A stretch of 64,000 bases of DNA from Trichormus sp. ATA11-4-KO1 (GCA_019358915.1 JAHHIM010000001.1:64001-128000); one strand, 5' to 3'. Numbered from the stretch's first letter, positions 1 through 64,000 are shown. Notes: generated by a model from the letters alone, not told the origin. Program-made: numbers and translations.

Positions 1-14
1 CCAGCCTCCAGGAA

Positions 15-593
15 TTGCGGGAAATACGTAAAACAGGGTTAAATCTTCCTGATTGGCAAACTGTTGAACAAGCTGAACAACAGATTGGCACAGGTAAATG
101 GTCATTGCAGATTCTCAAGAACGAAAAATTGCAATCTCAAGCAATATTGCTTTTGCATCCGCAAAATGGCCCGATGGATCAACCAGAGGTAGAGTGGACT
201 GATATTAACGGCTGGGGAAGGTCTCGTTGGGGAAAATGGGATATAGCTCAATCTCGATCTGCCCAATTTACCGTCAAACGACCCCTAAAGTCAGGGTCAA
301 ATACTGAAGCTAAGGTAGAAGCTAGATTCTTTCGTGTCTCCACCCCACAGGAAACCTTCGCTATCTTGCAATGGTATGCTACACCAAATGGTGGACATCC
401 ATCGCCTTTACGCTGGTTCCTAGCAGATCAATTGGCACAATGGCATAAAAAACGTGTTCCTTGGGTTAGTGTAAGCATAATGATTCCCATGGAACCTTTA
501 GGCCAGGTGGAAACTACTTGGACTGTAGCACAGTCTATTGGTGAAACAGTACAAGCTACCTTGATGGCAGGTCCTTTGGAGAAAAGTCCATGA
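15..593 (+). CDS. cyanoexosortase B system-associated protein (5' truncated by window edge)
   Basis: Motifs LLLHPQNGPMDQPEVEW, VEARFFR and QWYATPNGGHPSP..WF..DQ..QW...RVPW; sits upstream of wza/wzc-like genes, the usual context. Confidence 0.75.
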   Translation: MREIRKTGLNLPDWQTVEQAEQQIGTGKWSLQILKNEKLQSQAILLLHPQNGPMDQPEVEWTDINGWGRSRWGKWDIAQSRSAQFTVKRPLKSGSNTEAKVEARFFRVSTPQETFAILQWYATPNGGHPSPLRWFLADQLAQWHKKRVPWVSVSIMIPMEPLGQVETTWTVAQSIGETVQATLMAGPLEKSP

Positions 594-789
594 GTGTGTC
601 GGTTTTTACATAAATGTGGCAACTATCCCGACTTGTGAATCTACCCTCAAGATTAAAAGTTAGTTAAAGTATGAAATCCACAGTTAAAAGTGTCACCATA
701 CAAGGAGATATTTAAAATACTTACAGAGTAAAATAACCACTTAGTGGGACTCATTTTGAATTCAGCTTTACCATGATTCCAGTTTTCAT

Positions 790-2136
790 ATGCGTGCATC
801 ATTTAATGCCCTGTGCTTGGTTAGTTATCAGATAGGCCTTTTGTTCACAACCCCTGGACAAAGTGTTGTTGCTCAACCTTTACCATCTCCAGGGCAGCCG
901 TCAGGCACTGTTGAAGTGCAACCACTGTTGCAACCCCCTGCGCCACCCCCAGGTAATGAGGGATTCAATAACGAAATTTCTCCCCAAATCGACCGTTATC
1001 TCCTAGGACCAGGAGATGTAATTAACGTTGTGTTTCAGCGCCCTCCTGGCCCCTATCGCTTAGGACCAGGAGATACAATTAGCGTTTCAGTTCAGCGCTT
1101 TCCAGATTTAAGTTTTCAAGCTGCAATTAACCCAGAAGGCAACATTATAGTGCCACTTCTCGGCACAGTATCCTTGCAAGGTTTGAGTTTGGAAGAAGCA
1201 CAAGAAAAAATTCGGTCGTTGCTCAATCGTTTTGTAATTGACCCCATCGTAGTTTTATCTTTAACTGGGCAACGTCCAGATTCGAGTTTTCAAGCCCAAA
1301 TTAATCCAGAAGGCAATATTGTAGTCCCGCAAGTGGGAACAGTGTCCTTACAAGGCTTGAGTTTGGAAGAAGCACAAGAAAAAATTCGTTTGAGTTTAAG
1401 TCGCATTTTGGTTGACCCGATGTTGGTCGTTTCACTGACATCACCACGGCCAGTTCAAGTGACCATTAGCGGTGAAGTATTTCGACCAGGAATTTACCCT
1501 GTAACTTCTTCAACAGCTCGTGTGGCTGAAGCTTTGTTCACAGCTGGTGGTTCTACGATGGCCGCAGACCTACGACAAGTACAAGTACGCCGCAGGTTGA
1601 TTGATGGTTCTGTGATTTCACAAACTGTCGATTTGTATGCAGTATTGCAGAATGACGGATCTCTGCCTAGCTTACGCTTACAAGATGGGGATGCAATAGT
1701 TGTACCGCGCCGGGAAATTGGTAATGATGACGGTTACGATCGCAACTTAGTAGCTCGCTCATCCTTGGCTGTACCGCAAATTCGCGTCCGGGTTTTAAAC
1801 TACTCTGCATCCGGAATTGTGACTCAAGCGCTGCCTAATGGTAGTAATTTTGTTGATGTTTTAGCGGGAATCAATCTGGATAGAGCTAACCTCCGGGACA
1901 TTGCCTTAGTACGCTTCGACCCTGAACAAGGTAAAGCTGTTACCCAAAAACTGGATGCGAACAAAGCTCTTTCCGGCGATGCGTCTCAAAATGTGCCACT
2001 TCAAGATAATGATGTAATTGTTGTTGGTCGGAATTTGATTAGTAGAATTACTAATTTTTTGAGTACTATTACTCAGCCTTTTTTCAATATTCGGACTTTC
2101 CTCAATTTCTTTGAAAACTTTGGCGGCTCTAGGTAG
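790..2136 (+). CDS. polysaccharide export protein, Wza-like (Poly_export + SLBB domains)
   Basis: YxLGPGD motifs, INPEGNI.VP.GTV..QGLSLEEA, GEVFRPGIY, LQDGDAIVVP. Confidence 0.9.
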   Translation: MRASFNALCLVSYQIGLLFTTPGQSVVAQPLPSPGQPSGTVEVQPLLQPPAPPPGNEGFNNEISPQIDRYLLGPGDVINVVFQRPPGPYRLGPGDTISVSVQRFPDLSFQAAINPEGNIIVPLLGTVSLQGLSLEEAQEKIRSLLNRFVIDPIVVLSLTGQRPDSSFQAQINPEGNIVVPQVGTVSLQGLSLEEAQEKIRLSLSRILVDPMLVVSLTSPRPVQVTISGEVFRPGIYPVTSSTARVAEALFTAGGSTMAADLRQVQVRRRLIDGSVISQTVDLYAVLQNDGSLPSLRLQDGDAIVVPRREIGNDDGYDRNLVARSSLAVPQIRVRVLNYSASGIVTQALPNGSNFVDVLAGINLDRANLRDIALVRFDPEQGKAVTQKLDANKALSGDASQNVPLQDNDVIVVGRNLISRITNFLSTITQPFFNIRTFLNFFENFGGSR

Positions 2137-2282
2137 GTTTGCCAACCTTTGTGGCTGATAGCAATAGACATAGAAAATGGCGCAATGGAGTGACTAATAA
2201 CACATGAATGATCAATAATGATTAATAACTCAAAACTATTGAAGATTGACTAAGTTCAAACCTATTCTTATATGCCTCTGCC

Positions 2283-4433
2283 ATGACTCCACCAATTGTC
2301 AAGCGCTATATTATTGCTTTTGAAAAATACAAATGGATTGGATTAGCCAGCTTCGCTTTAGTTGTAGCGGGTTCAACAGTGGTGGCTATACAGCCAGAAC
2401 CACCACCCAGCTACATAGCAGACGGCGCACTTACCTACACTCGTCCACCAGTTTCGTTCTCAGCAACTGGTAGTGAAATTCAGCAACAAGGACAGGAACT
2501 AACTCAACAAGTTTTGCTATCAGACCAGATTGTCGAAACTGTAGCAACGAAGGTTAATGTTAAACCAGCAACGATTGGGACAAATGTTGCCTTGCGTCTA
2601 CCGAATAGAAGCAATCCCGCAGAAGCTCAATCGACAATCATTGAGTTGAAATATAAAGATACTGACCCTCAGCGTGCTCAAGAGGTATTGCAGGAATTAA
2701 TGCAAGCCATGATCAATCTGAGCGGTGATATTAATACTGAGCGATTAAAAGCAATTATTCAAAAAATTAATGAGCGTTTACCGCAGGCTAAGTCAGAACT
2801 TGAAGGAGCAGAGCAGAAGCTAGAACAGTATGATCGCCGAGAGCGTCCGGCAATATTGGCAGCAGAAAATGGTAGTTTATTGGGCGCAGTCACTAACAGC
2901 CAAAATCAGCAACGGTTAATCCAACTAACTATTGCGGGAATTGATGCCCAAATTCGCAGTTTACAAGAAAAGTTGGGTTTAAATGTTGGCCAAGCTTATG
3001 TTTCTTCGGCTTTGAGTGCCGATCCCATTCTGGCCAACTTGCGATCGCAAATTTACCAAGCTGAATCTCAAATCACTTTACTTAGTAAAGATTTACGACC
3101 TGAACACCCAACAATGATTCAGTTGCAGCGTCAGAAACAATCAATTGAAGAATTACTGCAACAACGGGCGACTGAGGTAGTAGGGGGTGGTGGTACAGCA
3201 GCGCCTTTACCTGGGAATATTTCTGGTATTCGCGAGCGAAGCAGCTTAGATCCAGCTAGGCAACAACTAGCAAACCAGATGGTAGGTTTGGAAACCCAAA
3301 GAGAGACATTAGAACAACAATTAGCTCAACAAATTAGAGAAGAAGAGCGATTACGACAGGAGTATTCCCAAATACCTAATAAGCAACTAGAGCGATCGCG
3401 CTTGGAACAAGAGGTGGGACTCAAAAAAGCTGTTTTTGACCAAATGCAGGCGAAGTTAACTGATGCCAGAACCGCAGAAGCTGAAACAATCAGTAGCTTA
3501 ACAGTTGCCAGAATCCCCAACGTGGTGACCGATGCCAAACAAGCTAGAAGTGTACCTCTCACCTTGGGTGTTGGTGGTTTCTTGGGATTGTTGGTTGGCG
3601 GTGGGGTCGTATTTTTATTGGGGTCTTTGGAAGGAACCTTCAAAACCAAGGAAGACATCCGCGACAGCTTCAGGCAAAGGGAAACTGCCCTGTTGGGAGA
3701 ATTGCCTTTAATGCCTGTAGATGATTTAGATAAAGCAGCCGTACCTGTAATCCTTTCCCCAGATTCTCCTTATTTGGAGTTTTATGAAAAGTTTCGCAGT
3801 AATTTGCGCCGCATTGGTGGTAAAAACTTGAAGGTGCTGTTGATTACTAGCACTAGCAGTCAAGAAGGTAAGACGGTGAGTGCTTATAACTTGGGTATAG
3901 CATCCGCCCGTGCAGGTAAACGAACCTTGATTATCGAAACAGATTTGCGATCGCCTTCCCGCGCTGCATCCCTGAACGTAACTCCCGATAACGAAGCCAC
4001 TATTGAACCCCTGCGCTATTATGCCAGGCTGAGTGAGTGCGTCCGGATGGTTCCTGATGTAGAAAATCTCTATATTATTCCCAGCCCTGGCCCTGTGCGT
4101 CAATCTGCTGCTGTGATTGAATCAAGTGAAATGCAACGGCTGATGAAGGATGTCCGGGAACGTTTTGATTTAGTGATTTTAGATACTAATCCCCTCAGCT
4201 TATCTAATGATCCTTTGTTAATCCAACCTTATAGCGATGGCATAGTATTAGTCGCGCGGCCAAACTATACACAAGAAAATATGTTGGGAGAAGCTATTGA
4301 TCAATTAGTTGAGTATGAACTAGGTTTGTTGGGAGGCATTATCAACGGTGCTGATATTCTTGTTTCATCCCCTCAGCCAATGGAAGAATCAGAAATGGTA
4401 GAAGAAGTTTCAGCTAGTGCCAGCAACAACTAA
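2283..4433 (+). CDS. GumC/Wzc-family polysaccharide chain-length regulator with tyrosine-kinase-like domain
   Basis: Two TM segments flanking a coiled coil; C-terminal ITSTSSQEGKT Walker A, ETDLRSP, VILDT. Confidence 0.9.
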   Translation: MTPPIVKRYIIAFEKYKWIGLASFALVVAGSTVVAIQPEPPPSYIADGALTYTRPPVSFSATGSEIQQQGQELTQQVLLSDQIVETVATKVNVKPATIGTNVALRLPNRSNPAEAQSTIIELKYKDTDPQRAQEVLQELMQAMINLSGDINTERLKAIIQKINERLPQAKSELEGAEQKLEQYDRRERPAILAAENGSLLGAVTNSQNQQRLIQLTIAGIDAQIRSLQEKLGLNVGQAYVSSALSADPILANLRSQIYQAESQITLLSKDLRPEHPTMIQLQRQKQSIEELLQQRATEVVGGGGTAAPLPGNISGIRERSSLDPARQQLANQMVGLETQRETLEQQLAQQIREEERLRQEYSQIPNKQLERSRLEQEVGLKKAVFDQMQAKLTDARTAEAETISSLTVARIPNVVTDAKQARSVPLTLGVGGFLGLLVGGGVVFLLGSLEGTFKTKEDIRDSFRQRETALLGELPLMPVDDLDKAAVPVILSPDSPYLEFYEKFRSNLRRIGGKNLKVLLITSTSSQEGKTVSAYNLGIASARAGKRTLIIETDLRSPSRAASLNVTPDNEATIEPLRYYARLSECVRMVPDVENLYIIPSPGPVRQSAAVIESSEMQRLMKDVRERFDLVILDTNPLSLSNDPLLIQPYSDGIVLVARPNYTQENMLGEAIDQLVEYELGLLGGIINGADILVSSPQPMEESEMVEEVSASASNN

Positions 4434-4496
4434 TTTCCTCCACAATACTGTCATGGGTGAAGGGTAATACAAATGATTACCCTTCACCCATTTTAA

Positions 4497-5168
4497 TTAG
4501 TCACGCCTAAATAACCCAAATAACGGGCCAAGAATCACTCCAAAAACAAAGCCGCCAATGTGTGCCCAGTAAGCAACTCCACCTGTTTCTACACTCATAT
4601 TGGCAGCTGCTTGTAGGTTGGCTAGACCGGATATCACATTCTGGATAAAGAAAATTCCGATGAGAATCATTGCGGGAATTCTAATTGTAGTGACGAAAAA
4701 ACCCAAAAAGGCTAAAGTCAAAATTCTAGATTGGGGAAAACGGATGATGTATGCACCTAAAATTCCCGCGATCGCACCACTTGCTCCCAATGAAGGAATT
4801 GTCGAATCCATAGCAATAAACCACTGACACAAAGCGGCTAAAGCACCACAACTCAGATAAAAAATTAGATACTTGAAGTGACCCAAGCGGTCTTCAATAT
4901 TATTACCAAAGACCCAGAGAAATACCATATTTGAGATTAGATGCCACCAACCACCGTGTAAGAATTGCGACGTAAATAACGTAGTCCACTCCTCAGCAAA
5001 GTTAGTGGTTAACTCTCGTGGTATCACCGCATACATGCGGAAGAATTGCTCTAATTGTTCACTGGACAAACTCACTTCATGAAGGAAAACTAAAATATTC
5101 ATCCCAATCAACCCGTAAGTGAAATACGGGGTGATTCGCGTCGGGTTTTCGTCATAGAGGGGAAACAC
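4497..5168 (-). CDS. rhomboid family intramembrane serine protease
   Basis: FLHGGWWHLISNM, GASGAI (catalytic Ser), AHIGG (catalytic His); GTG start. Confidence 0.93.
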   Translation of the reverse strand: MFPLYDENPTRITPYFTYGLIGMNILVFLHEVSLSSEQLEQFFRMYAVIPRELTTNFAEEWTTLFTSQFLHGGWWHLISNMVFLWVFGNNIEDRLGHFKYLIFYLSCGALAALCQWFIAMDSTIPSLGASGAIAGILGAYIIRFPQSRILTLAFLGFFVTTIRIPAMILIGIFFIQNVISGLANLQAAANMSVETGGVAYWAHIGGFVFGVILGPLFGLFRRD

Positions 5169-5228
5169 AGGTGTTTTTCCTAATCATCGCTTATTTGCAA
5201 TATAGCCTGTGTTGCTGACAGATGCTGA

Positions 5229-5480
5229 ACTAAGTACAGATTTGCGTAAAATCGTGGCGAATTGAGCGTGGAAATTTAAACGCAAAGGGGAGACAGCGCG
5301 TTGGTGAGGCAGTCCGGTCTTGGGGGTTTCCCCCAGGAGGAACTGCCGTAAAGCCCTAACAGGCATAGCTGCGCTTACCGCATAGCGTGCCGTAGGCATA
5401 AGGCTTTGCCGACTTGTAGCGACTGTCGTGCGCAGAGGTACGCAAAGAATTCGCTACGAATTAATGAAATGTTGTACTAA
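5229..5480. repeat. cluster of nested small dispersed repeats (SDR/MITE-like)
   Basis: GC-rich hairpin units such as GGCAGT..GGGGGTTTCCCCC..ACTGCC, AAGCC..GGCTT and GACAG..CTGTC nested in an intergenic gap. Confidence 0.55.
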
Positions 5481-5528
5481 ACTCACCCTAAACCCAAAAT
5501 ACAAGTCTGGGAACTTTTGCATCGCAAC

Positions 5529-6248
5529 TTATCCAGGCAAAGATTCTTCCTGAGATTTATCGCCAAACAAACCCAGCAATGGAGCCAGAACAGCACCAAA
5601 AAGAAAACCACCTGCATGGGCCCAGTAGGCAATACCGCCACTTTCCATACCGATGTTGGTGGGTGTTTCTAGACTAACAAGTCCGTAGAAAGCTTGTTGG
5701 ACAAACCACAATCCCAAAAAGAAATATGCTGGGACGCGAAAAGTGGGAAAGAAGAATCCTAAAGGTATGACACCGAGAATTTCGACTTGGGGAAACCGAA
5801 GAATATATGCTCCCATAACACCTGCGATCGCACCACTTGCTCCTAAAGATGGAATTTGAGAATTTTGAGCAAAGAACCATTGGGCTAAAGATGCTAAGAC
5901 ACCGCAAGCTAAATAGAACAGTAAATATTTAGCATGACCTAACTTTTCTTCCACATTGTTACCAAAAACCCAGAGAAACAACATATTGCCCCCTAGGTGT
6001 AACAAACCGCCATGCAGAAATTGTGAAGTAATTAAAGTTGCCCACTCTGGTACTGGCTGATTAACAGAGACACCAGCAAAACTTAAACTAAGTTCTCTCG
6101 GGACTACAGCCGCAAGATGTAAAAACCCATTTAATGCTTCGGGGGGAAGACTTGCTTCATAAAGAAAAGCCAAGACATTGGCTGCAATCAGTCCATAAGT
6201 CACATAAGGTGTGATTTTTGTAGGATTGTTATCTTTAATGGGAACCAC
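5529..6248 (-). CDS. rhomboid family intramembrane serine protease (paralog of neighbour)
   Basis: FLHGGLLHLGGNM, GASGAI, AHAGG. Confidence 0.93.
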   Translation of the reverse strand: MVPIKDNNPTKITPYVTYGLIAANVLAFLYEASLPPEALNGFLHLAAVVPRELSLSFAGVSVNQPVPEWATLITSQFLHGGLLHLGGNMLFLWVFGNNVEEKLGHAKYLLFYLACGVLASLAQWFFAQNSQIPSLGASGAIAGVMGAYILRFPQVEILGVIPLGFFFPTFRVPAYFFLGLWFVQQAFYGLVSLETPTNIGMESGGIAYWAHAGGFLFGAVLAPLLGLFGDKSQEESLPG

Positions 6249-6350
6249 GGATGTTGTCCTAATTTTCCAGCAACTAGCTTCAATTTACTGAATTTTGTCA
6301 GTATTTTCTTCTACCTGTGGTTGGGATTAATCATGATTTACTCAAAACAA

Positions 6351-6378
6351 GCCCTTCTACTTTCATCGTCAGAAGGGC
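6351..6378 (-). terminator. hairpin downstream of the small-ORF pair
   Basis: GCCCTTCT-N12-AGAAGGGC inverted repeat. Confidence 0.5.
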
Positions 6379-6401
6379 GGCGTTATGCTCGTAAAAACAC
6401 C

Positions 6402-6692
6402 TCAATTATTTTCAAACTCCGACGCAGACCTCAGCAAAAATAAATTTTTACGTTTGTGCTTATGCTTATTCTGGAGGATAGCTAAATAATTATCAGCGTA
6501 GCGGAAAGCTGATGCACAGTCATAAGCAGCAATGGCTACAGCTTGCAAGAAAACTTTTATGGGAATTTCAAACCCTGAAAGCTTTTGGGTTAAAATTAGT
6601 AACTCTCTATCTGTTGCTGGCAAAGCAGTTTCTTCTCCCCATTCTGATTCTGGGTCATTAAAGAAGATATCTTCAATTAACGCTTTGGACAT
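6402..6692 (-). CDS. hypothetical protein
   Basis: ORF starting MSKALIED with GGAGG RBS upstream; overlaps the end of the upstream ORF. Confidence 0.6.
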   Translation of the reverse strand: MSKALIEDIFFNDPESEWGEETALPATDRELLILTQKLSGFEIPIKVFLQAVAIAAYDCASAFRYADNYLAILQNKHKHKRKNLFLLRSASEFENN

Positions 6693-6918
6693 TTTGTACC
6701 TCCCCAAAAGCATAAGATGCGAAACCTGCGATAAAATTTAGCTGTTGCTCACGAGTTTGTAAGTTAACTGGAAGTTCAGTGTCGGGACAGCCTATTTCTT
6801 TTAAAATCTCCAAACAATAAGCACTGATGTCAGTGTGTGAAGCTTGCTCCCACTGAAGAGCGACCTCTTTGGCCATTGCCAGATTGACTCGAATAACTGT
6901 CTTTGCAGGGCTGTTCAT
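6673..6918 (-). CDS. hypothetical protein
   Basis: 81 aa ORF, ATG start, apparently coupled to 6402-6692. Confidence 0.55.
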   Translation of the reverse strand: MNSPAKTVIRVNLAMAKEVALQWEQASHTDISAYCLEILKEIGCPDTELPVNLQTREQQLNFIAGFASYAFGEVQNVQSVN

Positions 6919-7485
6919 AAATGCACCCTAATAAACTGGATAGTTGCAGTTTTGATCAGAAGCACAAATCAGCGTAACCGTATTTTTGCGGGATTTATGA
7001 AGACGGTCAATTGAAGCGTCAGCGCATTTGCGGAAAGCTTTACCAAGCGATCGCCTACATTCTTTGACCAATTGCTACACTGAAAAAAATTTGCGCCAGT
7101 GTTGCATTGATTCTGGAGTATTCCACTGAGTTGAGAATAAATGATAATTAACCTAATTTTTACTTAGAGATTTGCCTAGCAATCTGATTTGATTCCTCAA
7201 TCATTGGCACAGAGTGGGAACAGAGATTCAATGTGTACTGAGTGTTTTTCAAACATCAAATAGGATTTTTATATTTATAATTTTGGTTGAGCTAACAAAA
7301 CCTAGCCTTTGGTAATCAATGCTGTAAAATTTGCCCAAAGAAGATGTGTGACAGGCTACAAAAAACAGGCTTTTAGTTAAGGTTAAGACAGCGAAATAGA
7401 CGATTTTCTAGTTAATTTTTGTTAATATTGGAGACGGTGTTAGTACTTCGTCCTTAACTACCCATTCCTTACTGAGAGAAACTTG

Positions 7486-9180
7486 ATGCTGCGACTCGAA
7501 CATATCAGTAAAATTTATCCCACAGGCGAGGTTCTCAAAGATATCAATTGGGAAGTCAAACCAGGCGATCGCATTGGCTTAGTCGGTGTCAACGGTGCAG
7601 GAAAATCTACTCAGCTAAAAATTATCACTGGGGAAATTGAACCCACCGCCGGCGAAATCATTCGTCCCGCCAGCTTACACATAGCCTACCTCAACCAAGA
7701 GTTTGAAGTAGATCCCAGCCGCACGGTTAAAGAAGAATTTTGGACGGTTTTTGCCGAAGCCAATCAAGTCCAAATTTCTCTAGCCCAGGTACAGCGAGAG
7801 ATGGAAACGGCGACACCAGAGGAACTGGATCAACTGATTAACAAATTGGATCGCTTACAACGTCAATTTGAAGCCTTAGATGGTTATGGCTTAGACGCAC
7901 GGATTGGGAAAATTTTACCGGAGATGGGGTTTGATTTTGAAGATGGCGATCGCCTCGTCAGTGCTTTCTCCGGCGGTTGGCAAATGCGGATGAGTTTGGG
8001 GAAAATCCTCCTGCAAAAACCCGATTTATTGCTACTGGACGAACCGACTAACCACTTGGACTTAGAAACCATTGAGTGGCTGGAAAATTACCTCAAAGGT
8101 TTGACTACACCCATGGTCATCGTCTCCCATGACCGGGAGTTTCTGGATCGCCTTTGCACCCACATTGTAGAAACTGAACGTGGTGTTTCTACCACCTACC
8201 TAGGTAACTACTCGGCGTACCTGCAACAAAAAGCCGAAAATCAATTAGCACAACTAAGTGCCTACGAACGTCAGCAGAAAGAAATCGAGAAACAGCAAAC
8301 ATTTGTTGACAGATTTCGTGCTAGTGCGACTCGCAGCACCCAAGCGAAAAGCCGGGAAAAACAACTAGAAAAAGTTGAGCGCATTGAAGCACCCATTGCT
8401 GGGGTCAAAACTCTGCATTTTCGCTTTCCCCCCGCACCTCGTAGTGGTCGGGAAGTAGTGGAGATTAAAGATTTAACTCATATCTATGATGATAAAATCT
8501 TATTCTTGGGAACCAGTCTCTTGATTGAAAGAGGCGATCGCGTTGCTTTTCTTGGTCCCAACGGTGCAGGTAAATCCACGCTGTTACGCGTAATTATGGG
8601 TATGGAACCACCTACAGAAGGTAGTGTGAAATTAGGCGATCATAATGTGATCCCCGGTTATTTTGAACAAAACCAAGCCGAAGCTCTGGACTTAAAGAAA
8701 ACTGTCATGGAAACTATTCATGATGAAGTTCCCGACTGGAAAAACGAAGAAGTCCGCACACTTTTAGGACGGTTTTTATTCACTGGCGATATGGTATTTA
8801 AGCAAGTTGGCGCATTAAGTGGGGGAGAAAAGGCGCGTTTAGCATTGGCAAAAATGCTGTTACGTCCAGCAAATCTCCTGATTTTAGATGAACCGACAAA
8901 TCACCTAGATATTCCCGCTAAAGAAATGCTGGAAGAGTCTCTACAAAACTACGATGGCACGGCAATTGTCGTTTCCCACGACCGTTATTTTATTTCCCAG
9001 GTTGCTAACAAAATCGTAGAAATCCGCGATGGGGAATTTCGGGTTTATTTGGGAGACTATCATTATTACCTAGACAAAGTAGCTGAAGAAAAAGCACAAG
9101 CCAGACAAGCAGCGATCGCGGCGGAAAAAGCTGCCAAGAAAGCTACCAAAGCGGCGAAATCTTCGGGTAAGAAAAAATGA
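7486..9180 (+). CDS. ABC-F family ATP-binding protein
   Basis: Two ABC domains (GVNGAGKST, GPNGAGKST; SGGW/SGGE; LDEPTNHLD twice), no TM segments. Confidence 0.95.
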   Translation: MLRLEHISKIYPTGEVLKDINWEVKPGDRIGLVGVNGAGKSTQLKIITGEIEPTAGEIIRPASLHIAYLNQEFEVDPSRTVKEEFWTVFAEANQVQISLAQVQREMETATPEELDQLINKLDRLQRQFEALDGYGLDARIGKILPEMGFDFEDGDRLVSAFSGGWQMRMSLGKILLQKPDLLLLDEPTNHLDLETIEWLENYLKGLTTPMVIVSHDREFLDRLCTHIVETERGVSTTYLGNYSAYLQQKAENQLAQLSAYERQQKEIEKQQTFVDRFRASATRSTQAKSREKQLEKVERIEAPIAGVKTLHFRFPPAPRSGREVVEIKDLTHIYDDKILFLGTSLLIERGDRVAFLGPNGAGKSTLLRVIMGMEPPTEGSVKLGDHNVIPGYFEQNQAEALDLKKTVMETIHDEVPDWKNEEVRTLLGRFLFTGDMVFKQVGALSGGEKARLALAKMLLRPANLLILDEPTNHLDIPAKEMLEESLQNYDGTAIVVSHDRYFISQVANKIVEIRDGEFRVYLGDYHYYLDKVAEEKAQARQAAIAAEKAAKKATKAAKSSGKKK

Positions 9181-9335
9181 TTTGTGAATATTCCCTGTTC
9201 CCTGTTCCTTTATTACCCACGCGCGAGAACCGAGAAACCCGGTTTCTTTAGCCACGCTGCAAACGGCGAGAGAAGAAGGAAAAAAAGAAAAAGTGCAGAG
9301 GGCTAAAAGGCAAGAGTGCAAAGGGCAGGGAATCC

Positions 9336-11069
9336 TCACGCCACAACTGCGACAACACGAAAACCAACATAGTAGGGAGAATTCGCGCACGCGTACTTAA
9401 CGCGAAAGGGAGAACGGCAATACCTAGCACCGTTGACCCAACTACCACCACGCAGCACATTTATGTTCTTTTCTTTACCGTTTAGCCACGCACTACCATC
9501 TGTCGGCGCGCCTTGGTAATTTTCGTTATAAACATCTTGACACCATTGCCATACATTTCCGTGGATATCGTATAATCCGAAAGAGTTCGGCGGAAATTTT
9601 CCTACATCTGTCGTCTGTTGACGATATTCACCTTTAGGTGCAGAACCATAGGGAAAGTTGCCATCATAGTTAACTAAATCTGTGTTTATAGTTTCCCCAA
9701 AATAAAACGGCGTATTTGTCCCCGCACGACAAGCATATTCCCATTCTGCCTCGCTAGGTAGTCTGTAGGTTTTTCCTGTCTTCTGACTCAATTTCTCACA
9801 AAACTCTACTGCATCATCCCAACTCACTTGTTCTACAGGTCGTCTATTACCTTTGAAATGAGCCGGATTTGTCCCCATAACTGCTTGCCATTGTTCTTGG
9901 ATGACTGCATACCTACCCATGAAGAAGCCGGGAACTCTCACCTGACGCTGGGGACTTTCATTATCAAATCGTCCCGCTTCTTCTTCTGGTGAACCCATTG
10001 TAAATGTTCCCCCTGGTATCTGCACCATTTCCAAGGTGACTCCATTTCCTAAGTCTTCTACAAAATATTTCGCTTCCCTGTTCTGACGCTTGATGATTTG
10101 ACCTTGTGCATTTACCTTTACTGTTTCAAATTGAAAGGTTTGCAAATAAGTTGAGAAAAAAGTAGATGGAGTAACGGGATTTAATATTGTTGGTACTATC
10201 GGTGGTTTTAGTATGGTTGGTGGTATTTGTGGTTGCTGTTGTGGCTGTATCGCTGTAATTGCTTGCAACGCCTCCACTGCGGAAGGGTATCTATCCCGAA
10301 AGTCATAACTCACCATCTTATTTAACACAAGAGCCAACTTTTCCGTCACATTTGCCCTGTTACGCCAAATTACCTCATCGTTTTTGGGGTCTGTTGGTAG
10401 TTCGTGGGGTTGTAATCCTGTTAATGCTTGAATTGCTAACATCCCCACTGCATATACATCACTGGATAATTTTGGTCTTCCTATTGCTTGTTCACTAGGC
10501 ATATAACCAAGACTGCCAATGGCTACACTCAGACTTGTTTGACCTTGGCTATTCACCGTCATGGCTTCAACTTCTTTGACTGCACCAAAGTCAATCAGAA
10601 CTATCTTACCGTCTTGCCGACGACGCATGATATTTTGGGGCTTGATGTCGCGGTGAATAATATTATTTTTGTGGACTACTGCTAATACTTTTAATATTTC
10701 TTGTAATAGTTTGATGACTGCTATTTCTGTTAACTTTTCACCGGGAACGATTTCATAGCTTAAGTCTTCCCCATCTACAAATTCTTGGACTAGATAAAAT
10801 TGTCCCTGTTCTTCAAAGTGGGCGAATAGTCGCGGTATTTGGTCGCTATCGTTGCCTAATTTGTATAATACTTGCGCTTCGCTGTCAAATAATCTTCTAA
10901 CTATTTCTAATACTTTGGGGTCTGGGTTGGGTTTGAGGTGTTTGACTACACGCAGGGGTTTATCTGGTAAATCTAGGTCTTGCGCTAGATATGTGTCTCC
11001 AAATCCCCCACTTCCCAGGATTTTGATGATTTTATAGTGGCTGCGGAGGATTGTACCAGTCGTAGGCAT
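9336..11069 (-). CDS. Ser/Thr protein kinase fused to FGE-sulfatase (SUMF1/CLec) domain
   Basis: GSGGFG, HRDIKPQN, DFG; C-terminal RLPSEAEWEYACRAGT, GLYDIHGNVWQWC, RGGSW, GFRVV. Confidence 0.95.
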   Translation of the reverse strand: MPTTGTILRSHYKIIKILGSGGFGDTYLAQDLDLPDKPLRVVKHLKPNPDPKVLEIVRRLFDSEAQVLYKLGNDSDQIPRLFAHFEEQGQFYLVQEFVDGEDLSYEIVPGEKLTEIAVIKLLQEILKVLAVVHKNNIIHRDIKPQNIMRRRQDGKIVLIDFGAVKEVEAMTVNSQGQTSLSVAIGSLGYMPSEQAIGRPKLSSDVYAVGMLAIQALTGLQPHELPTDPKNDEVIWRNRANVTEKLALVLNKMVSYDFRDRYPSAVEALQAITAIQPQQQPQIPPTILKPPIVPTILNPVTPSTFFSTYLQTFQFETVKVNAQGQIIKRQNREAKYFVEDLGNGVTLEMVQIPGGTFTMGSPEEEAGRFDNESPQRQVRVPGFFMGRYAVIQEQWQAVMGTNPAHFKGNRRPVEQVSWDDAVEFCEKLSQKTGKTYRLPSEAEWEYACRAGTNTPFYFGETINTDLVNYDGNFPYGSAPKGEYRQQTTDVGKFPPNSFGLYDIHGNVWQWCQDVYNENYQGAPTDGSAWLNGKEKNINVLRGGSWVNGARYCRSPFRVKYACANSPYYVGFRVVAVVA

Positions 11070-11371
11070 GATTTTTGACTTGGCAATGGGGAATTTAGCT
11101 TTATTCTGCCAAATTTTTTAGTCGTACAGCAAGTGTTTTTACTTATGTAAGTAAGTTGCTAATAAAAAATTCAATATAGGATTACTATTTGATTTTTTTT
11201 GGCGTAGCCTGCGCTTTGTGCTTACGGACACGTAGGGGAGGCTGTTTGCTGTGTGGATGTTCCTCCCGCAAAACTGCCGTTTAAAATAAGTTAATAAGCA
11301 GAAATTCACTTGCACTGGTGATTAGCAGTGGTATCATTCGGTTATTACAAAAAGTAAAGGGCAATTTTACT

Positions 11372-12970
11372 ATGACCAAAGCACCTGTTGCTCCTGTGGT
11401 GCTAGTCATTTTAGACGGGTGGGGCTATTGCGAGGAGACGCGAGGAAACGCTATTGTCGCTGCTAAAACTCCAATCATGGAAAGCTTATGGACAGCTTAC
11501 CCACACACCCTCATTAGCACATCAGGAAAAGCCGTAGGGTTGCCAGAGGGTCAGATGGGCAACTCGGAAGTTGGTCATTTGAACATTGGCGCAGGGCGAG
11601 TAGTACCCCAAGAATTGGTACGCATCTCAGATGCGGTCGAAGATAATTCGATCCTCAGCAACCCAGCACTTGTCAAAATTTGCCAAAAAGTTCACTCTCA
11701 AAATGGCAAGCTGCATTTAGTTGGGCTTTGTTCTGAGGGAGGGGTACACTCCCACATTACACATCTATTCGGACTACTTGATTTAGCCAAGGAACAGCAA
11801 ATTTCCCAAGTTTGTATCCACGCCATCACCGATGGTCGTGATACAGCACCTTCGGAAGGTATAAAAGCAATTCAGCTCTTGCAGGATTACATAGATAGTA
11901 CAGGGATTGGGCGCATAGTTACCCTCAGTGGTCGTTACTACGCAATGGATCGCGATCACCGTTGGGATCGGGTAAAAAAAGCCTACGACGTGATGACACA
12001 AAATGGCGCGGGTGACGGTCGTAATGCTGTTGAAGTCCTGGAAGCATCTTATGCTGAAGGTGTGAAGGACGAGTTTGTGATTCCAGTCCGAATTGCCCCC
12101 GGTGCGATAGAACCAGGGGATGGGGTGATATTCTTCAACTTCCGCCCTGATCGCGCCAGACAGTTGACTCAAGCTTTTATGAGTCCCGAATTTACAGGGT
12201 TTGAAAGACAACAAATTCAGCCTCTGTCCTTTGCTACTTTTACTCAATACGATCCAGACCTACCAGTAGCCGTAGCTTTTGAGCCGCAGAATCTGAGTAA
12301 TATTTTGGGTGAAGTAATTGCCAATAATGGTTTGAAACAGTTTCGCACCGCCGAAACAGAAAAATACGCCCATGTCACCTATTTCTTTAATGGGGGACTA
12401 GAGGAACCTTTTGCTGGGGAAGACCGAGAACTTGTTAGCAGTCCCATGGTAGCGACTTACGACAAGGCCCCGGCAATGTCAGCAGAAGCAGTCACAAATG
12501 TAGCGATCGCCGCGATTCAAAAAGGTCTCTACTCGTTAGTGGTGATTAATTATGCCAATCCAGACATGGTAGGGCATACTGGTAAAATAGAAGCCACAAT
12601 TACGGGTATTGAAACAGTTGATGATTGTTTAGGTCGTCTACTCGCCAGCATTAGCAAAGCTGGAGGCACGGCAATTATTACTGCCGACCACGGGAACGCA
12701 GAGTATATGCTAGATGATGAAGGTAATCCCTGGACAGCTCACACCACCAACCCAGTCCCGTTGATTCTAGTTGAGGGAGAAAAAGTAAAAATCCCCGGAT
12801 ATGGCGCCAATGTCGAACTGCGAAGCGATGGCAAGTTAGCTGATATTGCCCCCACAATTCTGGAAATTTTACAGTTACCCCAACCATCAGAAATGACTGG
12901 GCGATCGCTCCTAAAACCAGCAGAATATGATGTGCAACGCACACGCACTCCCGTGCAAGCTGGTATGTAA
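11372..12970 (+). CDS. gpmI: 2,3-bisphosphoglycerate-independent phosphoglycerate mutase
   Basis: ILDGWG, QMGNSEVGH, AETEKYAHVT, NPDMVGHTG, TADHGNAE. Confidence 0.97.
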   Translation: MTKAPVAPVVLVILDGWGYCEETRGNAIVAAKTPIMESLWTAYPHTLISTSGKAVGLPEGQMGNSEVGHLNIGAGRVVPQELVRISDAVEDNSILSNPALVKICQKVHSQNGKLHLVGLCSEGGVHSHITHLFGLLDLAKEQQISQVCIHAITDGRDTAPSEGIKAIQLLQDYIDSTGIGRIVTLSGRYYAMDRDHRWDRVKKAYDVMTQNGAGDGRNAVEVLEASYAEGVKDEFVIPVRIAPGAIEPGDGVIFFNFRPDRARQLTQAFMSPEFTGFERQQIQPLSFATFTQYDPDLPVAVAFEPQNLSNILGEVIANNGLKQFRTAETEKYAHVTYFFNGGLEEPFAGEDRELVSSPMVATYDKAPAMSAEAVTNVAIAAIQKGLYSLVVINYANPDMVGHTGKIEATITGIETVDDCLGRLLASISKAGGTAIITADHGNAEYMLDDEGNPWTAHTTNPVPLILVEGEKVKIPGYGANVELRSDGKLADIAPTILEILQLPQPSEMTGRSLLKPAEYDVQRTRTPVQAGM

Positions 12971-12974
12971 AAAA

Positions 12975-13007
12975 GTTAGGAGTGAAGATTTTTCTCACTC
13001 CTAACTC
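12975..13007 (+). terminator. hairpin after gpmI
   Basis: AGTTAGGAGTGA...TCACTCCTAACT inverted repeat. Confidence 0.5.
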
Positions 13008-13050
13008 CTGATTTTTCAATTTGAAACTTGTGATAAATGAGATTGCTACC

Positions 13051-13284
13051 ATGACAGTTACTAATATCGTGCAAAGCGTTTGGGCACTTTCTGCCATAGG
13101 TTTAATTATTTTGGTACTCCTACATAGCCCCAAAGGCGATGGTATTGGAGCCATTGGCGGACAAGCCCAGTTATTTAGCAGCACCAAGAGTGCAGAAGAC
13201 ACCTTAAACCGAGTTACCTGGGCGCTGACAGTTATTTTTATGGGTTTAACAGTGGTTTTGAGTGCCGGCTGGCTACCCAAATAA
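13051..13284 (+). CDS. secG: preprotein translocase subunit SecG
   Basis: LVLLHSPKGDGIG..GG..QLFSS.KSAE.TLNR.TW; follows gpmI. Confidence 0.95.
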   Translation: MTVTNIVQSVWALSAIGLIILVLLHSPKGDGIGAIGGQAQLFSSTKSAEDTLNRVTWALTVIFMGLTVVLSAGWLPK

Positions 13285-13349
13285 GCATAGGGGAAGAGGA
13301 AATGGGCCACAAAATCCACTACCCAAAACCTAAAACCCGCAAAAATTTC

Positions 13350-14066
13350 ATGACAAAACACTTACTAGCAGCTCTTGCCTTAGTTATGGGCACAGGGCTG
13401 TTAGTTATTTTTACTAACCTGCCATCTAGTGCTGTACGAGAAAATATCCAAAAATCTCATCCCCTACCACCCACACTGGCGCAGTGGCAAGATAACTTCA
13501 ACAATGACGATTACCTTGCTCAAGTTGCAACTACTCAAGTAGGTTATTTAATCTGGTCGCAATTTCCGATTCAAGTTTACGTTGAGTTACCGAAAGCAGT
13601 GAGTGATACACAAGCTCAAGCATGGGTTAATGGTGTATTGCAGGCTGTAGAAGAATGGAATGCCTATTTGCCTTTAAAAGTAATCGCACAGCCCGATATT
13701 GCTGATATTACCATTGTGCGAAAAGCGCCACCCCTCCAAATTCCACGTGGTGGTCATATTCCTCGTGCGCGTTCGGCAGAAACTCGCTATGAATTATACA
13801 CCAGGAATAACATTTTATCCCACCGCTTTACCATCCTCTTGAGTCCCAGCCAAACAGGTGTGTATTTGCAAGCAGCCGCCCGCCATGAACTAGGTCACGC
13901 TTTGGGTATTTGGGGTCATAGTTCGTTACAAACAGATGCTTTATACTTTTCTCAAGTTCGCAACCCGCCGCCTATTTCTCCCAGAGATGTCAATACTCTT
14001 AAGCGGGTTTATGAACAACCAACTAGTTTAGGATGGCCATTGAAAGGGAGCATCCCAAATGTTTGA
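13350..14066 (+). CDS. secreted zinc metallopeptidase (matrixin-like)
   Basis: Signal-like N-terminus; HELGHALGIWGHS metzincin motif; start could be 13302. Confidence 0.85.
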   Translation: MTKHLLAALALVMGTGLLVIFTNLPSSAVRENIQKSHPLPPTLAQWQDNFNNDDYLAQVATTQVGYLIWSQFPIQVYVELPKAVSDTQAQAWVNGVLQAVEEWNAYLPLKVIAQPDIADITIVRKAPPLQIPRGGHIPRARSAETRYELYTRNNILSHRFTILLSPSQTGVYLQAAARHELGHALGIWGHSSLQTDALYFSQVRNPPPISPRDVNTLKRVYEQPTSLGWPLKGSIPNV

Positions 14067-14145
14067 TTTTATTTTTCAACTCAAAGGAGCGCAGAGGTTT
14101 AACGAGAGCTTTGTGTTTCGTGTTTGAAAAAATTGGGATGCTCCC
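14046..14145. mobile_element. 100-bp MITE with 13-bp TIRs and 8-bp target duplication
   Basis: TIR GGGAGCATCCCAA (14046-14058) / TTGGGATGCTCCC (14133-14145); CATTGAAA repeated at 14038-14045 and 14146-14153. Confidence 0.85.
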
Positions 14146-14256
14146 CATTGAAAAGTGCTGAGTGCTGAGTAAAAAATATTAGTCCCTAGTCCCTTTTTCC
14201 TCCGTTGCTTGTGTACGCAAATAAATCTTGCAGATATTTGGTGTTAAATTACCAAA

Positions 14257-15180
14257 ATGAAGAAGCAAATTTTTCGCTGGTTAATTTTGGGTGGGACGCT
14301 ATTTTTTTTAGGTAAAGCTCTGAAGGATCACTGGTCTGAAGTAATAGCTATCCAAATTGATGCAGTAGGATGGGCAATTTTAGCGATCGCTACAGGTGTC
14401 ACTTTACTGGCACATACTTGGGGAGGGTGGATCTGGACTTGGATTCTCCACGAATTAAATCAACCTGTGCCAGTTTCCCGGTTTATTCAAGTTTACTTAA
14501 AAACCAACATTGCCAAATACTTACCTGGTAATTTCTGGCATCACTATGGGCGAATTGTCGCAGCGAAAAATGCCAATATTTCTGCTGGTGCAGCTACCTT
14601 AAGTGTGTTGCTAGAACCACTACTAATGGCAACCTCTGCTTTAATTATCATTGTCGTATTCAGCAACCAATTTACAGTTACACCTACCACCCTGGGACTG
14701 CAAATATTGCAATTTTTGAGTTTGGCTGTGGTACTTTGTGCAGTGCATCCCCGGTTTTTGAACCCAGCGATTCGCTTTGTTTACAAATTAAAGGCGAAAA
14801 AGTCTGCTAATAATACTCAACCTATTGTGGCTTTCAATATTAAACGCTATCCTCTACGACCTTTATTAGGAGAGTTGGGCTTTTTGGTATTACGTGGTAC
14901 AGGGTTTATATTAACTGTATTTGCCCTAGTTCCCTTGACTACGAATCAAATTCCTTTATTATTAGGGGCTTTTAGCTGTGCTTGGTTATTAGGACTTGTG
15001 GTTCCAGGTGCGCCTGGTGGTTTGGGTGTGTTTGAAGTAACTGCGATCGCACTTTTGCAACACCGCTTTCCGCCTGCTGTAGTTATTAGTGCAATTACCA
15101 TTTATCGTCTGATTAGTATTGTTGCGGAAACATCTGGTGCTACCTTAGCCTGGCTTGATGAACGCCTTGCTAATTCTTGA
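14257..15180 (+). CDS. UPF0104/YbhN-like (lysylphosphatidylglycerol synthase TM domain) membrane protein
   Basis: Multi-TM; NIAKYLPG, PGAPGGLGVFE, YRL motifs. Confidence 0.85.
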   Translation: MKKQIFRWLILGGTLFFLGKALKDHWSEVIAIQIDAVGWAILAIATGVTLLAHTWGGWIWTWILHELNQPVPVSRFIQVYLKTNIAKYLPGNFWHHYGRIVAAKNANISAGAATLSVLLEPLLMATSALIIIVVFSNQFTVTPTTLGLQILQFLSLAVVLCAVHPRFLNPAIRFVYKLKAKKSANNTQPIVAFNIKRYPLRPLLGELGFLVLRGTGFILTVFALVPLTTNQIPLLLGAFSCAWLLGLVVPGAPGGLGVFEVTAIALLQHRFPPAVVISAITIYRLISIVAETSGATLAWLDERLANS

Positions 15181-15187
15181 ATTTTAC

Positions 15188-16516
15188 TTATCTTTTTTGT
15201 GTATCTTCTCTCAACTGAGAAAACACACGGTAAGCCTCAAAATTTGATTGAGAATTGGATATTTGCTCATCTTCTGACATCTTAATCAAGTTATATTCAA
15301 TGTTTTCTGCATAAATCGCAAATATAATATTAAAAATTTCTATAAAGTTAATTACCCATTTGCAATCTTCCTCTGAATAATTTTCGTAGTAACTAATTAA
15401 ATTAGCAATACGAATTTCTAAATGACTGCGGGCATTCTTGCAAATCAGAATAATTTTTAGTAGTATAATTACCAATGTTAGAGGATGACCTTGAGAAACT
15501 AACAAAACGAATAACGGCGAAGGTTCTTGACTATTTTCTGTAGTTAAACAATCAATAATTCGGTTACAACTTCTCAGTAATAAATTCTTGTTTATCGTCT
15601 CTTCATCTTGTTCAACCTTCCAGGAGGATAGGTTATCTGTCAACTGTTGCTGCAACATTTCTACTAATTCCTGGTTTTGAAGAGAAAAAAATAAATATTT
15701 GATTATACCTTCCTTAAAAACTTTCAAGGTTTGATTTTGAGTTTGCTTAATAAAAATGTTTGCCAAATTTTCATAACTAAATTTCCCCTTCTTGACAACA
15801 ATCATCTTGATTAAACGCAAAACATTATCTCCCAAAATACTGGGATTTTTGTAGCGTGTTGTACATGAGGCGGCAGACTGAGAACGAGCAATATACATCG
15901 CTAATTCAAACTTATATTTGTCCTTCATCTGTTGGGACAGTATTCTCGCAGCCTCTTGTTGCTCTGTGGGATTATTGATATCAAAAGACTGTGCAACTAA
16001 TAAATATGAAGTATAGCGGTTAATCCAATGATCTTGATTTTTTACTTCATATTTACAAGCAAATAATTTAAGTTTTTCATAGTCATGACTATTGATAAAT
16101 TTCTTTAACCAGTTTTGGTAAATATCTAATTGTTCACAATTATTTGTTTCTGCTTGGGGAGAATATTTAGTAAATAAGTTAATTAATTCTTGGATATACT
16201 TGTATTTTCGTTTAGATGCCCAGTTATTAACTAGAATGTAGCAACAACGTTTGAGTGTGTTGCGAAACTCATATTCGTTATTGACACAATTAATTATATT
16301 AATTGCTGGAATATTATCCCAGCTACTTGAATCCAAACAATCTATAAACAACCGTTTAAATTCCCGCAAAACATCTTCTGGCTTCCATTCGTTGACAATT
16401 TCCACCAAGAAGCTGTAAATTAGCTCCTCTTGTCTAATTGGCAAATTTAGCTGTTGAGAGTTGGATTTAACAATATCTTCATGTTTTGGGCTATTGGGTA
16501 AACTTTTAGCGGTCAT
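15188..16516 (-). CDS. conserved cyanobacterial hypothetical protein
   Basis: Long AT-rich ORF with LKRCCYILVNNW, YKFELAMY, NPSILGD motifs; start uncertain (16516 or 16588). Confidence 0.75.
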   Translation of the reverse strand: MTAKSLPNSPKHEDIVKSNSQQLNLPIRQEELIYSFLVEIVNEWKPEDVLREFKRLFIDCLDSSSWDNIPAINIINCVNNEYEFRNTLKRCCYILVNNWASKRKYKYIQELINLFTKYSPQAETNNCEQLDIYQNWLKKFINSHDYEKLKLFACKYEVKNQDHWINRYTSYLLVAQSFDINNPTEQQEAARILSQQMKDKYKFELAMYIARSQSAASCTTRYKNPSILGDNVLRLIKMIVVKKGKFSYENLANIFIKQTQNQTLKVFKEGIIKYLFFSLQNQELVEMLQQQLTDNLSSWKVEQDEETINKNLLLRSCNRIIDCLTTENSQEPSPLFVLLVSQGHPLTLVIILLKIILICKNARSHLEIRIANLISYYENYSEEDCKWVINFIEIFNIIFAIYAENIEYNLIKMSEDEQISNSQSNFEAYRVFSQLREDTQKR

Positions 16517-16951
16517 GCTAGTTCTCAAGACCAATAATTTTTCTGATCCTTTTGGTATCAGTTTACCCTTAGTGAATAACAGTATCAATCACTGTATTCA
16601 AAGTTTTAGTAATGTTTCTCAGGGAATTTGATAAATTTACGGAGAACTTAATTAAATATTAAATTTTAACTAAAAAACTCAGAAAAATTACTGAGACTTA
16701 AATTTGGTAAAAAGGCATAGTTACCATCTGGGCATCGGATAACTCTTAAGTGTTGATGCACGCGATCGCACTAGCAAGGAATCACAGTTAGTCCCTGACA
16801 AAATGCCTCTAGTGCCGCTTGCTTGTTAAACGCTGCTAGTTGCAGAGGTTGTTCAGGCGATCGCCAAGATACTCATCTGTCACGCATGAAAAACAAGTAG
16901 TTACTGTACAGGTATGTAACTAAGCAGGTTAATTTAAGTTGGAATTTTTAG

Positions 16952-17309
16952 TGGGGGTGGAGGGACTTGAACCCTCACGACCTTTTACGGTCAACGGATT
17001 TTCATTCTCCCGCAGCTTTCACTACTGCCCGGTTTTAGCAACCTGAGGCTTTGAGAATTGGACTCTCTCTTTACCCTCGACTTAACGTTAGGGTAGCTCC
17101 CGTCGAGTCTCTGCACCTTCCGATTAGTTACAAGTTACGAGTTACAACTTTTTCACTCACCACTCAGCACTTTCTCCGGCTTGGCTCAGGATTGCCTTGT
17201 CTGTTACCAGATTTAGGTTTCCCTGAGTTTGAGAGCTTCCACTTGAAAGATTTCTCTATCAAGGCTCAGTTTTCTAAGTCCGTAGCGTCTACCATTCCGC
17301 CACACCCCC
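16952..17309 (-). tRNA. trnL: tRNA-Leu(UAA), split by a group I intron (exons 17276-17309 and 16952-17002)
   Basis: 5' exon GGGGGTGTGGCGGAATGGTAGACGCTACGGACTT; 3' exon AAAATCCGTTGACCGTAAAAGGTCGTGAGGGTTCAAGTCCCTCCACCCCCA. Confidence 0.97.
17003..17275 (-). ncRNA. self-splicing group I intron of trnL(UAA), 273 nt
   Basis: Core elements AACTCAGGGAAAC, AATCCTGAGC, GTGCAGAGACTCGACGG, GAGAGAGTCC; terminal GGAGAATG; inserted in the anticodon. Confidence 0.96.
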
Positions 17310-17658
17310 TAATAATATAGATGGGAGCCACTTATTTTGTGGAGGTAGCAAATACCTCCTCATCTATTCCAGCATCAAGTGCGTCTTTTGTGCAACTAGA
17401 TTGAAAAAAATTTTTCCAGAGTTTGGAAGTTGCTTTTGTTTCTTCTGAATTAGTCTGGAACAATATCTTCAATTTTGCTTGACTAAAGCATTTCTTGGTT
17501 ACTGGCTTTGCCATTGTAGCATCTATATAGGCATATACAAGAAATTTTTGCACAATTCCTTAAAAGCACAATGGCTATACTTTCCTCAGCTTAGGGGTTC
17601 AGCCTATGATGGGAATATAGATGCACTCAATGCTCTTGTCTACTTCAAGAAAGAATCT

Positions 17659-17871
17659 ATGATTGTCGCCCTGCTGTATCTGGTTTTGGCTGGAGCTTAC
17701 CTGTTAGCAATCCCTGTTGCTATCATGCTGTACATGAAGCAGCGCTGGTACGTAGCTAGCTCTATCGAGCGGACTGTAATGTATTTTCTGGTGTTTTTAT
17801 TCTTGCCAGGGTTGTTGGTTTTATCACCATTTGTAAATCTTCGACCTCGGCCGCGCAAAATTGAAGTTTAA
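17659..17871 (+). CDS. ndhL: NAD(P)H-quinone oxidoreductase subunit L
   Basis: [32 protein letters not shown]; ndhL-DUF3007-trpA synteny. Confidence 0.93.
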
Positions 17872-17895
17872 CGAGATTGGTAGGTCATAATTCTC

Positions 17896-18207
17896 ATGCG
17901 ACGCATTGACGCTATTGGCATTGGTTTAGGTGTTTTTATTGCTGGCGGCTTGGCATATGTGGGATTACAGCTAATCGGTTTAGATGGTCAACAAGCTGGT
18001 ATCTGGAGCCAAGTCTTGCTAGTCAGTGGCTTGATTGGCTGGCTAGCCACCTATATATTCCGCGCGGTGGGAAATAAAATGACCTACCATGAACAACGGG
18101 AACAGTATGAACAAGCCTTTCTGCAAAAACGGCTAGATGAACTTACTCCCGAAGAACTAGCAAAAATTCAAGCGGAAATAGAACAAGAAGAACAAACTCA
18201 GGTGTAA
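17896..18207 (+). CDS. DUF3007 family membrane protein
   Basis: MRRID.., AGIWSQ, MTYHEQREQYE..LQKRLDELTPEEL. Confidence 0.9.
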   Translation: MRRIDAIGIGLGVFIAGGLAYVGLQLIGLDGQQAGIWSQVLLVSGLIGWLATYIFRAVGNKMTYHEQREQYEQAFLQKRLDELTPEELAKIQAEIEQEEQTQV

Positions 18208-18326
18208 AGTGAACATTGGTTAGTTGTCTATTGTTTGTTAACTGACCATGCCAATTTGAGATTTTAGACTGTAAGGAAAATCTCAAATCCCTAACTGATT
18301 GACCACTGAGTAATAATTCTTGACTA

Positions 18327-19160
18327 ATGACCGCGATTTCTGATTGCTTTGAAACCTTGGGGCGAAATCGAGAGTGCGCTCTGATTCCGTTTATTACTGC
18401 TGGTGATCCAGATTTAGCAACAACAGCAGCAGCTTTACAGACTTTAGATCGCCATGGAGCCGACATCATTGAACTTGGTGTTCCCTACTCCGATCCTCTA
18501 GCAGATGGGCCAGTGATTCAAGCTGCTGCTACCCGCGCCTTGCAACGAGGGACAAAATTAGAACAGGTGTTAGAAATGCTGCAAACTACTACTCCTAGTT
18601 TGCGATCGCCGATTATCTTGTTTACCTACTACAATCCCATTTTGCATCGCGGGATGGAAAAGTTTCTCCAACAAATAGCAGCTGCTGGGGTGGCGGGATT
18701 GGTAGTACCAGACTTACCTTTAGAGGAAGCCGCAGGCTTGCTGCAACCAGCGAGTGAAATCGGTATTGACTTAACTTTGTTGGTGGCTCCTACCAGTTCT
18801 GCCGAACGGATAGAAGCGATCGCTCGTTCCTCCCAAGGATTTATTTATTTGGTCAGTGTCACTGGTGTCACGGGGATGCGATCGCAAATGGAGTCACGAG
18901 TGTCAAATTTACTCCAACAAATTCGTAGTGTTACGGACAAGCCGATCGGAGTAGGCTTTGGCATCTCGGAAGCTGCACAAGCTCAGCAAGTTAGAGAATG
19001 GGGCGCAGATGCGGTGATCGTCGGCAGTGCCTTTGTTAAACGTCTAGCAGAAGGGACACCAGAGCAGGGACTAAATGCGATCGCTGAATTTTGTCAAAGT
19101 CTCAAGGCTGCCATTAAGACAACCGACAATAGTAAAAATACTCAACTTGATCCAGAATAA
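18327..19160 (+). CDS. trpA: tryptophan synthase alpha chain
   Basis: [45 protein letters not shown]. Confidence 0.97.
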
Positions 19161-19392
19161 GTAAAGTAGATTAAAAAAGATCACAGCGTCGTTTTTTTAC
19201 CCTGATTTTGTGGACATTTTAGCGGATATAGTCTTGAATATTAACAGCAGATAATAGGCTGTAAAAAAAACTAGCTAATTTGGTCGCTTATAGTTGAGTA
19301 TTATGTGACGTTGAGTAGGCGAAAAAAGATGAGTGTGAGAGTGAGTCAGTCACAAATGATAATAGTTGCGTCGCAGTTGAGGAGTGAAGGCG

Positions 19393-20049
19393 ATGAGTGA
19401 GAGTATGGCATTTATCGGCGGAGTCGCCGTAGCTGGGCTGGCGGCTCTCGTATTGCTGAGGGGGGCAGATACTCCCCTGCAAAGTAATTTCGCTATTCCT
19501 GCGCCGCAAATGCCGGCTAATGTAGCGCCTCAGATGATGCCGCCTCAAATGTATCCACCTTATGGTGTGAATCCGTATTATCCTAATCCTAATCAACCAC
19601 CTGCTCAGAGCAATCCAGAGCAGCGTGTGGAAATGGAACGACTGAATATGCAGTTGGAGCGTTTAAAAAGTGACAATGAACAGCTAAGAGCGCAAAACCA
19701 ACAACTCCAGTTCCAGTTCCAAAATTGGAATAACCAGCAGATGCAATTTGCCCAGCAAAATAGCCAAAAAGTTGCAGCCGAAGTATTTAAACCACAAGAA
19801 CCTTGGTGGTCTTCACCCATGGTTTGGGCAGTAGGAGGTGCAACTCTTACTATTGGTGGTGGTGTTGTCGTCGCTGGGGTATTAGCCTTATTTTCACCAA
19901 GGCAGCGTCCCGCCCGCACCGTACAAGTTATTCATCCTTACCACGGGTCCACACCGCCCTTGGCTCCTGTGCGTCGCGCTGAATTTTTGCCTTCTTCTCG
20001 AGTAGAAGCAAGACGAGTTGAAGCCCCAGAATACGACGAAATGCATTGA
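19393..20049 (+). CDS. patN: heterocyst differentiation-related membrane protein PatN
   Basis: N-terminal hydrophobic segment, Pro/Gln-rich region, coiled coil, second TM; trpA-patN-kinase order as recalled from Nostoc/Anabaena. Confidence 0.75.
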   Translation: MSESMAFIGGVAVAGLAALVLLRGADTPLQSNFAIPAPQMPANVAPQMMPPQMYPPYGVNPYYPNPNQPPAQSNPEQRVEMERLNMQLERLKSDNEQLRAQNQQLQFQFQNWNNQQMQFAQQNSQKVAAEVFKPQEPWWSSPMVWAVGGATLTIGGGVVVAGVLALFSPRQRPARTVQVIHPYHGSTPPLAPVRRAEFLPSSRVEARRVEAPEYDEMH

Positions 20050-20050
20050 G

Positions 20051-20081
20051 AGTGCTGAGTGCTGAGTGCTGAGTGCTGAGT
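20051..20081. repeat. STRR heptamer tandem repeat (AGTGCTG)x4
   Basis: agtgctgagtgctgagtgctgagtgctgagt; same unit at about 14154-14170 and 43577-43607. Confidence 0.85.
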
Positions 20082-20185
20082 AAAAAGCTCAGTACCCAGT
20101 TCTTTCGTATTTATTTATGTTCATATAGTTTGGTTTTTCTTTTTCGGATACATTCACTACTAAATCAGGTACTATAAACAACTTG

Positions 20186-22057
20186 TCATCTGTGTTCCTT
20201 AGTAGATGGTTTTTCAGAATTGGGAGTTGTCTGTGACGACTGGTTTGGCTCAACTGGATTTTCTAAATTAGGGAATGCTTGTTTTGCCAAATTTTCGGCT
20301 GCTTTTTGCAATAATGGTCGGATCTTGCTGCGCCAGTATTGGGTATTGGGCAGCTTTTCGGGATTGTTTCTATAATCTAAAACTTTATCCCATTGACCAT
20401 TATCTATTGCTTCATTAATGTCATTAAATAAAGCCTCTGCCTTAGCCCAATCTTGCTGCCATTGATTAATGATGGCGCCTGTCTCTCGAATACCAGAAGA
20501 AGCATTAGCAGGAATAGACCGTAGTAAAGCGATCGCTCCTGGCAAATCTCCTGATTCATACTTTTGTCTGGCTTTTTCTACAACCTTTTCACTATTATCG
20601 GGCTGCGATCGCTCCAATCTATCTACTGGTTCTGGTGATGGAGTTGCTGCATTACTAGGTTTAGGTTGAGGCTGAGGAATCGGTCGAGATACAATCAAAC
20701 TACTATCATCTACTGTGTTAATAGCAATACCTTTGTCACGTAGGCAAGAAATCCACTGTTGATTATTGGTGATGACATCCGAGTGCGCCCAAGCCAAACG
20801 ACCAGACTTCAATTTAAGTTCTACCCAACCGCGTTTTGTGCGCTTACCAGTAACTTTAAAGTCAGTATTATTACCAATTGCCTGTAAAATATTATCAGAA
20901 TTAATAGAGCTAGGCTCAGAACGAATATTAGAATTACCTGCAACCACAGCTACGCAGTTGTCTGTGGCAGTATTATTACCCGTAAAACCAGCAGCGAAAT
21001 TTCTGATACTGGGATACACATTACTCGCCAAAGTAGCAGACCCACCCACCAAAAATAAACCAATTAATAACGGCCAAGGGTCAAATTTGCTAGATTCCTG
21101 ACGTGCTGGTTGAGCCGCAGGGTTGGCTGGTGCAACTGCAACGGTTTTTTGCCGGGATACTTGGGAGAAAGATTGAGTTGGTTGGTAACGTTGGTTGTAC
21201 GGGGGTTCTGGAGGTGTGGCAGATGTAAACACCGGATTCATCACGCTCCGACAAGCTTGCAGTGCTTCCCTTGCACTTGGGTAGCGGTCTTTAAAGTGAT
21301 AATGCACCATCTTGGTTAACACAGCTGCTAACCGATAGTTCACCGATGCTAAATGCTGCCAGAGGATTTCTCCTGTATGAGGGTCTTCTTGTAATTCAAC
21401 CGCCGATACTCCTGTCAGTGCTTGAATGGCAATGATACCAAGAGAATAAATGTCACTATTGGGTTTAGGTTTACCTTGCCCTTGTTCCGTAGGCATATAG
21501 CCAGGAGTCCCAATGGCTACTGTGGCAGTAGGTTGTCCACCAACCGTCACCATTGGTGTCCGCAACTGCTTTACTGCCCCAAAGTCTACTAAAACTAACT
21601 TATGGTCAGAGGCACGACGGATGATGTTATCTGGCTTAATATCACGGTGAATCACACCTTGACTGTGAACAAACTCTAGGATTTCTAAAATTTCTTGCAA
21701 CATTTGAATGACTTGGCTTTCACTCCAACGTTGACCGGGTATGAGTTCCTCAGCTAAGGTTTGTCCGGCAATAAATTCTTGTACTAAATAAAATTCTTGG
21801 TTTTCATCAAAGTAAGCCAGCAGCCTGGGTATTTGGTCATGATTGCCTAAATTTTCTAAGGTTTCGGCTTCGCTGTTGAACAAACGCTTGGCAGTCTCAA
21901 AAACTCTGGGGTCGGAACTTGTGGGTTTGAGGTGCTTGACAACACAAATAGGGTTGCCTGGCCGCCTGGTATCTTGGGCAATATAAGTTTGACCAAATCC
22001 TCCCTGAGCCAGGACTTTAATCACTTGGTAACGATGGTCTAGCAACTTGCCTATCAT
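20186..22057 (-). CDS. Ser/Thr protein kinase with TM segment and C-terminal SH3-like region (PknC-like)
   Basis: AQGGFG, HRDIKPDN, DFG, GTPGYMP; TM near aa 330-345; SNIRSEPS..GWV..GRLAW SH3b-like. Confidence 0.9.
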   Translation of the reverse strand: MIGKLLDHRYQVIKVLAQGGFGQTYIAQDTRRPGNPICVVKHLKPTSSDPRVFETAKRLFNSEAETLENLGNHDQIPRLLAYFDENQEFYLVQEFIAGQTLAEELIPGQRWSESQVIQMLQEILEILEFVHSQGVIHRDIKPDNIIRRASDHKLVLVDFGAVKQLRTPMVTVGGQPTATVAIGTPGYMPTEQGQGKPKPNSDIYSLGIIAIQALTGVSAVELQEDPHTGEILWQHLASVNYRLAAVLTKMVHYHFKDRYPSAREALQACRSVMNPVFTSATPPEPPYNQRYQPTQSFSQVSRQKTVAVAPANPAAQPARQESSKFDPWPLLIGLFLVGGSATLASNVYPSIRNFAAGFTGNNTATDNCVAVVAGNSNIRSEPSSINSDNILQAIGNNTDFKVTGKRTKRGWVELKLKSGRLAWAHSDVITNNQQWISCLRDKGIAINTVDDSSLIVSRPIPQPQPKPSNAATPSPEPVDRLERSQPDNSEKVVEKARQKYESGDLPGAIALLRSIPANASSGIRETGAIINQWQQDWAKAEALFNDINEAIDNGQWDKVLDYRNNPEKLPNTQYWRSKIRPLLQKAAENLAKQAFPNLENPVEPNQSSQTTPNSEKPSTKEHR

Positions 22058-22221
22058 ATTTTCCCCTCAGAGTTATTACTTAATTTTGCTGATGGTAATA
22101 AATATCTCCAAATTTTCTTGAATGAAATCCGCTATCTTGAGATAAAGATTTAAACTAAAAAATTAGTTTTTTAATAAACGCAGACTGTTTATTTGTCTTT
22201 TAGTGCCCCTGTTTAATACCA

Positions 22222-22710
22222 ATGCCACCGAGAATAACCAACCCAGTCACATGGCAGCAGGCTGAACTCCTCATGCAACCTGCTTTCATTCGTGTTGTGG
22301 ATAATATCCGTAAACATCTTGATGCATCTACTTGGAAGGGAACTTACCATGATGTGCTGATTTGGCCAGCTAGCACCACTGATGAAATTAAAGCTTTGGT
22401 AACTCAGCTGTTGCAAGAAATGGAAACCGCAACATCAGAACAGGCAGATGCCATCAGAGATACTCTTGCTGATCTGCCAACGCCCCATCCAGGATATCAT
22501 CTGCGTTTGCAACGTCAACAGCAACACGTAAGTATAGATTTGTGGGAACTATGTTATCAAGTGTGTTTTCTAGATTACACACCGGAAAATGAAGCAGCTA
22601 ACATTGATACTAGTTTAATTGATGAAGTGGGTGAAGTAGATTGGCAGCGTTTGGAAGATAAGACTAAAAATTTAGTTAGACAGGCGTTTGCAAATTTGCC
22701 AAATGATTAA
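22222..22710 (+). CDS. conserved cyanobacterial hypothetical protein
   Basis: WQQAELLMQPAFIRVVDNIRK, DLWELCYQVCF, VDWQRLEDK. Confidence 0.8.
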   Translation: MPPRITNPVTWQQAELLMQPAFIRVVDNIRKHLDASTWKGTYHDVLIWPASTTDEIKALVTQLLQEMETATSEQADAIRDTLADLPTPHPGYHLRLQRQQQHVSIDLWELCYQVCFLDYTPENEAANIDTSLIDEVGEVDWQRLEDKTKNLVRQAFANLPND

Positions 22711-22829
22711 TAAGCTTAAGTTAAAATTTATACAAGGACACTTTCAAAAGTATATTCTGAGGTCTGGGAGGCTAGAAAAGTATTAAAGGATGTTTTAAAG
22801 GTTGCAGCAAGGAATTCAGCACTAAATTT

Positions 22830-23054
22830 ATGGCAGATGTCACAGATGCATCAAAAGTAATAGCTCCAGTAAATTTACAGTCACAAGCAGACGCAGAACT
22901 TGATCGCCATCTGCGAGAACTTAAGTTTAGACAGGAACTTAGAAAAGATTGGATTTTATTTATTGTCAGGGATGTAGTAATTTTTTCGGCGGCGATCGCT
23001 TTTATTTTTGTTATCTGTGGCTATTCTTTATTCACCTTGATTAGCAGGCATTGA
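22830..23054 (+). CDS. small hypothetical membrane protein
   Basis: 74 aa with C-terminal hydrophobic helix. Confidence 0.6.
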   Translation: MADVTDASKVIAPVNLQSQADAELDRHLRELKFRQELRKDWILFIVRDVVIFSAAIAFIFVICGYSLFTLISRH

Positions 23055-23174
23055 TTTTCTGCTAAGGAATGAAAATTCCATTGTGACTTTTTGATGACTT
23101 GTGCCGATTTCCAGAAGAAAAGCCCTCATGAAATGTCTGAGGGCCTGAATGAAATCTATGTCATATGTCACCTA

Positions 23175-23363
23175 TCAAGTGCGGAAACGTCTCTTACCTT
23201 GCCTGTGCTTGGCAATTTCTTTACGCTTGCGTTTTTCAATCGGCGTTTCAAAGTGACGATGCTTCCTCATATCTGGAAAAATCCCAGCCTTGGAAACTTC
23301 TCGTTTAAATCGGCGTAAGGCTGACTCAATGTGTTCATTGTCACCCACTATTATTTGGGTCAT
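23175..23363 (-). CDS. rpsU: 30S ribosomal protein S21
   Basis: [29 protein letters not shown]. Confidence 0.96.
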
Positions 23364-23497
23364 TATCTCTCCTGCTAATTTGACTTACTTAATAGCTCAT
23401 AAAAGAATGGTAAACTGCCCAGCTGACTCAAGTGCAAAAAAAGACAGACTCTTTTTCTGACCTGAAACTTCGCTGGTAAAATTTCAGGTTTCAAAGC

Positions 23498-23800
23498 CTA
23501 GTAGCGGTTACGTCCACCGCCACCGTATCCTCCCCGGTTACCAGAAGAACCTCTGTCTTCCCTGGGCTTGGCTTTGTTAACTTTGAGGTCACGACCCATC
23601 CATTCAGCACCATCGAGGGCTTCAATCGCAGCTGCTTCTTCAGCTTCGCTGCCCATTTCTACAAATCCGAAACCACGTAGTTGTCCTGTTTCACGATCAG
23701 TAGGTAGTTGAACACGCCTGACAGTGCCGTATTCTGCAAAAACAGCGCTTAAGGTGTCTTGGGTAACTTCATAAGAGAGGTTGCCTACATAAATTGACAT
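23498..23800 (-). CDS. RRM RNA-binding protein with Gly-rich tail (RbpA-type, cold-inducible class)
   Basis: RNP2 IYVGNL, RNP1 RGFGFVEM, Gly-rich C-terminus; rbp-rpsU operon. Confidence 0.95.
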   Translation of the reverse strand: MSIYVGNLSYEVTQDTLSAVFAEYGTVRRVQLPTDRETGQLRGFGFVEMGSEAEEAAAIEALDGAEWMGRDLKVNKAKPREDRGSSGNRGGYGGGGRNRY

Positions 23801-23839
23801 TGATTATCTCCAAAATTATCACTGTATAGAGATGTAAAT

Positions 23840-23909
23840 TTCGGAGAAAACTCTGTCAATACCAAAAGGGACAAGCCTGTCAATACTAAAAACAAAAATA
23901 CTCACCGAA
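23840..23909 (-). promoter_or_regulatory. conserved rbp 5'-leader boxes I-III
   Basis: On the minus strand TTCGGTGA (23902-23909), TTTGTTTTTAGT (23885-23896) and TCTCCGAA (23840-23847) match the boxes known from cold-regulated cyanobacterial rbp leaders. Confidence 0.75.
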
Positions 23910-24197
23910 TTAACTCTCGTTTTCTAGGATGACATATAAGCCAATTCTCCGCATCCAGTAGATGGTTAATTAACCAGTAATTATATGGGTGCGATCGCTG
24001 CAATTTCAACTGCCCGAGAAAATTTTAAGTGGTCAGCCTGTTTCCGTAAACCAACTACAACAAATCAACAGCAGTGATATTATCCTGGCCTTCCGACCAG
24101 TTCGCCGCCGTTCTGATGGTGTTACACTGTGCTTTGGCGAGTTTTGAATCAGTTCACCGCAAATTGAAGCGTATTGACTTCTCTCCACCCCATAGAG

Positions 24198-24462
24198 CTA
24201 CCGTGTACACACAAGTCTTAAAATCCTACCTAAACCTTGGTTTCGTGCCCTAGCCCTCAAATTAGCGGCATAATATAGAATTAGGACTTACGCACAAGTT
24301 ACGGAAGAATCGTATCGCAGAGGCACAGAGAACACGGAGGAATGAGAGTTAAAGAAGTATTTTGCGTAAGTCCTAAGAGTATCCCACTGACCAAAAATTG
24401 GGTATTTATGGTGGCTAAAAGAGTCGAAACCCTTACAGCCTATATTTGTGTGTACACCGTAG
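24198..24462. mobile_element. 265-bp MITE with 17-bp TIRs and 10-bp target duplication
   Basis: CTACCGTGTACACACAA / TTGTGTGTACACCGTAG (1 mismatch); CCCCATAGAG at 24188-24197 and 24463-24472. Confidence 0.88.
24281..24376. mobile_element. nested MITE with perfect 14-bp TIRs
   Basis: TTAGGACTTACGCA (24281-24294) / TGCGTAAGTCCTAA (24363-24376). Confidence 0.85.
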
Positions 24463-24682
24463 CCCCATAGAGGGACGGGGATTCCAAAACGTCAGTTGCT
24501 CAGCAAACAGCACAGCAAAATGCTGTTTGCGTAGTTTCTCGCAGGAAGATGGAGAATTTTGGGCGTGACCAGTTAAACTTTAATCAAGTTCTGATAATGG
24601 TTTGATAAAAACTTGGCAAACTCTTCAATTGAGAAAATGAGTTAGTGGTAAAATCTACTGAAGAGTTTATAAATATAAAGTA

Positions 24683-25630
24683 ATGATCGATCTTAGTATC
24701 GCTATATGTACTTACAATGGTGAAAATCGATTACCCCAAGTTTTAAATAAACTTAAAGAACAAATTCATCCAGAAAGCCTGAGATGGGAAGTTGTTGTTA
24801 TCGACAACAATAGTAAAGATAACACAGCGCAAATTGTACAAGAATTTCAGTCCAACTGGCCTTCATCCTCTTTTCTTAAGTATTTTTTTGAGCCAACGCA
24901 AGGATTAGCTTATGCCAGACAAAGTGCTATAGAGCAATCTAGAGGTAAATTTATTGGATTTCTAGATGATGATAATCTACCGGCTGCAAATTGGGTAGCA
25001 TCTGCTTATGCTTTTGGTTGCACACATCCTCAAGCAGGGGCATATAATGGTCGGATTCACCCTAATTTTGAAACAAATCCTCCCCAAAATTTTAAAAAAT
25101 TAGCAATATTTCTGGCAATTATTGATCGGGGGGCAAAAGCACATATTTATGAACGCCGTAAACGTGTACTTCCACCAGCCGCAGGATTAGTAGTTCGTAG
25201 AGAAGCATGGTTAGATAATGTACCTAATAAACTATTTTTAGTAGGCAGAATTAAAAACTCCATGCTGGCAAGTGAAGATATAGAAGCACTCATATATATT
25301 CAAAATGCTGGTTGGGATATTTGGTATAACCCTGATATGCTTATTTATCACCAAATACCAAGTTGGCGATTAGAAGAAAATTACTTAGTTTCCTTAGTCC
25401 GTGGTATTGGGTTAGCTAAGCATCATGTCCGCATGATTCGTCTGAAAGTATGGCAAAGACCTTTGTATGTCATCATGTATTTGCTCAATGATATACGACG
25501 GTTAATCATTCATTTATGGAAGTATAAAGGTAATATCAAAAATAATTTAATTGCTACTTGTGAATTAGAGTTACTCTCCAGTACTTTACTCAGCCCATTT
25601 TATTTATTCTGGCTACGTAAAAGCCAATAA
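24683..25630 (+). CDS. GT2 glycosyltransferase, HpsE-like (hormogonium polysaccharide family)
   Basis: AICTYNG, VVIDNNS, QGLAYAR, FLDDDN, SEDIE, GWDIWYNP. Confidence 0.85.
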   Translation: MIDLSIAICTYNGENRLPQVLNKLKEQIHPESLRWEVVVIDNNSKDNTAQIVQEFQSNWPSSSFLKYFFEPTQGLAYARQSAIEQSRGKFIGFLDDDNLPAANWVASAYAFGCTHPQAGAYNGRIHPNFETNPPQNFKKLAIFLAIIDRGAKAHIYERRKRVLPPAAGLVVRREAWLDNVPNKLFLVGRIKNSMLASEDIEALIYIQNAGWDIWYNPDMLIYHQIPSWRLEENYLVSLVRGIGLAKHHVRMIRLKVWQRPLYVIMYLLNDIRRLIIHLWKYKGNIKNNLIATCELELLSSTLLSPFYLFWLRKSQ

Positions 25631-25738
25631 AATTTTGATATTAAAGTAATTTTTTATTTGCGTTTTTGCACAATCAATCTGCTGATAACGACCAATATCG
25701 TTATAATTTGAACCACAAAAATTGGATATGTTAATAAA

Positions 25739-26830
25739 ATGACTATTTCTAGCCCAGAAAAAATTACAGAATATTTGCACCAAGCTTTAGGACAAATAGA
25801 CAGTTTTAAGTCATGTGCATTACTAGACTATCCAGACCATCCTAATATAGGCGATCACTTAATTTGGCTTGGTGGTGTAATTTATCTGACTAACGTCATG
25901 AAAACCCAGATTAAATACGCTGCTAGTATACATGATTTTTCTCCCAAGACTTTAGAAGAACAAATTGGTAAGTCTCCTATAGTTTTTCATGGGGGTGGCA
26001 GTTTAGGAGATTTATGGACTGAACACCAAAAATTTCGAGAAGAAATTATTGTAAAATATCGCGATCGCCCGATCATTATTTTACCTCAAAGTGTGTATTT
26101 TAAGAAGGATGCTAATTTAAAAACAGCAGCCCAAATATTTAATTCCCATCCAAACTTAACTATATTTATTCGAGATAATCGCAGTTACAAAATAGCCAGC
26201 GAAGCCTTTGATAAATGTACAATTATCAAGGCACCTGATATAGCTTTTCAAATGACGAATTTACCTAAAATTTCATACATTAAAAGTGTAAAATCATCAA
26301 TATTATACCACTGTAGAAAAGATAAAGAAATTAATCAGCAACAATTGAATAACAACACTTTTGAACTGCCTAATTTAGTTGTGGAAGACTGGATTTCGTA
26401 TCAGTGGAAAATTGGACATCCCACAAAAAAGTTAACGCAGTCTGTTGCTACCGTATATAGAGAAGTGTGGCAAAGGGGTTTAGCAACTCCCACAGAGTGG
26501 ATTTCTCGACAGAAATGGCAAAATTCGCATCCTGATAGCGTTAGTTTTAGTAAGCTATATCGACCATCTATGCATCAACGCTCTTTGAATTTTATGCACA
26601 GTGGTATTTACCAAATACAGCAGCATAGGCTAGTAATTACAAACCGCTTACATGGACATATTCTTTGTCTTCTTTTAAAAAAACCTCACATTCTATTACC
26701 AAATAGTTACTACAAAAGTGAAGCTTTTTATGAAACTTGGACTAAAGACATCCCATTTAGCAAATTCGTTAAAGATACGTCTCAAGTAAAAAATGCAATT
26801 CAAGAAATATTAGTATCAATTCAACTATAA
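25739..26830 (+). CDS. polysaccharide pyruvyl transferase family protein
   Basis: NIGDHLIW, HGGGSLGDLW, ILPQS, APDIAF, ITNRLHGHI. Confidence 0.9.
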   Translation: MTISSPEKITEYLHQALGQIDSFKSCALLDYPDHPNIGDHLIWLGGVIYLTNVMKTQIKYAASIHDFSPKTLEEQIGKSPIVFHGGGSLGDLWTEHQKFREEIIVKYRDRPIIILPQSVYFKKDANLKTAAQIFNSHPNLTIFIRDNRSYKIASEAFDKCTIIKAPDIAFQMTNLPKISYIKSVKSSILYHCRKDKEINQQQLNNNTFELPNLVVEDWISYQWKIGHPTKKLTQSVATVYREVWQRGLATPTEWISRQKWQNSHPDSVSFSKLYRPSMHQRSLNFMHSGIYQIQQHRLVITNRLHGHILCLLLKKPHILLPNSYYKSEAFYETWTKDIPFSKFVKDTSQVKNAIQEILVSIQL

Positions 26831-26845
26831 AAAACATATTGAGAC

Positions 26846-27979
26846 ATGAAGATTTTAATTCAACACCGTCATTATGACAATGAAATCTCTGGAGTTTTAA
26901 CTTATATTTATTCTATTATTCCCGAACTGATAAACAGAAATATAGAAGTCAAAACTATTTCTACAAAACAAGATAATATAACAAAAATTTTGAGTCATAT
27001 AGCCTGGTCTGATGTGGTACATATGAACTCAAATGATTTAACATTTGCAATACTGTGCAAGCTTTTTAGGAAAAAAATAATTATTAAATATCATTATACT
27101 TTTTATCAATCTATTCATACTAATTATGAAAAACTGCCATTTTCTCAAAGACTAAAAGTAGAGTTAAAAAGAACATTACCTAAACCTAACGCACCTTGGA
27201 AATGGAAATTATACACTGTTGTTAAATGGGCTAAACTAGCAACCCGCCTGTGTACAGCAATTTTAGTTGATTATCGTACAGCTTGTAGCAGTTTCTTAGG
27301 AGAATCTTGTGCATTCCCCTATCCAGTAGAAACTTTGTATAACCCTATTGAAGTCAAATATCAGCATCAGCAAAAAACCTTAAAGACTTTATTTAATCCA
27401 TATAAGTTTATTTTTGTAGGTAGATTAGATAAAGATAAGGGAGTTGATATTTTATTAAAAGCAGTACAAATTTTGCAAAATGAAAATCAAAAATTTCAAG
27501 TATTAATCATTGGTGAGGGAGGACAAACTAAACAATTGCAAAAGCTAGCATCTGATTTAGACATTCTCAATAGTGTTAGTTTTTTGGGTCAACTCCCCAA
27601 TCAAGAAGCACTGGCAAAAGTTCAAGATGCACTAGCCTTGGTTGCACCTTCTCGCTGGCAAGAACCAGCTGGTTATGTAGTGCTAGAAGCCTCTAGTGTT
27701 CAAACCTGCTCTATTGTTTCCAGGATGGGGGGATTACCAGAAGTAGCTGGGCAACACAACATATTTTTTGAAAATGAAGATGTAGAAGGATTAGCCAACT
27801 GTATGAGATACTGCTTGAATAATCCAGAAGCAGCAATTAAACGAGGCTACGAGTCCAGCCAATATGTTCAGAAAAACTTTTCTCCATCTCTGATTGCTAC
27901 TCAACTATTAAAAATTTGTCACGACATACTGCCCACAAGATTAACAACAACTACTGAGAATTCCATCTCAACTAATTAA
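26846..27979 (+). CDS. GT4 family glycosyltransferase
   Basis: FVGRLDKDKGVD, PSRWQEPAGYVVLEA (EX7E), GGLPE. Confidence 0.9.
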   Translation: MKILIQHRHYDNEISGVLTYIYSIIPELINRNIEVKTISTKQDNITKILSHIAWSDVVHMNSNDLTFAILCKLFRKKIIIKYHYTFYQSIHTNYEKLPFSQRLKVELKRTLPKPNAPWKWKLYTVVKWAKLATRLCTAILVDYRTACSSFLGESCAFPYPVETLYNPIEVKYQHQQKTLKTLFNPYKFIFVGRLDKDKGVDILLKAVQILQNENQKFQVLIIGEGGQTKQLQKLASDLDILNSVSFLGQLPNQEALAKVQDALALVAPSRWQEPAGYVVLEASSVQTCSIVSRMGGLPEVAGQHNIFFENEDVEGLANCMRYCLNNPEAAIKRGYESSQYVQKNFSPSLIATQLLKICHDILPTRLTTTTENSISTN

Positions 27980-28102
27980 TTATCGACAGGTGGTTTACCG
28001 TAAACTTCCAGATGTCTTACTAACCTCGTTAACGTATGTGATCACAGTGCCAAATCGAGTTATTAACAGCTTTTTGTGAAACAGATTTTCTCCAATAGTC
28101 AC

Positions 28103-31100
28103 TTATTCTACTGCTCCCAAGATGTGTAAAGTTGCTTTCTGGGTCGCGGTTAAACCTGTAACACCTTTAATGTTCATCCCTTCATAGGGACGGGGCGATC
28201 GCAATGTCTGTAAACACTTGCCTGTGGCTATGTCCCAAAGCCGAATCGTTTCATCTTGACTTCCACTGGCGAGGATCTGTCCGTGAGGGTGGAAGGTAAC
28301 TGCCCAAATCCAATTCGTGTGCCCCACGATGGTGTTCAAACATTCTCCTGTATGGCTATCCCAAAGCTTAATGGTTTGATCATGACTCACGCTAGCCAGC
28401 TGATTGCCTTGGGGACTAAACTTAACATCGGTCACAGTTTTGGTATGTCCGTGCAAATTTTGTTGGCATTTCCCTGTTTTGACATCCCATAAGTTCACTG
28501 TGTTTTCTATACCTCCCCCGACCAGTTTTTGCCCATCTGGACTGAAGGCGATGGCACCAAACCAACTCTGATGTCCTGGTACTACTTTGAGAGGTTGACC
28601 TGTCTGGACATCCCATAAATAAATGCTATTATCGCTGCTACTAGCTAACAATTGCCCATCTGGACTCCAGGCAACTGAGAACACCCAATTTGAATTCCCT
28701 TCTAAAGTCTTGAGGCATTGACCAGTTTTGACATTCCACAGTTTTATTGTCTTGTCTGCACTCCCACTAGCAAGAGTTTGACCATCTGGGCTACAGGTTA
28801 GTGAAAATACAAAACTTGTATGTCCTGGTAAAGTTCTTAAACATTGCCCTGTATTTACATCCCAAATGCGAATAGTCTGATCGCAGCTGCCACTAAAAAG
28901 AGTTTGACCATCCGTACTAAAGACCAATGCCATCACTTCCCGAGTATGCCCATGCAAATGTTTTCGACACTTGCCAGTGGCGATATCCCAAATTCTAATG
29001 ATGTTGCCAGTATTACTAGCTAAAAGCTGACCATTAGAACTAAAAGCCACAGAGTAAACAAAAGTTGGATACCCCTGCAATGTTTTGATGCATTGTCCTG
29101 TGGAAATTTGCCATAATTTTACACTTTGGTCTTCGGCGGCACTTGCCAAAATTTGGCTATCAGGACTAAAGTCAACTGACCAGACACGACCAGAGTGACC
29201 AAATAAGGTTTGGATGCACTGTCCTGTATTAATATCCCACAAGCTAATTGAAGGCAATTCGCTGGCGATCGCTAGGTTGTGACCATTAGGACTAAAGGCA
29301 ACTGACCACACAAATTCAATTTGCTTGCCTTGTAAGGTTCGCCAGCATTTACCTGTAGCTACATCCCACAGTTTCACCGTTTTGTCTTGACTCCCACTAG
29401 CTAAGGTTTTGCCATCAGGACTGAAGGTAACTGACCAAACTCCTTGAGTATGTTCTGACAAAGTGTACAGACATTCACCCGTGCTAATATCCCAGAGTTT
29501 TACGGTGTTGTCGTCACTCCCAGTTGCTAGAATTGCCCCATCTGGGCTAAAGGCAACTGGACGAACAATATTTGTGTGTCCTCGCAATGTTTTCAGACAT
29601 TGACCGCTATTGACATCCCAGAGCTTGACTGTGTGGTCGGCTCTATTACTAGCCAGCAAGGTGCCATCTGGGCTAAAGTTAACTGACCAACCACGCACGG
29701 CATCTTCTTGTAAGGTGTGCAGGCAATCACCTGTGCTGACATCCCACACCTTGACAGTGCCATCGTCACAGCAACTTGCCAGAGTTTTGCCATCTTTAGT
29801 AAAGGTCACTGCCCAAACCCAGCCGAGATGTCCTTCAAAGCTTTGCAGTTGTTGCAAATTGTCCACATTCCACAGACGGACTCCACCATTGGCATCACTG
29901 GTAGCGAGGAATTTGCCATCGGGACTGAATTCTACCCACAAGATGTTCACCAGAGCTTCACTAAACGTTGATTTATTGAACTCGGCGTTGGTAAAATTTA
30001 CCTGCGGTAAGTTAGCGCCTTGAAGGTCAGCTTGCCAAATCGTTAAATTAGAAAAATCGTAGCCTGTAAAATCTACTTGCAGTTGACGCAGTAAGTTGAT
30101 TGTATTACCACTGGCGTATCCGGGGATTGTTGCAGATTTTTCCCGCAGTTTTACAATAACGTTATCAAGTTTTTGTTTAATTGCTGCTTGGGTTCTCAAG
30201 CTAATTTTTAACCTGCTCAAGATCGGTTGTACTATTACCCGGATCTGACTTTCTCGGACATAATCTTTGGCAGTAGCACATATCAGGGCGTAGGAATTGA
30301 ATAATTGGATGTTTCCCGTTGTCAGTTCCTCACAAACTTGATCAATAAGTTTCTTGATCATGTATTCCATGACCACAGTTTGTTGGGTATAGCTACCTGA
30401 GAGCCTTTCAATTAGCGATCGCCCCCGTAAAGACAACAGTGCTTCTAGCAGTTCCCGCTCGGAAATTTTTGGTATAATATCCTCTTGTAATTCCAGCAGT
30501 GTCACCCATTCCCGCTTCAGCGCTAGCCAGTACATTACTTGTTTTTCATGAGATGACAAGCGATGAAACTGTTGCTCTAACAGTTCCCAAATGTCGCCAA
30601 TGACAACTTGACCCTGTTGTGTAAATTCAGTAATATTCCCATCAAATAAAGTTTGAATTGTGGTTGCGGCAATTTTTAACGCCAGAGGATTGCCGGAATA
30701 ATAATGAATCAGCTGATTACATTCATCGGCGGAATTGACTAATCCCTTATCTGTAAAAATTTTTTGTGCTTCTGCTGGTTCCAAACCAGTTAGTTGTAGC
30801 GATCGCACCGGTAAGGTTTTACCTTCTCTGGCTGTGAAGCCACTTGGTTTTTCCCGACTTGTCAATACCAAACAACTTTGATGGGATTCATCTGCGACTC
30901 GTCTGCAAAGTTGACCATATTCTTCATATCCAGAACGATAGCGCCCAGCTTGTTCTCCACTCTGTAAAATTGACTCGACATTATCCAGGACAATCAGACA
31001 ACGTTGCCGACGTAGATACTTGATTAAGCAACAGATTTTCGCTTCTGTAGTTTCTGGTAAATTAACTTCTTGCTGCTGCGAAACAAATAAAATTATTTCT

Positions 31101-31669
31101 CTCAAAATATTAACTACGGGTGGCGCATTCCGGAGACTACGCCAAATTACGTAATCAAAATTACCCTGCACCCGTTCTGCTAACTTCACCGACAAAGCTG
31201 TTTTACCCATCCCGCCCATGCCTAGCAGCGCTACTAGGCGGCATTGATCATTCACAATCCATTGTTGCAGCAAGTTAAGCTCTGCGGTGCGTCCATAGAA
31301 GACAGAAACATCAATTGCTTCTCCCCAGTCTTGATGCTGCTGGGCAGATACTGGTGATTCTACTGACTTGTGACTACGAGACTCTGTTTTCAATAAGCGA
31401 GAATAACGCCGTCTTAAGACTGATTTAACATTATTTTTAGTGACATTTTCTCCCAACGCCTGGGAAAGAGTTTGCCATAACCTAAAACCTACGTCTCGGA
31501 TGTAATCATCGTCATAGCCTGAGCTTTCAGCAATCTGTGCATAGGTGTACCCTTCCCAAGACTTCCGGAGTACTAACTCTTGAGTATCAGTTAAAGGCTT
31601 TTGCTGCAACACTGTATCTAACAGTAGCATTGCAGCTTCATAAGTCATGTCTATTGATCCCACAGGCAT
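28103..31669 (-). CDS. STAND NTPase: N-terminal wHTH + NB-ARC + pentapeptide segment + long WD40 array
   Basis: [54 protein letters not shown]; many GH..V.SV.FSPDG..LASGS.D.TVKLWD repeats. Confidence 0.93.
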
Positions 31670-32201
31670 TAGGTAGAAGATGCTGAAACTACTGGCAAAT
31701 TAACTCTCTTTATATCAGTCTGGGAAACTTTCACGAAACTTTGCCGACTGAAACGACAGAAAATATCAGTTTTACCACTAGATTGACGAAAGAGTGTTTA
31801 TTTGATAATAAAGCTGATTTTAAGTTTATTTACGTAAAAAAATCATCTCTACTAGCAAAAACCTGATTTTTTATGATTTTTTCCCCTAGTAAACAAGTGC
31901 AGAACAAGGCATATATTCGTAGTGAGTAGATAAATGTTCTGTTCTGGCTCTAAAACCCAGTTTCCACAGGTGATTGATATTCGTGTATTTGAATACCTGA
32001 TGGCACATACAATGTCAAATTAGTTTTTTGTATAACTTGATACTGTTTTTTTAACTTATATCCATTCAGGTCGTCAAAACTACATAAAAAAGATCCGGAC
32101 ATTATTCAGTTTACTATTCACTAAACTCAATTTGAGTTAGGCATTTAAGTATATAGAGTAATTATTAGCTGCTAGTGATTTCAATATAATCAGAAACTAA
32201 A

Positions 32202-32564
32202 ATGTTAACAGAAGCAGAAGGGAACGTATCCAAAAGTATAGCAAGAGAAGGGAAGACTCCCCAACAGCAAATACAATCTGCTAGACAGCTTCTCTTGGGC
32301 ACTCCTAACCCTGAACTATTGCGAATAGTTTCATATCTACGCATCTGTTGCTCGGTAATGGAGATAGACTACCTACAAGCACTCACAGAAAAAGGGGACA
32401 AGCTACGGGAAACACCTTATTTCATTAGTCTGCTCAAGTCTCTGTTTGAATATGATCCTGAGTGGTGGCAAAATTGCAAAGTTTCTGCTGATGGTGATTT
32501 AAAGTCTGATGATCCAATCATTGCGGAAATTTTGCAACCTTTAGAGGCTATTTGTCAAAAATAG
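32202..32564 (+). CDS. hypothetical protein, divergent from the STAND gene
   Basis: 120 aa ORF with ATG start and protein-like composition in an AT-rich region. Confidence 0.65.
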   Translation: MLTEAEGNVSKSIAREGKTPQQQIQSARQLLLGTPNPELLRIVSYLRICCSVMEIDYLQALTEKGDKLRETPYFISLLKSLFEYDPEWWQNCKVSADGDLKSDDPIIAEILQPLEAICQK

Positions 32565-32739
32565 TAAAGTTAAATTAAGGATTTTGATTATCTGACTTAA
32601 AGTGTTGAGTGCATGAAAATAATTGTCTAATATTAAATTTTTAACTTTTAGTCTTAAATAAAAAACAAATTGATCCTGATTGAATTTCTTAACTAGACAA
32701 ACCAATTGATACTTAGTTATAATTATTTTATTTTTTATA

Positions 32740-32819
32740 CTTTGGCTAAGTTGATGCTCTTTGGTTTCAGGTGGAGAAGATTTGATTTGGATTATTATCT
32801 GTTGTAGTTGTCCATCCAT
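32740..32819 (-). pseudogene. possible N-terminal remnant of a cyanobacterial sigma-70-like protein
   Basis: MDGQLQQIIIQIKSSPPETKEHQ resembles the MDxQLxQL..HPPxSxERQ start of such proteins; the rest of the ORF is AT-rich noise. Confidence 0.3.
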
Positions 32820-32927
32820 ACTGAATATTTATCAGGTCTTTCTAAAGGGTTAATATTTCCATCGTTCTCAGACTTATACATTTAGTTGCAAAACTTAGCA
32901 TTAGTGTAAAAATCCTTTTTTTCGTTG

Positions 32928-34067
32928 CTACAAACTAGGATTTCTATGATTTATAAGTCCCAGTTTATCTAATGCTTGCATAATAGCGGCAATGCGAGTT
33001 TGAACACCGAGTTTTTCGTAGATATGCTCAAAGTGTTTTTCCACTGTTTTATCACTACAGTCGAGCAGAGAAGCGATCTCCTTTGTGCTTTTGTCTTTAG
33101 CACCCCAAAATAAGATTTCTGCTTCACGTCTTGTTAATCCCAGCATTTCCAATGATTGGAGAGAAAACGAACTAAGTGGCTGTTCTTCCAGCATGAGTAA
33201 GTATTGTTCTTGTGGGCGATCGCAAATTAAGCGGACAATTAAGCACTTATGTTCTTGTTCAATTCGCAGGGGTGGATAAAATGGAGTCACATGATCATTG
33301 TCAGACTGAGAGATTTGATAATTTACCCAATGTTGTAAAAGTTCTGGTAAATTAAAGCCTTGTGTCCGAGAATATGAGAAATATTGCGTCAGCATCTCCC
33401 AGGCTTTTTGTGTCATAACTTGAACATTTCCACTGGCTGACATTGTAATCATGCCCAATTGCTCCATCGTTTGGTGTAATCGGGTTAACTCTTGCTGCAT
33501 TTGGCTGAAGACCTTGGCATTTTCATAAGCTTGAATTAGATGAGGACGTAGTAAGTTCAGCACCAGGCGATCGCGTTCAGAAAAATTCCGTTGTGGTCGA
33601 TGCAGCGCAATTACAATATCTGTAAATGAATTATGTAATGAAAAACTGGCAGAGGCTATTGGTAGTACCATAATCATTTGCTCTTCTGCATCGATCAATC
33701 GCAAAAACCCATGATATAAGCCCTCTAAGCGGTGAAGTTCTTGCTCACACAAAAAATCTGATATCTTATAAGCCCCGCCATCATTGGTTACCACATAGTG
33801 TCTAGCTAGTGGATGTTCATAGAAATGATCATGGGCAGTTCTCTCAACATCTTCCAGCATAGGAGAGTCAAAGTTTTTTGATGTGATAAAAGGTGATATC
33901 CGGTTTTTGGGAAAGTTTACTGGTGACCAAGCTACCACATCTGAAGCAACTACCTGCGGCAAAGTTGAGATTACCCTTGTTGCCAGTATTTCTAAGTTGC
34001 AGAGTGTATGCAATTCCTGAAGAAAGTGCTGTATTTGTCGAACATCCCTTTGCCTCAAAGTAGTCAT
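32928..34067 (-). CDS. LuxR-family HTH regulator with N-terminal GAF/PAS-like sensor
   Basis: C-terminal GLTRREAEILFW...STKEIA.LL.CS.KTVEKHFEHIYEKLGV.TR; FSERDRLVLNLLRPHL GAF end; no receiver domain. Confidence 0.92.
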   Translation of the reverse strand: MTTLRQRDVRQIQHFLQELHTLCNLEILATRVISTLPQVVASDVVAWSPVNFPKNRISPFITSKNFDSPMLEDVERTAHDHFYEHPLARHYVVTNDGGAYKISDFLCEQELHRLEGLYHGFLRLIDAEEQMIMVLPIASASFSLHNSFTDIVIALHRPQRNFSERDRLVLNLLRPHLIQAYENAKVFSQMQQELTRLHQTMEQLGMITMSASGNVQVMTQKAWEMLTQYFSYSRTQGFNLPELLQHWVNYQISQSDNDHVTPFYPPLRIEQEHKCLIVRLICDRPQEQYLLMLEEQPLSSFSLQSLEMLGLTRREAEILFWGAKDKSTKEIASLLDCSDKTVEKHFEHIYEKLGVQTRIAAIMQALDKLGLINHRNPSL

Positions 34068-34149
34068 TTCCCCTCTCCTATTGCTATAAAACCAATTTGA
34101 CAGAAAGTGTGCTGATAAAACGCATAGTGTATCAATTTCTTAATATTTG

Positions 34150-34169
34150 AATACGGGATTTTCCGTATT
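34150..34169. promoter_or_regulatory. palindromic operator candidate (LuxR/NarL-type 7-2-7)
   Basis: AATACGG-GATTTT-CCGTATT between the LuxR gene and the divergent secreted-protein genes. Confidence 0.6.
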
Positions 34170-34229
34170 GAACATGAATAACTTACTCGTTATTATCCAT
34201 CCATGTAGATATCCTTTTACCTTGTTATT

Positions 34230-34348
34230 TACAGCATCTTGCATGCAAGTACATAAGGTACACCCCTCCCCAACCCCTTGGTAAAGGCAGGGTGCGCGAT
34301 AGCGCGGGTGGGGTATTCATGTACCTCACAAAGCTGAAATCTGCTGTA
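34230..34348. mobile_element. MITE-like dispersed repeat
   Basis: Ends TACAGCA/TGCTGTA; internal AGGGTGCGCGATAGCGCGGGTGGGGT recurs inverted at about 38190-38217. Confidence 0.6.
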
Positions 34349-34453
34349 TATTAATCCCTGCATTACTTGGATATTTATACATGTCATTTACAAAAATAAT
34401 TTTTGAAGATTTTGTATAAAACCATAAAGCTTTTTAAAAATTGGGGAATTTCT

Positions 34454-34768
34454 ATGAAAGTCAGGCATATCATTTTAACAACTGCGCTTTTTGCATTGCC
34501 AATAGTGCTAAGTTTAACTGGACAAAGTTTTGCTCTCATCAATCGAAGTCAAACACAAAATGACAAAGGTGATTTAGAGGAAAGGGGGTACAAATGCGAA
34601 CGTATAGCAACTAACTTTACCGAATGTACTAAAAATGGATCACCAACCTATTGGTGTACTGATAATGGAAGTTGTGAGGAAGCACCTAAAAGAAGTTCAG
34701 CACCCACGCGGATGCGGATTCCCACTTATAAAATACAGCCAGTAGATCGCTACTTTTATCAGTACTAA
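34454..34768 (+). CDS. small secreted protein with four Cys
   Basis: Signal peptide MKVRHIIL..GQSFA; C-x9-C-x9-C-x5-C core. Confidence 0.7.
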   Translation: MKVRHIILTTALFALPIVLSLTGQSFALINRSQTQNDKGDLEERGYKCERIATNFTECTKNGSPTYWCTDNGSCEEAPKRSSAPTRMRIPTYKIQPVDRYFYQY

Positions 34769-34908
34769 CCCTCTTCCGTCACTCTGGGGTGAAACCTTAA
34801 TTTTTCGTTGGCTGAAACTTCGAAAATTCGTTCATTCTTCCAAATTGGAATGCAGTATCTAGAAATTGTTGTTAAATGAAGACGAGCCACTAAGAGTGAG
34901 AGATGTAA

Positions 34909-34938
34909 AAATACCCTACTGCAAGCGGTAGGGTATTT
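34909..34938. terminator. strong hairpin, probable intrinsic terminator
   Basis: AAATACCCTAC-N8-GTAGGGTATTT. Confidence 0.65.
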
Positions 34939-35004
34939 AATTTAACCTGTCAAAAATTACTGTTGACAATTATGTGATCTACAGATTCTGCTTGTGGAGA
35001 GAGT

Positions 35005-35601
35005 ATGAAAATTAAAGACAACCAACAGCAAACAACGTTACTAAGTCATGGATTGTGTTTATTATTAACACTTACTACTTTTGTCTTTCCAGCTAACGCT
35101 CAATCAAAAGATAGAGACAATCCTACACCACTCACATCTAATGTAGTCACTGGTCAAGTAGGTAAAGATGATACTAGTGAGTACTTTTACAGCTTCATTG
35201 CTGGGCCTGGTGAAGTCACTGTTACACTTGATGTTCTACCAGAAAGGAATTCTCTGTCTATTACTGTTGATTTATTCGATACAACTAATGCTAAAGAACT
35301 TTTGTCTTTTAGGAAATCATCTGTTGAATTTCACAGTGCGCGAGAAATTAGACGTATTCAATTCAACAAGCAACAACCTGTTGTGATGCGTGTTAGATGG
35401 AATCATTTTAATAAAACTGGTGGTTACAAAGTAAGACTGGATGGTGCTGTGAAGTTTGCTAATACCCAGTCGCCTACAACAGGAACTAATACTTCAGTTC
35501 TGACTGTGCCAAATCAGGGAATGCTTCGGATAGAAATGGATGATGGCACTACCCAAGAATTTAATCTCAATCGTGTAAGAAGAGTACTCATTCAACAGTA
35601 A
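35005..35601 (+). CDS. secreted beta-sandwich (PPC-like) hypothetical protein
   Basis: Signal peptide ending PANAQ; FYSFIAGPGEVTVTLD..GGYKVRL pattern. Confidence 0.7.
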   Translation: MKIKDNQQQTTLLSHGLCLLLTLTTFVFPANAQSKDRDNPTPLTSNVVTGQVGKDDTSEYFYSFIAGPGEVTVTLDVLPERNSLSITVDLFDTTNAKELLSFRKSSVEFHSAREIRRIQFNKQQPVVMRVRWNHFNKTGGYKVRLDGAVKFANTQSPTTGTNTSVLTVPNQGMLRIEMDDGTTQEFNLNRVRRVLIQQ

Positions 35602-35799
35602 CTTTTTCACTTGATATATATGAGCAAAATTATTAACCAAAAATATTTCTCGAATTTTATATAAAAATTTGGTTTTCTTGAGTGACTAAGAAATACTTAT
35701 ATCTTGCACTCCTGCACTAGAAGTCACGGCTACACAGGCTTGATGCGCAGATTTACTTGTAACCTTCAATTAAGTCCAACAATTACGAAAAACAAAGAT

Positions 35800-36786
35800 A
35801 TGAAATCTCATAAATATTCATTCAAGGCTGCTTTATGCAGTTTAGGTCTCTTGCTTTCTGCATCGCCTTTATTCTTAGCCGGGTCTACAGCTCATGGGAA
35901 ACTCGATTGTCGAGGTGAGAATCCAGCACCAATATGCATAAATCCGCCAACACCCAGGCTGATATCCCAAGCAAGACCACCAGAGGCAGACTCAATGCCT
36001 GTGACTATTGAACTAACCGAATTCATTTGTATCAACGCAGATGAAGACAGTTTTTATAGCAATGGTGATGAGCCTTACCTGTTTGTAGCTGCTATTTATG
36101 CAGACGGTACAACAATCGATTTACGGAAGTTTTCTGATGCTACCGTTCGCATCCAAAGCCCTAGTAAAACTCATGGTAACTTAAGACGCAAAGGCGTTAA
36201 AGCTGGACACAGGTTCCCAATTCCTAGTAGCACTGGACGTTTCACAAATAGTATCTTACCGATTGCTGGAAAACTACCAGGTAATCTGGCGAAAGAAAAA
36301 AGCATCGTGGGACTTATAGTGATTGCAATGGAAGAAGATGCTACTCCGACAAAAGCTGCAAATGCGGCACAAAGGGCGCTGGTAAAGGTGCTGAAAAATG
36401 ACTTAGAACAGACTATTCGTAATTTCGATGAACCGGATATTGAGACTCTTAAAAGGAATATTAGAACAGCAATGCAAAATGCAATTAAACAAGGAACCTT
36501 GAGAAGATTTGGTATTTTTGGCTTTCTTGATCCAGATGATTATATAAATGCCGATTTTGCTACATGGAGTTATCAAGAAATCCAAGATGCAGGTACACGA
36601 GGGATTCCTATTAATATGACTTTTAAAAAATCTGGTGTTGAGTACAGAGTTACAGGAAGAGTGCGTCGCGGTAGTCCTGCGGTAGAAACATCCCCACCAT
36701 GTCCGAGGGGGCAGATCTGCGCTGAACCAGGACTAGGACGAGATGAATGCCGCATTTGCATCCCTGATGGTACTCATCGGCCTTAA
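35800..36786 (+). CDS. secreted hypothetical protein with Cys-rich termini
   Basis: Signal peptide MKSHKY..STAHG; CINADED..GDEPYL and DPDDYI motifs; C-terminal CPRGQICAEPG..CRICIP. Confidence 0.75.
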   Translation: MKSHKYSFKAALCSLGLLLSASPLFLAGSTAHGKLDCRGENPAPICINPPTPRLISQARPPEADSMPVTIELTEFICINADEDSFYSNGDEPYLFVAAIYADGTTIDLRKFSDATVRIQSPSKTHGNLRRKGVKAGHRFPIPSSTGRFTNSILPIAGKLPGNLAKEKSIVGLIVIAMEEDATPTKAANAAQRALVKVLKNDLEQTIRNFDEPDIETLKRNIRTAMQNAIKQGTLRRFGIFGFLDPDDYINADFATWSYQEIQDAGTRGIPINMTFKKSGVEYRVTGRVRRGSPAVETSPPCPRGQICAEPGLGRDECRICIPDGTHRP

Positions 36787-36938
36787 GCTAGACCAGAGTT
36801 TTCAATAGTTTCAACTATCCCACACAAAGGTGCAAATAGTCAGAATTCCTAAAAGAAATATAGGGAGATAGGCGATCGCTTATTACTTAGGTTGGTGCTG
36901 TTTGGGTGAGAAAATCTTTTAGTAGAGTTTGCTAGGGA

Positions 36939-37712
36939 ATGATGAGTCAAAATCCCGCAACCCTTTATCCTTGTCCCTGCTGTGGCTATCTAACCCTATT
37001 AGAAAAGCCACCAGATACTTATCTGGTCTGTCCCATTTGCTTTTGGGAAGACACCGGAGAACACTCACGGCTGCTGATTGCCCAGCGCAATTTTGTTGAG
37101 TTGGGCGCGTGTGATGCTGCTTGGCTTGCCCAAGTGCGTCGTCCCACAGAACAAGACCAGCGAATACCAAACTGGCAGCCCCTTCATGTTCTGGCAGAAG
37201 CAGCTAGACCAAAAGTGATTGCACAAATTACTAGTGCCTTTGAAGATGTAGTTCGCTCAGATGGGGTTTCTCTTCATGAAGCAAGAGTAATTGATGATTG
37301 GGGAGGCATGGAAGAACGTATGGTGGCACGAAAAATGGATACAGATAAGCGGTGGCAGGATGTCCCTTGGGAATGGATTGAGAAGTTACACGATGCTTTA
37401 GCCTTTCTCGACCCCAAAGGATGGCGGTACTATATTCCTGCCTATATGCTCTATTCACTCAACAACTATATAACCTCTCGCTCAAACGCTGTTTATTCAG
37501 CAATTTATTCTTTGCTACTTCACGAAGATACGAAAAAAAGGAAGGGACTCAAGGAACATCAATTATCCTACTTTAGGGTGTTAACAACGGAGCAATCAAA
37601 AGCAGTGTGTCAATTTCTGCGATTTATGGTTGTCTATGACAATTGGGATGGATATGGTGGGACAGCGCAAGAAGCATTAAACCGTTATTGGGATAAATTT
37701 TGCCTTGAGTGA
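36939..37712 (+). CDS. CPCC cysteine-rich domain fused to DUF6714-like domain
   Basis: YPCPCCGYLTL..CPICFWED; AFEDV.R.DGVSLHEA..IDD, FLDPKGWRYYIPAYM. Confidence 0.8.
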   Translation: MMSQNPATLYPCPCCGYLTLLEKPPDTYLVCPICFWEDTGEHSRLLIAQRNFVELGACDAAWLAQVRRPTEQDQRIPNWQPLHVLAEAARPKVIAQITSAFEDVVRSDGVSLHEARVIDDWGGMEERMVARKMDTDKRWQDVPWEWIEKLHDALAFLDPKGWRYYIPAYMLYSLNNYITSRSNAVYSAIYSLLLHEDTKKRKGLKEHQLSYFRVLTTEQSKAVCQFLRFMVVYDNWDGYGGTAQEALNRYWDKFCLE

Positions 37713-37714
37713 AA

Positions 37715-37898
37715 CAGGACTTACGCAAAAGTCGTTTTAAATCTGAAACCCTTATCCTGCCTTCAATACGTTAAAAAACCTTTGTGGGAAACCTAGAAGG
37801 AATTTTTATGACTGATTGTTTTTGCCAAGCCGAGTGAGAAATGGGAGTTAATGGTTAAAGCATCATCATCTCACCCTCGTAAATTGGCGGAGGTATTG
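37715..37898 (+). mobile_element. partial MITE/IS end of the AGGACTTACGCA family
   Basis: Starts CAGGACTTACGCA, the same TIR core as 24283; 37746-37898 recurs inverted at 54981-55133. Confidence 0.7.
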
Positions 37899-38163
37899 GC
37901 TATTAGGTATTTGTTCTAGCGATCGCCTATCTGCTTCCACATTAATTCCGGCGCTATTACCCAGAATTGTCAGAACTCAAATGAGAGTTCTGGAGGTAAT
38001 ATTTTTTCTTCTTCTGTTACCTGTTGTGGAAATTACTACTTCGTTTTTGTTCCTTCCTCTAGGGGATCTGATCTGGCTAAAGTCGTTGACAAATGACTGA
38101 ACAAAATCAAAAAGTTTGCTTGATCAGACTGAAGCGATGAAACTGCGGTATTGTTTATTTTTA

Positions 38164-38465
38164 TATAGCGTTTCCCAGTCACGTGAAATACACCCCACCC
38201 GCGCTGTCGCGCACCCTCCCCTTGCCAAGGGGAGGGTTGGGGACAGGGCTGTTTCATTCGCTTGTGTTGGAGATTTGTCAAGAGGATAATCTCACGCAAA
38301 GGCGCAAAGACGCAAAGAAAAATCAGGTATTTCGGACTGAAGATGCCAAAATTTTCGGTCTTAATTGTGGATTTGTCCTTGCAATTTTAACCCTTTTAGG
38401 GAACGAATCAGCCCTGGGGTTGGGGAGGGGTCATTTTGTACCTTACCGGAGTCGGAATTGCTATA
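38164..38465. mobile_element. composite MITE-like repeat next to the tRNA-Thr 3' end
   Basis: TATAGC/GCTATA ends; CCCTCCCCTTG..AAGGGGAGGG hairpin; segment shared with 34230-34348. Confidence 0.5.
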
Positions 38466-38507
38466 CCCAATTGGTTATAGGCTGGATCTATGTAACACTT
38501 GAAGCCA

Positions 38508-38579
38508 AGCCGATGACGGGATTTGAACCCGTGGCCTGCTGATTACGAATCAGCTGCTCTACCACTGAGCCACATCGGC
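38508..38579 (-). tRNA. trnT: tRNA-Thr(CGT)
   Basis: GCCGATGTGGCTCAGTGGTAGAGCAGCTGATTCGTAATCAGCAGGCCACGGGTTCAAATCCCGTCATCGGCT cloverleaf, anticodon CGT. Confidence 0.97.
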
Positions 38580-38611
38580 GCACACAGTCAGTAATTATAG
38601 CATTACTTTTT

Positions 38612-38926
38612 ATGCCCGAAATAAATCCCAAAAATCGCCTTAACCCTGAACAATATGCCCGCCTCAAAGCTGAAATAGCAGCCCCCTATCGTGGCTTGCG
38701 GCAATTTATCTATATTGGTTGCGGTGCTTCTGGTTTGATTGGTGCATTTATTTTCTTTTTTCAAGTGCTTGCTGGACGAGAAATTGATAGCGCTTTGCCT
38801 AATTTGGCTCTTCAAGTAGGAATTGTTGCTCTGATGGTCTTCCTCTGGCGCTGGGAGCAAAGACGGCAAAACAGGGGACAGGGGACAGGGGACAGGCTTC
38901 GGCGTGAGCGCTCAGTCGAACGCTAA
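38612..38926 (+). CDS. DUF3493 domain membrane protein
   Basis: RLKAEIAAPYRGLRQFIY..GASGLIG, NLALQVG. Confidence 0.85.
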   Translation: MPEINPKNRLNPEQYARLKAEIAAPYRGLRQFIYIGCGASGLIGAFIFFFQVLAGREIDSALPNLALQVGIVALMVFLWRWEQRRQNRGQGTGDRLRRERSVER

Positions 38927-39226
38927 CGCTCACGCCGAAGTCCGAACGGTGACAGTATTGGAATACAGCGATTTCAGACGTGTTGAAAAATCGCTAAATG
39001 TTTATGCGTAGGTACTTATCAGTGCTGAAGCAAAAAATTAACAGTTAATTTTTTTGGTTTTTCGGTTATTTTTATGAAAAACCTGGTTCAAATTCATTGC
39101 AAGCCCTATCCTGTAAGGATTTCATTTAAAACAAAAGCATAATTCTTTATAACGCTTGCCCCGTCAAGATTCTGTTATAATCAATCGTCAATCACGTGTT
39201 TTTAACTAGGTTTGCTTAATAAATCT

Positions 39227-39850
39227 TTACTTTCTAAACAACATTGATACAATCCTTGGTAGTTTATTTTGATCTTGTTCATGCCACCACTCTTTGAAAC
39301 CCTCAAGTAGGAACCCATGATCTTTCGCTGTGTTAAAAAAGTCTGATAGATGATGCACAAATGCTGGAATTTCAATGATTTCTTGATGTCTTTGAAAATT
39401 AGCTTTTGTTCCTTGATATTGCCTGAATGGATGAAGCTCAGAAATAAAAAAGTATCCTCCTTTGACTAATACACGGAATGCTTCTGAAAATATCAAGCTG
39501 AGGTTTTCGATGTGTTCTAGAACAAGATTACAAGTGACTAAATCGGCAGACTCATTGCGACAAGTCCATTGTTTCGTGATGTCTTCTGTAATAAACACCA
39601 CATTAGCTGACCTCACTTTCTCTTTCGCTTTTTCTATCATGTGTGCTGAAAAATCGAGCGCATAAACTTTCTTAGCAAGTTGTGAAAGCAAAAGCGTATT
39701 TTTACCTGTACCACAGCCAATTTCGACTACTGATTTACACTTCAAAACCATCAAGGTTTCTCTGGTGACGGTTTGATCCAGATCACGCGTTAGATTTTTG
39801 TCAACATCGTATGTGGCTGACCAATTATCGTATGCTGCTTGAACATTCAT
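39227..39850 (-). CDS. class I SAM-dependent methyltransferase
   Basis: VVEIGCGTG, ALDFS, LVLEHI, RVLVKGG, ELHP. Confidence 0.9.
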   Translation of the reverse strand: MNVQAAYDNWSATYDVDKNLTRDLDQTVTRETLMVLKCKSVVEIGCGTGKNTLLLSQLAKKVYALDFSAHMIEKAKEKVRSANVVFITEDITKQWTCRNESADLVTCNLVLEHIENLSLIFSEAFRVLVKGGYFFISELHPFRQYQGTKANFQRHQEIIEIPAFVHHLSDFFNTAKDHGFLLEGFKEWWHEQDQNKLPRIVSMLFRK

Positions 39851-40083
39851 ATAGCTTCATTTTAAGGTATTGTTTTCTTCAAACTTATTTATATTTTGAC
39901 AAAATCTGAGACATAAATAGAGAAAAAATATTAGGAAATCTCCAAAAACAAAAATTTCTGAGAAACTGGTAAATTGTTCAAACGGGGTCAGCAAATATAA
40001 AGACCCTGAATATAAACTCAATCTCATTCAAATGGGGTTAGCTATATTTAAAAACCCCAAATTTTTAAAAAATCACAACTTTG

Positions 40084-40119
40084 AAAGCGCCAAACTAAAA
40101 TGTTAGTCTGGCGCTTTTT
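40084..40119. terminator. bidirectional terminator hairpin
   Basis: AAAGCGCCA.ACTAA..TTAGT.TGGCGCTTTTT downstream of the SLH gene. Confidence 0.7.
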
Positions 40120-40136
40120 ATTTTCTCTCTCAAGGC

Positions 40137-41828
40137 TTACTGAGCCGTTACCAAATAGGGTGAGGGAATTGGTTGGGCGCGGCCAGCATTGACCAGTGCT
40201 TGATAAACAAAGGCAGCAATTTCGGCTCTAGTCGCAGCACGATTGGGATTGAGTTGCCTAGCTGTAGGATAGTTAATCACTAATTGTTTTGTAGTCGCAG
40301 CCGCAACCGGGCCAATCGCATAATTAGGAATCTGGGCAGCATCGGTGTACAAAGAAAGGGCATTCTGATTGTCGGCAGTTAAGCCCAAACCATTGGCTAA
40401 GGAAACTAGTGCCTGTACTCTAGGAATTTGCTGCTGTGGTTTAAATGTACCATCAGGATAGCCAGCCAGAAATTCACTCCGGTAAGCAGATTGAATGGCA
40501 GCGTAAGCCCAGAAATTGCTGGCCACATCTCTAAAATTAGTGCCTGCGCGTTTAACTGGTGGTGTTAAAGCTTTGGTGATAATAGTGGCAAATTGAGCGC
40601 GGGTTACAGGATCATTGGGTTTAAAGGTGCCATCAGGAAAGCCAGCAATGATATTTTGGGAGGCTAAGGCTTCGATGTAAGCTTTAGCCCAGTAACCTTC
40701 TGGTACATCTCCAAAGGCGGTTTGACCTGTAGGTAGGTCAACAGTAGCAGCAACGAAATTTACTTGACCGGAAATCCGACTTTGATCAATATCGTTGCCA
40801 ATAGCGAGAATTGTATTAGTTCTAGTGGCATTGTTCACATCATGACGAGCGTTACCACGAATGAGATTGCCACCGGGATTTTCATTAGTACCGAGGTCAG
40901 GTAAAGCGTTGACAGTCGCTACAATACCATCTCGCTTATTATTCTGAATGACATTTTTACGTAATATGGGTCTGGCTGACTCTGAGATAAACAGACCGTC
41001 TTGGTTTTGGACGATCTGGTTTCCTTCTACTAAGGGTGTGGAAGTACCACCTATAGCTAAACCAAAACCTGTATCCTGAAATAAGTTATTGCGGATTTCA
41101 CCTTGGGCAGTTCTAGCTACTGAAATCCCATTGCCTTGGTTTTGCACAAACAGGTTATTTTCTATTGTGGGATTTCCTGAACCAGTGACAAATACACCCT
41201 CTCTGACACTGTTAGTAAAAGTATTATTGTTGATTCTGGGATTACTTGATTCCACCCAAACTGCGGTACCACGTTGATTGGGGTTAGTGACAGTGACACC
41301 TGTGATAGTGGTATTGTTGTTAGCCAGGATTGTAATGTCTTGTCGGGCAAAGGTACGACTGGTGTAAAAACCACCACCTGTAATTAAAATTGCCTGACCT
41401 CTACTTTGTTCATCACCCCGTAATGTTACCCCTTCTTTGAGTAAGAGTGGGAATTTTTCGCCACTGTCACTGTTATATATCCCAGGTGCTAGTTGAATAG
41501 TAGTACCTGGTTGGGCTTGATTGAGAGCGAAGGTAATAGTTTTATAAGGCGCTGCTGCTGTTGCACCAGCACCAGCAGTATCTGCACCAGTGTCTGGGTT
41601 GACATAAATCACTGTTGCATTTGCCGGAACCTGCGCTATTAAAATAGGGGGTGTTGCTGTGTGCTGGGTAAAACCAGCATTCACCGAACTATTCAGTAGT
41701 ATGGAAGCTCCAGAAACAACTAACAAAGCCGTGAGTCCGGTACGCAAGGGTTTAGCAGGAAGGCGAAAATTGTTGGCTGACGGCTGGCGTGGCGCAGCCT
41801 TAAAAATGTGAAAACCCCGATATTTCAT
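40137..41828 (-). CDS. DUF1565 / parallel beta-helix protein with C-terminal SLH domains
   Basis: IYVNP..G.D..APYKTIT.AL, LAPGIY; three SLH repeats (GFPDGTFKPNDPVTRAQFA, GYPDGTFKP, ATRAE). Confidence 0.92.
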   Translation of the reverse strand: MKYRGFHIFKAAPRQPSANNFRLPAKPLRTGLTALLVVSGASILLNSSVNAGFTQHTATPPILIAQVPANATVIYVNPDTGADTAGAGATAAAPYKTITFALNQAQPGTTIQLAPGIYNSDSGEKFPLLLKEGVTLRGDEQSRGQAILITGGGFYTSRTFARQDITILANNNTTITGVTVTNPNQRGTAVWVESSNPRINNNTFTNSVREGVFVTGSGNPTIENNLFVQNQGNGISVARTAQGEIRNNLFQDTGFGLAIGGTSTPLVEGNQIVQNQDGLFISESARPILRKNVIQNNKRDGIVATVNALPDLGTNENPGGNLIRGNARHDVNNATRTNTILAIGNDIDQSRISGQVNFVAATVDLPTGQTAFGDVPEGYWAKAYIEALASQNIIAGFPDGTFKPNDPVTRAQFATIITKALTPPVKRAGTNFRDVASNFWAYAAIQSAYRSEFLAGYPDGTFKPQQQIPRVQALVSLANGLGLTADNQNALSLYTDAAQIPNYAIGPVAAATTKQLVINYPTARQLNPNRAATRAEIAAFVYQALVNAGRAQPIPSPYLVTAQ

Positions 41829-42125
41829 TTTTGTGTCTGTGATGTGCTGAATTACAATTGGTTAAACAGGGTCAAATATAGCAGCTAAGTAGCTAGCAAA
41901 CCCATGCAAAACTATACTGGATGACTAGCAATTAATCAGCTAAGTTTCGTCAGAAAACACATACATGATTTCATTCATCTCTGAAAATTTTACCAGGGTA
42001 ACCCACGAGATGCAGCGATCGCCATGTGCTAGTTATCCCTAGGGTAGATACCTAGAGCTAGATGCACCAAGTAGTTGTAATTGATATCATCCTCGAAAAA
42101 GCCAGCCTGGGGATAATTAGAGGAA

Positions 42126-42659
42126 ATGCGTTGTCAATTTTTAGTGCTGCGTCGAGCCATTGTGATAGTTAGCACCTTTCTTCTACTCCTGGGCAATCCT
42201 GCATTGGCTGCTGAACGAGTAGTACTGAAATATGGTATCTTCCGTGAAACAATTTCAGTGGAGGAACTGGCAACTTTTGCCGCAACTGGCGAACTTTCAC
42301 GTTCGCTACGGGTAAATTTTGCTTTGGCGCGACAAGATCCCCAAGCGATTCGTCAATATTTAATCACACCAGTGCGGGTAGATTTGGTGATTTTAGATAA
42401 AGTATTAAATAGCCCAGTTGGTAACGTCATTCTCGATGAACTAAGTCAAGTTATTTATACGCCATCCCGTGCTGCCGATCGGCAGGCTTTACGCTCAGCG
42501 TTGATCCTGTCTGCTAGTAAAGACGGACAGGTGACGTTGCTAGAAATAATTCAAAATTATCCCACGCCGGATGTGGAAGTTGACGGAGATCGCTTGGAGA
42601 ATGCTTACCGTCAACTCCGCCGCTTGCAAACAGGTTTACAAGATTTACTCAAATTTTAA
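42126..42659 (+). CDS. DUF1400 (alpha/beta hydrolase-associated) secreted protein
   Basis: AAERVVLKYG..ISVEEL.TFA.TGE, ALRSALILSA..DG.VTLLE..QNYP. Confidence 0.85.
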   Translation: MRCQFLVLRRAIVIVSTFLLLLGNPALAAERVVLKYGIFRETISVEELATFAATGELSRSLRVNFALARQDPQAIRQYLITPVRVDLVILDKVLNSPVGNVILDELSQVIYTPSRAADRQALRSALILSASKDGQVTLLEIIQNYPTPDVEVDGDRLENAYRQLRRLQTGLQDLLKF

Positions 42660-42853
42660 TAAGCTAAGGTTTCTAAAGTTTCTCGTAAATATCTCTGTAC
42701 CTGCTGTTCCAGGCGCAGCCCTTGTAATTGAGTATCATGTTCTAGTTGCCAGCGTTGGAAACCGGAACTAGTGGCGATCGCGCATTTAAGACTATACCAA
42801 ATTTCCGGATCAGCAGAAAATTGGCGATCGCTAGTAGATGGAATTTGAGCCAT
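42656..42853 (-). CDS. conserved small cyanobacterial protein
   Basis: W.SLK.AIA.SSGFQRW..QVQRYLRETLETLAY. Confidence 0.8.
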   Translation of the reverse strand: MAQIPSTSDRQFSADPEIWYSLKCAIATSSGFQRWQLEHDTQLQGLRLEQQVQRYLRETLETLAY

Positions 42854-42935
42854 AGTTCCTCATTCCTCAGTTTTAACTTCAGTAAATACGACGCTGCCAT
42901 AGGACAGGACATAATTCACTTAATACCTATCAGGG

Positions 42936-43571
42936 TTACTTTAAGGGTTTTTGCGGGTCTGTGTTAATCTCTCTCAGGGATAGAAATAACTGGGGCACAA
43001 TTTGATTAACCCGCACACCTAAAATTGTAAAATCCTGCTTAATCTTTTCTAAAGATAATGGTTCTATAGCTGCAAATTCTGTGTCATTGGTCACTAAAAC
43101 TCGCGCCAAACTCACGGGAATTTGTAGAAATAGATTACTGGCAAAAAAGGCTAAAGCAGCTAGTAATAATCCCAGGCTTCGCCACTGGGGTAAAAACCTG
43201 GCTAAACTTTCTACCTGTGGAACCACTTGGTAAAGTTGCCACAACACCCCAACTAATAATATTGCTGCCACAAGGGCTAAAAAGCGATTTAATTTTGTCT
43301 TAATTAAACAAAGAATTTTACGCTGTTGCTCAGTGAGATTTTCCGGCTTGAGGGCTACGCCCAAAATAGCAAATATGTAAAAAGGGCGATGTAATTGCAT
43401 CCACAACAGTGGAATCACACCAATGCTAGCTACGAGGAACAACTCTACCCATACTGGTAAAAGTGGTTCGCCCACAGACAAAAACAATAAGCACAGTAAT
43501 AAAAAAAGTGGTAGCATCGCCAGTCCGGCGACGTGAATCCACAATATAGGTTCAGAGCGAAATAAGGGCAT
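42936..43571 (-). CDS. low-complexity tail membrane protein
   Basis: FRSEPILWIH.AGLA, WMQLHRPFYIF, SNLFLQIPVS; downstream of infB; the upstream ORF extension is STRR repeat. Confidence 0.85.
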   Translation of the reverse strand: MPLFRSEPILWIHVAGLAMLPLFLLLCLLFLSVGEPLLPVWVELFLVASIGVIPLLWMQLHRPFYIFAILGVALKPENLTEQQRKILCLIKTKLNRFLALVAAILLVGVLWQLYQVVPQVESLARFLPQWRSLGLLLAALAFFASNLFLQIPVSLARVLVTNDTEFAAIEPLSLEKIKQDFTILGVRVNQIVPQLFLSLREINTDPQKPLK

Positions 43572-43671
43572 ATAAAAGTGCTGAGTGCTAAGTGCTGAGT
43601 GCTGAGTTTTGAGATTTGAGTTGTCAACTCTTTTCAACTCAAAACTCATCACTTTTGCTGATGACCCAGCA

Positions 43672-46600
43672 CTATTTCGTTAATGTGAGAGTGCGACGCT
43701 TGGTTACCATTTGGAAGGCTTCAATGATGTCACCTTCAACCCAGTCATGGAATTTATCGATATTGATACCGCATTCATAACCGGCGTTGACTTCTCGTGC
43801 ATCTTCTTTCATCCGTTTGAGGGAGTCAAGGACACCTTCGTAGACCACCTTACCAGCACGACGCACCCGCAGTTTGCAGTTGCGAACTAGTTTACCCGAT
43901 TGCACGTAACAACCAGCAACGGCTCCACGACCGACTGGGAAGACAGCACGGACTTCGGTTTGTCCCAAGGGTTCTTCCACCAACTCTGGTTCCAGAAGAC
44001 CTTCTAAGGCTCCTTGGATGTCTTCCAGAAGTTTGTAGATGATGTTATATTCCCGCACATCCACCCCAGCTTCATCGGCGGCTTGTCTGGCGCCACTGGC
44101 GTAGGTAGTATTGAAGCCAATAATTACAGCACCACTGGCTGCGGCTAGATCAATATCTGTTTCTGTGATTTCTCCAGCAGTAGCCAATAGCATCCGAATT
44201 TGGACTTCGTTTTGGGGAATTTGTCTGAGAGATCCCACGATCGCTTCCACAGAACCTTGGACGTCTCCCTTCAAGATCAAGTTGAGTTCTTTCAACTCGC
44301 CTTCTTGTGCTTGAGCTGAGAGGGTTGTGAGGGTGACACGTCCCTGCAACAGGCGGGATAGACGTTGTTTGTCGGCGCGATCGGCAGCCAGGGACCGAGC
44401 TTCTTTCTCATTAGCGAAGACTTCAAACTCATCACCTGCGGCTGGCACATCACTTAAACCCAGCACTTCGACGGCAAAGGAAGGACTAGCAATCTCTACT
44501 CTTCTGCCTCTGTCATCGACCATTGCCCGGACTTTACCAAATGCCGAGCCAGCTACCAACATATCTCCTACATGCAAGGTGCCATTCTGAATCAACAGGG
44601 TAGCAACTGCTCCTTTGGCTTTATCCAGATGTGCTTCAATTACGGTTCCTTTAGCAGATCGATCTGGGTTAGCAGATAGTTCTCCTACTTCTGCTACTAG
44701 CAGAATCATATCTAAGAGCGTATCTAGGTTTTCACCCTTGATAGCACTCACAGGAACCATGATTGTCTCACCACCCCATTCTTCTGGGGTGAGGCCATAT
44801 TGCGTGAGTTCTTGTTTAACCCGTTCTGGTTGTGCCCCTTCTTTATCAATTTTGTTGATGGCTACCACAATGGGCACTTCGGCGGCTTGAGCGTGGCTAA
44901 TAGCTTCCACAGTTTGGGGACGAACACCATCATCAGCGGCCACGACCAAAATGGCAATGTCAGTTACCCTAGCTCCCCGTGCCCGCATAGCTGTGAATGC
45001 TTCGTGTCCAGGGGTATCTAGGAAGACTATCTGCTGCGCTTTGCCCTCATGTTCTACATCCACATGGTATGCACCAATATGTTGGGTAATACCACCAGCT
45101 TCGCCAGAAGCTACTTTGGTTTTGCGAATTGAGTCGAGCAAGGTGGTTTTGCCGTGGTCTACGTGACCCATAATCGTCACTACTGGCGGACGGCGTTGGA
45201 GATTTTCCAAGTCTGCCACATCCAACATTTCTGTGACTTTGCGGGCTTCGGCTTCTGGTTCGGCGGTTTCGACTTCTATTTCTAGTTCTTTACCTACCAA
45301 AGTGATTGTCGGCACATCCAAATTTTGGGTGATACTCACCGCCATACCTTTGAGGAACAGGATTTTCACAATCTCTGTATCGGCAACAGCCAAGACATCA
45401 GCCAGTTCTTGTACTGTCATTGGGCCTGTGACCACTACTTTTTCCGGTCGCTCACGCTTTGTTTCGACTTCTTGACGACGGTTTTGGTCGCGGCGGGAAA
45501 AGGATCTCTTCGCGCGAGTGGTTGGGGCACTAGCAATTGCGGCACCTGGCGACTGTGTGGCACGAGCAGCTTTTGGTTTGGGAGGACGGGCAATGGAAAG
45601 ACTTACCTGGACAGTTGCTGGTGAATCGAGATCCTCATCATCCAGTAAATCGTCTTCTTCAAAATCATCATCCAGGATCGGTTTAACCCGCTTGCCTTTA
45701 ACACCTACCTTGCCAGTTTTTTCTTTGATTTCGTCAATAATTTCTTCTTCTTGCCACTTTTTACCACCTTTAGCTAAACGCGGTGGTGTTGGGCGTTTCA
45801 AATCAAGGAGTTCGGCTGCGACACCATCATTACCTACTTCCACTTTCCCTGCTGCGCCTGACATCTGTCTGGGCGGAGTAGCAATTGGCATTGCTGCTAC
45901 AACTTCAGATGAACGTACAGGCCTAGTAGGTCTTTGCCCATCTGGGAGTGGTGCTTGGCCGGGAGTTCTATTTCCTCTTGGCTCCGGTCTGCCTGGCGAT
46001 GTAGTCGGACGAGCCTGTTTTTGAACTGGCGCCTGTGGGGTATCTGTGGTTGTTGGCTTAGCGACTTTTGGTTTGGCTTGATCGCGTTTGAGTATTGGTT
46101 TGTCTGCCGGACTTAGCTGGTCAGTTACATGAGAGCTTTCCGCCGCAGGTCTAGCAGGTGGGGACACCAACTGCGGTTTTTGGGGTTTTTCCGGTTTTGG
46201 TCTAGGTGAAACTGTTTTTTCCGGTTTTGGCGTTGCTGTTGTTTCTGGTGCCTCTGTGTTAGACACATAATCTGCTTCTGTGATTGCAGGTTCTGGTGAG
46301 GTCTCAGAGTGATTCCGGGGTACAGGTCGAATTGGTGCCGTCGGCTTCATGGGTGAGACTGGTGTATCGAAGGGCCGTGGAGGTGAAGGAGGATTAACTT
46401 CAGACGACGAAACAAGTTGGGTGTCTGTAGCAACTGACGCCTCTGGGGCGTTGGAGGTAGGATTTCTCAATATTTTGGGTTTGCGAATTTCCAAAATTTG
46501 CTGTTTGTGAGGTGGAGCTGGTCGGTTGCGAGAGCCAGTTTGTGGTGAATTTGGTTTATGACTGGTTGTACCTTGTTCCCTTTTAGGCATCACATTCGTA

Positions 46601-46770
46601 GCTGCCAATTTTTCGGCAGCCGCCCGGATGCGTTCTGCCTCAGACTCTGAAATAGTGCTGCTATGGCTTTTTACCGCAATGTTGAGCTGGTCGCAAATTG
46701 CTAGTAGCTCTTTGTTATCCAAATTCAATTCCTTTGATAATTCGTAGATTCTAACTTTGCCGTTGTTCAT
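43672..46770 (-). CDS. infB: translation initiation factor IF-2
   Basis: [32 protein letters not shown]. Confidence 0.98.
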
Positions 46771-47211
46771 CCACTCTTCCCCTTTAATTTACAGTTTTTT
46801 AGCGGATGGTTGCCTGGTTTTCGACATCTCCATCCTTCGATTACTGTTTTTAGGTTGCCCTTGGTGATTTTGCCGGTGCCTCCAGTCAGGAAAGAGAGAT
46901 GTTTAGGTTTAGCGCTGGCATCGCCACCAGGAAGGATGGTTGAAGCCAAGCTGCGCCTGAGCGTTACCAGGTTGCCATTTTGTATTTTCTTGTTTTGCTG
47001 ATTCTGAGTCTTCCACAACACAATCGAGTAAAACTTACTGGGAGTTAAGTATCGCTTTGCCTATCTTCATTGTGGAAGAGGCTTAAACTAAACTACACCC
47101 ATTTACTATTTTGGCACTAACCCCATTAATTGCAGAGGGTGTGACTATAGCACGACTAGTTCGGCTTTTGGCACAACTACTCTGGGGATTACCGCCAGAA
47201 AGTCTTTCAAC

Positions 47212-47481
47212 TTAATTTTGATTTTGGGTATGGCTATGGGCTAGACGTTGCCACAATGTTTGATACAGTGTTTCTGGCACTGATGCATGTAGCGATCGCC
47301 CTAGTCGATTTTTTTTCTGAGCTGCTTGCAGGCAACTCATTTGTGGGCAAATATAGGCAGAACGCCCCATGCCCTGATCTAATTGTACCTTTCCCGATGG
47401 AAAGACGCGGACAATCCGCCAAAAGTCATCTTTCAAGCCTACTTTGCGGCAACTAATACAACGCCGATAATTCGGTTTCAT
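47212..47481 (-). CDS. ylxR: YlxR family RNA-binding protein
   Basis: RRCISCR, GRSAYIC; between nusA and infB. Confidence 0.92.
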   Translation of the reverse strand: MKPNYRRCISCRKVGLKDDFWRIVRVFPSGKVQLDQGMGRSAYICPQMSCLQAAQKKNRLGRSLHASVPETLYQTLWQRLAHSHTQNQN

Positions 47482-47637
47482 TGGTCTTTTGTGATCTCAG
47501 ATGAGCAATCTGGTGATGAAAATAAAGTTGGCTTTACCAATCTTTACTTAATCATAAATTGCTTCATACTTGGTAATCATGAAGACTAATAATGCTGTCA
47601 ATAGCACCAGCACCAGAAGTCCATAAGGCTAACTAAA

Positions 47638-48927
47638 TTAATCTCTATCGCTAGTGCCAAAAGATTTTACTTGTTCTTCTAGTTCCTCTTCTAGTTCTTC
47701 TTGATTTTCATACTCTAGCTCCTCTAGTTCAATATCATCTTCCTCTGGTTCATATTTGGCACGTGAGGCGGCGAATTTAGCATCTTCTGCTGCATAGTCA
47801 TACTTAGCTTTGTCTTTAATATCTATTTTCCAACCAGTTAAACGGGCTGCTAAACGAACATTTTGACCTTCTTTGCCAATAGCTAAACTCAATTGATCTT
47901 CGGCTACCAGTACGTGAGTTTGCCGGGTTTCGGGGTCCATGAGACGAACTTCATCCACCCGTGCAGGACTTAAGGCGTTAGCAATATACGTCGATGGGTC
48001 AGGAGACCAACGAATTACATCTATTTTTTCACCGCGTAATTCGTTGACTACTACTTGAATTCGCGATCCCCTAGCTCCAATACAAGCACCCACTGGGTCT
48101 ACATCGCGATCAAGGGTATCTACAGCAATTTTAGTCCGAGGCCCCACGTAACGGGAAGGAGGATTGGCTTCTCTGGCTACAGCAACAATCCGTACCACTT
48201 CATCCTCAATTTCTGGGACTTCGTTGGCAAACAGATAAACTACTAACCCAGCATCAGCTCTTGATACTAACAGTTGAGGACCTCGTTGTTGACCTTGGGA
48301 AACTTTTTTGAGGTATACCTTAAACGTGGCATTTGCCCGATAATTATCATTGGGCAATTGTTCCCGCTTAGGTAATTCAGCTTCTACTTCTGGCTGACCA
48401 AAACCACTGCTCACTGCCAGAATTACTGATTGTCTCTCAAACCGCAATACTCTGGCTTGTAGGACAGTTCCTTCCAAGTCTTGGAACTCTTCTTGTACCA
48501 TCTGGCGTTGTTGATCCCGGAGTTTCTGCGCCAAGACTTGCTTGGTTTGCATCGCTGCCATGCGACCAAATTCTCCTTGGTCTGGAGTTACATCCAGGAC
48601 TACAGAATCTCCTAATTGCGCTTCGGGGGCTACTTGTTGTACTTCATCTAAAGAAATTTGATGGTCGGAGTTACTGACTTCTTCAACGATGCTTTTAGTA
48701 GAAAGAACCCGAAACCCTTCTCCTTCAATATCGAGTTCTACTTCAAAATTATCAAAATATTCTTCATCAAATTGTTTTCGTTCTAAATTTTGGGCACGAC
48801 GATAACGTTCATAGCCTTTGAGTAGTGCTTCTCTAATAGCTGATTGAACTGCTAGACGAGGCAAATTGCGCTCGCGGCTGATACTTTCAATTAATTCTTT
48901 TAATCCTGGTAAACTAACCATTGACAT
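47638..48927 (-). CDS. nusA: transcription termination factor NusA
   Basis: FGRMAAMQTKQ, EVPEI, DPVGACIGARGSR, AIGKEGQNVRLA. Confidence 0.97.
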   Translation of the reverse strand: MSMVSLPGLKELIESISRERNLPRLAVQSAIREALLKGYERYRRAQNLERKQFDEEYFDNFEVELDIEGEGFRVLSTKSIVEEVSNSDHQISLDEVQQVAPEAQLGDSVVLDVTPDQGEFGRMAAMQTKQVLAQKLRDQQRQMVQEEFQDLEGTVLQARVLRFERQSVILAVSSGFGQPEVEAELPKREQLPNDNYRANATFKVYLKKVSQGQQRGPQLLVSRADAGLVVYLFANEVPEIEDEVVRIVAVAREANPPSRYVGPRTKIAVDTLDRDVDPVGACIGARGSRIQVVVNELRGEKIDVIRWSPDPSTYIANALSPARVDEVRLMDPETRQTHVLVAEDQLSLAIGKEGQNVRLAARLTGWKIDIKDKAKYDYAAEDAKFAASRAKYEPEEDDIELEELEYENQEELEEELEEQVKSFGTSDRD

Positions 48928-49053
48928 AAGCAATCTCCTTTTCAATAGGGAGTAGGGAACGATAAACTAATCATTAGAGAATGGGGATTTAGAGAAAAGT
49001 TTGACTCTAGTTCCCAATTTCTAACATTTAGCCTCTAGCCTCTAATTCCTCGT

Positions 49054-49515
49054 TTATCGGCGCTCATCTAGCTGCACTCTAGTAATTAGGGTGCGGGGGA
49101 TTTCGACTACGCGACCTTTTTGGTTTAAGTAAACAGTTGTCTCATCCCGGCGAATTAACTGACCAGTCCACTCTTGCTGTCCATCGTAGGGTTGGGAAGT
49201 GGAGATGATTACAGGAAATCCTTTGAAGGAAATAAACTCCCTATCGGTTACTAGTTGTCGTGAAATCCCAGGACTGGATATTTCCAAGACATAAGCGTCG
49301 GGAATGATCTCCGCCATATCTAAGGAAGCTTCCAAAGCACGGCTCATCCGCTCACAATCATCCAAACCAGTATCCTGCTGGGGATTGCGGATGTCTACCC
49401 GCAATACTGGTGGACGCTGGTTAGTGTGAAAAACTATGCCAACGACTTCCAAGCCCAGTTCTGCTGCTACTGGTGTTGCCAAATCTATAATTTGTGGGAC
49501 TAAGGGATGAGTCAT
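49054..49515 (-). CDS. rimP: ribosome maturation factor RimP
   Basis: [20 protein letters not shown]. Confidence 0.95.
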
Positions 49516-49534
49516 GCGAGATTTCAATAAAAAA

Positions 49535-49554
49535 AGTGGGTGTAGACCCACTTC
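49535..49554 (-). promoter_or_regulatory. rimP leader hairpin followed by a U-run
   Basis: Minus strand AAGTGGGT-CTAC-ACCCACTT then TTTT just upstream of rimP. Confidence 0.65.
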
Positions 49555-49828
49555 CTGCGATAGGGATATCTTCCAAGAAGTCTTGTGACGAGCCAATGGT
49601 GGTTCGTCTCTATTCCGAGTTTAGCGCATTTCTCTAATAGTCAATAGTCATTGGGAGTAGGGAGTGGGCATTGGGAAAAAGAGGCGGAGGGGTGGAGGAG
49701 CGGAGGAGAAAAAACTTATATATATTTAGATAACTCCAAAAATTAAATTACCACTATCCTGCATCCCAGAAGACTATCAAATTCTTCTCCCCCTGCTCCC
49801 CTGGTTCCCTTGTCCTCGTTATCTCCTT

Positions 49829-51277
49829 CTAACTATCTTTAATTTTTGAGAGAGTAGTATTTTTGTCTACTAATGGTTGAACTGATGATTGTGTTCTTAG
49901 CTGTCTGGTTTGTTCCATAATTTGGTCTATATCTTCTTGAGACAAACGCTGGACGTAGTTGATCTTGACTTCTTCTAAAAGGTCAAACATTAAGCTCTGA
50001 ATTTCAGAGATTACATGTTTTTTCTGCATTTCTGTTCCCAAGGCTGCGCTAAAGCGTTCTGCAAGTTCACTGGTAAGTTTTGCACCTACAGGATCTTCCA
50101 CAGCAGCAACTACAGCTTTGTAAAGGTTAGTTGTGATTTGCGTGGCTAGTTGTTCGCTGAGCTGGGTTTGAATTTCTCCCACTTTAGGAAGATTTTGGAG
50201 ATTGCGATAAATTGGAGTTTGATGCAGGACGGTTGTAATATTGTGGTGCAAAATAGCAATTATCTCTGGTTGGATTTGGGGTAAAACTTGGTAAACGATT
50301 GTTTGCACCAAAATACCTGCGATCGCTTCCATTTCATTGATATTATTAATATTTATGTAGGGGCGCAGATTTTCTTTTTGCGACAACCAGCGTGTGAGGT
50401 CGCCTCGTTGAATTGAACCTTGGAACTGGTTAATTACTCTCACCACAACAATTTCTGTAAATTCCTCAGCAAAATCGGCTAAAATTGCTTGATGTATCTG
50501 CTGCTGCAATGGCTGGAGATTCAATATTCGTGCTTGGTCAAGGCGAATTGATACAGGTATAATTCGCAACCATCGGCTAAATGGCAGCAGCAAAAATAGG
50601 TCGTACCACCGCCACAAGATGGCATTTACCCAAGTAAAACTAGGATGACTACGCCGTAGATAAAAAGAACGTGCTAGTAGTTCTAAACCAAACAAAGTGA
50701 CAAAAGGTAAGTCAATCAGCCAAAAATTGTCAACAAATTCGCCATTTTCGCCAATTGAGCGGTAATAATTAGTAGCAATCAAAGGACGGAGTTTTTGGTT
50801 AAAAAAATTAATTTCTTGCTTCCAACCCCTTTGAGATAAATATTCTTGACTCCAAAAAGTGTCAAAGGATTGTTTTGCAGATTCTTGTCCGATGCGATCG
50901 CGTATCCGATTTTTGACTTTTTCTAGAGTACCACTCTTATTGACTGCTGCGAATGGATTACCGTCAATCATCTCATTGCTGAGACTGCTGAGTTGTTCTA
51001 ATTTAGTTTTAGCCTGTGGTGAGGTTAAACCAGTCTGGCTGACTTGTTCTTCTAGTGCGTTGACTGTTGCCAAATAATTGTTTGTTTCTCTATGTGCTTC
51101 AATGCCCTTAATTGGATCATAAATCTGGGTAATTTGGGTGAGTCTTCGCAAATAAAAATCTCTCCACGGTACATAACTTAAATCAAACAATACTAAACAT
51201 AAATTTACTGTGGCAATAATCGCCATTAATCTTTCAAATACCAGGTTTTGCGGTTTTGGAGATTTTCGTTTAGCCAT
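49829..51277 (-). CDS. conserved hypothetical membrane protein
   Basis: LVLFDLSYVPWRDFY, YDPIKGIEAHR, WRWYD; several TM segments. Confidence 0.8.
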   Translation of the reverse strand: MAKRKSPKPQNLVFERLMAIIATVNLCLVLFDLSYVPWRDFYLRRLTQITQIYDPIKGIEAHRETNNYLATVNALEEQVSQTGLTSPQAKTKLEQLSSLSNEMIDGNPFAAVNKSGTLEKVKNRIRDRIGQESAKQSFDTFWSQEYLSQRGWKQEINFFNQKLRPLIATNYYRSIGENGEFVDNFWLIDLPFVTLFGLELLARSFYLRRSHPSFTWVNAILWRWYDLFLLLPFSRWLRIIPVSIRLDQARILNLQPLQQQIHQAILADFAEEFTEIVVVRVINQFQGSIQRGDLTRWLSQKENLRPYININNINEMEAIAGILVQTIVYQVLPQIQPEIIAILHHNITTVLHQTPIYRNLQNLPKVGEIQTQLSEQLATQITTNLYKAVVAAVEDPVGAKLTSELAERFSAALGTEMQKKHVISEIQSLMFDLLEEVKINYVQRLSQEDIDQIMEQTRQLRTQSSVQPLVDKNTTLSKIKDS

Positions 51278-51554
51278 TTTTAGTTTTGTCTTATACATAA
51301 TTGAAAACGTACTTATTTTAGTTCCATATCCATTCATCTCCTAATGATTGCTAAATCAAAAATACTTCTATAGGAAGATGTCAAAAATCTTTATTTAGAT
51401 ATTTAGTTTAATTTAACTAATAAATTTATATTAAGTAAAAATTATTCATAATTAATAGTCAGCGTTTTAACAAATTGTAAAAATTTGCTGTTAATCTCTA
51501 TATACTGCTGAATACTGCTAAATACTGCTGATTTAATCCAAAGGAGTTTTATAT

Positions 51555-52391
51555 ATGTGGTGTGGGTTTGGAAAATCCAGCATGATAATTGCTGTTAGCT
51601 GCTTAGTAACCACTACTGTGGTGGTTGCGGATACGACTTTTGCCGCTCGTCAACGTAACTATACGCCACAAGAGTTACGTACTGTGTTACGGGGCTTGGG
51701 CTATAACGTTAAAGTGACAAATGCACCCCTAACGGATGAAGAAACAAAAAAAGCCATCACTGAATTTCAAAGGGGTTACAAATTATCTGTTGATGGCATA
51801 GCAGGGCCAAAAACGCAAGATTTTGCTGCTAACATCGTCAAAATTCTGCAAGCCAATTTAAACGCGGTACTTAAACCTGATCCTCTTTTACCCCGTGATC
51901 AATTTTACGGGACTCGAACAGAAGAAGCTGTGAAGGTGGCTCAGAAAAAGTTTCAGATGGAAGAAACCGGCATTGCTAATTTAGCATTCCGCCAGAAGCT
52001 AAATGAAGAGGCAAAAAAAGTTATAGGTCAGCCTAGTACTGAGCTGACACCAACGCCAACGTCAACACCAACGCCGACACCGACACCGACACCAACGCCG
52101 ACACCGACACCAACGCCAACGCCGACACCGACACCAACGCCAACGCCAACGCCGACACCGACACCGACACCAACGCCGACACCGACACCGACACCAACGC
52201 CAACGCCAACGCCAACGCCAACGCCAACGCCGACACCGACACCGACACCAACGCCAACGCCAACGCCAACGCCAACGCCGACACCGACACCGACACCAAC
52301 GCCAACGCCAACGCCAACGCCAACGCCGACACCGACACCGACACCAACGCCAACGCCAACGCCAACGCCGACGCCAACGCCAACACCATAA
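51555..52391 (+). CDS. peptidoglycan-binding domain protein with 114-aa Thr-Pro tail
   Basis: Signal peptide; [22 protein letters not shown] and [14 protein letters not shown]-binding repeats; TP tail from aa 165. Confidence 0.9.
52047..52388 (+). repeat. ACRCCR hexamer tandem array, 57 units
   Basis: ACACCA/ACGCCA/ACGCCG/ACACCG units with one ACGTCA variant. Confidence 0.95.
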
Positions 52392-52549
52392 GCTTCAATA
52401 AAACAGTCTTACAGAGGAGATTACATAAAGCCCCCAGTACATCACGCATTAGCAGAGCTTTCACTTTAGTGATACGCTCATCACGTAGTGTACTGCGGGC
52501 TTAATTACGTTCGCGTAGCGTTTCCGCAGGAAATATTACGAATTACGAA

Positions 52550-53443
52550 TTACGAATTTTGATTTGGTTCTTCCAGAGGTCTGCCTTTAGGCGACGGTAA
52601 AATTGGGCGACGGTCATTGTAGGGCATGGGAATGTATTGGACAGTGGGTCGTCCCCCTTGGGGTTGTGGATACAAATCCATGAGTTTGTAAATAGAAAGG
52701 GGTAGTCCAACGGTTATGGGCAAACCTATTTCTGATGCTTCCTCAACAGTGACGGGATAGTCGTGGGTCACACGTCCTGTTGTCAAAGCTTCGATAATCG
52801 GTTCGATATTTTCCGGTAAAACTTTTTGTTTGGGTATACTGTCTTTCAGCAGAGTTCTAACAAAGCGCTGTACTTGCTGAATGGCTTTCCCTGCAAGATC
52901 TGCCATGATTAGGGTTTGGTCGTCAATATCACCGATGGGTTTATCTGCGACCACTTTTAAGATACTGGCTGCTGGATAATTACCTAATTGAGGATCAACT
53001 GGCCCCAAAACTGCGTTGGCATCCATGATAATTTCATCTGAGGCGAGGGCCAGCATTGTACCGCCACTCATGGCGTAGTGAGGTACAAAAACGGTGACTT
53101 TGGAAGGGTGACGAATTAATGCCCTAGCGATTTGTTCGGTGGCTAATACCAAACCTCCGGGGGTGTGCAAAATTAAGTCAATGGGGACTTCTGGCGGGGT
53201 GAGGCGAATTGCCCGCAATATCTGTTCTGAATCTTCAATAGTAATGTAGCGCGAGAGGGGAATTCCCAGTAAGCTGATGGACTCTTGACGGTGAATTAAC
53301 AAAATTACCCGACTTTTGCGTTCTTGTTGGAATTCTTGGAGGGTACGTAAGCGCCGATATTCCATTTGGCGCTTTTGCCAGAGGGGTTGTAAGGAAGTGA
53401 AGATCAGGAAAATCCAAAATAAATCACCAATGCCAAAGCCCAT
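52550..53443 (-). CDS. SDH-family ClpP-fold serine protease
   Basis: LILHTPGG, YAMSGGTMLALA, LGPVDPQ, THDYP. Confidence 0.9.
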   Translation of the reverse strand: MGFGIGDLFWIFLIFTSLQPLWQKRQMEYRRLRTLQEFQQERKSRVILLIHRQESISLLGIPLSRYITIEDSEQILRAIRLTPPEVPIDLILHTPGGLVLATEQIARALIRHPSKVTVFVPHYAMSGGTMLALASDEIIMDANAVLGPVDPQLGNYPAASILKVVADKPIGDIDDQTLIMADLAGKAIQQVQRFVRTLLKDSIPKQKVLPENIEPIIEALTTGRVTHDYPVTVEEASEIGLPITVGLPLSIYKLMDLYPQPQGGRPTVQYIPMPYNDRRPILPSPKGRPLEEPNQNS

Positions 53444-53519
53444 AAAAAAATTGTGTAAAAATAAATTTTGCTGTCATTATTGTGACAGTTTTTGAGCGAT
53501 CGCATGTCTATCTAGAGGT

Positions 53520-54320
53520 TTATCTCAGTTCATCAGGATTTACTCCTAACTGACGCAACCATTCTGCTAGTTGTGCGGCTTTTCTTTTTGCTTGTTCAGC
53601 TTCCTGTTCCGCAATCATAGCCCGTTCATTAGCAGCCGCAACTTCTTCTGTAGGTTCAGGAATCAGTTCTCCTGACAAGGTAAACCACCTTAACCACAAT
53701 TTTTCAATATCCCTAAATGAACCTTGCCATAAGCCTAAACTTAAACCTATTTCTGGCATTGGCAAACGTCCATCAGTGAAAGTCATCGGTTCATAATGAC
53801 CACCGACTAATTGAAATGCCCGGAGTTCGTTGGTATAACGGCTAAAAACAATATAGTAGGGGATTCGCAAGATATTTTGATAAACTTCCCATTTACTCGG
53901 AGGTTGATTTGTGGTTTTTTGTGTGTTGCCTAAGTCTTCATCTTCTGTACCAGGAGATAATAATTCCACCACAACAAAAGGATTTGCTGGTTCTTGCCAA
54001 GTTACATAACTTAAACGTAAATCTTCACCTTTATAGAGTTTTTGTACACCGACAACGCCAAACCAATCAGGGCGTTTGTACCATAAAGGATGCTGAAGGT
54101 CATAGTAAAGATTGAGGTCAGCCGCACTATAAACTAATTCAGGATTCCAGTTGGTTGGCTGGAAAGTTAAATATAAAAGTAAGGGTTGTAAAAAATGAAA
54201 TTCGTCTGGCAAACCTGGTTCATCTGGGTTGTCACTGGGTAAATCATACATTGTGGGTAGCGTTTCCCAAGGAGGGAGCGGGGGGTCTGATTGGGGAATA
54301 TATTGAGGAGAAGAAGTCAT
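53520..54320 (-). CDS. Uma2 family (DUF820) PD-(D/E)xK endonuclease-like protein
   Basis: RPDWFGV, VVVELLSPGT, KWEVY..ILRIPYY; C-terminal coiled tail. Confidence 0.9.
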   Translation of the reverse strand: MTSSPQYIPQSDPPLPPWETLPTMYDLPSDNPDEPGLPDEFHFLQPLLLYLTFQPTNWNPELVYSAADLNLYYDLQHPLWYKRPDWFGVVGVQKLYKGEDLRLSYVTWQEPANPFVVVELLSPGTEDEDLGNTQKTTNQPPSKWEVYQNILRIPYYIVFSRYTNELRAFQLVGGHYEPMTFTDGRLPMPEIGLSLGLWQGSFRDIEKLWLRWFTLSGELIPEPTEEVAAANERAMIAEQEAEQAKRKAAQLAEWLRQLGVNPDELR

Positions 54321-54434
54321 AATACAAATATTTTTAGATAAAAACCACTATTGACCAAATATCTATAATAGTAGTGAATAGCAGATTTATTACCCCAAGA
54401 AGTTGTTGATGTCACTTTTGGGGAAAAGCACAAG

Positions 54435-54612
54435 TTATTTTTTAATTTTCCCAATCATGATATTTTCTACTAGATTTCGCCATAACCTATCGGGAAGAAT
54501 AGCGTGGAGGAGTAAAAAAGCCTCACCATAAGGAGAATAACGTAATCTTCCTGAGCGATCGCTTGCTGCTTTATAAATTGTTTTTGCTACACCTTCAGGC
54601 TCAGGTACTGTT
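54435..54612 (-). pseudogene. C-terminal remnant of an SDR-family oxidoreductase
   Basis: Minus frame reads PEPEGVAKTIYKAASDRSGRLRYSPYGEAFLLLHAILPDRLWRNLVENIMIGKIKK*; no Rossmann N-terminus upstream. Confidence 0.6.
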
Positions 54613-54980
54613 CTAATTTGGATTGGGCGGTCGCCTTTATCATGCTTTTATATTAAAGTATAATTTTATACAATTTAAGCGAAAATGTAAAAAATTTTAT
54701 TAATAAATATTCTGTTTTAACGAAAATCAATTAATAGTTTACCTTTGGTATGATTTCAACTCTGATTTCCCTGAAAAAAATTGCCAGATTTAGCAAGTTT
54801 TTAGCTAATCTAGCAATCCTCAATTCTTAAATTTTTGGCAAAATGTCTAAATTTGTATTCCAATATGATGAAGGCGGAATATAACCACTTTCGGCGTTGC
54901 TGATTGATGGGATGAATTTGGTTTCGTGCATAGACGCGGAGCGGCTTCTCGCAGAGTAGACGCAAAGAATATACCTTTAT

Positions 54981-55133
54981 CAATACCTTAGCCAATTTAC
55001 GAGGGTGAGATGATGATGCTTTAACCATTAACTCCCATTTCTCGCTCGGCTTGGCAAAAACAATCAGCCATAAAAATTCCTTTAAGGTTTCCCACAAGGG
55101 TTTTTTAACGTATTGACAGCAGGATAAGGGTTT
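54981..55133 (-). repeat. second, inverted copy of the 153-bp dispersed repeat at 37746-37898
   Basis: Manual alignment gives 9 substitutions and no indels over 153 bp. Confidence 0.9.
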
Positions 55134-55237
55134 GGGATGACAAACTACCTTTTTATCGAAACGCTTATGTATGCTTATTTTTGCCAGTTTTGCCAAAAAT
55201 TATCAAGGCTCTTATTTTGGCTAAGGTATTGTTTATA

Positions 55238-55996
55238 TCATCCCATTTCTGGTTCAATACCTGCCGCCCGCAATTGTGCTGCTAGTCGTTCGGCGCGTTG
55301 TCTTTCTTGTTCGGCGCGTTGTCTTTCTTGCTCGGCGCGTTGTCTTTCTTGCTCTACTAATTCTGATCCCCAAAGTAGTAGATTTCCTTGTTCATCCCAC
55401 CACCTTAGCCAGTTTCCTGTGCGATTTTCCCGTGTACCTTGCCAGATGCCTAACTCAAGATTCATTTCGGTGATCCAGTAATTTTGGTTGTCATTAGGGG
55501 TTTGTAAGATGTATCGGCCTGTATTTTCATCAAGGCGATAAAATTCTAAGTTGCCGCTATCAGGAATAAAAATGGCATAGTTTGGTACTTTGAGGATGCG
55601 CTCATAAAAAAACCATTTTCCTGGGGGATAAGTAGGTTTGGCAGAATATTCTGTTCCCTCGGTATCAGATATAAATTCCATGACAATTACGGGAATGTCT
55701 CCCTGTAACTGAGGAGTGTAACTACGGATGACTTCTTCTCGATTAACGCTGATTTTGGGAATATATGCCCAGTCTGGGGCTTTGACGACAATTTTGCCAT
55801 TTAATGTAGCGCAGATGCCGTAATTGGTTGGGGTGAGGGCGGTGGTTGGGAGTTTTCCGGCGAGTTCTAAGCTTTCTGTTAATGCAGCAGCCAGGAAAGG
55901 TTGATTGATGTTGTCCACTGGATCGTCGGGTAGTTTGTAATCATCGGGTAGTTTTTCCCAAGTGATTTGGTATTTTGGGGTAACAATGGCTGTCAT
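55238..55996 (-). CDS. Uma2 family endonuclease-like protein with QERQRAE repeats
   Basis: KAPDWAY, VMEFIS, GKWFFYERILKVPNY; three 21-bp tandem repeats at the 3' end. Confidence 0.9.
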   Translation of the reverse strand: MTAIVTPKYQITWEKLPDDYKLPDDPVDNINQPFLAAALTESLELAGKLPTTALTPTNYGICATLNGKIVVKAPDWAYIPKISVNREEVIRSYTPQLQGDIPVIVMEFISDTEGTEYSAKPTYPPGKWFFYERILKVPNYAIFIPDSGNLEFYRLDENTGRYILQTPNDNQNYWITEMNLELGIWQGTRENRTGNWLRWWDEQGNLLLWGSELVEQERQRAEQERQRAEQERQRAERLAAQLRAAGIEPEMG

Positions 55997-56172
55997 GGCT
56001 GGTTTTCCTGGTGTGAGAGGTAGGTTTAGCCCTGTCAAGATAGATGAAAAATACCTCTAATTTGCTTGTAATTTTACTTGGTGTCTTGGTGGTTCATTGT
56101 CACCACAAAGGCACGAAGACACGAAGAAGACATAGTAATGTAGTTTATACTTTGACAGGGTTATAGGTAGGG

Positions 56173-57702
56173 TTAATCTTCGTCTTCATCTAGTTCTAAA
56201 TCGCTGGCTTCTAGGGTTTGGTGGGGGATGGCGGCGATAATTGCATCTATTACTTTGGAAACCGGTAAGATTTCGATATCATAGTCAGGGTATTTTTGTC
56301 CTTTGGGAACGATCGCCCGTTTAAATCCGAGTTTGGCTGCTTCTTTTAATCGCAGTTCCATTTGGGAAACCGATCGCACTTGTCCGCCTAAGCCGACTTC
56401 ACCAATTAATACCGTACCTGGATCAACAATGCGATCGCGGAAACTGGCAACGATGGCGATGGCAATGCCTAAATCTACCGCAGGTTCTTCTACACTCAAT
56501 CCACCCGCCGAAGCGACGTAAGAATCGAGTTTCGACATGGGAATTCCTACGCGTTTTTCTAAGACGGCGAGAATTTGCACGAGGCGGTTATAGTCTATCC
56601 CCGTACCTGCACGCCGAGGGGAAGGATAACTAGTAGGACTTACCAAAGCTTGCAACTCGACAACGATGGGGCGAGTCCCTTCGCAAGCGACGACAATAGC
56701 AGTACCTGGTGCTGGATCATCACGGTTGCCTAAAAATAATTCTGAAGGGTTGGAAACCTCTCGCAGTCCTTGTTCCACCATTTCAAAGATGCCGATTTCG
56801 TGAGTTGCCCCAAAGCGGTTTTTGACAGTTCTTAATAATCGATGAGAGGCAAAGCGATCGCCTTCAAAATACAATACTGTATCTACTAAGTGTTCTAAGA
56901 CTTTCGGCCCGGCGATCGCTCCTTCTTTGGTGACGTGTCCTACAATTAACATGGTGATGTCATCATGTTTTGCCACCTTCATCAAGGCGGCTGTACATTC
57001 CCTTACCTGAGCTACAGAACCAGGTGCAGATGTGAGTGCGGGAAAGAAGACTGTTTGAATACTGTCAATTACCGCCAGATTTGGTCTGAGAGATTCCATC
57101 TCCCTTAATATCTCTTCCAAATCTGTTTCCGGTAATACATATAAATCAGCATTTCTATTCTCTTCTGTTTGTTCTATGACCGGAGTTTCTGCGGCTTTGC
57201 CGTTCTCATTTTCCGGGATTTCTAAGGTTTTTGATACTCCCAAGCGAGAAGCACGCAATTTTACCTGTTGTCCTGATTCTTCGCCAGTTACGTAAAGAAT
57301 ACGGTATCTCTGCGCTAGCTGATTTGATACTTGTAAGAGTAAAGTAGATTTACCAATTCCCGGATCACCGCCAATCAATACCATGGAACCAGGCACAACT
57401 CCGCCACCCAGCACCCGATCCAGTTCCTCATAACCAGATCCCCAACGGGCAATTTGGCGATCGCTGATTTGAGCAAATGTCAGCGAGGCTCTGGGTTTTG
57501 CTGGTTTTCCCGCAGATTTGCCGTTATTTTGCGTTGCTTGCCAACCACTTATTCCCCCTCTACTTGGTATATCTACTGAGGACTGGATGGCAATCTGCTC
57601 TTCTAAGGAATTGTAGGTGCCGCAAGCTGGACACTTGCCAAACCATTGGGGAGATTCTGCTCCACACTCGTTACAAATGTAAAAGGTTTTAGGCTTTGCC
57701 AT
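56173..57702 (-). CDS. radA: DNA repair protein RadA/Sms
   Basis: C4 zinc finger, GDPGIGKST, KNRFG, Lon-like C-terminus. Confidence 0.97.
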   Translation of the reverse strand: MAKPKTFYICNECGAESPQWFGKCPACGTYNSLEEQIAIQSSVDIPSRGGISGWQATQNNGKSAGKPAKPRASLTFAQISDRQIARWGSGYEELDRVLGGGVVPGSMVLIGGDPGIGKSTLLLQVSNQLAQRYRILYVTGEESGQQVKLRASRLGVSKTLEIPENENGKAAETPVIEQTEENRNADLYVLPETDLEEILREMESLRPNLAVIDSIQTVFFPALTSAPGSVAQVRECTAALMKVAKHDDITMLIVGHVTKEGAIAGPKVLEHLVDTVLYFEGDRFASHRLLRTVKNRFGATHEIGIFEMVEQGLREVSNPSELFLGNRDDPAPGTAIVVACEGTRPIVVELQALVSPTSYPSPRRAGTGIDYNRLVQILAVLEKRVGIPMSKLDSYVASAGGLSVEEPAVDLGIAIAIVASFRDRIVDPGTVLIGEVGLGGQVRSVSQMELRLKEAAKLGFKRAIVPKGQKYPDYDIEILPVSKVIDAIIAAIPHQTLEASDLELDEDED

Positions 57703-57873
57703 TCTTAAAAGTTATTAAAAAATCTTAATTTTTCTTTAATTTTTTGCTCAAAACTAAAATCGAACAATAGTAAGAGTTAGAGCTTTTTTCCAATCAATTC
57801 AGGGAATGATATCTTAATATTATGGTATTAAAAATTAATCATGAAAAATTTTAGTTAAGGAGCGTTGAAAAAC

Positions 57874-58602
57874 TTGGAAAGTCATAAAGAAAAAATCCTG
57901 GTGGTAGACGACGAAGCCAGCATTCGCCGGATTTTGGAAACGCGCCTTTCCATGATTGGCTACGATGTAGTGACGGCTGGCGACGGGGAGGAAGCTTTGG
58001 ACACTTTTCGCAAAGCTGAACCTGACCTGGTGGTTTTGGATGTGATGATGCCAAAGCTAGACGGCTACGGTGTGTGTCAAGAGTTACGTAAGGAATCAGA
58101 TGTTCCCATTATCATGCTAACAGCCTTGGGGGACGTTGCTGATCGCATCACTGGTCTAGAATTGGGTGCTGATGATTATGTAGTGAAACCATTTTCCCCC
58201 AAAGAGTTAGAAGCACGGATTCGCTCAGTGCTGCGCCGAGTAGATAAAACCGGGGCTTCTGGTATTCCTAGTTCTGGGGTGATCCATGTTGGTAACATCA
58301 AAATAGATACGAATAAGCGACAAGTCTACAAAGGCGATGAGCGTATTCGCTTGACGGGAATGGAGTTTAGCCTTTTAGAGTTGCTAGTCAGCCGTTCTGG
58401 AGAAGCTTTTTCCCGTTCGGAAATTTTGCAGGAGGTATGGGGTTACACACCAGAACGCCATGTAGATACTCGTGTAGTAGACGTGCATATTTCCCGTTTG
58501 CGGGCAAAGTTAGAAGATGATCCTAGTAATCCAGAATTAATTCTCACAGCCAGAGGTACTGGTTATCTATTTCAGCGAATTATAGAACCTGGGGAAGAGT
58601 AA
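57874..58602 (+). CDS. rpaB: OmpR-family response regulator RpaB
   Basis: ILVVDDEASIRRILETRLSMIGY, VWGYTPERHVDTRVVDVHISRLR; TTG start with AAGGAG RBS; divergent from radA. Confidence 0.95.
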   Translation: MESHKEKILVVDDEASIRRILETRLSMIGYDVVTAGDGEEALDTFRKAEPDLVVLDVMMPKLDGYGVCQELRKESDVPIIMLTALGDVADRITGLELGADDYVVKPFSPKELEARIRSVLRRVDKTGASGIPSSGVIHVGNIKIDTNKRQVYKGDERIRLTGMEFSLLELLVSRSGEAFSRSEILQEVWGYTPERHVDTRVVDVHISRLRAKLEDDPSNPELILTARGTGYLFQRIIEPGEE

Positions 58603-58675
58603 GGAAAGTTGTACAAAAGTCAATAGTTGTAGTCTAACAAACAACTAATGACTAATAACTAATGACTAATGACCA

Positions 58676-59317
58676 ATGACTAAACCTGATCCCAATCGAA
58701 TTTTACGGCGTCTACCCTTAGCTGTCGGTGGGTTAGGCGCTGTACTTTTGCTGATTAACCGTTTGTTGACTCCACAACTAACGGAGTCTCAAGCGCGTGG
58801 GGATGTGTTGGGTGTAATTTTAAGTGCAGTCTTAATTTTGACGGGTTTAATTTGGCAGCAAGTACAGCCGCGATCGCCTGATTCTGTAGAATTAATTGGG
58901 GAAGAAGGTTTTGTCCTAGCAGCAGATTTACCAGAAGCTGTAAAAACAGAATTAGCTTGGGCATCCCATTTATTATTGACTAATACAGTCACGCGATCGC
59001 TGGTTATTGTTTATCAAGACAAGGTTTTGTTACGTCGTGGGATTCTGGCTGCAAAATCTGAAGTCACACCAGGGCCAATATTAAAACGAGTATTAGAAAC
59101 AAAAAAGCCGATTTATTTAGTTGCTTTAAAAGTTTACCCAGGACGAATTGAATTTGATTATTTACCAGAAAATACACAAGGTGTAATTTGTCAACCAATT
59201 GGTAACCAAGGTGTGATGATTTTGGCTGCTAATGCTCCTCGCAGTTACACCAAACAAGATGAAAATTGGATTGCAGGAATTGCTGATAAATTAGCCGTTA
59301 CTCTTAAAGAGATTTAA
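58676..59317 (+). CDS. cofactor assembly of complex C subunit B (CCB2/CCB4 family)
   Basis: ELAWASHLLLTNT, YPGRIEFDYLPENTQGVICQP. Confidence 0.88.
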   Translation: MTKPDPNRILRRLPLAVGGLGAVLLLINRLLTPQLTESQARGDVLGVILSAVLILTGLIWQQVQPRSPDSVELIGEEGFVLAADLPEAVKTELAWASHLLLTNTVTRSLVIVYQDKVLLRRGILAAKSEVTPGPILKRVLETKKPIYLVALKVYPGRIEFDYLPENTQGVICQPIGNQGVMILAANAPRSYTKQDENWIAGIADKLAVTLKEI

Positions 59318-59347
59318 TTTTATTATTGTTTATTGTTAATTCCCCAA

Positions 59348-59986
59348 ATGGTAACAACAGCACCACTGGCAGAAACAAGAACATTGCTAAAAAACATTAG
59401 CTGGCAAACATTTAAAGCCATGCTAGTAGATATGGGCACTGAACGCAACTTTCGACTGGCCTACGACAATAAAAGAGTAGAAATCATGACCCCACTCATG
59501 CCGCATGAGAACTCCAATCGCCTGATTGAAGGCTTAATTCTTGTGCTTTGTGAGGAATTTGCTTTAGAGGTTAAAACTACAGGTTCATTAACTTTGACAC
59601 GAAATGACCTAGAAAAAGCAGGAGAGCCAGATAGTAGTTATTATATTCAGAATGAATTTTTGGTAAGGGATAAAGAAAATATAGATTTAGATCAAGACCC
59701 ACCACCAGATTTAGTCCTAGAGGTAGATTACTCCAGACCCAAAATAGATAAATTATCTCTCTATGCTTCAATGGGTATCCCTGAGTTTTGGAGATATAAC
59801 GGTTCTGTATTGCGAATTTATGCTCTTTCAGGTAATCAATATTTAGAAGTTGAGCTTAGTCCTACCTTTACGCCAATTTTGGTAAAAGACATTCCCCGAT
59901 GGATACAAGAAAGTAAAAAAATTGGCCAATTAGCAGCTAAGAATGCTTTTCGCGTTTGGGTAAAACAGCAAATATTTAAAGCATAG
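59348..59986 (+). CDS. Uma2 family endonuclease-like protein
   Basis: ISWQTF, EIMTP..PHE, EPDSSYY, PPDLVLEVD, GIPEFWRY. Confidence 0.9.
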   Translation: MVTTAPLAETRTLLKNISWQTFKAMLVDMGTERNFRLAYDNKRVEIMTPLMPHENSNRLIEGLILVLCEEFALEVKTTGSLTLTRNDLEKAGEPDSSYYIQNEFLVRDKENIDLDQDPPPDLVLEVDYSRPKIDKLSLYASMGIPEFWRYNGSVLRIYALSGNQYLEVELSPTFTPILVKDIPRWIQESKKIGQLAAKNAFRVWVKQQIFKA

Positions 59987-60058
59987 TTAGGATACTTAAT
60001 AATCGATTCATACCAGAAAGTAAAGCAAGCGCCAGTTAGAAATTACGAATTATAAATT

Positions 60059-60577
60059 ATGCAACTTATTTATTGGCTACTAATTCTTGTTATGGTTGTG
60101 GGGATAATTGGTTCTGTAGTTCCTGGTATCCCTGGTAGCGGCTTAATTTTAACCTCTATTATTATCTGGGGAGTGATTAGTGGTTCCTTTGCTGCCATTA
60201 AAATCCCACTCATTGTGATCGTTATAGTTTTGTTCCTGAGTATTGGAGTTGAATTATTAGCTAGCTACTTAGGTGCAAAACATGCAGGTGCTAGCAAGTG
60301 GGGACAAATAGGCGCAATTGTCGGGTTGATATTGGGATTTTTTGGTTTACTCCCAACCTTGCCTTTTGGGGGGCCTTTGTTAGGAATTTTACTAGGGCCA
60401 CTCTTAGGAGCGATTATCGCTGAATTTCTTTACCGACGTGAACTATGGCCAGCAGTTAAGGCTGGTGTGGGAATTATCGTAGGTTCACTGATTGGAAACT
60501 TGATTCAAGGTTTGTTAGCGATCGCCGCCGTGATAATTTTTGTGATTACAACTTGGCCCCAAGTCTACGGGGCTTAA
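60059..60577 (+). CDS. DUF456 family membrane protein
   Basis: VPGIPG, GAKHAGASKWG, GPLLGAIIAE. Confidence 0.9.
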   Translation: MQLIYWLLILVMVVGIIGSVVPGIPGSGLILTSIIIWGVISGSFAAIKIPLIVIVIVLFLSIGVELLASYLGAKHAGASKWGQIGAIVGLILGFFGLLPTLPFGGPLLGILLGPLLGAIIAEFLYRRELWPAVKAGVGIIVGSLIGNLIQGLLAIAAVIIFVITTWPQVYGA

Positions 60578-60608
60578 AATTTGATATATTGTACTTACCC
60601 CATCCCCC

Positions 60609-60644
60609 GGAAGCCCGGTTGTTTCTTGAAGCAACTGGGCTTCC
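60609..60644. terminator. hairpin between convergent DUF456 and WYL genes
   Basis: GGAAGCCCGGTTG..CAACTGGGCTTCC. Confidence 0.65.
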
Positions 60645-60718
60645 CCCCTATCTATGGCATGGTGCAAAATCTCAAACTACTTTAACTGTGCTAATACTTT
60701 AAATAGTCGCCACAAACG

Positions 60719-61585
60719 CTAACCCATAATTTCAATATCATACAACTCGCATAAGGTGCGGAGTTTTTGTTTCAGGCGATCGCGCAGACTCTCCGGCGCT
60801 ATCACTACACAATCGGGAGCATACTGCATAACTTCGCGGCTAAACCAAAAGCTACTTGATACACGTCTGATGACTCGGCGGACTCGCGGCTTATCTGGTA
60901 GCCATTCATTAATATTGTCTTCTGGTTTAGCTTGATACCCAAAAGCCAAGCCAGCAAATAAGTGCATTTCTACTTCTATTTCGTCTAATTGAGTCCGCCA
61001 CTCACCAGGAATAGAAAGCACAGCCGCCTCAGTAATTCTGTCTAAACGCAAACTCCAGTTGTGAATGAGTTCGGGAATATCAAAGTTTCCTTCTGTTTCT
61101 TCACACCAACAATCAAGATATTGCCGTTTTTCGTGCGGTTTCACTTTGGCGTGGCGCACTGTGAAATTTAATAAGCGTCCAGCTGCATCTTGATAAGAAA
61201 GCTGAAATGGTTGGTTTCGCAGAATGTAGTTATCTATCTGTAAGCGCCAAGTTGGGGGTAAATTTTCTAAGAAGCGTTCAATGTCGCTTCTCAGTGGTAT
61301 TGATAATTCGCTGCGTTCTAAAAGTAAGTTTGCAATAACTTGTGCTTGTTCGATTTGTCCAATGTCGGTTAATGCAGCAATACACCGATGTAATGCACGG
61401 ATACGGGTTTCTGACCAATTGTTATTGTTACCGATGAGTAACTTACGTTGGGCGATCGCTTCTACTAGCTTGGATATATTCGGGCGATCGCCCCACATCA
61501 TACCAAATTCTAAGGCGATCGCTTCTAATTCCGCTTTATCGCGTTCTGAAATAGAGAGAGTTATAGACTGACCTTTCCGACTCAT
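60719..61585 (-). CDS. CRISPR-associated WYL-domain transcriptional regulator (RHH-like N-terminus)
   Basis: MSRKGQSITLSIS..; LSYQDAAG, YLDCWCEE, WSLRLDRI; divergent from cas3'. Confidence 0.9.
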   Translation of the reverse strand: MSRKGQSITLSISERDKAELEAIALEFGMMWGDRPNISKLVEAIAQRKLLIGNNNNWSETRIRALHRCIAALTDIGQIEQAQVIANLLLERSELSIPLRSDIERFLENLPPTWRLQIDNYILRNQPFQLSYQDAAGRLLNFTVRHAKVKPHEKRQYLDCWCEETEGNFDIPELIHNWSLRLDRITEAAVLSIPGEWRTQLDEIEVEMHLFAGLAFGYQAKPEDNINEWLPDKPRVRRVIRRVSSSFWFSREVMQYAPDCVVIAPESLRDRLKQKLRTLCELYDIEIMG

Positions 61586-61590
61586 ATTTG

Positions 61591-61688
61591 TACGGACACT
61601 TTTATACGGATGTATATTGCCAACCTTTATTTTGCATGGCAATATAAGAAGTAACAACCAGTTACGGACACTATTTAAGTGTATGTCC
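61591..61688. promoter_or_regulatory. divergent WYL/cas3 promoter region with operator-like repeats
   Basis: TACGGACACT at 61591-61600 and 61663-61672; inverted repeat TATATTGCCA (61613-61622) / TGGCAATATA (61637-61646). Confidence 0.65.
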
Positions 61689-63860
61689 GAAGAATACCAA
61701 ATTACACTCAAGCCTGTTTATTCACAAACCGTCCCCACACCTGACGGAGTGAAATTACCTAAAGATTGGTCACTTTCATGGCATCAATTAGCTACTTTAG
61801 AAGCTTTGCGCGATCCAAACATTGATGTAGTATTCAACACAGCCATGACAGGCGATGGTAAAAGCTTGGCTGCATATTTAGAAGTTCTCCAAGGTATATT
61901 TTCCGCTATTGGACTTTACCCAACTAATGAACTCGCTCGTGACCAAGAAACACAAATTAGAGGATATATTCAGCAATTTCAGCCGGAAGATGAGCCGCGT
62001 GTAGTTAGATTAAGTGGGGCTGATTTAGAAATTTATGCCGAAAATGAGGGGTTAAAAAAAGGGGCAGCAATTTCTACTCTCACTAGCCAAAGAGAGGCAT
62101 TATTAACTAACCCTGATATTTTTCACTATTTGCATCGAGGGGCTTATATAATTCGTGGCGATAGCCCAGACAAGTTATGGGGAAGAATCGATAAAGATTT
62201 TGACTTATTTATTTTTGATGAATTTCACGTTTTTGCTGCTCCCCAAATTGCCAGTGTAATTAACACAATGTTATTAATTCGTTGTACAAATCGCCGCAAA
62301 AAATTTCTGTTTCTCTCAGCCACACCAGATACAAATTTAATTAGCAGGTTCCAACAGGTAGGATTTCGTTGTCAAGTCATCAATCCCATTGCCCAAAATA
62401 AATATCAATTTCCTGAGACACCAGAACAAGGACAGCAACTGCAAACACAGGGCTGGCGAAAGGTAGCGCGAACAATTTCACTGAATTTTATTCCTCTAGA
62501 ACCTACTTTTAAAGCTTCGGAAACTTGGCTAAAAGAAAATAGTGATTTAATTTTGGCTCAATTTCAACAGTATCCAGGTAGTAAAGGAGCAATTATTCTC
62601 AATTCAATTGCCGCAGTCAAGCGTTTAAAGGTATTTTTTCAAGAAATTCTCCAGCCTTATGAATTAACAGTAGGAGAAAATACAGGGCTTTCTGGAAAAG
62701 GCATAAAAGAGCGAAGCCTTACGGCTGATTTAGTTATCGGCACTAGCACAATTGATGTGGGTGTTGATTTTAAAATCAATTTTCTAATTTTTGAGTCATC
62801 GGATGCAGGTAACTTTATTCAGCGTTTAGGGCGCTTAGGTAGACATGACGGCTATGAGAAAAATGGTCAAATAATTAAGTTTGAAAACTTTACAGCTTTT
62901 GCCCTTGTGCCTAACTTTTTAGTAGAACGTTTATTTCAGGTAGATGCACCACCATTAGAGGTAAATAGTATTTATGAGCGACCATCTTTTCACAATACAA
63001 TTAGCGAGAACTATCGACAAATTAATGATTTTCGCGGTTATTATCGCCGTTGGGGTGCTGTACAATCATTTTGGCTGTATTACAAATTGAGCGATCGCAC
63101 AATTAAACAACAGTATGCTCAAAGCCGAGAACAGTTTCAAAAAGCCTGTGAACAAGTATTTGAAAGCAAGCTGAATTCCATAGCCGGACGTGTTTCAGGA
63201 TGGGCGAAAGACTGGAAAGTACTATCAGGTAAATCAGGAAATCCCATCGCTGACGATGCGTCTAGTTTTCGCGGTTCTAGTCCTTTGCAATGCGGTTTAT
63301 ACGATTTAACCGAAGAGAACGAAGCCGACAGGTTTAAAACCTACGATTTACCAGGTATTTTGGGGAATTTAGAAATTGAAATGTGGACAGAGGCAGGATT
63401 TATACGGACACTTAAAGAAACCGCACAACGCACAGAACAACCCATAGCCAAAGGTAGATTTGCTCATTGTCTAGCATTTATGAAGTTGCGTTCCTACCGT
63501 GAGGAACGGCTGAACTGGAAGTTTACCTATGCTGGCGACTTACAGCTAATAGCTGATGCTTGGAAAGTTCAGGTTTTGACTGGTTTGGAAATTTGGCAAC
63601 CTGACAATCAATGGATTGGTGCAATTAACAAACGACTGAAGAAGGAAGGTTTGGTTTGTTACGTAATTCGCCGTCCTGTGTCTGAGGTGCGGATGCGGTT
63701 ACGGCTACCGATGCACTTTCAGATTTACCCCATTAGTGATCAGTATAGCTTTCATGATGTTAGTGCAAGCTGTGCGATCGCTTTTGGTCACTCTGCACTG
63801 CTGCTAGATACCCTCGCTTATACGTTTAAAAGCACAGGAGATGAGATATGGGTTGTTTAG
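61683..63860 (+). CDS. cas3: type I-D CRISPR-associated helicase Cas3'
   Basis: AMTGDGKS, YPTNEL, DEFH, LSAT, GTSTIDVGVDF, QRLGRLGRH; no N-terminal HD domain, consistent with I-D. Confidence 0.93.
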   Translation: MSEEYQITLKPVYSQTVPTPDGVKLPKDWSLSWHQLATLEALRDPNIDVVFNTAMTGDGKSLAAYLEVLQGIFSAIGLYPTNELARDQETQIRGYIQQFQPEDEPRVVRLSGADLEIYAENEGLKKGAAISTLTSQREALLTNPDIFHYLHRGAYIIRGDSPDKLWGRIDKDFDLFIFDEFHVFAAPQIASVINTMLLIRCTNRRKKFLFLSATPDTNLISRFQQVGFRCQVINPIAQNKYQFPETPEQGQQLQTQGWRKVARTISLNFIPLEPTFKASETWLKENSDLILAQFQQYPGSKGAIILNSIAAVKRLKVFFQEILQPYELTVGENTGLSGKGIKERSLTADLVIGTSTIDVGVDFKINFLIFESSDAGNFIQRLGRLGRHDGYEKNGQIIKFENFTAFALVPNFLVERLFQVDAPPLEVNSIYERPSFHNTISENYRQINDFRGYYRRWGAVQSFWLYYKLSDRTIKQQYAQSREQFQKACEQVFESKLNSIAGRVSGWAKDWKVLSGKSGNPIADDASSFRGSSPLQCGLYDLTEENEADRFKTYDLPGILGNLEIEMWTEAGFIRTLKETAQRTEQPIAKGRFAHCLAFMKLRSYREERLNWKFTYAGDLQLIADAWKVQVLTGLEIWQPDNQWIGAINKRLKKEGLVCYVIRRPVSEVRMRLRLPMHFQIYPISDQYSFHDVSASCAIAFGHSALLLDTLAYTFKSTGDEIWVV

Positions 63861-63861
63861 C

Positions 63862-63962
63862 GTTTCAATCCCTGATAGGGATTAATTTTGAGAAAAAGCT
63901 TACGGTTCTAAGCACAGACTTATTCGTTTCAATCCCTGATAGGGATTCATGAAGTTGTTATG
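63862..63962 (+). CRISPR. two-repeat CRISPR-like mini-array with divergent repeat 3' ends and a short spacer
   Basis: GTTTCAATCCCTGATAGGGATT at 63862 and 63926 (period 64 nt) with internal hairpin AATCCCT-GAT-AGGGATT, as in Nostocales I-D repeats. Confidence 0.8.
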
Positions 63963-64000
63963 TGCCTGTAAAGCTCTCTCACATAAGAGTATTCCATAAT

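Follow-up and report, generated by a model that had tools for sequence, protein, structure and literature searches.

Directly behind cas3′ of a type I-D CRISPR–Cas locus, two partly degenerate repeat-like units enclose a single spacer, and we conclude that they very probably constitute a mini-CRISPR encoding a crRNA-like regulatory RNA of the kind known as crlRNA or CreR. Self-regulating mini-arrays have been established experimentally for types I-B, I-E, I-F and V-A, whereas for type I-D they have been predicted only. Shmakov et al. (2023; bioRxiv 10.1101/2023.03.03.530964, PMC10120712) predicted mini-arrays for I-D loci, where they lie between cas3 and cas10d, run in the direction opposite to cas3 and have partial targets, each with a flanking PAM, upstream of cas10d or of cargo genes, namely toxin–antitoxin pairs and regulators. 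On the strength of its sequence, the mini-array described here belongs to that kind: it occupies a I-D locus directly behind cas3 and before cas10d, has two units read in the opposite direction, and shows a partial, seed-side intergenic match with the cognate PAM, together with toxin–antitoxin and regulator cargo in a variable hotspot. The I-D cases of that study are computational, and ours is likewise known from sequence alone; our literature search found no experimental work on a I-D regulatory mini-array. The locus and its roughly 70 relatives provide a covariation-backed I-D example in filamentous cyanobacteria, for which promoter, PAM, seed and putative regulated genes can be defined.

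The window, that is, the whole stretch of 64,000 nt that was analysed, corresponds to G000:C1:64001–128000 of a 5.97-Mb genome. The mini-array starts one base after the cas3′ stop codon (TAG, 63858–63860), and the 23-nt sequence CGTTTCAATCCCTGATAGGGATT is found at 63861–63883 and again at 63925–63947; as a repeat family (D1), the pair comprises two copies of 26 nt with 96% identity and a spacing of 64 nt. A 22-nt core of the units is also the core of the CRISPR repeat of this genome, with 58 matches genome-wide at no more than two mismatches versus none for the reversed control pattern, so the resemblance of the two units to a CRISPR repeat is not due to chance. Almost all of these copies belong to regular arrays on contigs C1, C11, C18, C60 and C73. 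The next ones behind the mini-array form the locus's own four-unit array, about 9 kb further on (G000:C1:136915–137151), and no third unit was found in the sequence inspected past the window end. The element is thus a pair of repeat-like units around one spacer, within the cas locus and separate from the regular array behind cas2. A guide-like sequence also occurs in the 3′ end of cas3′ (repeat family D4).

Both units match the Rfam family CRISPR-DR5 (RF01318) on the minus strand; degeneracy of their 5′ halves keeps the scores (Table 1) below the gathering score of 40. On this strand the half that is kept consists of the hairpin and the 3′ ATTGAAAC: the promoter-side unit retains its hairpin and these last 8 nt, and the cas3′-side unit retains the hairpin AATCCCTATCAGGGATT followed by GAAAC. 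The locus's own array downstream of cas2 has a 37-nt repeat, GTTCCAATTACTAATAATCCCTATCAGGGATTGAAAC, on the plus strand, and its mutated repeat copies are those farthest from cas2. A plus-strand reading of the two units was dropped because the comparison with this main array and the Rfam matches both point to the minus strand. The mini-array, as judged from these comparisons, is read towards cas3′, and its leader side is the far side, straddling the window end. The 27-nt core of the guide is conserved across 11 aligned loci. In three of these relatives (L038, L041 and L043) the cas3′-side unit is 8–9 nt longer; the unit in G000 is therefore probably truncated, and the guide probably continues about 9 nt beyond the core to position 63890, for a length of some 36 nt in all.

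These results bear on several points of the initial annotation. Its two 23-nt copies, 64 nt apart and right after the cas3′ stop codon, are present as described, and extending the sequence to the right revealed no continuation of the array past position 64000 and a repeat that is the same as in the main I-D array of the locus. It was also right that the hairpin half of each unit is kept, but it had taken the other strand and so placed the degeneracy in the 3′ rather than the 5′ halves. The 27-nt spacer that it derived by assuming a full 37-nt unit next to cas3′ gives way to the probably longer guide and the probably truncated unit, and its remark that there is no room for a leader was wrong, since the minus strand is the one that is read and the units have a promoter-like site on their other side.

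This candidate promoter was found in L031, an 18-kb region around the site in which the window position equals the L031 position plus 59999. It consists of TTGACA-18-AATACT with a TG (10 of 12 matches; L031 4018→3989, minus strand), and because the scan total does not exceed that of shuffled sequences (3 found, 3.1 expected), it is a prediction that rests on conservation: the 11-locus alignment retains, in plus-strand letters, GTCAA and CA (the TG). A 131-nt primary transcript starting at the predicted transcription start site (about L031 3982) folds with both repeat hairpins (z-score −5.1). The promoter and terminator scan of the locus yielded no terminators, its counts not being above those of shuffles. 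The PAM-distal hairpin of the guide with its U-run, GCUUAGAACCGUAAGCUUUUU, was considered as an intrinsic terminator and set aside as not general, being absent from one class of guides (class C). Read on the plus strand, the cas3′-side hairpin has AATTTT behind it and might in addition serve to terminate transcription of cas3′.

We infer that transcription of the mini-array runs along the minus strand, away from cas10d into the cas3′ end, and that the resulting RNA is processed by Cas6, loaded into Cascade and used for repression of a neighbouring promoter. The Cas6 encoded in the locus would cut at the base of the two kept hairpins, and the product would comprise an 8-nt handle ATTGAAAC, the ~36-nt guide and a 3′ hairpin. 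I-D complexes hold an 8-nt 5′ handle through Cas5d (PMC9123187), and the last 8 nt of the promoter-side unit would be the corresponding handle of the mature guide. Once loaded into type I-D Cascade, the RNA would pair with about 17 PAM-proximal bases of a GTT-flanked divergent intergenic site.

Table 1. Features of the mini-array and its surroundings (window positions unless marked otherwise)
Feature	Position	Strand	Evidence or remark
Divergent regulator, 330 aa	60719..61711	-	Pfam WCX 3.6e-08
cas3′, type I-D helicase subunit, 747 aa	61617..63860	+	Pfam DEAD 2.1e-10, Cas3-like_C_2 3.5e-07
cas3′-side repeat-like unit (downstream in the predicted transcription direction)	63862..63898	-	Rfam CRISPR-DR5 34.8 bits
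Guide, conserved core GAATAAGTCTGTGCTTAGAACCGTAAG (27 nt)	63899..63925	-	11-locus alignment
Promoter-side repeat-like unit (upstream in the predicted transcription direction)	63926..63961	-	Rfam CRISPR-DR5 32.6 bits
Predicted -10 box AATACT, TG before	63988..63993	-	promoter scan and conservation
Predicted -35 TTGACA of the mini-array promoter	window-equivalent 64017->64012; L031 4018->4013	-	
Main DNA target including PAM	window-equivalent 64030-64059; G000:C1:128030-128059; L031 4031-4060		
ORF65, 65 aa	L031 4189-4386		in classes A and B, the first gene after the target
Second guide-like element of G000	L031 4456-4484		21 of 29 guide positions match

Such a site exists and is unique in the genome. 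We scanned both strands of the whole genome with guide positions 1–18, leaving positions 6, 12 and 18 unscored, and the sole non-self site with 14 of 15 matches is C1:128033 on the plus strand (L031 4034), 108 nt away from the guide and with GTT just before it. Sites with 13 matches number 12, and all of them lack a GT PAM. The PAM of I-D systems is 5′-GTN, and their seed comprises the first 8–10 nt except position 6 (PMC10212523); at the main target, guide positions 1–11 match perfectly and pairing stops at about position 17. On either side of the target a promoter is predicted, the two pointing away from each other; the target is located upstream of the conserved sequence TTGACA-N17-TAGCTT (L031 4070–4098), which precedes the small gene ORF65. 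In G000 its matched part ends 20 nt before the −35 hexamer, and in relatives with an 11-nt deletion at this place it lies nearer, so that occlusion of RNA polymerase is plausible rather than evident. A second GTT-flanked site (L031 4005–4034) overlaps the predicted −35 box of the mini-array promoter and matches at 12 of 15 positions, including positions 1–9 except 6; as there are 11 GT-flanked sites with 12 matches genome-wide, it is the weaker evidence, and it suggests that the RNA may also limit its own production.

To place these observations in the context of related loci, we combined a DNA search of 201 genomes of the family with a search of 401 genomes of the phylum for the Cas3′ C terminus (51 matched), which gave 94 loci; 60 of the 62 in the first set could be oriented, and all 32 of the second were oriented from the search output. 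A mini-array spacer lies behind cas3′ in 69 of them (49 in the first set and 20 in the second). Among 11 loci of the same guide class, from several genera, the guide core has a mean pairwise identity of 96.0%, compared with 78.4% for the cas3′ coding sequence. The hairpin and handle are 93.8% identical in the cas3′-side unit and 96.0% in the promoter-side unit, the degenerate parts 43.9% and 57.1%, respectively, and the degenerate halves and flanks taken together range from 43 to 67%.

This pattern of conservation bears on two other explanations of the element. An ordinary immune CRISPR array was rejected, as the units are half degenerate, the same guide recurs in 11 genomes of several genera and no mobile element matches it: 50,697 phage records gave only matches with E ≥ 1, and 72,556 plasmids gave none. 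The mini-array might instead be an inert relic, either what decay has left of a former array's trailer end or a scar of recombination in a cargo hotspot, whose units persist only because the hairpin by the cas3′ stop codon acts as a terminator. Degenerate halves in both units, the T-rich run after the cas3′-side hairpin on the plus strand, the variable gene content between the mini-array and cas10d and the guide-like sequence of family D4 would all fit such an origin. We nevertheless consider it highly improbable, because the guide is held at 96% identity while its flanks drift, its best match genome-wide lies close by with the right PAM, and compensatory guide–target changes run through 15 guide classes; nor does a terminator role explain why the promoter-side unit is as conserved as the cas3′-side one.

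Guide and target co-vary across the loci. When the best seed-side match was sought in the next 480 nt, with no PAM required, GT flanked it in 62 of the 69 loci (37 GTT and 25 GTC); the exceptions are L044, L050, L086, L098, L100, L103 and L105. Sorted by the first 5 nt of their guides, these 62 loci make up 15 classes; because the loci are related, their counts overstate independence, the unrelated guide classes being the real replicates. Across 61 distinct guide–target pairs, positions 1–3 are never mismatched, whereas position 6 is mismatched in 42 and position 12 in 46, about the random rate; as these two positions were not scored, their mismatches show them to be unconstrained. Pairing fades after about position 16 and is near random from position 17 on. 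A shuffle control covered the first 29 loci, and in 26 of them the observed score was attained by at most 3 of 200 shuffled guides. Where the guide has changed, the target shows the matching change: the guide variants GAATAAGTC, GAATAAGCC and GAATAACCC have the same changes in their targets (L113, L115), positions 7–9 read GTC, GCC and CCC in L097, L113 and L115 on both sides, class B differs from class A by G to A at guide positions 1 and 13 together with the target, and variants within class C (L075, L076 and L084) behave likewise. Seed mismatches at position 7, 8, 10 or 11 of the main site occur in several relatives (L037, L040 and L038).

The initial annotation had proposed a CreA- or CreR-like mini-array guiding Cascade to a promoter beyond the window, and this idea is supported by the unique best target behind GTT, by conservation and by at least 15 co-varying guide classes. 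Its partial seed match behind a GTN PAM was located genome-wide in a promoter region (GTT, 14 of 15), 30–60 nt past the window end, in agreement with its finding of no target inside the window. The spacer is conserved across genera at 96%, against 78% for the cas3′ coding sequence, and the phage or plasmid protospacer that it had named as counter-evidence was not found among the records searched.

The genes around the target are arranged in the order WCX regulator (WYL-type), cas3′, mini-array, ORF65, MNT, HepT, cas10d, csc2, csc1, a 2OG-Fe(II) oxygenase-like gene, cas6, cas2 and array. WYL regulators such as Sll7009 accompany I-D systems (PMC10212523). Downstream, Cas10d (TIGR03174, E = 0) and Csc1 (TIGR03159) are recognizable, and Csc2, Cas6 and Cas2 are also encoded. 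The genes of the MNT nucleotidyltransferase and the HepT RNase overlap, and HepT overlaps cas10d too. ORF65 and the small first genes of the other guide classes match no Pfam or NCBIfam family. The predicted fold of ORF65 is a winged helix of three helices and two strands (pLDDT 86), and its top Foldseek matches in the PDB are regulators of the ArsR/SmtB/MarR type (probability up to 0.99, TM about 0.6–0.7), with E-values that are weak (0.04–0.3) and a fold class that is consistent. The first gene behind the target varies with the guide class, and behind it follows a cargo that varies in turn: MNT–HepT, DUF433 with DUF5615/PIN-like pairs, a YhcG/DUF1016 nuclease, or cas10d directly. This variable content matches the ‘cargo hotspot’ that Shmakov et al. 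describe for I-D loci. A second promoter-like site was found by the promoter scan upstream of MNT (L031 4613–4640), so control of cas10d from the targeted promoter is tentative.

In the mechanism that we propose, the partial pairing would allow binding without degradation by Cas3′, and Cascade, sitting beside the conserved TTGACA-N17-TAGCTT promoter, would form a roadblock. The promoter so blocked precedes ORF65, then the variable cargo (MNT–HepT in G000) and then the cas10d–csc2–csc1–cas6–cas2 operon, which would be the controlled genes. Such an arrangement resembles CreR, which Liu et al. (2023; bioRxiv 10.1101/2023.03.10.532045) named and showed experimentally for types I-B, I-E and V-A. 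CreR, too, is a degenerate mini-CRISPR whose upstream unit keeps the 8 nt that become the 5′ handle and whose downstream unit keeps part of the 3′ handle, as the two units here are predicted to do. In both, the guide pairs partly with a PAM-flanked site, which for CreR adjoins the −35 box of the effector operon, and the expected consequence would be the same, an autorepression that senses crRNA load and anti-CRISPRs. Unlike CreR, the promoter targeted here first drives, as predicted, a small winged-helix gene and cargo, and cas10d only after them. CreR was supported by reporter assays, whereas the present mini-array, of subtype I-D, is deduced from genome comparison. The variable cargo behind the target suggests back-up defence genes wired to the state of the CRISPR effector.

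The cargo also brings to mind CreTA, the CRISPR-regulated toxin–antitoxin RNA pairs of types I-B and I-F (summarised, with phage mimics, in bioRxiv 10.1101/2024.10.29.618823), in which a crRNA-like RNA likewise directs Cascade to repress a neighbouring promoter in the cas locus. On a CreTA-type reading, the repressed promoter would drive a toxin, either the small first gene or HepT, the mini-array would be the antitoxin RNA CreA, and loss or inhibition of Cascade would release the toxin and kill or arrest the cell. Toxin–antitoxin genes are indeed near: in G000 a HepT-like RNase (2.8e-23) with its MNT partner stands between the target and cas10d, relatives have DUF433 and DUF5615/PIN-like pairs or YhcG/DUF1016 nucleases in the same place, and the small first gene varies together with the guide class. 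Shmakov et al. moreover report an enrichment of toxin–antitoxin genes behind I-D mini-arrays and propose CreTA-like circuits. We judge such a safeguard unlikely, however. The first gene of classes A and B is a minimal winged helix with nothing toxin-like about it; HepT is paired with the antitoxin MNT, so that joint de-repression need not be toxic; and 4 of the 11 class A loci (L037, L040, L042 and L049) have cas10d directly after ORF65, with no toxin–antitoxin genes between. CreT toxins are, moreover, small RNAs adjoining creA, none of which is evident here, and HepT has a protein antitoxin. Of the initial annotation's suggestion, targeting of a promoter beyond the window is supported and the antitoxin part is unlikely, the first gene predicted to be regulated being a winged helix and no recognizable toxin.

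Besides its DNA target, the guide of the regulatory mini-array has a second match. In 40 of the 69 loci, a guide-like element without a PAM lies on the regulated strand and matches guide positions from about 4 to 29. It was sought as the best full-length guide match in the next 1,200 nt, on both strands in the first set and on the minus strand only in the second. In the first set, 29 of 49 loci have an element that is at least 21/32 identical, on the minus strand; in the second, 11 of 20 have one that is at least 20/32 identical. Loci without the element reach 15–20/32, a tally that leaves out three class G loci, whose best full-length match (21–23/32) is the PAM-flanked DNA target. With the element on the minus strand, complementarity to the guide resides in the sense (plus) transcript of the regulated genes. 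Of the 29 first-set elements, 28 have a flank other than GTN where a PAM would be; the flanks are ACT in 14, ATT in 4, AAT in 4, AGT in 3 and others in 4. Guides match the elements of their own class but fail to match those of the rest: the diagonal sum of 550 compares with a permutation mean of 406 and maximum of 483, and none of 10,000 permutations reached 550, in a test that is generous because the class structure is phylogenetic.

The mismatches between guide and element recur at every sixth base. Among nine first-set representatives, picked by hand, one per guide variant, mismatches fill 27 of the 36 cells at positions 6, 12, 18 and 24, against 41 of 225 at the remaining positions from 1 to 29; the other five phases have 4–36% mismatch, and 22 of 100,000 random four-position sets reach 27. 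Eight loci of other families, examined after the idea arose, with L098 standing for four near-identical loci and nine element-less loci left out, have 29 of 32 mismatches at sixth positions versus 42 of 200 elsewhere (81 of 100,000 random sets). The mismatch rate is thus about random at sixth positions (75–91%) and about 20% elsewhere. The same pattern appears in the unrelated classes C, J and K, with mismatches at 2–4 of 4 sixth positions and at 3–6 of 25 others. In G000, all four sixth positions differ, and elsewhere only positions 2, 3, 8 and 19. Shared descent within the GAATA class accounts for many of these mismatches.

Classes A and B have, behind ORF65, a conserved stretch of about 137 nt (L031 4441–4577) in which the element makes up hairpin P2; in G000 the stretch stands between ORF65 and the cargo and cas10d genes. 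This putative structured RNA is closed by AGAGGGAAGC/GCTTCCCTCT and has a fold z-score of −3.7; compensatory changes occur in 4 of 37 predicted pairs, and many G–U pairs fit the plus strand only. Eleven loci went into a covariance model, which gives 161 bits on G000, with this single copy there, and 37–92 bits downstream of ORF65 homologues in six class B loci among 19 searched. A permissive Rfam search of L031 3600–4800 returned no family for it; only the two CRISPR-DR5 matches were meaningful, and the remaining rows (E 1.3 to 7.3) were taken as chance.

A bias at every sixth base is the prediction for pairing to a crRNA held on a Cas7 backbone, and it is also seen in the DNA targets. The missing PAM and the broken seed argue against binding of double-stranded DNA, and they would in addition prevent self-cleavage. 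According to Schwartz et al. (2022; Nat Commun, PMC9123187), the Synechocystis I-D Cascade binds complementary single-stranded RNA at about 11 nM with any flank, and the Cas7d–crRNA geometry is like that of type III complexes. Because I-D Cascade binds such RNA tightly without a PAM, we propose that the regulated transcript is a further docking site for Cascade, again by way of the guide. The guide may, accordingly to this tentative proposal, have two kinds of target, promoter DNA (GTY PAM, positions 1 to ~17) and the sense transcript (PAM-less, positions ~4–29), although on present sequence comparisons we put its likelihood somewhat short of even. Schwartz et al. worked with an artificial, fully matching RNA in vitro and named no natural RNA target, and RNA cleavage by I-D is not among the results of theirs that we drew on.

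The alternative that the element is a decayed duplicate of the mini-array or the source sequence of the guide, with no present interaction with Cascade, comes close to an even chance. Only the second site is affected by this reading. The sequence GTCTTAATCCCC, which comes after the element in class A, by eye resembles the repeat-unit start GTTTCAATCCCT and so suggests a duplicated unit, and the covariance model of the structured RNA weakly matches class B mini-arrays (17–21 bits); a local alignment of the mini-array with the region after ORF65 scores 35, which is not significant against shuffles (mean 24, maximum 40). Neutral decay, however, would spread mismatches evenly rather than concentrate them at sixth positions in both groups of loci, and element positions 9–11, 14–17 and 25–29 almost never differ. 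Guide changes within classes are mirrored in the element (L049, L097, L112 and L113), and among the 29 first-set elements every extended match without a PAM has the orientation in which the guide can pair with the sense transcript. Differences between guide and element comprise 18 wobble-compatible transitions, 7 other transitions and 51 transversions, a weak lean towards RNA pairing in loci that are not independent.

If docking on the transcript takes place, it could silence escaped transcripts, or the transcript could titrate the repressor, and the type III-like RNA binding seen in type I-D systems would thereby gain a first natural role. The PAM-less periodic site offers a natural substrate for asking why I-D Cascade kept this ability, and it is the part of our findings that may be new. 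Our literature search found no description of a second PAM-less transcript site or of a structured RNA around it, and in the searched main text of Shmakov et al. (2023) the terms mRNA, ssRNA, antisense and post-transcription have no occurrences.

The position of the element differs in other classes. Classes C, J and K have it a short way beyond the mini-array and the DNA target, about 100–180 nt past the unit on the promoter side. In class C, about 40 nt separate the element from the DNA target, which lies upstream; the small first gene follows downstream, and a conserved TGTGTTAAAGT-like motif directly precedes the element. If this motif is read as an extended −10 box, the element would form the 5′ end of the transcript.

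In the fold of the predicted primary transcript of the mini-array, the two repeat-like units and guide directly behind cas3′ in the type I-D locus, the PAM-distal guide half is base-paired to the 5′ leader GAGAGAGCUUUACAGGCACA. The resulting single long stem encloses the promoter-side hairpin together with the seed (z = −5.1), and, on this folding model, it could affect processing or stability of the mini-array RNA. A further structured RNA of roughly 137 nt, closed by a 10-bp stem, is conserved behind the 65-aa winged-helix gene, the first gene behind the GTT-PAM target, and its inner hairpin is complementary to the mini-array guide. This RNA occurs as a single copy in the source genome (G000), is also present in the loci of guide class B (6 of the 19 loci searched) and matches no Rfam family.

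Features of the mini-array, the structured RNA and related repeat or guide-like sequences (L031, 18-kb stretch around the site).
Feature	Position	Strand	Remark
Predicted mini-array primary transcript	window 63855-63985	-	5′ leader GAGAGAGCUUUACAGGCACA
Final cas3′ codons, guide-like	window 63821-63837		TACGTTTAAAAGCACAG
Conserved structured RNA, ~137 nt	L031 4441-4577 = G000:C1:128440-128576	+	beyond window end; between 65-aa winged-helix gene and next gene
Guide-like sequence at cas2-side array	L031 about 13160-13175		TACGTGTTTAAAAGCA
Two-unit repeat pair	G000:C14 about 28270-28380	+	outside window
Two-unit repeat pair	G000:C22 about 33690-33800	-	outside window

Comparison with related I-D loci (L035-L063) revealed that the stretch from the target to cas10d, downstream of the mini-array, is a cargo hotspot containing varying combinations of MNT-HepT, DUF433 with DUF5615/PIN-like genes and YhcG/DUF1016 PDDEXK nucleases. 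In these relatives, the guide class and the identity of the small first gene differ together. The guide class beginning AATTC (L050, L098, L100, L103 and L105) lacks a seed site flanked by GT in the next 480 nt, and the full-length, PAM-less element is the only site present; in four of these loci it lies at a distance of roughly 130 nt from the mini-array. If the PAM-less element is functional, these loci would depend on it alone.

The final codons of cas3′ resemble the plus-strand reading of the guide region (14 of 17 bases, repeat family D4), and a similar sequence adjoins the array on the cas2 side, next to its outermost unit; the two may be a trace of the origin of the mini-array. The I-D operon (L031 8964-12647, beyond the window) contains cas2 and lacks cas1 and cas4, and Cas1 matches are found on other contigs, C52 and C68, where they lie at the contig ends. 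A gene for a 203-aa 2OG-Fe(II) oxygenase-like protein is placed between csc1 and cas6.

The genome holds two other two-unit repeat pairs. The pair on contig C14 has complete 37-nt repeats separated by a spacer of 22 nt. Because the sequence behind it is similar to the leader of the array next to cas2, it looks like an array with a single spacer. The pair on contig C22 consists of a good unit and, 86 nt from it, a degenerate one.
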